A stretch of 34,217 nucleotides of DNA from Octopus bimaculoides. Lineage: Eukaryota. Of this stretch, positions 1-34,217 are shown in pieces. Where the stretch lies: the NCBI RefSeq assembly GCF_001194135.2, contig NC_068992.1, positions 51,721,622 through 51,755,838 on the forward strand. Reading direction: 5' to 3'. Both the position numbers and the translations under genes were made by a program. Below the pieces are notes generated by a model. That model had not been told where the DNA came from. It searched no databases and worked only from the letters and a program-made list of their open reading frames with translations. Within the stretch, counting starts at the first letter, position 1, and every line of letters starts with the position of its first letter.

Positions 1-29
1 TGTGAGTGTGTGTGTTTGTGTATGCGTAC

Positions 30-61
<32 letters not shown>

Positions 62-165
62 ATATATGTATATACATGTGTGTGTGTGAGTGTGTCTTGT
101 GTATGTATGTGCATATACATATGAGTGTGTGTGTATATATATAATGTACATACTCATACATACAT
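1..165. repeat. (TG)n/(TA)n compound microsatellite
   Basis: Directly visible dinucleotide runs. Confidence 0.95.
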
Positions 166-892
166 AAAAGAAACGTATGTGTGTAGTTATGTATCCTATG
201 CATTATTTGAGCTGAGAACAATGAAAAACCTCTGAACAAAATAAGCTGAGTAAATTGATATTTATATTAATATAAATATTGTCACATCCTCGTATATTTT
301 GCTTGTATGCTGCTGCACATATATCAGACAGCATTATTTTAGCTCTACTTTAGTTATACTCTGTATCTATTAAATATAAATATATCAAAATATACAGAAT
401 GACCTCAACGATGACAGATTAAGTTTGATTGCAGTGTCCCATGTGTTATTCTGGTCAAACAAACAAAATTTAGCTAATCAGATACTAGTAGTCTGTGAGC
501 CATTTTTGAGAGATGATGTAAAAATTATCTAACACTTGCTTCATTCACTCAGCACCAGACCAATAAGAGCTATGTTCTCAGTTGCTTTTCACAACTGACA
601 TCAAGGACGGAAACCCACAGAACATAATCAACCTTCTTTTAACTGCTTCCTTTCATGTAACATGATGAATTGAATGCTAAAGACATGGTGATCCCTATTG
701 TGATCAGTTTGGAACATGTTTTCTTCTCTCTCTCTTCTACTCTGCTGCTATGAGCTGCTAGCATGCAAGCATGCTAGCAGAAGATAACTATAACGTTCTC
801 ATATGCACATTTCTTTCTCAAGTTTTTTTTTTTTTTTTCAAACTAGGAAATGCAGATGTGAACCATTTTATCAGAAAGGACTAAAACTTAGC

Positions 893-938
893 ATGACAGA
901 AGCAGCAGTGTCTTGCAATCTATCACAAGAGGAAAAAA
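893..938 (+). CDS. Tentative first coding exon of an unidentified micro-exon gene (MTEAAVSCNLSQEEK, ends phase 1); exon probably starts at 847
   Basis: Strong acceptor T16-caaactag|G at 846/847, ATG at 893, donor AAA|gtaaca; phase fits the next candidate exon. No family recognised. Confidence 0.3.
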
Positions 939-1003
939 GTAACATTCTTTGCCTTGCCAAAGTAATAAGCATTTTCCTCAGTTGTATTTGAATAAGGAAG
1001 ACT

Positions 1004-1216
1004 ATACTCTTTACTCTTTAACTTGTTTCAGTCATTTGACTGTGGCCATGCTGGAGCACCGCCTTTAGTCGAGCAAATCGACCCCAGGACTTATTCTTTG
1101 TAAACCTAGTACTTATTCTATTGGTCTCTTTTGCCGAACGGCTAGGTTACGGGGATATAAACACACCAGCATTGGTTGTGAAGCGATGGTGGGGGGACAA
1201 ACACAGACACACAAAT

Positions 1217-1265
<49 letters not shown>

Positions 1266-1450
1266 CATATACATATACACATATATGACGGGCTTCTTTC
1301 AGTTTCCGTCTACCAAATCCACTCACAAGGCTTTGGTCGGCCCGAGGCTATAGTAGAAGACACTTGCCCAAGGTGTTGTGCAGTGGGACTGAATTCGGAA
1401 CCATGTGGTTAGTAAGCAAGCTACTTACCATACAGCCACTCCTGCGCCTA
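1004..1450 (-). mobile_element. tRNA-derived SINE, family A (tRNA-like head, conserved core, internal CA/TA microsatellite, tail ending gaaacaagtaaaagag), near full length
   Basis: Same modules recur at 1590, 6045, 9013, 9697 and elsewhere; the minus-strand head has A/B-box-like motifs and the core ccttgggcaagtgtcttct...gtgagtggatttggtagacggaaactgaaagaagcccgtc. Confidence 0.9.
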
Positions 1451-1589
1451 TTCATTATCCTTAAAACATCTAAGGTGCAAAAGCATATTGCATGTGATAT
1501 ACTTGCCCATAAACTATTCCCATGGTATTTGAGAAAGGGGACCACTCATTTGTAGTCACATTTGTGGCAAAATATGGACAGATATGTAT

Positions 1590-1970
1590 AAGAGCAGGTG
1601 TGATTGTGTAGTGAAAAGCTTGCTTCACAACCACATAGTTCCAGGTTCAGTCCCACTGTGTGGCACCTTGGGCAAGTGTCTTCTATTATAGCTTTGAGGC
1701 CACCAGAGCTTTGTGAGTGGATTTTGTAGTTGGTAACTGAAAGAATCATGTTGTGTGTGTGTGTGTGTTTGTCCCCCAGTACCACTTGATAACCAGTGCT
1801 GGTGTGTTTAAATCCCCATAACGTAGCAGTTCAGCAAAAGATACCAATAGAATTGGAACCAGGCTTTAAAAAATACATGTACTGGAGGTCAATTTATTTG
1901 AGTAAATGTCTTCATGGTGGTGCCCCAGCATGGCTTCAGTCTAATTAGTGAAACAAATATAAAATAAAAA
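1590..1970 (+). mobile_element. SINE family A, diverged full-length copy
   Basis: Colinear with the reverse complement of 1004-1450. Confidence 0.88.
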
Positions 1971-2052
1971 AATAGTTAGTGCTAATGTAATTTGTGTTGT
2001 TATTTGGTTAATATATGCTGCATTCTATTGTATCTTTCAGCTTTTGTAATTA

Positions 2053-2080
2053 AGAAAGAAAGAAAGAAAGAAAGAAAGAA
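2053..2080. repeat. (GAAA)n tetranucleotide repeat
   Basis: Directly visible. Confidence 0.9.
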
Positions 2081-2212
2081 TCATCCCCTTCATTTGACAT
2101 TTGATAGTTTCAGGCAAATTTCTTTTACATCATCTGTTACAACTCTATGTCACTGAGGTGTGTGCAGCATTGTGTGTTCTTGATATTTGTTTTTGTTGTT
2201 ATTGGAGAGTAC

Positions 2213-2268
2213 ATCATCATCGGTGTCGTCATCATCATCATCGTCGTCGTCATTGTCATCATCATCAT
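2213..2268. repeat. (CAT/CGT)n trinucleotide repeat
   Basis: Directly visible; explains the poly-His/Arg in ORF 2101-2310. Confidence 0.9.
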
Positions 2269-2782
2269 TTTGTTGCGCAGTATGGATATGAAATAACTAA
2301 CTTTTGTTGATTTTTTATCATTTTAACTGTCTAGCCTTAAGAAACAACTTAAGACAGAAAGTACCTTTCTAAGAATATAAGTTAATCAAAGGAGAGAAGA
2401 CTCTTGGAGTGCTCTCAATGTCTTCTTTGATATCCAATCATTTCAGACGGTAGAATAGTTTTTATTTTATTTTTAATTGAATTTCATGCTCCAGTGATAA
2501 CTGATACAACTTTCATTTTTGCTGTTGAAAGAACATACCCATATTCTTGATATTTTTACTATTATAGCAGTATATTTTGAGATTTTCTATTTATATTTCT
2601 GCCATGTGTTTGTCTGAAGAAACTTCAACATCTGTTACATGACATTCTCTTTTCTTTTCTTTCTTTTTTTTCTTACGTCATACATATTGTCTACTTGTCC
2701 AGTTGTTTTGTCTGTCTAAATATTAAAATCCCAGATTATTTGGTCTTCTAGGATTGTTAGAGCCTTGAAATATCATGTAAAA

Positions 2783-3116
2783 GCTAAAGACCCCCTTCAG
2801 TCATAAATGACCGTGGGATTGCAACCTAGAAATTACCCCCCACGGCATAAGCCTGGGCAAGGTTGTTTGTGAAAGAACAGCAGTTGCCCATGCATACCAG
2901 CCTTTCTGCTCCACACCCCTGATATTATTCAAAGGAAAGGCAAAGGCTGATACAGCTTGGCACCAGTGATGTTGCAACACATTTCTACAACTAAGTGAAT
3001 TGGAGCAACGTGAGAATAAAGTATCTTGCTCAAGAACACAACACACAGCCCAGTCCAAGAATTGATCTAAACCACCACATGATTCTGAGCTCAATGCTCT
3101 AACTGCTGAGCCATAT
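2783..3116 (-). mobile_element. tRNA-derived SINE, family E
   Basis: Minus strand begins atggctcagcagttagagcattgagctc (tRNA-like A box), then a B-box remnant and gtgttcttgagcaagatactt, a common SINE central motif. Confidence 0.75.
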
Positions 3117-3563
3117 GTCTTCATATATATATACATATAATTTTTCCTTTCCACAAACTACATGATACAAGTGAAGTTGGAAGAAAGATAAAAGAAAAAC
3201 GTTTTATTAAAATGTTCAAACCTGTTCTGAATGGAAATAACAACAATTATGTAACAACCAGTTAATGATGTGGGTTAAAAAATATCTTAAACATATGAAT
3301 AGAAACAAATTACAGAAGGTTGCCCCCCAACTGAAATAAAAATGATCAAAACCAACTAAGTTTTCTCACTCATAAAACCATTAAATCTAAACTGCAAGCT
3401 AATTGGTTAAAATAAATGTGGGATCTACGCCAATAAAACAGGTGGCTCCATCAAATCATAATGTTTAAGATGTATGCAGATTGGTCAAAACTGCATTCGA
3501 AAAATTTAGCATTTTGGAGCCTTCTAAGAGGTATAAAAAGGAAGAAGTCACTCATTTTAATAC

Positions 3564-3890
3564 AATAAGTACTGGATGAACACTGGCTGTTGATGTAATT
3601 GACTTTCTCTATCCCCATAAAGTGCTGGTCTTGTGCCAAAATCTGAAATCATTATGATTATTATCAAGATAGTGAATTACCAGTATCATTAGTATACCAC
3701 ACAAAATGCTTAGAGGCATTTCGTCTAGTTTTATACTTTTAAGCTCAAATTCCATTGAGGTTAACTTTGTCTTTTATCCTTTTAGGGTCGATAAATCAAG
3801 TACAAGTTGAACATTGTGGCGGATATAATTCACTAGCTCCCACCCCATAAATCTCAGGCTTTGTGCCTACAGTAGAAAAAAATTATTATT
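3564..3890 (+). mobile_element. Nin/Deu-domain-type tRNA SINE (family B): a 3' remnant followed by a full copy
   Basis: actttgtcttttatcctttttagggtcgataaatcaagtac matches the copies at 5752 and 8273 and the Nin-domain motif ctttcatcctttcggggtcgataaaataagtacc. Confidence 0.8.
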
Positions 3891-4051
3891 ATTGTTGACA
3901 TAGTTGCTTCATCAAAAGCACTGTTTTAACTCATATTTATATGTACACACCATATCATAAGCAAAAACATCAATTGATGCCTTCATTTCACTGCAGTTTG
4001 ATCTTGAAGAGTAAATATAAATACACCCAGGTATTTTGTTTTTCTTGCCAG

Positions 4052-4074
4052 AAAATGAAGAAGATGCTGCAAAT
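4052..4074 (+). CDS. Tentative micro-exon (23 nt, (K)NEEDAAN, phase 1 to 0)
   Basis: Acceptor tttttcttgccag, donor AAT|gtgagg; open frame, phase-compatible with both neighbours. Confidence 0.35.
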
Positions 4075-4655
4075 GTGAGGTGACAACCATATCAACTCTG
4101 CCAATTTATTTTCATGTCATAACAAAACAGTCTAAACAGACATTTTACAGGCGTACATAATGTAATTTATTTTATACATTTACACCATAACATAAATACA
4201 GATCGTATATGATAAGCTTGCAAGTATTTTCGTGTTAGTCAAGGAAATATGTGATTGTGTGTATGTGTGAGTATTGGAGTATGATTGAGTGAATGTGCTC
4301 CTGTGTTAGTGCCTTGAACGACATAGTCATTGTCTGTTTTGTGGTAATTTATATCAAATATATTTAATGAGTAGGTTTACACTACGTGGCAGAAGAGATA
4401 TTAAAGACAAGCTTGTCCTAAGATCTATTTGTAGACTTATAGATTACAATATAATATGCAACTCCAAATAATAAATGACCAAAGATCACACTCGCTAATA
4501 CTGTCGAAGCAATAGCAATAAAGTTATGTCTCAAAATGTAATTTATAACTTTCTGATTCCCAAACACTTTTTCATAGTATAGAAAGATATTACATTCTGA
4601 GGGTATCATAGTAAAAATCATATTTATGAGAATCATAATTATATAAATCTTTTAG

Positions 4656-4693
4656 GTTTCAACCAGTAACGGGCATCTCTGTCACATAGCTAA
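4656..4693 (+). CDS. Tentative micro-exon (38 nt, VSTSNGHLCHIA(K), phase 0 to 2)
   Basis: Acceptor aaatcttttag, donor TAA|gtaagt; only one frame is open and it fits the chain. Confidence 0.38.
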
Positions 4694-5446
4694 GTAAGTG
4701 CCCTGGGATTTCCACCTTTTCAAGATTATGAATGGTAAATATTTATAGAAATATAGCAGCTTCATATGGTTAAGAATGTGGGAATAGTTGTTCCATGAAG
4801 ATAATAGATTTTGTTAAGTTCAATAGGCACCATGACTGGTATGATAGATTTTCTGACAAAGAGGTCGAAATATGTCAATCAAGTAAGGTTGCTAATTATT
4901 GACACAGAAAAAGATGGTGTCTTAAGCCTTTTGATACCAACGTACTTCAGACTACCCCTGGTTCTATAACATAAACTGATCATTTTAAAGTGGTTTAAAT
5001 TATAATCTTCCATCAAAATTTTAGGCTGAATGTTTCCAGGCCCCATTAGAAAGTTATTTTACTATAGCATAAACTAACTGTCTATAACATAAACTTACCA
5101 TTTTTCTGGCAGCTTTTTTAATATTTCAGATGAATCCAAATTTCTATTTGGTTACAAGTTTATTGACATTAGATGTCTCATGAGCAATTTAATGGGTTAA
5201 TAAATGTAGAACATGCAGAAATAACACATCCTCAGCAAAAAAACTAAAAAATTTAGTCAACAAAATTGAAAGTACCAGTTCATTGCATTGAACGTCTACT
5301 TTTCCAAACCAAAAAGAAAATGGTGAATACAAACAAAGAAATAGTAGAAGTTCACAAAGTGAACTTGACCGAATGAGAAAAAGTATAGTGCAAAAACCTT
5401 CATACTTCATTGATTGATAATAGGTAAGTTCTCTCAAGTGTGACAG

Positions 5447-5478
5447 ATTTACTTTAGAGAATTATAGAAGTGCATCTT
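5447..5478 (+). CDS. Tentative micro-exon (32 nt, FTLENYRSAS(L), phase 2 to 1)
   Basis: Acceptor ctctcaagtgtgacag (modest), donor CTT|gtgagt; phase-compatible. Confidence 0.35.
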
Positions 5479-5751
5479 GTGAGTATTCATGATGAGTCAA
5501 AATCTCCTTTATAGTGACTAGCTTAGCCTTTTATTGAACAACTTTGTATTTGCATTGGCTGACTGAATATCTAAATCTGAGGAATGATTCTATACTTTAT
5601 TCTGTCATTGTACACTGGAGAATCACTCGTAGCTTTTAATTTATACTTGAAAGAAATTATAGAAAGAATCATAGGTTTCTGAAATTGACACAAGAGCACC
5701 ATCTACCCTAAAAAAAGTAAGTGTATAACTGGTTAAATCTAGTACTTAAAT

Positions 5752-5897
5752 CAAGGTGTTGAGCTGGCAGACTCGTTAGCATACCAGGCAAATTGCTTAG
5801 CAGCAATTACATTGTGAGTTCACATTTTGCCAAGGTCAACTTTGCCTTTCATCTTTTTGGGGTCGATAAAATAAGTACCAGTGGAACAATGGAATCC
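5752..5897 (+). mobile_element. SINE family B (Nin-domain type), 3' truncated
   Basis: gagctggcagactcgttagc head and actttgcctttcatctttttggggtcgataaaataagtaccag core. Confidence 0.88.
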
Positions 5898-5900
5898 AAA

Positions 5901-6033
5901 TTCACTCACATGGCATTAGCTTGACTAGAACTATGGTAGAAGATGCTTGTCCAAAATGCCAGACTGTAGGATTGAACTCTAAACCACATGGTTGCACAGT
6001 AACCTTCTTAATCCCACTATTATGCCTGTACCT
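5901..6033 (-). mobile_element. SINE family A, diverged head/core fragment
   Basis: Aligns to 1320-1450. Confidence 0.7.
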
Positions 6034-6044
6034 ATCAAGTATTT

Positions 6045-6440
6045 TATTCTTTCATTCTTTTACTTGTTTCCGTCATTTGACTGTGACCATGCTGTAGCAG
6101 TACCTTAAGGGGTTTTAGATGAACAAATTAACCCCAGGACTTATTTTTTGTAAGCCTAGTACTTATTCTATCGGTCTCTTTTGCCGAACTGCTTAGTTAC
6201 AGGGACATAAACACACCAACACCGGTTGTCAAGTGTTGGTGACAAACACACACACACACACACACATATATATATGACAAGTTTCTTTCAGTTTCCTTCA
6301 ACTAAATCCACTCACAAGGCTTTGGTTGACCTGCAGCTATAGTAAAAGACACTTGCCCAAGGTGCCATGGAGTGGGACTGAACCCAGAGCCATGTGGTTG
6401 GGAAACAAGCTTCTTACCACACAACCACACCTGCGCCTGT
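6045..6440 (-). mobile_element. SINE family A, full length
   Basis: Colinear with 1004-1450 at high identity. Confidence 0.9.
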
Positions 6441-6794
6441 TGAATATGCTAACATTTATTCTTCATTTTATTCTTATTCATTTTCTGTTACAGTTGAAAT
6501 ATCGACATTCTGTATAGCAAATATCCACAAGTCATAAATGCGAAAGTTAAATAAATAAACAAATAGATAAAAGAAGAATAAAACAGATAAAATAAGAATA
6601 AAACAGATTATTAAATAAGAAATGTTTAAAATGATAAAAAAATTGGTTTTGTCTAAAAATATATATTTAAGAAAAGTGGATATGCCAACAATTTATATCT
6701 CAATTAACATTGTCTATGAAATAATCTTTTTTTTCTTTTCAGCAGATTTCCTTTTAAAACTAACATAAAAATTTCCGTTTTGTTGGAATTATTG

Positions 6795-6956
6795 NNNNNN
6801 NNNNNNNNNNNNNNNNNNNNNNNNNNNNNNNNNNNNNNNNNNNNNNNNNNNNNNNNNNNNNNNNNNNNNNNNNNNNNNNNNNNNNNNNNNNNNNNNNNNN
6901 NNNNNNNNNNNNNNNNNNNNNNNNNNNNNNNNNNNNNNNNNNNNNNNNNNNNNNNN
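6795..6956. other. Assembly gap (162 N)
   Basis: N run. Confidence 0.99.
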
Positions 6957-8272
6957 AAATTTTGATCATTCAATTAACTCTGCAACAACAGAGGGAGAAA
7001 AAATAAAAACATAAAAAAGATATTTATTTGTTTCTTATACTGAAATAAATAAAATGTCATAATTTTATCAGTAAATATATTCTGAAAAATGTCTCAAACA
7101 AACCAAAAAAAAAAAAAAAAAATTTTTTTAAAAAGAAAATATTGCAGTTGGTGTAAACCATGGATAAATGTTTTTAAAAAATAAAAAGTGAAGAATAAAA
7201 CTGACACACAATGTTAAGGTTTATCGTACATCGAACAATAACAATATTTCTATATTTCTATTTTTTGCCTGTGAAATAAGGAAATTATCATCCAAACTCC
7301 ATTAAGATGACAGGTATAAGTATATTAACAAGTAATAACATTCAAATAAAGGTAATATTAAACTCCAGACACCTATTACATCTGTATTTGCTTGCAACTG
7401 TGGTGAATCATCATCATCACTTAACGTCTGTTTTCCATGCTAGCACAGAGTATTAAAGTAAAATATAGATTTCTTCTGTTGTTCTAGAACATTTCTCCAT
7501 CTCTGCTGTGTATTCTGTTTAAATATGTATTACATTTTTTCTCTCATTATTGAAATTGCATAGCTTTGCCATTTTGAAATTGAATACTCTTATGCACAGC
7601 ACCCAAATATAATGGAATTTAAATTTTCTATATATTCACATATTTACTGTTAGTGGAATATTCCAATCATATCTATTTGAAGGAGAACTCTCTCAGAACC
7701 GAATAGTAGAATATATCTTCTTCGTTTATTCATTCAATAACCACTAGTTTATATGACTTAGTCATCTCTCATCAATTTCATTTGGTTCATCTGGAGATCT
7801 TTAACCTCATTTTACAATCTCTAATTATTTACTGCAGTTGAACAACATATTTTCATACAGAAATGAACTCCTCTGATTGGTGAATATTGAATAGCTGCCA
7901 AACAATGTTATTTCCTGTGTCATATTATTTGTAATGCTTTTGGTTAGTTACAGAACAACTATTAAGTAATACTCTGCAACTACTACATAGATCTGGAACT
8001 TCACAGTGTAGTAATGCCTAAATGTAACATGCCAATGGTGAAGGAAGTTGCCTCTTTAAATGCCAAAAGTTCGCTAAATCAAAGGTAACCTAGTGAGGCA
8101 TATGCTATTCTTTTTAATATGAGAAAACAAAGCTTTTTATACAATACAGATTAGTGTGCAATAACAGTTATTTCTAGTAAGGAGTGTGTACTTTAAAGAT
8201 ACGATTTTGCCAGTGTAGTTGATGAGGATGTTGTTTTGACTACATTACCAATGCCAGTACATTAGTGTTATT

Positions 8273-8490
8273 AAGGTAGTGAGCTGGCAGAAAAGTTAGT
8301 ATGGTGGGCAAAATGCTTAGCAGCTTTTTGTCCATCTTTATGTTCTGAGTTCAAATTCCGCTGAGGTCGACTTTGCCATTAATCCTTTCATGGTTGATAA
8401 ATTAAATACCAGTGAAACATTGGATCAATGTAATCGACTAACCCTTCCCCTCAAAATTTCAGGCCTTGTGCCTTTAATAGAAAGGTTTAT
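8273..8490 (+). mobile_element. SINE family B (Nin-domain type), full length
   Basis: Head gagctggcagaaaagttagt, B box gagttcaaattcc, core gtcgactttgcc...gataaaattaaataccag, tail aggccttgtgcctttaatagaaagg. Confidence 0.9.
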
Positions 8491-8544
8491 TTAAGCCAGC
8501 AAGCTGGCAGAATTGTTAGTATCCTCCTCCAGCTCCTCCTCCGC

Positions 8545-8722
8545 ATCATCTTCATTAGATGTCTGTTTTCCATGCTTGCATGGGTTGGATGATTTGACTG
8601 GGACTAGCTAAGTTGAAGATCTGCACCAGGCTCCAGTCATCTGTTCTGGCTTGGTTTCTATGCATGGATGCCCTTCCTAATACCAACCACTTTACAGAGT
8701 GTACTCGATGTTATTACATGTG
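8545..8722 (-). mobile_element. RTE-tailed SINE/LINE 3' end (family C), truncated
   Basis: ttttccatgcttgcatgggttggatgatttgact...ggatgcccttcctaataccaaccact matches 13110-13260. Confidence 0.85.
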
Positions 8723-8723
8723 A

Positions 8724-8927
8724 TCAGAGATGCACATATCATCAGCCACCAAGGGACATGCTCAACTGGTTAAGGTCAAACAACTGACAAGCAAATCTGT
8801 GGTATTAAGCAGAATATTTGCTGTAGCCCATCTTTTTATACCAAGACAAAACAATGTACATGATTACACTTCCAATCAATTAAGATCAGAAGCCATGAGA
8901 GCCACTGCCTGGCACTGCATCCAGGCA

Positions 8928-8930
<3 letters not shown>
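8724..8930. repeat. Unclassified interspersed repeat (family D)
   Basis: cagccaccaagggacatgctcaactggttaaggtcaaacaactgacaagcaaatctgtggtatt recurs at 12960-13040. Confidence 0.75.

Positions 8931-9012
<82 letters not shown>
8929..9012. repeat. (TAT)n(TAG)n compound microsatellite
   Basis: Directly visible. Confidence 0.95.
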
Positions 9013-9392
9013 CCATGGATGTGTTGTTGAGAAGCTGGTATCTTAACTATGTGGTCTTGCCTTCAGTTACACTCTACTGCACCTTGGCAAGTGTCCTCTA
9101 CTATAGCTCTGGACTGACCAAAGTCTTCTGAGTGCATTTGGTAGATGGAAACTAAAAGAATCCCAGTATATATGCGTGTTTTGTGTTTGCTCCCCACTAC
9201 CACTTGACAACCACTGTTGTTTCGTTTATGTTTCCATAACTTAGTGGTCCTTCAAAAGAGATGATAGAATAAGTACCTGACAAAATAAAATTTAAAAAAT
9301 AGTCGGGTCACTATTTTTGATTAAACACTTCAAAGTGGTACCCCATTATACTGCAGTCACATGACTGAAACATTTAAAAGATAAAAAGATTA
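9013..9392 (+). mobile_element. SINE family A, old diverged copy
   Basis: Core and tail motifs colinear with 1590-1970. Confidence 0.8.
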
Positions 9393-9696
9393 TTTTTATT
9401 ACTCAGGCTACTAGATCCCAAATCCATAGAGCTTATACTTTCAGCCATCCACTTTCTCATATCTGATGTACATTTATAAAACTTCTCTATCTGTGCTGTA
9501 AGTTGGTGCGTGCAGTAAAGCCTTGTTAGTCATTTACTTTCACTTTCCATCTCGATAGCCATTTAACTGATCTTATATCAAAGTCATGAATCTGAGGATA
9601 TTGATGTGGTAACAGTGATAACGAATTCATTGATAATATTGAATTATAGAATGGCTACTAAAGCCACACGTGTTTGCAAAAAAAAAATACTCAATA

Positions 9697-9980
9697 CTTT
9701 TATCTTTCATCTTGTTTCACTCATTAGATTGCGGTCATTTCGCCTCGAAGAATTTTTAGTCAAATGAATCAACCCAGTACTTATGTTTTTTTGAAGTCTG
9801 TTACATATTCTATTGGTTTATTTTGCCAAACCACTAAGTTATGCAGGTGGAAACAAGCCAACACCAGTGTCAAGACGTTGTGGAGGACATCCTCAGGCAC
9901 AAAACTCTCACACAGTGGGACTGGACTCAGAACCATGTGATTGGGAAGTAAATTTCTTACCACATAACCATACCTAATTA
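9697..9980 (-). mobile_element. SINE family A, internally deleted
   Basis: Tail (cttgtttcactcatt...ttgccaaaccactaagtt) joined to head (cagtgggactggactcagaaccatgtg). Confidence 0.75.
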
Positions 9981-10726
9981 CACTGTCTCCAATATTCGAT
10001 TAAAGCTTATTTTATCAATCACTGAATGATATTTTTTATTTTCTTGTCAAGAAAAGATGGCAGTGTCTATGATCCTTAACCTTCACAGGGCCTCTGAGAC
10101 TGATGAAAGAGACAGAGAGAGAGAGGTGTTCCCAAATCAGAGACCTTGGCCAAAGGTTTGCAACAGAATGAAATTTTCTAAAGCCAAACAGTCATTTGAT
10201 GGTGTTAAACTAAGCAATGGAGTATGTCTACCATTCAGCAAAGTCAAATTCAATTTAATATCAAATCAGAAAGCCATAACTAAAAGCAGCAAGATATTTT
10301 GTCTTCTGTTGCTCAACCAAAACAAGCATTCACTAATAATTTAAAATAGTGGTAATGTAATGATGTTTTGCATATTATTACTGACAATAATGAAATAGCA
10401 GGTAAAAGACAGGATGATGATGCTGTTGCTGTTTTGTTGATTGCTAGAAGTTACAAATGTTGTTTATAGAAATAGCAATATTGAGGAATTCGCAATGATG
10501 ACAGTAATAGTGGTGAGATTATGATGATGACAATAGTAGTGAGACTGTATGGAAGAATGATATTAGTTATAGTAATGTTAGTCACAATAGTTCTGGATAT
10601 AAATGAGCATAAGAGGCACATTAATACTAATGGCTAATTATTGTCATGACAAAGAAAATGTGCCGTAGGTATACATATGTGTGTGTATGCATCATCATTA
10701 TCACCATCATCAGCAACAACATTTAA

Positions 10727-11180
10727 TGGAAGACCCTATGTCTGGCAACAGGTCTCTGCACCATGCCACACAAGCAGGAGAACCCAATCATGGCGGCTGT
10801 CAGACAATTTCTGTGACCACATCACTACTAACATCTGTCCACTTAATCCCCTAGACTGCAAACCCCTTGATTATTATGTGTTGGTGCAGTTGAGTGAAGG
10901 ACCGACAAAACTTCTTATAATACCAAAGATGAACTGAAGGCAAGGATTATGGCATTATTCACCAACTTAAACAAGGAGACATCCAGAAGAGTTGCAGGCG
11001 ATTCTGAGGTCATCTGGAGGCTGTGGTTGAAGCCAATGGCGATTTTACTGAACAGATTTACTCTTTCATATTCCAAGATATTTTGTTGTAATTTTGGTAA
11101 ATATACCTGTTAAGACGAGATGTCAGTGTTATCTTCCTTTTTGCATAATTTGGATGACAATTTATTCACCACACCGTGTA
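10727..11180 (+). mobile_element. Tc1/mariner transposon relic, maT/DD37D-like: 3' half of transposase pseudogene, right TIR and TA
   Basis: Translates GRPYVWQQVSAPCHTSRRTQSW..DNFCDHITTNICPLNPLDCKPLDYYV (WQQDSAP-H...WPPNSPDLNPLDYY motif); after a frameshift KDELKARIMALFTNLNKE..HLEAVVEANGDF; ends ggatgacaatttattcaccacaccgtg|TA. Confidence 0.88.
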
Positions 11181-11631
11181 GGTATATTTGTGTGTGTATG
11201 TATTTGTGTGTGTGTGTGTGTGTGACTTATGTAAATGGCAAGTCTTTAGGTTCTCCATACTCTCTATGTTTCCAAAATCCTCATTCTAGTACGTTTTGGT
11301 ATTCCATTATAAAACTGAACTTACTGCCCTCCTCTTATTCTCATTTCTTGAGCAAGCTGTTAATATTATGCAAGAGATTATCTACATGTGTACATACATT
11401 TTAAATGAACTGATATCAAAAGACAATAAATTAGGTATTTCTTTAAAATATTCAACATCATGTTCACTCAACTTTGAGCTATGTTCTTGTGCAATTCTTT
11501 CTAATGAACAAAATTCCTGCTATATTTAAACATTAGAATGGCAAGCTAAAGAGAGTCTCTGATAATGTGTGTTTTAAAAAAGTAAATGTATAATATTTTT
11601 TCTGGCCAATTTTATTCTGTTTCTTTTTCAG

Positions 11632-11663
11632 TAACAACTTACCTTTTTAAACCTGAAGAACAG
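11632..11663 (+). CDS. Tentative micro-exon (32 nt, (L)TTYLFKPEEQ, phase 1 to 0)
   Basis: Very strong acceptor ttttattctgtttctttttcag, donor CAG|gtatca; the only open frame fits the chain. Confidence 0.42.
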
Positions 11664-11713
11664 GTATCACTATTTTAACAATCTACACTGAGAGAATCAC
11701 AGAAACTGTAGAT

Positions 11714-11928
11714 GAGGGGTCCCTGAAAAGTTCCTGGCTTTATGGGTATCACAAAAGGCCTGGTTAAAAGCCCAACCTTCCAAATTCTTTTACAGGGCTT
11801 AGAAAAACTGAAGGACCACTGCAATAAGTGTGTGAATCTGAGAGGGGGATATGCTGAATAAAATGATAATTACCTGATCCTCCTGTATTTTCTTTTACCC
11901 AAAGCCAGGAACTTTTCAGCACCACCTC
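11714..11928 (+). mobile_element. Mariner-derived non-autonomous element (MITE-like deletion derivative)
   Basis: TIRs gaggggtccctgaaaagttcctggcttt and aaagccaggaacttttcagcaccacctc; the interior encodes GLEKLKDHCNKCVNLRGGYAE*, like the mariner C-terminus KL..RW.KCV...GDY.E*. Confidence 0.85.
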
Positions 11929-12189
11929 CCACAGACAGCCAAGTGTTTAATTCATAAATATTCCCTGTCCTTAGTCTGTTTTGTGCTGTACTGTGTATCA
12001 CTCCATCCATGCCCATCACGTCTGTTTGATTTAGTGTCCTTTAACGATTTCTGTTCAAAAATGCTAGATTTTGATGTAACACAGCTTGCTAACCTCTACT
12101 TCATTTCTCATCATCTACCCTACCTTAGGACAAGCTGACTGGAACCTCATTTGAATAACAATAATTAGTTGGAAATTGGTTGATTCTGG

Positions 12190-12490
<301 letters not shown>

Positions 12491-12739
12491 CTTGATTCAT
12501 CCATATATATGTACTAACAGTAATACCTGTCGTTGATTGGCTCCTTACTTTTAAGCTTTCTTGGGAGACACATTCAAAGTGTTATTATATATATGTAATA
12601 TACTCCTCCTGTATGTGTGTATTTTATAAGGAAAAAAACAAAAGAAACAACAACGAACTTCTGTTTGTTTATTATGACAATAATAAGTGAGTTGTATGTA
12701 TTATTTTATATATCAATACAGTAATGGCAATTATATAAT

Positions 12740-12865
12740 TCACAAGGCTTTGGTCAGCACAGAACTGTTATGAAAGAGAATTGCCCAACATGCAACACAG
12801 TGGGACTGAACTCAAGGTGACATGGTTGGAAAGCAAGCTTCTCAACCACACAGTCACACCTATAA
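12740..12865 (-). mobile_element. SINE family A head fragment
   Basis: tcacaaggctttggtc...ttgcccaacatgc..cagtgggactgaactc. Confidence 0.8.
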
Positions 12866-12934
12866 AGGAGAGATACATTTTGAAGAATATACTCCTTGAT
12901 ACAATATGCTTAACAAAAAAAAGATGGGATGTTT

Positions 12935-13050
12935 ATCATGATCAAAGATGCCTATATTGTCAGCCACTAAGGGACATGCTCAAGTGGTTAAGATCAAGCA
13001 ACTGACATGCAAATCTGTGGTATTGAGCAGAATATTTGTTGTAATGATAT
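12935..13050. repeat. Family D repeat, second copy
   Basis: Aligns with 8724-8830. Confidence 0.75.
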
Positions 13051-13087
13051 TTCTATTGCAGCAACTCAGCACTGAATCCGTTTGAAA

Positions 13088-13385
13088 TCATCATCATCAT
13101 CATCATCATCGTTTAACGTCCACTTTCCATGCTAGCATGGGTTGGACGATTTGACTGAGGACTGGTGAAACCGGATGGCAACACCAGGCTCCAATCTAAT
13201 TGGCAGAGTTTCTACAGCTGGATGCCCTTCCTAACGCCTCAGAGAGTGTAGTGGGTGCTTTTACGTGTCACCCGCACGAAGGCCAGTCAGGCGGTACTGG
13301 CAACGGCCATGCTCATCTCGCTCGAGAAACCTCATGTGTCACCCGCACAAGAGCCAGTCCAGGGGCACCGGCAACGATCTCGCTC
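13088..13385 (-). mobile_element. RTE-tailed SINE (family C), young copy running into the gap
   Basis: (CAT)n tail then gtttaacgtccactttccatgctagcatgggttggacg; roughly 85-90% identical by eye to the reverse complement of 15545-15760. Confidence 0.9.
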
Positions 13386-14064
13386 NNNNNNNNNNNNNNN
13401 NNNNNNNNNNNNNNNNNNNNNNNNNNNNNNNNNNNNNNNNNNNNNNNNNNNNNNNNNNNNNNNNNNNNNNNNNNNNNNNNNNNNNNNNNNNNNNNNNNNN
13501 NNNNNNNNNNNNNNNNNNNNNNNNNNNNNNNNNNNNNNNNNNNNNNNNNNNNNNNNNNNNNNNNNNNNNNNNNNNNNNNNNNNNNNNNNNNNNNNNNNNN
13601 NNNNNNNNNNNNNNNNNNNNNNNNNNNNNNNNNNNNNNNNNNNNNNNNNNNNNNNNNNNNNNNNNNNNNNNNNNNNNNNNNNNNNNNNNNNNNNNNNNNN
13701 NNNNNNNNNNNNNNNNNNNNNNNNNNNNNNNNNNNNNNNNNNNNNNNNNNNNNNNNNNNNNNNNNNNNNNNNNNNNNNNNNNNNNNNNNNNNNNNNNNNN
13801 NNNNNNNNNNNNNNNNNNNNNNNNNNNNNNNNNNNNNNNNNNNNNNNNNNNNNNNNNNNNNNNNNNNNNNNNNNNNNNNNNNNNNNNNNNNNNNNNNNNN
13901 NNNNNNNNNNNNNNNNNNNNNNNNNNNNNNNNNNNNNNNNNNNNNNNNNNNNNNNNNNNNNNNNNNNNNNNNNNNNNNNNNNNNNNNNNNNNNNNNNNNN
14001 NNNNNNNNNNNNNNNNNNNNNNNNNNNNNNNNNNNNNNNNNNNNNNNNNNNNNNNNNNNNNNNN
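13386..14064. other. Assembly gap (679 N)
   Basis: N run. Confidence 0.99.
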
Positions 14065-14160
14065 AAAAAGAAAATGATGCAGTAATCATTCATACACATT
14101 TGTTTCTAAATTTAAACAATATTTTAGATTTATTTTCAAGTATTATATTGAAATTCACAG

Positions 14161-14199
14161 GAGAAGTATGTTTTGACAGTTCCCCATTTGACTGACAAG
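14161..14199 (+). CDS. Tentative micro-exon (39 nt, EKYVLTVPHLTDK, phase 0 to 0)
   Basis: Acceptor tgaaattcacag|G, strong donor AAG|gtatgc, open phase-0 frame continuing from 11663. Confidence 0.42.
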
Positions 14200-14732
14200 G
14201 TATGCACAGCTCATCTTAACAAGAACAAACATTGAGTACCTCTTACTATTATGATATAAAAATATCCTATCTTCAATGAAAATATTTAGTTTGGTTGATA
14301 GCTTTCAAATAAATCTTTCAGAAGAATTATTTAAAAAAAAAACAAAAAAAACAAAACAAGACAAAACAAAAGAAACACAATACAGTGTAGAAAAATATTT
14401 TCAATACTTACTGAAACATTACTGTCAGAAAGATGTGTCAGCATCTTTTCAGAAAATAAAAGATGAAAAAAAAAAAAAAAGAAAGAGAGAAAAAGGTTAT
14501 TCTCTTCACCTCATCACTCACTTCTGTTTAGATTATTTATATTGTGTGTGTATAATACAGCTACTGTTTCCGTCATCACTCCGGGCTTATTATCATATTC
14601 TAATGTGCAGATGTTTTTGTTCACATAAATCTTTTTAAAACTACAGACACAAAAATGGACCTTAATCTTCTTCAAATTTAGGATGAGGTTTTTGAACTAG
14701 GGCAGCTGAAATGTACTAGGGAACACTTTATA

Positions 14733-14820
14733 TAAGACGAGATGTCAGTGTTATCTTCCTTTTTGCATAATTTGGATGACAATTTATTCACCACACCGTG
14801 TATGTATATTTGTGTGTGTA

Positions 14821-14856
<36 letters not shown>

Positions 14857-14901
14857 ACTTATGTAAATGGCAAGTCTTTAGGTTCTCCTTACTCTCGATG
14901 T
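14733..14901 (+). repeat. Local duplicate of 11111-11269 (mariner right end, TA, TG microsatellite and unique flank)
   Basis: Near-identical: taagacgagatgtcagtgttatcttcc...caccacaccgtgta...gacttatgtaaatggcaagtctttaggttctcc. Confidence 0.93.
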
Positions 14902-14960
14902 GTGTTTATCACATGCTAATAAATATGCTAATAAATATATAATCTTTGTTTACAAACTAG

Positions 14961-15010
14961 GGTACTTTCTTTGTGGTACATCAGGAAGCACGATCTTTAG
15001 TCAGATTCTG
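14961..15010 (+). CDS. Very tentative exon (50 nt, GTFFVVHQEARSLVRF, phase 0 to 2)
   Basis: Acceptor tttgtttacaaactag|G, weak donor CTG|gtacct; open frame. Confidence 0.25.
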
Positions 15011-15086
15011 GTACCTATTTTAGAATTGAAGAAATATGATATTATCCGCTTAATAAATCACAACTCTGTGAAGACCTTCAGCTAGC

Positions 15087-15772
15087 GAAGACCTTCGGCT
15101 TGCAAAGACCTGTTGGGGCAAGCAAAAGCGAAATCGAGATGGCACTTGTACCAGTGTGGCATGTAAATAGCACCAGCGTGATAGTTACCAATGTAGCCTC
15201 CCTGGCACTTGTGCCAGTGGCATGTGAAAAGACATTCGAGCAAGATCGTTCATCGCCTTCCTGGCACTTGTGCCCATGGCACATGTAAAGACATTTGAGC
15301 AAGATCGTTCGTCGCCTTCCTGGTACTTGTGCCCGTGACACGTGAAAAGACATTCAAGCAAGATCGTTGCCAATGCCGATGGGCTGGCCCCTATGCAGGC
15401 GACACGTAAAATACACCTTTTCGCGCGTGGCTGTTGATCGTTACCAACGTCGCCTCCCTGGCACGTGAAAAGACATTCGAGCGAGATCATTGCCAGTACT
15501 GCTGGACTGGCTCCTGTGCAGGTGGCACGTAAAGTACACAATTTTGAGTGTGGCCGTTGCCAGTACCGCCTGACTGGCCTTCGTGCCGGTGGCACGTAAA
15601 AGCACCCCCTACACTCTCGGAGTGGTTGGCATTAGGAAGGGCATCCAGCCGTAGAAACTCTGCCAAATCAGATTAGAGCCTGGTGTAGCCACCTGGTTCA
15701 CTAGTCCTCAGTCAAATCGTCCAACCCATGCTAGCATGTAACGGTGACGTTAAACGATGATGATGATGGTGA
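15087..15772 (+). mobile_element. RTE-tailed SINE (family C) with an expanded internal tandem array
   Basis: Repeated units cctggcacttgtgcc.gtggca(c/t)gtgaaaagacattcgagcaagatcgtt, then the conserved 3' body and ccaacccatgctagcatg...gttaaacgatgatgatgatg tail. Confidence 0.9.
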
Positions 15773-17107
15773 AGCAAAATGTGAAATAGAAGCAGGTTAC
15801 TTGTTGTGTATTAACAAAATGACCCTATTAATGTACATCAATCACAACACACAATTTCACATGAAGAAATCGCGCAAATCAAATACAATAATAAAAGAAA
15901 TTATAACAATTTTCTGTTATATTTTATAATTATGTCACAGGATATCACACAATACTGGTTAATATTCTTTAATGAACTACCTAAAGGCTACTTAAATTAT
16001 TTCCTTTTCTTAGTATCCCGTCCAATTAAAAAACAGTCACATACAGAGCAACTGATTTTAAGGATTGCTATTAAATAATATTGACTGTGCAGTGTGTACT
16101 GCCAGCAGAAACATACTTCACTGCCGTAAAACAGAAATGGCACACCTTAAATACAAAATAAAAGGAAAGTAGCTAATTGAAAGAGTCATCTATAAGTCAC
16201 CATAGTTGGGTTTCTCAGCCATTTAGCTATGTCATTTATTATAGTACTACATTCATATCAGTTGATAATAGAGTTTCTAAAGCCATGTGCCTGTATGAAA
16301 TCAATCAGTTTCTCAGGAAATTTACAACAAAGAATTACCTCGTTATTAGATTTAGATATTGGTCTGTTATAATGCCGCATCACTTTTGAAGTATACCTCT
16401 TTTGATTTTTGGCTTATGTGGAATGTTAAACACACTGATACAAAAATGAAGTTCAAAGTCTTGGTGGTCGGAACTTATAACAGGACCTCAAAATATTTAA
16501 TGCAGTTGCACCATGGAGAAATCACAAAGGGAGAATGACTGAAGTAGTTGATGTTCCCCACTGTTTGACAAAATTATCTTCGATTACATTAAAATTCCAT
16601 TACAGATTAACAGCATGACATTCTCTTTATCCTTGAAATCCTTCCAGCTATGCCTCATCATATAAAACGAACCCATCATTATTGATTTCTTTTCCTTCTC
16701 CATCCAATAACAACACAAGATTAGACAAACATCTTTTTATTGGCATACCAATGTATATGCTACTTCTGATGAAGTTTAAATTCAATTTAAAATTCATAGA
16801 TAACCAAACTATTTAAGCTTCTCATAATGCCTTCTTGAAAATATACCTGCTGTAATTTATTTACAAATGTTTCTTGTCATTTTGGCTTTAATTATTTCTT
16901 CAATGCTTTAACCACACAATCTTACCAAACTTTTGAAATAAGTCTTTACTGCTGCTCCCATAACTTAAACACTCCCATTACCGTAGGTTTTATTTGGATC
17001 TGTTCTTATTTCTAATATATATTTACACATTGACTTTGATTTGATGGTCGTGTAAAATTCAATAAGCAATAATTTATATTATGTGTACATATATATATAT
17101 ATATATA

Positions 17108-17713
17108 NNNNNNNNNNNNNNNNNNNNNNNNNNNNNNNNNNNNNNNNNNNNNNNNNNNNNNNNNNNNNNNNNNNNNNNNNNNNNNNNNNNNNNNNNNNNN
17201 NNNNNNNNNNNNNNNNNNNNNNNNNNNNNNNNNNNNNNNNNNNNNNNNNNNNNNNNNNNNNNNNNNNNNNNNNNNNNNNNNNNNNNNNNNNNNNNNNNNN
17301 NNNNNNNNNNNNNNNNNNNNNNNNNNNNNNNNNNNNNNNNNNNNNNNNNNNNNNNNNNNNNNNNNNNNNNNNNNNNNNNNNNNNNNNNNNNNNNNNNNNN
17401 NNNNNNNNNNNNNNNNNNNNNNNNNNNNNNNNNNNNNNNNNNNNNNNNNNNNNNNNNNNNNNNNNNNNNNNNNNNNNNNNNNNNNNNNNNNNNNNNNNNN
17501 NNNNNNNNNNNNNNNNNNNNNNNNNNNNNNNNNNNNNNNNNNNNNNNNNNNNNNNNNNNNNNNNNNNNNNNNNNNNNNNNNNNNNNNNNNNNNNNNNNNN
17601 NNNNNNNNNNNNNNNNNNNNNNNNNNNNNNNNNNNNNNNNNNNNNNNNNNNNNNNNNNNNNNNNNNNNNNNNNNNNNNNNNNNNNNNNNNNNNNNNNNNN
17701 NNNNNNNNNNNNN
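17108..17713. other. Assembly gap (606 N), left edge at a (TA)n repeat
   Basis: N run. Confidence 0.99.
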
Positions 17714-17784
17714 CGAGTATTAAACTAATACACCTTTTTGTTGTTTATACACTTGCTTTCTGTTTTTTATTTTGGTAAATTCCA

Positions 17785-17788
<4 letters not shown>

Positions 17789-17858
<70 letters not shown>

Positions 17859-17860
17859 TC
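17789..17860. repeat. (TA)n(TATG)n microsatellite
   Basis: Directly visible. Confidence 0.95.
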
Positions 17861-17871
17861 TATGCAATTAG

Positions 17872-18300
17872 TGGAATTTTAATGTCCTCTTTTCCATTGA
17901 GCAGGCAAAGTCCATTACGGCAGAGATTCTGTGATGGGATGTTCTTCGTGTTGCCAACTTTCACCTGTTTCAAAGCAAGGTAATATTTCCCCATGCCCAG
18001 ATATGTTTACTTAGAAAATTAGGAGTAAATGACACTGCTTTTATGATAGTGAGTCTTGTTTACAACTATCATGAGATGTCAAAACAAGAAAACAAAAACA
18101 CACATAGATGCGCATATACTCACATATTTATAATGGGTTTCTCACCATTTCCATCTACCAGCATTCCTCTGAAATCATTTGTTTGATTCAAAGTTGTAGA
18201 TGAAGTCACTTACTCATAGTGCTACACAATGGGACTGAACTTAAAATCATTTGGCAAAGAAGCAATTATCATAATCATACAGCCATGACTATGTCTGTAG
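17872..18300 (-). mobile_element. Chimeric SINE: family-A head/core with an RTE-like alternative tail
   Basis: 18130-18300 matches the family-A head (caatgggactgaac, catacagccatg); 17872-18100 matches 19490-19690 rather than the family-A tail. Confidence 0.65.
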
Positions 18301-19473
18301 CTATTTGTCCTGATAACCACAAGTTTTGTCTTTGTTGGGCTTACTTTAGGATTCATCAATTCTATGTTTTGCTTCCACTATTTGAAGTTCTTCTCTAAAT
18401 ATTTGATAGATCCAATCAAGAGAATTTGATATTCAGCATACAAGAGTTACAATGTGCTGTGGGATTTAAACTCCTTTAACAAATTTCCTTCTAACATATG
18501 TTTTTACCAATATTCATAATTGTTTCTAGAAATAAATTGTAAATGCATAATCTCGTAACTTTTAAAATATAACCTTTTGAATTTGTGTATAGAATACCAG
18601 TATAGAATAACAATATAGACGATTAATCTTAGACAAAATAATACATTCTTGCTATTCAAGAATTACAATGCAAAAGGAGATTTATTACATATTTCAAAGA
18701 AATAATTCTGCAAATATATTAAATGGATTTTGAAACAAGGAAGTTGTTTATCTTTTAGCACTTATTGTTTTTGGTTAGTCTGCGAGGAAACAATATACGT
18801 TAAAGTTTCTAAATATTTCTTGTAATTATTTAAATTTGATTAATATAAGCTAAAGCCTTATTGAAATTGCAATGCTCGTTAGATTTTCTTTGAAAATAAT
18901 GTTGAAATCTCAATTACATTTTGTACAGAAGTCTGTCACACACATGCGTTTGTGTGTGTATATGTGTGCGTGTGTGTGTATGTGTGTGTGTGTATTCTTC
19001 TACTTCTTTTATTGTCTGTCATAAGTCAATCACGACAATTCTTGTTCAATAATCATCTCTGGCAGGCTTACATAAGAGCTACAAGGCTTGTTCTTGATCT
19101 GCAACAACGATGACATCTGCTGTAGGTGAAACTACTTGACACAATAGAGAAGTGATGCTTCTCATGGGCTCTTTTGTATTCTCTCTGTTGTTTTCTCTCA
19201 TGACAGTTATAAAAAGGATTCACCATCTCTATGACATCTTTTGGTAGTTCGGTGATGAAGACTTCATGGTCACAACTCTTGTAAATAATGCACCCAGAGA
19301 TCAGTGCTTTAACCTTATGATTATGAAGAGAATAAAAATACTTTACTTAAAGAACAAATAAGTGTTAGCAAGGAGCAGGGCATCCAGCTGTACAATTTTG
19401 TCTCCACAAGTTTCAGTCAACACTTGTAAGCAAAGAAAAAAACTGAATGGAAATCAATGACGGTGATATAATG

Positions 19474-19770
19474 TATCATCATCATCATCTTTTTAACGTA
19501 CACTTTTCCATGTTTGCATGGGTCAGATGGAATTTGTTGAGGCAAATCTTCTGACGTCAGATGTCATTCTTGTTGCCAACGCTCACATGTTTGCAAGTAA
19601 AGTGATATTTTCCCATTGTCAGGGATGGTTTCATGCAGGACTGGAAATGAAATTTTATTGTGCCACTCATCAACTTATAAAAGATGGTAATACGAGTAGA
19701 TACATGCACACACAACTTCTTTCAGTTTCCATCTCTGAAATTCATTCACAGTGGTTGTTGGAAAACAAAC
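19474..19770 (-). mobile_element. Chimeric SINE: RTE-like tail joined to the family-A core
   Basis: (CAT)n then ttttaacgtacacttttccatgtttgcatggg tail; joined via acacacaa to cttctttcagtttccatctctgaaattcattcac (family-A core). Confidence 0.7.
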
Positions 19771-19797
19771 ATGTTAACACACAGTCATGTCTATTCC

Positions 19798-19840
<43 letters not shown>

Positions 19841-20021
19841 TTATACATACATATGATTTGATGCACTCACTGTGTGACAATCAAACCTTTCAAGTTTCTC
19901 CTCTAATGTTGATCATGCTAAACTTCCACCATTGCATGTACTCAGAGGTCTTCTCTGTTCAAGGGTAGGCTATAGTGTAATACAAACAGCACACCAATAA
20001 TAAAAGCATTGACTTGGCACT

Positions 20022-20057
<36 letters not shown>

Positions 20058-20190
20058 CATACATACTTATACACACACACACACACACTCACCTCACTCA
20101 CACATGCATATTAATCTCTGAAAGGACTCAGGTTTGGAATTCTTATTGTCCTCTTTTTCTCATTTGATTTGTTGTTCACTTTCATTTCAG

Positions 20191-20226
20191 CCAATGGGCA
20201 GATGTTTTTACTTTTGCACCTCCGAT
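20191..20226 (+). CDS. Very tentative exon (36 nt, (C)QWADVFTFAPP, phase 2 to 2)
   Basis: Strong acceptor ttgttcactttcatttcag, weak donor GAT|gtaaaa; phase fits 15010. Confidence 0.22.
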
Positions 20227-21159
20227 GTAAAAGAGCCCCAGCTATAAATTCTATGACAGCTCTTGTTTGATGATTATATCAAATAGATTACTGGATGGAA
20301 AAGAACTACAAGCTATCAATAATGCAACTAATGGCAGAGGATATATGAGGAAGAGACCAATGTTTACAGTAAGTCTAGTGGTTCCGATGCTTGTGTGTCA
20401 TTTATGAAATGATGGAAGATTAAGACAAAGGGTGACACACTCAATGGCAGACTTGTTCAACCCATAGTTGGACAGGACTGTGCCATAATTTTGTAAAACA
20501 CATAGTAAAATATAATTAATATAATTAATATAATTATAAAATATGATTAATTACTTTATTGATAAATATGATTAATCACTTTATTGAAGCTGAAACTGAA
20601 TTTCTCTCAGTAAAGCTAGAATTTATCAATTCATAATGTATTTCTCTATAATATATTAAGAACTGAGTCGTATTATTGGAATTCTAAAACTTAGGGTTAT
20701 CTGTCTTCATTTAGAAGATTTCTGTCTCCCAGATAGAGAACACTGTTAGCAGAATGTCAATTGAGGGGTGTGATATGTATTTAATTATATACAGTTCTTT
20801 ACTAATCAATCTATATGAAAGACTATGAATTAAATTTTGAAATCCAGAATATATATCCAATTTGCTAATGTTAGAATCCTAACCAAAATTGTTCCAGTAG
20901 CTTATTGGTGTATGAGATTATCTTTTTGAAATAGCATACCAAATTTATTCTATACAAAAATATATTTATATAGAATATAATTATAGCTTAGCTTCAAAAT
21001 ATTTCTAGGTTCATAAATCCACAGAGAGAACATAGAAATTCTAAGATTATTTTTGAATATATTTCATTAGAGATAGCTAATTAATTAACAAGCTTTAGTA
21101 GCCAACAAATCTCAAAATCCACAATATTTATAATCATTTAATTCATTGGCTCAATATCA

Positions 21160-21345
21160 CAAATTTTCTGGTGGAGTGGTTCAATTACATTTAATTTTAT
21201 TTACTGCTTCTTATTTTATTGTCCCTAGAATGCTGAAAGACAATGTTTGTTCCTGGAATTATTTGCACTCAGGATGTGAAGGATTGTAAGGGAATATAGC
21301 AAAGCATGCTTTATTCAGTAATTTACTGGTTCCATAAATCCATTG
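21160..21345 (-). mobile_element. Old SINE family B remnant
   Basis: cttattttattgtccctagaatgctgaaagacaatgtt...tttgcactcaggatgtgaag aligns to the reverse complement of the Nin core and B box. Confidence 0.6.
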
Positions 21346-21803
21346 CACTCTGAAATTCCTGAAACACTTGGCTTACTTCAATAGTTGAATAATTCTATTG
21401 TATAAATTATTAGTTTATAATGTTCACTTGTTCATAACATGTACCACTAATTGTAGGCTAAGAAATTTCTGAGAAACTCTGCTCTGTATTACATATAGTG
21501 TTTCTCTTTAGTTTTACGATGTATAGAAAAGGAAGTGTTTAGTCATATATATTATAATTGCTATAAAATGTTCTCAAATCCTCTATACAATATGCAAATT
21601 CTAAATTGGCATTTCAATTTTACTTTTATTGGCTTTAAAGGTGTGTCTGTTGTGCAGTCAACCAGAATAGAGAGTTATAACAGGCAAAAAGGTAAAATGC
21701 AAATATTCCCAAAAGGTCCATTTGTTCTCAATAAAATTCAGCAAACACCGGTCTATGATTAATCTTTATATTTTGTATCCTTTCATTTGTCTTGCTCGCT
21801 TAC

Positions 21804-21871
21804 ATTCTGGTGTTTGTTGAATTTTCTTGAGAACAATATTTTCTTAGTGGTCAGACCAAAGTGGTCTACTT
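21804..21871 (-). CDS. Tentative exon of the minus-strand chain ((E)VDHFGLTTKKILFSRKFNKHQN, phase 1 to 0)
   Basis: Acceptor gattttgctag, donor AAT|gtaagc, 68-nt open frame. Confidence 0.28.
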
Positions 21872-22024
21872 CTAGCAAAATCGATGTCCACTTAGTTGTC
21901 ATCCCTCTTATATGTATGCAATATAATTTTTCTGAATCTTCAGAATTTTTCAATATGCTAGGCCACTGGTTTTAAATTGATATTAATCAAATTGATATTC
22001 AATTTTTCACCCAGTATCTACGTT

Positions 22025-22165
22025 TGTGTCTTTTTCCTTGTAACTTAGCGGTTTGGCAAAAAGAGGCTGAAAGACTAAGTATTGGGGCCGATTTGCTTGA
22101 CTGGACATTTTAAGGTGGTTCCACAGCATGGCTGAAGTCTAAGGATGGAGAACGGTAAAAAATAA
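22025..22165 (-). mobile_element. SINE family A tail fragment
   Basis: gtaacttagcggtttggcaaaaagag and ggggccgatttgcttgact...ttccacagcatggc are family-A tail motifs; as written they read in the same sense as the 1590-1970 copy, so the orientation call is uncertain. Confidence 0.55.
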
Positions 22166-22289
22166 AAGATATGATATCCCAAATTGTTAATATTTATAGA
22201 GAAAAAATATGTAAGACTGAAATGAATTAAGATAACTTTCTGTTTAGAAAGTGAAACAAATGATACAATAGTGATGATGATGATGATGA

Positions 22290-22500
22290 TTTCTAGCTTT
22301 GGCACATTGCTGCTAATTATGCAGGGTGGAGGCTAGTCATAGATGCCACTGATTCAGTATTTGACTGGTACTTTTTTATTGAATGTGGAGGGGAAGAGAA
22401 GCAAATCAATTTCAGTGGTATTTGAACCCAAATCATAAAGAGCCGGAAGAAATACTCCAAGGCATTTTTTCCTGCTGTTCTAATTACTCTGCCAACTAAT
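22290..22500 (-). mobile_element. SINE family B, decayed
   Basis: gactggtacttttttatt...gtatttgaacccaaa...actctgccaac is the reverse complement of the family-B layout. Confidence 0.7.
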
Positions 22501-23134
22501 AACAGCAACATGATGAATATTAATGTAACACTCTCACTTGCGTATTGAGTGTATTTTATAAATATCTCGTTAGTTTCCTAGTTTTTATGGTTGCATCTGT
22601 ATTTAGTACGTTGCCTTAAGGTACTCTGACATATAATTTCAGAATTAATGCAGTGGAAATGTGTTGATTGACTAGCTTAAGAGCTCCCTCATTGGATTGG
22701 ACGTTTGGTAGATTAAAGGTTCTTAGTAAAGTTAATTAAAATTTGTAGCTGTGAGATTAATTACATTTAGTTGGTGTAATTGTAATTTTTCAAAGGTCAG
22801 ATCTCTTTATCCTCCATAATTTCATGTTATTTAAAAATAAAAATAAATAAAAGGTTTTTAAAACATACATGTCACTAAAGATCTTAGCAAAAGCATGAAG
22901 GGATATTATTTCTTTCTTTTTAAAAATCTAATTACTGCAAAAACACCAAAAATTCAAAACTATGATTCAAATGGGAAGAAAATTCTGGAAAAATTTATTT
23001 TCTTATCAGCAGATTTAATCTTTGGTGCATTTTCAGAAAGAAAATTCAGCTGTAAAATGTGACAGAGTGATGCAGTGAAAGTACGCTGTGCTCCTAACAT
23101 GGAGTATTATAGATCAAATCTATGTTCTATTCAC

Positions 23135-23205
23135 AACCCATACCAGCATGGAAAGTGAATGTTAAATGATGATGATGATGAAGATGATGATGAAGATGAT
23201 GATCT
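23135..23205 (+). mobile_element. Family C/RTE tail remnant with (GAT)n
   Basis: caacccataccagcatggaaagtgaatgttaaatgatgatgatg. Confidence 0.75.
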
Positions 23206-24209
23206 TATGAAAAATAGAGCTGGAGTTTTCTGCGAGTCACATTGCCTCAATAAACTTGACATATTTCAGCAGAAAATAGTTTCAAACATGACACTCATAT
23301 ATAAAACTGCTTTTCACAGTTAGGGTTATGAAAATCTGAGTGAATACATCTGCTTTCTGCAGTAAAAGGGTTAATTCTGAGACAGTAAAGACTGATTTGA
23401 GAAAGATTTTGGTTGCTACTTTTTGTAGATCAAAAGACCATGTAGAGGCACTCTCTCTCTCTCTCACTTGTTAGCTAGTGTAATGATAGTTAAAATGGTT
23501 AGGCTATATTAGATAGGCAGGAGGGGAAGTTATAAATCAGAGAAGGTTAGGTGGAGGAGAAAATTGCTGTATGATGGCTCACTGATTAGAATAGAATTCA
23601 TAAAGGACAGTTTAACTTAATATGCCAGTGCAATAATAAAAGAAATTATGAAACATTTAACTTTAGTTCTAATTTGTTTGCTATTCTATCTTTTTAACAG
23701 AGCAATAAAACATCAATATAATATTGGATATTGATTTATGATCTTCAAAACAAGTTAGAGGCTAAAATGTTCCAATAAACAAGTTTATTTCTCATTACTG
23801 GTTTGAAAAAGTTCATTATCTCCTTCTTTGTATCTGTAAACTGTTGCCAAATATTTATGTCACACCTAAGCCAATTAGGAGAGCAAATATTGAAATATTG
23901 GTGATTGTCAAGACTATAGCACTAAGTGGATTCAAATCTCTAAATTGAAATGGTTCCTCATATAAATGGTACATTATAAAGAAACCATGAGAAAGAAAGA
24001 AACATAGAAATACAACTATAGAAAACTAAAATTTGTTGTTCATTTGATTTATCATTCGCTTTTAGTTCTCACGTCTGTTTTTCCATACTAGCATGAGTTC
24101 AATAAATATACAATAGAAGTTAACCTGTTGCTTAGATTTTCAAATCTTTGGTCAGAATGGAACTATAGTTAAAGACACTGCAGAAGTGTAGCATTCCTGT
24201 AAATCTTAC

Positions 24210-24265
24210 CATAATGTGGACATCCTAAAATGAATCTTGTTTTCTCTTTCTCTTCCACGTCATTG
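24210..24265 (-). CDS. Tentative exon of the minus-strand chain ((I)NDVEEKEKTRFILGCPHY(E), phase 2 to 1)
   Basis: Long pyrimidine tract ttttccctttgatttccatcaag, donor ATG|gtaaga, single open frame. Confidence 0.3.
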
Positions 24266-24424
24266 CTTGATGGAAATCAAAGGGAAAATAGATTTTACAT
24301 CAAGAAATTTGACATTATATTTTGGTCAATGATTCTGTAATGTGGGAGATAAGTGTATCTTGGTCACCCATACATTAGAAAAGTGTAAGAACAAGTCTGA
24401 ATTTAAAATGGAAATTCATTAACT

Positions 24425-24748
24425 AGCTCCCGTGCTGGTGACACGTAAAAAGTACCATTCGAGTGTGATCATTGCCAGCACCGCCTGAATGGTCCCCATG
24501 CCAGTGGCACTTAAAAGGCACTATTTATGCATAATCAGTGCCAGTGCCACCTGACTATCTCCTGTGCCGGTGGCACATTAAAAGCATCCACTACACTGTT
24601 GTAAGGAAGGGCAACCTGCTGTAGAAATCTTGCCAGATCAGATTGGAGCCTGCTGCAGCCTTCTGGCATCCCAGTCCTCAGTCAAACCGTCCAACCCATG
24701 CCAGCATGGAAAGCAGACGTTAAAAAATGATGATGACGATGGTGATGT
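24425..24748 (+). mobile_element. RTE-tailed SINE (family C)
   Basis: Colinear with 15450-15770, including the internal units and the GAT tail. Confidence 0.88.
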
Positions 24749-24822
24749 AGAATAAGAAAAATTTTATGGTATTTATGGGCTTGTAAATATATCTCTTAGC
24801 ATGAACAATGTATTCACCACAA

Positions 24823-25345
24823 TCATCATCATCATTGTTTTACATCCGCCTTCCATGCTGGCACGGGTTGGACAGTTTAACAGGAGCTAGCCAAGCAGAA
24901 GACAGCACCAGGCTTCTGTGTCTGTTTTGACACAGTTTTTTTAGGTTGGGTACCCTTCTTAACACCAACCATCCTGTAGAGTAGACCAGGTGCTTTTTAC
25001 GTGGTACTAGCATAGGCAGGGTCATCAAGTAACTTGCAAACCAAGGAATCTTTGAGAGAGATGGGGACATTAGAGAAAAGGATCATGTGTTAGATGATGA
25101 AAAGTTAGAATGTGACAAAGAGACAGAAACAAGTGTCTTGTTGTAGAGGGGGTACATGGCGAGAGAGAGGGGGGATGTTAACAAAACAGAGGACAGAAAC
25201 AGGTGTGCTGTTGTAAAAGAGATGCATGGTTACTCAGCCAGAGGGAAGAGCAAGAGAAGGAGAGGGAGTGAGAGAAAGCGAGAGTGCAAGGGAGAGCAGG
25301 AGAGAGATGGTGGTGATGCCAGGGTATGTTCACACGTGAAACACT
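24823..25345 (-). mobile_element. RTE-type LINE/SINE 3' region, minus strand
   Basis: (CAT)n and catccgccttccatgctggcacgggttggacag tail, followed by a purine-rich segment with an internal duplication (gacagaaaca(a/g)gtgt...ttgta); the tail is well supported, the extent beyond about 25010 is less so. Confidence 0.65.
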
Positions 25346-26142
25346 GACTGACTCATATTTTAGTAGTGGTAGTAGTTGCAGACAATTACGATTAAAATGC
25401 TGTTAGTTAAAGAGGGCTGATGGTGTAGATTCTGTTTGAACCCTATATATTTTTGGCTTGGCTTGGACCTCTATTCTAATAATTCAAAAACTTGAATTAT
25501 TTCCTAGTGGACCAAACTGACAAAACACATTTATTTCATCAATTTGGAATCGATCTTTGGTAAAGCATGGCTGTGTCCTTGACTGCTTCACTTACATTTT
25601 TGTAATAATGTATTCAAATAACGACGTTCTTTCCCAGTCTTAATACTAACTAGAACAGATAAATAATCTTGATTTGCATGAAATCATTTCTCTGCATGTG
25701 CAATATCAATCACATTTAGATTTCATAGACAAAGCTCTTCCATCTTCAATCCTATCCTCCCTCATCTCTGTAAAACAGATTTCTTTTTTAAGGTTTGTCT
25801 TCTAATAGCTGTTGCATACATGTTACACAAGGTCAGCTTCTTCTTTTATGATACAATGGTTTCCATAGCAGTAGATGACGTACAAATTTGTCTTTTCTTT
25901 GCTAACAATGTCCCTCAAACTTAAGCCTGTGTTGTTTGATGGCTCCTGTTAGTAATGGTGTATGTATCCATATGATACACTGTTTGATAAATGTTGCTCC
26001 ACCATTTCACTTTCCTTAAAATATTAGTGTATATTCCATTTAGACTGCTCTTTGTTGCTTTTATAAGCATCCTGTTGCAGAAAGCAAAGCATGATTGATT
26101 GATCATACTTATATTTTATGGAGTATGCTAGTATTGCATAAC

Positions 26143-26500
26143 TGGCACCTGTACCAGTGGCACATAAAAAGCACCCTTTGAGTATTGGGCCTCAGAGTGG
26201 CATTGACAAATGACCGAGACCTTTGGCAATATGCCATGCTTGAGAAGAAGACCCATCAAGTCAAGTGGAATCATAATCATGGCAAATATTGGTGTCACAC
26301 AACTGGCACCTATGCCAATGGCACGTAAAAGCACCCACTGCACTCTTGGAGTGGTTGGTGTTAGGAAGGGCATCCAGCCATAGAAACCATGCCAAATCAG
26401 ACTGAAGTCTGGTGCAGCCCTCAGCTTCCAACCCTGGTCAAACTGCCCAACCCATGCCAGCATGGACAACGGATGTTAAAAGATGATTATGATGAAAAAG
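26143..26500 (+). mobile_element. Family C element retaining the last codons of RTE ORF2
   Basis: gaccgagacctttggcaatatgccatgcttgagaag = DRDLWQYAMLEK, like the DR..WR.....(E)K end of RTE ORF2; followed by the family-C body and tail. Confidence 0.8.
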
Positions 26501-26514
26501 ATTATGAAGTAGTT

Positions 26515-26660
26515 AAAAATATACTTCTCAGTCACATGGTTTCAGGTTCAATTCTACTGTATTGCACTGTGGGCAAGTGTCTACAATAGTCTTGGGCCAA
26601 CCATAGCATTATGTGTGTTTGGTAGATAGAACCTGAACAGACCCAGTCACACATGTGTGT
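26515..26660 (+). mobile_element. SINE family A head fragment
   Basis: cacatggtttcaggttcaattctactg...gggcaagtgtct. Confidence 0.7.
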
Positions 26661-26765
26661 GTTTGTGTGCATGTGTGTATCTGTTTGCATGTGTGTGCAT
26701 ATATGTGTTTGTGCATGAGTGTGTGTGTGTGTGTGAGTATGTGTGTGTGCATGTGCACATATGTA
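26650..26765. repeat. Degenerate (TG)n microsatellite
   Basis: Directly visible. Confidence 0.9.
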
Positions 26766-26879
26766 AGCAAGAGAGAGAGAAAATGATCCTACATACATTG
26801 TCTATAAAAGAAATTGAAGACATCATAATCTCAGCTCTGGAATGCCTTTCATGATAACTCTACCCAATCAGGATCAATT

Positions 26880-26932
26880 GTTGTTGGTGGTGGTGGTGGT
26901 GGCGGTCATGTTGGTGGTATTGGTGGTGGTGA
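26880..26932. repeat. (GGT)n repeat
   Basis: Directly visible. Confidence 0.85.
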
Positions 26933-27735
26933 GTAGCTAAAACACAACAAGCATACCCAGGCCACGAGTTACTCCTGATTTATTCACTTACAGTCAGACA
27001 ATCAATACCTACCAACTATACTAGTCTATAACCAAAAGAAAACAACTAACACTAAAAATAAAAATAAATTTCTTAAAAATTCATTTCAAAAAAGACTTCA
27101 TATAATAAAGGTAAAGTACGTTCCCAGTTCAATGGTTTCTTATATTGAATCAATATGTTAGCAGTATTACTAAATGGAAATAGTTATATGAAAAACGTTT
27201 TAAAAACTTCAAGAGAATGCAACTAGTCTAAGACCACCAACACCATCCTAATATCTTACCTTCTGATTTCATTTTCTCTTAATATCAGTCGTCTTTTATG
27301 TCATTATTTATCACTATAATCTTAGAATTGGTCACTGATTCTGTTTTGATAACATATTTGTATGTCTGGAAACTTAGACATTAGGTTGATGTGTTTTCCT
27401 TCAGTTTCATAACATTAGTTTTGATCCAATTTTTGAACTTAACAGTTTATGTTAAGCAATTTATTTTTTGTCTCTTGCTGTATTGAATTACCACATTTCT
27501 TCAGTGAAATCTTTTTATCTTTTAAGAAATTGATGTTTTGAAATGTTCTATTGTAACATTTAAAAAAAAAAAATTCTTTTTTTATCTTTTTCTTTTCCCA
27601 AAATAATGGTATACCATAAAGAGAAATTTTGCAAAGCACATAGTGGGAACTGACAAATTATAGCGTTGAAGTTAATGTAAATTACAAGTACATCAGTAGA
27701 TCTAGGTTAGAAATACAGTAGTAACTTAGTAGATG

Positions 27736-28030
27736 TGTGGCGGCACAATGGCTCAGTGGTTAGGGCAGCGGACTCGTGGTCATAGGATCGCGGTTTCGAT
27801 TCCCAGACCAGGCGTTGTGAGTGTTTATTGAGCGAAAACACTTAAAGCTCCACGAGGCTCTGGCAGGGGATGGTGGCGAACCCTGCTGTACTCTTTCACC
27901 ACAACTTTCTCTCACTCTTACTTCCTGTTTCTGTTGTGCCTGTAATTCAAGGGGTCAGCCTTGTCACACTGTGTCATGCTGAATATCCCTGAGAACTACA
28001 TTAAGGGTACATGTGTCTGTGGAGTGCTAG
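27736..28030 (+). mobile_element. Young tRNA-derived SINE (family H) with intact Pol III boxes
   Basis: A box tggctcagtgg (27748-27758), B box ggtttcgattcc, CpG retained; non-tRNA body follows. Confidence 0.85.
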
Positions 28031-28095
28031 CATCATCATCATCATCATCATCACTATCATAATCAGTGCCATCATCATCATCATCATCACTATCA
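28031..28095. repeat. (CAT)n repeat, probably a decayed RTE-type tail
   Basis: Directly visible; followed by tttacatctgcttttcatactgacatgg. Confidence 0.85.
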
Positions 28096-28753
28096 CCATT
28101 TACATCTGCTTTTCATACTGACATGGCTCATACAGGTTGTCATGACAACAACTTTAAAGAATATATTGGGTGTATATATTGGGTGAAAACAGCTTCTGTT
28201 CGGTTTACTATTCCACATGAGAAAAAAACAGGGCTTACTATTCTCTATTGTCCCTGTGTATTTAAGTCAAAGTTATCATATTACTACATTCTCACCATTA
28301 TAAGAAGCCCTCAAAGTTTCTCCATTTGACTTGTGTACTCCCAAAAGTTTAGAAATTCCAAGAGGTATGACAGCCTCATAACCAAATCTCAAGTTCTGCT
28401 TCTATACCTATATACAAATAATATTTCTTTTACAGACACACAAAACTTCTAGAGAAGGAAGTTGAATGTCTCTTACAGTCTGCTTGTGTAGCAATGATGT
28501 TATCAAGTTTCTGCTATGTTTCCACCAATACATCAATATCACCGACGTTATTGGTTTATTTCTACCAAATACTCCAATGTTAGTACCTACTTATAGGTAT
28601 TTTTTCCAATACATCATCGTTACTAACATGTTACAGCTATATGTTTAACTATTTATCAATATTACTGTTATATTTTCAGAAATAGATTGATCTTATTGTC
28701 TCATTACAGAAAAATATCCACAAATCCATCAATGTTATTATTAATGTATTACT

Positions 28754-28791
<38 letters not shown>

Positions 28792-29054
28792 GAAACAAAT
28801 ACACAAAAAAACCCCATATTTTTACCAATATATCATTATTATAATCGAGTGACATTTACATTTTTAACAATAGATCAATTTTTCCCATGAATTCACCATT
28901 TTATTTCTATCAATATACATATTTACACAACAGATTTATTTCAAACACTACAGGAATATTACTGCTATGTTACTGCAAGATTACATACAATGCATAAACG
29001 TTTTTCATGTTACTGTTTGATTTTATGACCATATTTATGTTACTGTCAACTTAC

Positions 29055-29095
29055 ATCTGTATTTCAAGCAATAGATCACTGTTTCTGTCATATTC
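29055..29095 (-). CDS. Tentative exon of the minus-strand chain (EYDRNSDLLLEIQ(I), phase 0 to 2)
   Basis: Acceptor gatgttttagag|G, donor GAT|gtaagt, open frame. Confidence 0.27.
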
Positions 29096-29340
29096 CTCTA
29101 AAACATCATCGCTCTGTTTGTTCATTTATTTGCTTTACATCTATTTGTCCATGCTAGCATGAGTTAGATGAATATATTATTGAACCAGTGTTTCGCATCT
29201 GGATGCCCTTCCTGTAACTAGGTCATTACTTTTTTATTTTTGAGTAAGCCAATTCTTATTTTACACATAGCCAAAGATATGAAGTGAGTGATTTTCATAA
29301 AGCACAAAATGTAAATAAACACATCAACATATATATGTAT

Positions 29341-30076
29341 AGGGCTTTCCTATAAGTAGGTTATCTCCCTTGGCTAGGCGGCGCTCCATGTAGATAATTA
29401 AACTTCCGGAGGCTAACCCACGCCATTGTTATTGTTTTACATTTTATCATGGATATAAAGCAGCTTGATAATTCAGCTATCGAAGTACTTACTGTGCCTG
29501 AGCTAAAGAGATATTTAAGATTATATGGACAGTATGTTACTGGAAGAAAGGCGGACTTGATTGAAAGGTTGAAAGGTATAAAAATTCTGTCGATGAAGAA
29601 TGTCAACAAAGTAAATTCATCGGACGATAAGTCTGAAGTATCGGACGATACTTCAGACAGGAATAAGCAGAAGCTTATATCTCCTCTCGGTGAAGTATTG
29701 CCTGATCTAAAGATCTTTGTAAGTTGCCGAATTTCACAGATAATGACATAATTACCTCGTGCTACGGATGAAAGCAAAGCAAAGCAACAATTAAGGAGTG
29801 GCATATTTTACCACGACAGACACGTACACAACATCGAATACCACGATATGAGTGAAAGCTGCTCTCACTGTATTGTCCGGTGTCTGGTAATCCCTTCGAT
29901 ACCGACATCAAACCCCAAAAAAGAATCCTAACCACAGAGTTTGGGTAATTATGTCAAATGTCACTGGCAATGTGCATTCAGCTGATTGCAACTGTTAAAG
30001 CAAGTCCCTGAGCATGCGTACATGTCATACGGGAGAGTTCCAATCAGGGGTGGATAACACCTTATAGGAAAGCCCT
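29341..30076 (+). mobile_element. 736-bp TIR DNA transposon deletion derivative, probably ISL2EU/PHIS-type
   Basis: Perfect 16-bp TIR AGGGCTTTCCTATAAG (29341-29356) and CTTATAGGAAAGCCCT (30061-30076), with an imperfect extension (gttatc..ccc); AT (or TA) duplicated on both sides; internal SAP+SWIM pseudogene. The element is certain; the superfamily is inferred. Confidence 0.88.
29449..29998 (+). pseudogene. SAP-domain plus SWIM-type zinc-finger protein, frameshifted and truncated (transposon accessory gene)
   Basis: LTVPELKRYLRLYGQYVTGRKADLIERL is a canonical SAP helix-extension-helix; after small indels it reads LPNFTDNDI/NYLVLRMKAKQQLRSGIFYHDRHV...IVRCLVIPS.../HRVWVIMSNVTGNVHSADCNC, the start of the SWIM CxC motif. 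Confidence 0.85.
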
Positions 30077-30137
30077 ATACACAAATATGATTATTATGAT
30101 TACTCCATTACTGCTGCCGTCACTGCCATCACCTTAA

Positions 30138-30640
30138 CTTTTTCTGCCATGTATTTTTCTCTAGCGACTATGATTCTGCCATGGCTAATTAAGTCATCTC
30201 TTTAATGGAAACCGTCTGTTACTTTTAGAGAGCCTTCTAAGCATTTGAAAGAATTTTATTTCACAGATTTTTGTTGCATTTTATTGCAACTAACTACACT
30301 TGTGCATCTGCTATGTACAAAATCTCTCTTCCTTACCAGCATGCTTGTAATCTCAATGCACCTCTTATGTTACCTTTATTAACATATGGTATACTTTATG
30401 GAATTCTTACCTTTTGATCTTCTGCATATCAAGCATGACCACATCCCAGGTGGCTCTACAACCATATCTTCTTAATTGAAACATTTTATCTTTGCTTGGT
30501 TTACTCTCAGATCTTTCAAATCTGTACATTGCTTTCATTTTTAGAATTACTACTCTCATTCTTTCATTCTTCAACAGATTCAGTTATGAGAACCAAGTCA
30601 TCAGAATGTATGAATTCCTGTAAACATCTTGTCTTCAACA
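30138..30640 (-). mobile_element. Decayed RTE-clade LINE ORF2 fragment (RT YADD region and downstream Cys motif)
   Basis: Minus strand: KTRCLQEFIHSDDLVLITESVEE (cf. KTGCPWELLYADDLVLIAES), LKDLRVNQAKIK (cf. GLRVNLAKTK), WSCLICRRSKGKNSI, HKRC; many stops and frameshifts. Confidence 0.85.
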
Positions 30641-30701
30641 AAGACAGACAAAGACAAAGCAATATATACCTGCATATTAAATTCAATGCTGAACTAGTTA
30701 C

Positions 30702-30806
30702 CAATTTTTTCCTTGCTGAAGGCGTTGCAGTACATGACTTATAAAACTTCCACGCGCCATCAACATTCAGTAACCCTACGCCATCCTGAACAACATCCTG
30801 AAAGTT
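30702..30806 (-). CDS. Tentative exon (105 nt, NFQDVVQDGVGLLNVDGAWKFYKSCTATPSARKKL, phase 0 to 0)
   Basis: Longest and most protein-like candidate; acceptor ctatttaatacagtag, donor TTG|gtaact; CpG retained; family not recognised. Confidence 0.4.
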
Positions 30807-30999
30807 CTACTGTATTAAATAGAACTGGCTCTGTAGTTGTTTCTTTTTAGAGCATCTTCTTTGGATGATGCTGATACCAGTCATTAGGAATGCCTCTTGC
30901 ACAACCCAATTTTTCAGTGTGCTACTTTGCTCAGTATTTTTAATGTCTCAGTGGCCATCCCTCATGATCAGCTGATTTTTTTTTTTTTGTATTTTTATA

Positions 31000-31170
31000 T
31001 CCAGGTGTGGCTGTGTGGTAAAAAGTTTGCTTCTTAACCACATGTATCTGGGTTCAGTCCCACTGCATGGCACCTTGGGCAAGTTCTTTTTACTATAGTT
31101 TCAGGTTGACCAAAGACATGTGAATGAACTTGGCAGATAGGAACTGAAGAAAAAGCCAGTCGTAAGTGTG
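31000..31170 (+). mobile_element. SINE family A head/core
   Basis: caggtgtggctgtgtggtaaaaagtttgctt...gggttcagtcccactgcatggcaccttgggcaag. Confidence 0.88.
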
Positions 31171-31245
31171 TGTGGGTGCATGTGTGTGTGTGCGCGCGCG
31201 CGTCTTTGTGTGTGCGTGTGTGCATGTATATATATATATATGAAG
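31165..31245. repeat. (TG)/(CG)/(TA) microsatellite
   Basis: Directly visible. Confidence 0.9.
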
Positions 31246-31968
31246 GAAATGTTCTCTATGTGGCCTGTGTGTTTTCTGTGCTCTGTTTATGTTCTGTTAT
31301 TCATTTTGCCCACGTTTTCTTGTGACGTCCTTTACCCAGATATGCATCTATATATACACGTAAATGTAGGTATGTACATACATGTACGTATATATGCATA
31401 TACTCACATATTATTTATATATATATTTATATATAGATGCAAAGATGCACGCAAATATGTGTCTAAGTATGCACTCATACACACATACACACAGTGATTT
31501 TGTGTGCATGTATAGATGTGTGTCTATCAACCCATTTTGGTCATGTGCAAAAATCAGTGCTTGGCTAGGAATCATAATTTAAAGATTCAATATAAATAGC
31601 TATCAATAAGATAAATACTAAACTGAAATATATCCTGGGTTGGGATGTCAATGCTATTAACTAAAACTCTGGAATTATGTAGCTGTAGCCCAGTGCTTGA
31701 AATCAGTAAAAGCAAATATTAAACGAGGTTAATTCTTTGTCTTTCTTATGTCAATAGTTCTAGCATGTAAATAATAATTGATTAGAATAGTGAACACGAA
31801 ATTTGCAAGCTTTCAAAGATACTCCCTTCCTTCAATCTAGAACCATTTGGAGTTTACAGCAACAGAATCAACTGATTTCTTAAAAAAAAAGAAAAAAGAA
31901 AAGGACTAAATGAAGAATCATAGAAATCTCTCAAGTTTCACTTGATTCCTCATATCACTTTACCATAC

Positions 31969-32006
31969 ATGATCTAAGATATTATTTTTTAGAGACCTCT
32001 TCGGAA
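31969..32006 (-). CDS. Tentative exon ((V)PKRSLKNNILDH, phase 1 to 0)
   Basis: Very strong acceptor ctcttcctcttctttttcgtttttcttgccag, donor CAT|gtatgg. Confidence 0.33.
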
Positions 32007-32908
32007 CTGGCAAGAAAAACGAAAAAGAAGAGGAAGAGCTGAAACCGTTTTTTTTTTCCTTTTTTCCTTTTTTTGTTTTGTCTTTCCACTTTATGTTACT
32101 GCTTTTAGAGAGGACCATTTCTTCAGCTATACCAAGTTTTATGTATCTTTAATCCATAGCAAACTAACCATAATAGAAAAAGACAATTTCTGATGCTATA
32201 TATAGAATTCCTTTAATGAGAATAGAAATGGATCTGATCCATTTCAGGATCACAATCTTATCTAAACAAACTTCTGGCAAAGTAATCAACTTAAAAGCAT
32301 TAGAATATATCTTTAGATGTTGGTCTTCTTTAAGTTGGTGATACTTCAAGAGAACACTTCACATTCTAGTTTTTATTAACTTCATTTTTCTGTATTTTTG
32401 TAAGAAGAAAAAGCACATTCATTTAGTATCCTTTGTTAAAAAAATATTTTCTTTTTTTATCTCAGCTGAATAAGGTGGGTGAGAGAACATTCTGCTTTTT
32501 GATATTGTGTGTAAAATTAGAATGTACATGAAGCAAAAACAGAATGTAAAGAATAAAGGAAAATCTGATTGTGAATATATTTAAAAATTCTAATTATTCT
32601 TGCCTATCACAGGAGAGAAATTTCTATGAGAGAGTATAGAATTATCTGTGCACAAATTTCACTTTAGAACAGCACAACAATTATTTTGCATTTCAGAGCA
32701 TATGATGCAGTGCCATACCAAACAGAATGTTAAAGTGCCAATCAAATTGTGCAATTACAGCAGTTTCCTCCACAAAGAAACTGAAAATACATATTATGAC
32801 ATGAACGCTTTGTAATTTTCAAAAATATTTACTTCTTTATTAATTTATTCTTTATAGAGAATAGATCTGCTTCAATAAACTTCACATCCACCTCCCCGCA
32901 ATGCATAC

Positions 32909-33004
32909 CAAAATAAAGAGAAAATATTTTTATTGTTTTTATTTCTCTCCACATATGTAGTGCTTTCATTTCCATTTGTTCATGATATTTCAATGAAATA
33001 GTTC
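32909..33004 (-). CDS. Tentative exon (TISLKYHEQMEMKALHMWREIKTIKIFSLYF, phase 1 to 1)
   Basis: Acceptor atgttgccatag|G, donor TTG|gtatgc; lies inside the 67-aa ORF 32829-33032. Confidence 0.3.
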
Positions 33005-33917
33005 CTATGGCAACATTGATTGTATTCTTCATAATTATCTCAATAATATTCTATTCTAGTTTGGCTCACATCTCACCTGTTCAACTTTTAATGAGACTGT
33101 TTTGAAATGAAATTTAGTTGAATGTGTTTATTTTCTCAAGTTTTAATATGTAGACTACGTTCTGTCTTAGTACCCAAAGCAGATCCACAAACCAATCACT
33201 AAATAGAAATACACACATTGTACATCATTAATCAAGAGCTGGCTACAATACAAAATAAATTAATTTATAAATATGTCCCACTGCTGTGGGCACAAACAGG
33301 TTTTATGGAAATTGTGTATAACTTGGGAAAGATAATAGAAAATTCCTACATGGATATGAACGTCTGCTTTTCTGAAATTGATATATCTGAATGGGAACAG
33401 GGGCTGTATCATAAGTATAACAAGGAATTATGATAAATCTTAGTACAAAAGAGAACATTGTTCCTGTAGGGAAAACAGCAACATTTTTTTCTATTTTGAG
33501 CCCATATTAAATTTTCTATTAATTTCACTATTCCGTCCAAAGAACACAGGTTTGGAGAATCTTGGATTCTCGTGAGTCTAGAAAGTATTCATTTTGAAAG
33601 ATAGGAAATAATGTTGGTTCACATAACAGAAAAGTTCTGACAAGGGTTGCAATAATAATGCTTGTGTTTTGACTCCCAAATGTAAAAGATACCAATTTCA
33701 AATGCAAATGTAAGTCATTGGAATAGCAAAAGCCTTCGACAGCATTCATTGCAGTCTTCACATTCTGAGATGACATGTCTGTCATGACAGGGCGAGTGAG
33801 GAATGGGTATGATGGGTGAGAGACTCAATGTAAATACATTATACATATCAACATCCATCTCCTCCACCATTTATTTAGCAGCCATTTTTCCATTCTTGCT
33901 TGTTGTCAGTTGCTAAA

Positions 33918-34025
33918 GTCTGTCTATCTATCTATCTATCTACCTACCAACCTACCTACCTACCTGCCTACCTACCTACCTACCTATCTATCTATCTATC
34001 TATCATTCTGTCCATCCATCCATCT
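33918..34025. repeat. (CTAT)n/(CTAC)n/(CCAT)n tetranucleotide repeat
   Basis: Directly visible. Confidence 0.93.
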
Positions 34026-34217
34026 GTCCAACACTCGCATATAAAGAGCCGCTACTTGGTCTGGTCACACAGTGTGCTAGAAATAACAGATGATTCTAAC
34101 TGATACATCATGTTTTTTTTAAATAACCCATTTGATAGTTTAGCCCAGGGAATATTATAACAGAAATAATTAATACAGTTAATTTAAGAGATGAGGAATT
34201 ATGTACATTATTTACAT

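What the first reader, a model, noticed from the sequence alone, without database searches (positions are those of the whole stretch)
29341..30076. Miniature TIR transposon that kept its SAP-SWIM accessory gene and lost its transposase
Seen: perfect 16-bp TIRs and a 2-bp AT/TA target duplication enclose a promoter-length leader, an ATG at 29449, a full SAP DNA-binding domain and a linker. The reconstructable continuation ends exactly at the SWIM CxC (HSADCNC), where the deletion joins it to about 80 bp of right end. Established: SAP/SWIM domains occur in transposon-borne proteins; ISL2EU (PHIS group) elements carry a second ORF with a YqaJ exonuclease and are described with AT TSDs; Zisupton also has SAP and SWIM. 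Inference: a non-autonomous ISL2EU-like derivative. It still has an open 100-codon SAP-only frame that could be expressed as a DNA-binding mini-protein, a candidate for dominant-negative regulation or domestication. This is the most distinctive object in the window.
Basis: partly seen in the sequence, partly recalled or inferred. Interest (0 to 1): 0.72.

Follow-up and report, generated by a model that had tools for sequence, protein, structure and literature searches.

The report
Decayed miniature ISL2EU transposon in octopus
This is a 736-bp internally deleted copy of an ISL2EU-type cut-and-paste transposon in an octopus genome, keeping only a broken first exon of the accessory (SAP-SWIM-YqaJ) gene; it is an ordinary transposon fossil, not a new kind of element.

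Summary
Window 29341-30076 (736 bp) has perfect 16-bp terminal inverted repeats (TIRs) flanked by AT on both sides. It holds a 108-nt leader and a 100-codon ORF with a Pfam SAP domain above cut-off.

Relatives confirm the deletion model:
- A full-length relative (L001) shows that 29341-29994 is the left end plus exon 1 of a SAP-SWIM-YqaJ ("SSY") gene. The window copy breaks 11 nt before the exon 1 splice donor.
- Window 29994-30079 matches (92%) the transposase-side end of an Octopus bimaculoides copy (L010), 126 nt upstream of a THAP start codon.
- In O. bimaculoides (L002) and in six near-identical 6.5-kb Mya arenaria copies, the SSY gene lies convergent with a DDE_Tnp_4 transposase gene (pseudogene in L002; THAP-HTH_Tnp_4-DDE_Tnp_4 in Mya). 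The Mya copies carry AT target-site duplications (TSDs). This is the published ISL2EU definition.

The "kept accessory gene" claim is overstated. Exon 1 carries four frameshifting indels. The last 14 codons of the ORF are out of frame, and the first shift is shared by other copies. SAP and dead parts diverge equally (2.7% vs 2.6-3.1%). RNA evidence was unavailable. Low interest.

The parts
29339..29340 (.). Left copy of the AT target-site duplication
   Evidence: The same AT precedes the termini in L002, L010 and the Mya copies.
29341..29356 (+). Left TIR, AGGGCTTTCCTATAAG (16 bp, perfect)
   Evidence: Homologous to the L002 left end (1 mismatch), to the L001 start and to the Mya TIR TGTCCTTTCCGATAAC.
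29357..29448 (+). Left subterminal region and leader of the SSY gene. It contains the imperfect extension of the TIR (small palindrome TATAAG-TAG-GTTATC at 29351-29365) and the conserved ACTTCCG motif at 29402-29408.
   Evidence: The motif is present 60-85 nt from every terminus examined in 4 element lineages.
29449..29751 (+). 100-codon ORF. Codons 1-86 are the ancestral N-terminus of the SSY protein (SAP domain = residues 13-42 = 29485-29574, plus linker). Codons 87-100 (LKIFVSCRISQIMT) are out of frame. The stop is TAA at 29749-29751.
29449..29994 (+). Relic of SSY exon 1 (SAP, linker, and the first half of the SWIM signature up to CxC), 73% nucleotide identity to the intact exon in L001.
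29631..29658 (.). Perfect 13-bp palindrome (GTCTGAAGTATCG-GA-CGATACTTCAGAC). It corresponds to a 15-nt in-frame insertion relative to L001 and L002 and is specific to this mini subfamily.
29701..29712 (+). Site of the 25-nt deletion (between 29706 and 29707). This is the first frameshift and is shared with copies P0001, P0009 and P0010.
29745..29756 (+). Site of the 4-nt deletion (29749|29750), which also creates the TAA that ends the ORF.
29770..29788 (+). 5-nt insertion (AAGCA-type duplication) inside GAAAGCAAAGCAAAGCAAC.
29913..29923 (+). 1-nt insertion in the C/A run, shifting the frame before ...NPNHRVWVIMSNVTGNVHSADCNC.
29994..29995 (.). Internal-deletion junction. The left parent continues ...GCAACTG|CACTGCAGgtaag (11 nt before the exon 1 donor). 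The right parent reads ...CGGAAG|TTAAAGC. There is one nucleotide of microhomology.
29995..30060 (-). Right subterminal region, the outer part of the transposase-gene leader. The right-hand ACTTCCG motif is cut away by the deletion.
   Evidence: 92% identity over 87 bp to L010 8280-8194.
30061..30076 (-). Right TIR, CTTATAGGAAAGCCCT.
30077..30078 (.). Right copy of the AT target-site duplication.

Best explanation
Window 29341-30076 is one copy of a family of non-autonomous, internally deleted ISL2EU transposons (PHIS / Harbinger-like group) in an octopus genome. Its closest protein matches are all from Octopus bimaculoides.

The parent was a two-gene element several kb long (a Mya arenaria relative is 6.5 kb). 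At the left end a SAP-SWIM-YqaJ ('SSY') gene reads inward. At the right end a THAP-HTH-DDE_Tnp_4 transposase gene reads inward. Each gene starts about 90-125 nt from a 16-bp TIR.

A single internal deletion joined position -11 of SSY exon 1 to a point 82 bp from the right terminus. This removed the rest of the SSY gene, the intergenic region and the whole transposase gene.

The resulting mini-element, which already carried a frameshift in exon 1, was mobilised in trans by transposase from full-length copies and spread to many sites. This copy inserted at an AT dinucleotide in AT-rich non-coding DNA and duplicated it.

Shown: anatomy, homology of both ends, gene content of full-length relatives, AT flanks, and shared junction and frameshift among copies.

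Inferred: trans-mobilisation by the DDE transposase binding the TIR and subterminal palindrome; a staggered 2-nt cut; and that the 100-codon SAP ORF is a neutral relic rather than a working gene.
For: 1. Perfect 16-bp TIRs with AT on both flanks.

2. The left 654 bp is 73% identical to L001. There the same terminus is followed by SAP...CNCTAG, a GT-AG intron, then the rest of the SWIM signature (QGEACNH) and a YqaJ domain (Pfam).

3. The right 82 bp is 92% identical to the terminus of the O. bimaculoides locus L010. That terminus lies 126 nt upstream of an ATG opening a THAP domain (31.7 bits) and is followed by a DDE_Tnp_4 segment.

4. The O. bimaculoides locus L002 has AT|AGGGCTTTCCGATAAG, SSY remnants and a convergent DDE_Tnp_4 pseudogene, 49-61% identical to the Mya transposase.

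5. Six Mya arenaria loci carry a 6483-bp element at 99.9% identity. It has a 581-aa SSY gene and a convergent 521-aa THAP + HTH_Tnp_4 + DDE_Tnp_4 gene, the TIR TGTCCTTTCCGATAAC, and AT on both sides in 5 of 6 copies.

6. Han et al. 2015 define ISL2EU by exactly these features: AT TSD, a DDE/HTH/THAP ORF and a YqaJ ORF, animals only. They also list short non-autonomous families such as the 746-bp ISL2EU-2_PXyl.

7. At least 7 O. bimaculoides gene models end at the junction-created ...HSADCNC stop. P0002 reads across the same junction and right TIR into a different flank that begins with AT. P0001, P0009 and P0010 share the out-of-frame tail LKIFVSCRISQIMT. The deletion and the first frameshift therefore predate amplification.

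8. Amino-acid divergence from the family consensus is 2.7% in the SAP part and 2.6-3.1% in the dead part.
Against: - No intact autonomous octopus copy was seen. L002 and L010 are both broken, and only fragmentary O. bimaculoides YqaJ and DDE gene models turned up. Present-day mobility is therefore unproven.
- Only three octopus termini could be inspected, and no empty site. The AT TSD for octopus rests on one complete copy, two half-sites, one back-translated flank, and homology with Mya and L009.
- The transposase was not placed on a tree with reference ISL2EU, Harbinger and Spy sequences.
- The octopus TIR begins AGGG rather than the 'usually GG' of the paper, and the bases flanking the AT are T..A rather than A..T.
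- The neutrality test uses annotated protein models, which are biased against copies with stops, and has no synonymous-site information.
Confidence: 0.9

Rival explanations
1. The SAP-only ORF is a working gene. It would be transcribed from the retained left-end promoter and make a 100-aa SAP DNA-binding protein. That protein would regulate the transposon family as a KP-like repressor or competitor of the SSY protein, or would have been co-opted by the host.
For: - The ORF is open for 100 codons and the SAP domain scores above the Pfam cut-off.
- The leader keeps the ACTTCCG motif that is conserved upstream of both genes in all relatives.
- Several copies keep the same 100-aa ORF (P0009 and P0010).
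Against: - The last 14 codons are out-of-frame junk created by a 25-nt deletion.
- The downstream exon sequence carries three more frameshifts.
- Amino-acid change per site is no lower in the SAP part than in the untranslatable part.
- The copies are only about 3% diverged at the amino-acid level, so an open short ORF is expected by age alone.
- There are no expression data.
- It is a dispersed multi-copy sequence, not a single conserved locus.
Confidence: 0.05
2. This copy inserted as a full-length element and suffered its internal deletion in place, so it never moved as a mini-element.
For: Internal deletions of DNA transposons commonly arise by abortive gap repair. The junction has 1-nt microhomology.
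Against: The same junction (a stop immediately after ...HSADCNC, or read-through into ...KSLSMRTCHTGEFQSG...) occurs in at least 8 other O. bimaculoides gene models. One of them has a different flank.
Confidence: 0.03
3. It belongs to another SWIM-bearing transposon superfamily (Zisupton/KDZ, or MULE-type), not ISL2EU.
Against: - The flanks show a 2-bp AT repeat, not an 8-bp one.
- Both ends are homologous to ends that adjoin THAP / DDE_Tnp_4 and YqaJ genes.
- No KDZ-type or MULE-type transposase was found in any related locus.
Confidence: 0.01

Closest known systems
ISL2EU group of the PHIS (PIF/Harbinger-ISL2EU-Spy) superfamily, e.g. the Crassostrea gigas families ISL2EU-1..4_CGig (= ISL2EU-8/-10/-11/-15_CGi) (Han et al. 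2015, PMC4482050)
   Same: AT TSD. Short TIRs (16 bp here; 6-259 bp published). Full-length relatives have a THAP + HTH_Tnp_4 + DDE_Tnp_4 transposase of about 520 aa and a second YqaJ-domain ORF of about 500-600 aa. Animal (mollusc) host.
   Different: The window copy is a 736-bp deletion derivative with no transposase. The TIR starts AGGG rather than GG, and the bases next to the AT are T/A rather than A/T. The SAP and SWIM modules at the N-terminus of the YqaJ protein are not mentioned in the papers read here. No octopus or cephalopod ISL2EU is mentioned in the searchable literature.
Short non-autonomous ISL2EU families, e.g. ISL2EU-2_PXyl (746 bp, 13-bp TIR, AT TSD) and ISL2EU-CTel (1287 bp) (Table S2 of PMC4482050)
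   Same: Same size class, same TSD, no transposase, multi-copy.
   Different: Those are listed without recognisable ORF domains. This family retains an identifiable, though broken, exon 1 of the accessory gene.
mPing/Ping of rice (PIF/Harbinger deletion-derivative MITE); from my own knowledge, not tested here
   Same: A miniature element made by one internal deletion of a two-gene PHIS-superfamily transposon and mobilised in trans.
   Different: mPing has a 3-bp TWA TSD and a Myb-like accessory ORF in the parent, and shows very high recent activity.
KP element of the Drosophila P element (internal-deletion derivative encoding a DNA-binding-domain-only repressor); from my own knowledge
   Different: KP encodes the transposase's own THAP domain and its repressor function is shown experimentally. 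Here the module comes from the accessory protein, the ORF tail is frameshifted, and no function or expression is shown.
Zisupton / KDZ superfamily
   Different: Those have an 8-bp TSD and a different transposase. Neither is found here.

Membership tests
ISL2EU (PHIS superfamily) | 2-bp 5'-AT-3' target-site duplication | tested here: met
   AT at 29339-40 and 30077-78. AT before the termini of L002 and L010. AT on both sides in 5 of 6 Mya copies, and a single AT between abutting ends in L004 and L009. No empty site was available.
ISL2EU (PHIS superfamily) | Terminal inverted repeats (6-259 bp), usually starting GG | tested here: inconclusive
   Perfect 16-bp TIR. It starts AGGG, so GG is at positions 2-3, not 1-2. 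The Mya relative starts TGTCC.
ISL2EU (PHIS superfamily) | Autonomous relatives encode a DDE (DDE_Tnp_4) transposase with HTH and N-terminal THAP | tested here: met
   The Mya 521-aa gene has THAP / HTH_Tnp_4 / DDE_Tnp_4. Octopus L010 has THAP (31.7 bits) 126 nt from a terminus 92% identical to the window's right end, followed by DDE_Tnp_4. L002 has a DDE_Tnp_4 pseudogene next to the SSY gene.
ISL2EU (PHIS superfamily) | Second ORF with a YqaJ exonuclease domain | tested here: met
   L001 spliced protein: YqaJ 71.8 bits. P0042 63.7 bits and P0019 67.0 bits. The window sequence is homologous to exon 1 of this gene.
ISL2EU (PHIS superfamily) | Transposase falls in the ISL2EU clade, separate from PIF/Harbinger, Spy, Pangu and Nuwa, in a DDE-domain tree | not tested
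ISL2EU (PHIS superfamily) | Animal host | tested here: met
   All close protein matches are from Octopus bimaculoides. Full-length homologues occur in many molluscs.
MITE / non-autonomous deletion derivative | Short (<1 kb), TIRs and TSD present, no transposase, ends homologous to those of an autonomous element | tested here: met
   736 bp. Both ends match full-length or longer relatives. No DDE match in the window.
MITE / non-autonomous deletion derivative | Multiple dispersed copies sharing the same deletion junction | tested here: met
   At least 8 O. bimaculoides gene models carry the junction. A genome-wide copy number was not obtainable with these tools.
Zisupton / KDZ | 8-bp TSD and a KDZ-type transposase in full-length copies | tested here: not met
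   The flanks share only AT. The partner transposase is THAP / DDE_Tnp_4.
Functional or domesticated SAP mini-gene | Intact ancestral frame and fewer amino-acid changes than neutral sequence | tested here: not met
   Frame lost after codon 86. 2.7% change in the SAP part versus 2.6-3.1% in the dead part. This is a weak test based on protein models only.
Functional or domesticated SAP mini-gene | Transcription and translation of 29449-29751 | not testable with these tools

The most novel reading that the evidence does not exclude
The mini-family's retained left-end promoter could still drive a short transcript whose 100-aa product (SAP domain, acidic linker, junk tail) binds DNA. It would interfere with the full-length SAP-SWIM-YqaJ protein or with transposition complexes. 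That would make it a KP-like self-repressor built from the accessory protein rather than from the transposase.
Probability: 0.04. Interest if true: 0.55.

Novelty: new member of a known kind. Interest (0 to 1): 0.2.

Why it matters
Mainly for annotation. The many short 'SAP domain-containing protein' entries of Octopus bimaculoides in UniProt (A0A0L8IGG2, A0A0L8HXV9 and others) are relic exon-1 ORFs of a miniature ISL2EU family, not host genes.

Three smaller points:
- The work documents ISL2EU in a cephalopod.
- It shows that the ISL2EU accessory protein has a SAP-SWIM-YqaJ architecture with an invariant CxCx7CxH signature.
- It points to apparently intact, nearly identical two-gene copies in Mya arenaria. 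These would be good material for finally testing what the YqaJ protein does in transposition, which Han et al. 2015 say is unknown.

Tried and rejected
I did not try another route.
- DNA of other mini copies: exact-protein look-ups of the window ORF, P0009, P0017 and P0002 found nothing on record. TSDs of other copies could therefore not be tabulated directly.
- An exact scan of JGI metagenome contigs with the 21-nt deletion junction found nothing.
- 4-bp TATA TSD with a 15-bp TIR starting GGG: rejected, because the homologous Mya ends do not show any 4-bp direct repeat while AT fits 5 of 6 copies. The end-to-end junctions in L004 and L009 also contain only AT.
- Zisupton/KDZ: rejected (see the membership test).
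- A second 'mini' subfamily (P0008, P0011, P0012, ending CNCTAGKEHV): this may only be exon 1 read into intron 1 of longer copies with a mutated splice donor, so I draw no conclusion from it.
- Pfam SWIM: below cut-off even on a full-length homologue (P0019: 17.5 bits against 19.6). The SWIM assignment therefore rests on the invariant CxCx7CxH pattern and on UniProt's 'SWIM-type' naming.
- Antisense 147-aa ORF 29361-29804 and eight other window ORFs: no Pfam match. Rfam: no match in the window.

Full report
**What is in the sequence**

Window 29341-30076 is a 736-bp unit (41% GC, in a region of about 34% GC). It is bounded by AGGGCTTTCCTATAAG (29341-29356) and its exact reverse complement (30061-30076). 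The 15-nt core of this repeat, searched at up to two mismatches, occurs only at these two places in the 34-kb window, against 0.05 matches expected by chance. AT lies immediately outside both ends (29339-40 and 30077-78).

Inside the unit, a 108-nt leader precedes an ATG at 29449. It opens a 100-codon ORF ending at TAA 29749-51. Residues 13-42 match Pfam SAP at 30.6 bits, above the 23.9-bit cut-off.

**Host and family**

The read-through peptide found 16 proteins, all from Octopus bimaculoides and all short (100-278 aa). The best is 89% identical, and two 100-aa entries are 95-96% identical. The window is therefore octopus DNA, from O. bimaculoides or a close relative. It has N gaps, microsatellites and SINE-like repeats that recur in two O. 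bimaculoides loci.

At least seven of these models end at ...HSADCNC followed by a stop. P0002 reads through the same point into ...KSLSMRTCHTGEFQSGVVNTLKESPIVT. That is the window's right end including the TIR, followed by codons that must begin with AT and then differ from the window's flank. So the deletion junction is shared by dispersed copies: this is a family, not a one-off.

**The parent element**

1. Left end. P0004 lies on a 1990-bp Logan contig (L001). Its first bases, AGCACTTTCCGATAAGG..., align with the window's left terminus. Its exon 1 (SAP...HSADCNCTAG) ends at a GT donor. After a 246-nt intron the frame continues QGEACNHIGALLHAL... into a YqaJ domain (Pfam YqaJ 71.8 bits, Viral_alk_exo 62.2, SAP 24.2).

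2. Homologues. Using exon 2 as a query found 589 homologues. Among them are 565-614-aa SAP + YqaJ proteins in many bivalves and gastropods, and fragments in O. bimaculoides. In an alignment of 13 of them, C183, C185, C193 and H195 (CxCx7CxH) are invariant. Pfam SWIM itself is just below cut-off (17.5 against 19.6 bits). The window copy stops at the second cysteine.

3. Mya arenaria. Six loci carry a 6483-bp element at 99.9% mutual identity.
 - The 581-aa SAP-SWIM-YqaJ gene starts 87 nt from the left end.
 - A convergent 521-aa THAP + HTH_Tnp_4 + DDE_Tnp_4 gene starts about 120 nt from the right end.
 - The TIR is TGTCCTTTCCGATAAC, with AT on both flanks in five of six copies.

4. O. bimaculoides, locus L002 (chromosome CM046608.1). 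It has AT|AGGGCTTTCCGATAAG, SSY remnants, and a convergent DDE_Tnp_4 pseudogene 49-61% identical to the Mya transposase. The pseudogene carries stops and abuts a retrotransposon-type reverse-transcriptase ORF at 15988-16995, which probably truncates it.

5. O. bimaculoides, locus L010 (chromosome CM046603.1). It has AT|AGGGGGTTCCGATGAGG..., an ATG 126 nt inside the terminus opening a THAP domain (31.7 bits), and then a DDE_Tnp_4 segment. Window 29994-30079 matches this terminus at 92% over 87 bp.

The window element is therefore the left end plus SSY exon 1, joined to the last 82 bp of the transposase-side end. The junction is at 29994|29995. The left parent continues ...GCAACTG|CACTGCAGgtaag. 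The right parent reads ...CGGAAG|TTAAAGC. One G is shared.

**Classification**

Han et al. 2015 (PMC4482050) define ISL2EU by four features:
- an AT TSD (target A|AT|T);
- one ORF with DDE, HTH and THAP;
- a second ORF with YqaJ;
- TIRs of 6-259 bp, in animals only.

Their Table S2 includes oyster families and short non-autonomous families, for example ISL2EU-2_PXyl at 746 bp. All features that could be tested are met here. The exact terminus and the AT (rather than TA or TATA) TSD follow from homology with the Mya, L001 and L009 ends. A DDE-domain tree with reference sequences was not made.

**State of the 'kept' gene**

Aligned to the intact exon, the window copy differs as follows:
- a 15-nt in-frame insertion that forms a perfect 13-bp palindrome (29631-29658);
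- a 25-nt deletion at 29706|29707;
- a 4-nt deletion at 29749|29750, which creates the TAA;
- a 5-nt insertion near 29771-29775;
- a 1-nt insertion in the run at 29913-29923.

Only codons 1-86 of the ORF are ancestral. LKIFVSCRISQIMT is out of frame, because the ancestral sequence reads ...LPDPNVLKSDWTKDLCKLPNFTDNDVYNYLVLRMKAKRQLRSG.... The same junk tail is present in P0001, P0009 and P0010, so the template that amplified was already dead.

I compared each copy with the family consensus. In the SAP part, 21 of 769 residues differ (2.7%). In the part that cannot be translated from the ATG, 16-20 of about 630 residues differ (2.6-3.1%). There is no sign of extra constraint. The test is weak, because it uses annotated models only and has no synonymous sites. 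The low divergence implies a fairly young family, which by itself explains why a 100-codon ORF is still open.

**Mechanism (inferred)**

The element would be cut and pasted by a THAP-HTH-DDE_Tnp_4 transposase supplied in trans. The transposase would recognise the 16-bp TIR and the adjoining small palindrome, (T/G)ATAAs-N3-4-sTTATC, which is conserved at nt 11-27 of every end examined. It would insert at AT with a 2-nt stagger.

No intact octopus source copy was seen in the very small sample available. Only fragmentary O. bimaculoides DDE and YqaJ gene models exist in the protein collection. The family may now be immobile in this genome.

The left leader keeps an ACTTCCG motif (29402-29408). 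This motif lies 60-85 nt from each end, and 25-45 nt before each start codon, in all relatives. It is a plausible promoter element. The right-hand copy was removed by the deletion.

**Surroundings**

No Pfam-detectable ORFs were found among nine tested ORFs, including the 147-aa antisense ORF. There are no Rfam hits and only microsatellites nearby. The insertion site reconstructs to ...ATATATGT-AT-ACACAAATATG..., a partly palindromic AT-rich stretch. Whether it lies in an intron cannot be told.

**Verdict**

The functional speculation is unsupported. This is a new member of a known kind (ISL2EU non-autonomous derivative), of low general interest.

Noticed in passing
L009 8190-8260 (junction at 8226-8227); repeat 1-5597 = 11237-16831: ENA contig ctg186080_4.87x_c repeats itself with a period of 11,236 bp at 99.96% identity, so it is circular or tandem. 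In it the two ends of an ISL2EU element abut as TIR|AT|TIR. The SSY gene and the THAP/DDE gene diverge from the junction, and reverse-transcriptase (LINE-like) genes lie on the far side. It could be a tandem array or an extrachromosomal circle.
   Followed up: partly
L004 9913-22559 (junction near 16396): Two full Mya arenaria ISL2EU copies lie head-to-tail and share a single AT (GGACA-AT-TGTCC). The element end plus its TSD may recreate the preferred target, which would favour insertion next to an existing copy.
   Followed up: partly
L003-L008 about 9914-16397: The Mya arenaria ISL2EU copies are 99.9% identical over 6483 bp on five different chromosomes, and both genes are called full-length in several copies. 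This looks like a recently active autonomous element and would suit functional tests of the YqaJ accessory protein.
   Followed up: partly
window 29402-29408; L010 8278-8284; L001 about 63-69; both ends of the L009 and Mya elements: ACTTCCG (ETS-like core), often followed by N3-GACTA, is conserved 60-85 nt from every terminus and 25-45 nt upstream of both genes' start codons in four element lineages. It is a likely shared promoter element or protein-binding site.
   Followed up: partly
window 29351-29365 and 30053-30066; homologous positions in L001, L002, L009, L010 and Mya: Each terminus contains a small internal palindrome, (G/T)ATAAs-N3-4-sTTAT(C), directly after the CTTTCC core. It is conserved across octopus, Mya and the L009 element.
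   Followed up: no
window 29631-29658: Perfect 13-bp palindrome with a 2-nt spacer, created by a 15-nt in-frame insertion (SEVSD) that is absent from L001 and L002 but present in the other mini copies. It looks like a template-switch or hairpin-repair footprint.
   Followed up: partly
L002 12967-13126 and 15988-16995: The O. bimaculoides long copy carries a nested 160-bp palindromic MITE-like insertion inside its SAP exon. A 335-aa ORF with retroviral-type reverse-transcriptase motifs (judged by eye, not scanned) lies directly beyond the end of the transposase homology.
   Followed up: no
L010 4194-20534: The truncated O. bimaculoides ISL2EU copy (terminus, THAP and part of DDE; annotated as LOC106877736) lies inside the span of a BTB-domain gene, presumably in an intron. 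The 177-aa 'gene' is a transposase fragment.
   Followed up: no
window 29323-29356 / 30061-30094: The inverted repeat extends at 88% identity for 18 nt beyond the TIRs into the flanks, because the AT-rich target itself is partly palindromic (ACATATATATGTAT / ATACACAAATATGAT).
   Followed up: no
window about 13386-14060 and about 17108-17715; 1005-1974, 6043-6429, 8261-8943, 9080-9386: There are two runs of N (assembly gaps). Several SINE-like repeats are 70-80% identical to segments of L002 and L010. The window has no Rfam match, and the nine ORFs scanned have no Pfam match.
   Followed up: partly
UniProt entries behind P0001-P0016 (O. bimaculoides 'SAP domain-containing protein'): These annotated proteins are gene-model artefacts built on copies of this transposon family. 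Several are spliced around frameshifts, and P0014 and P0016 are chimeras with neighbouring sequence.
   Followed up: partly
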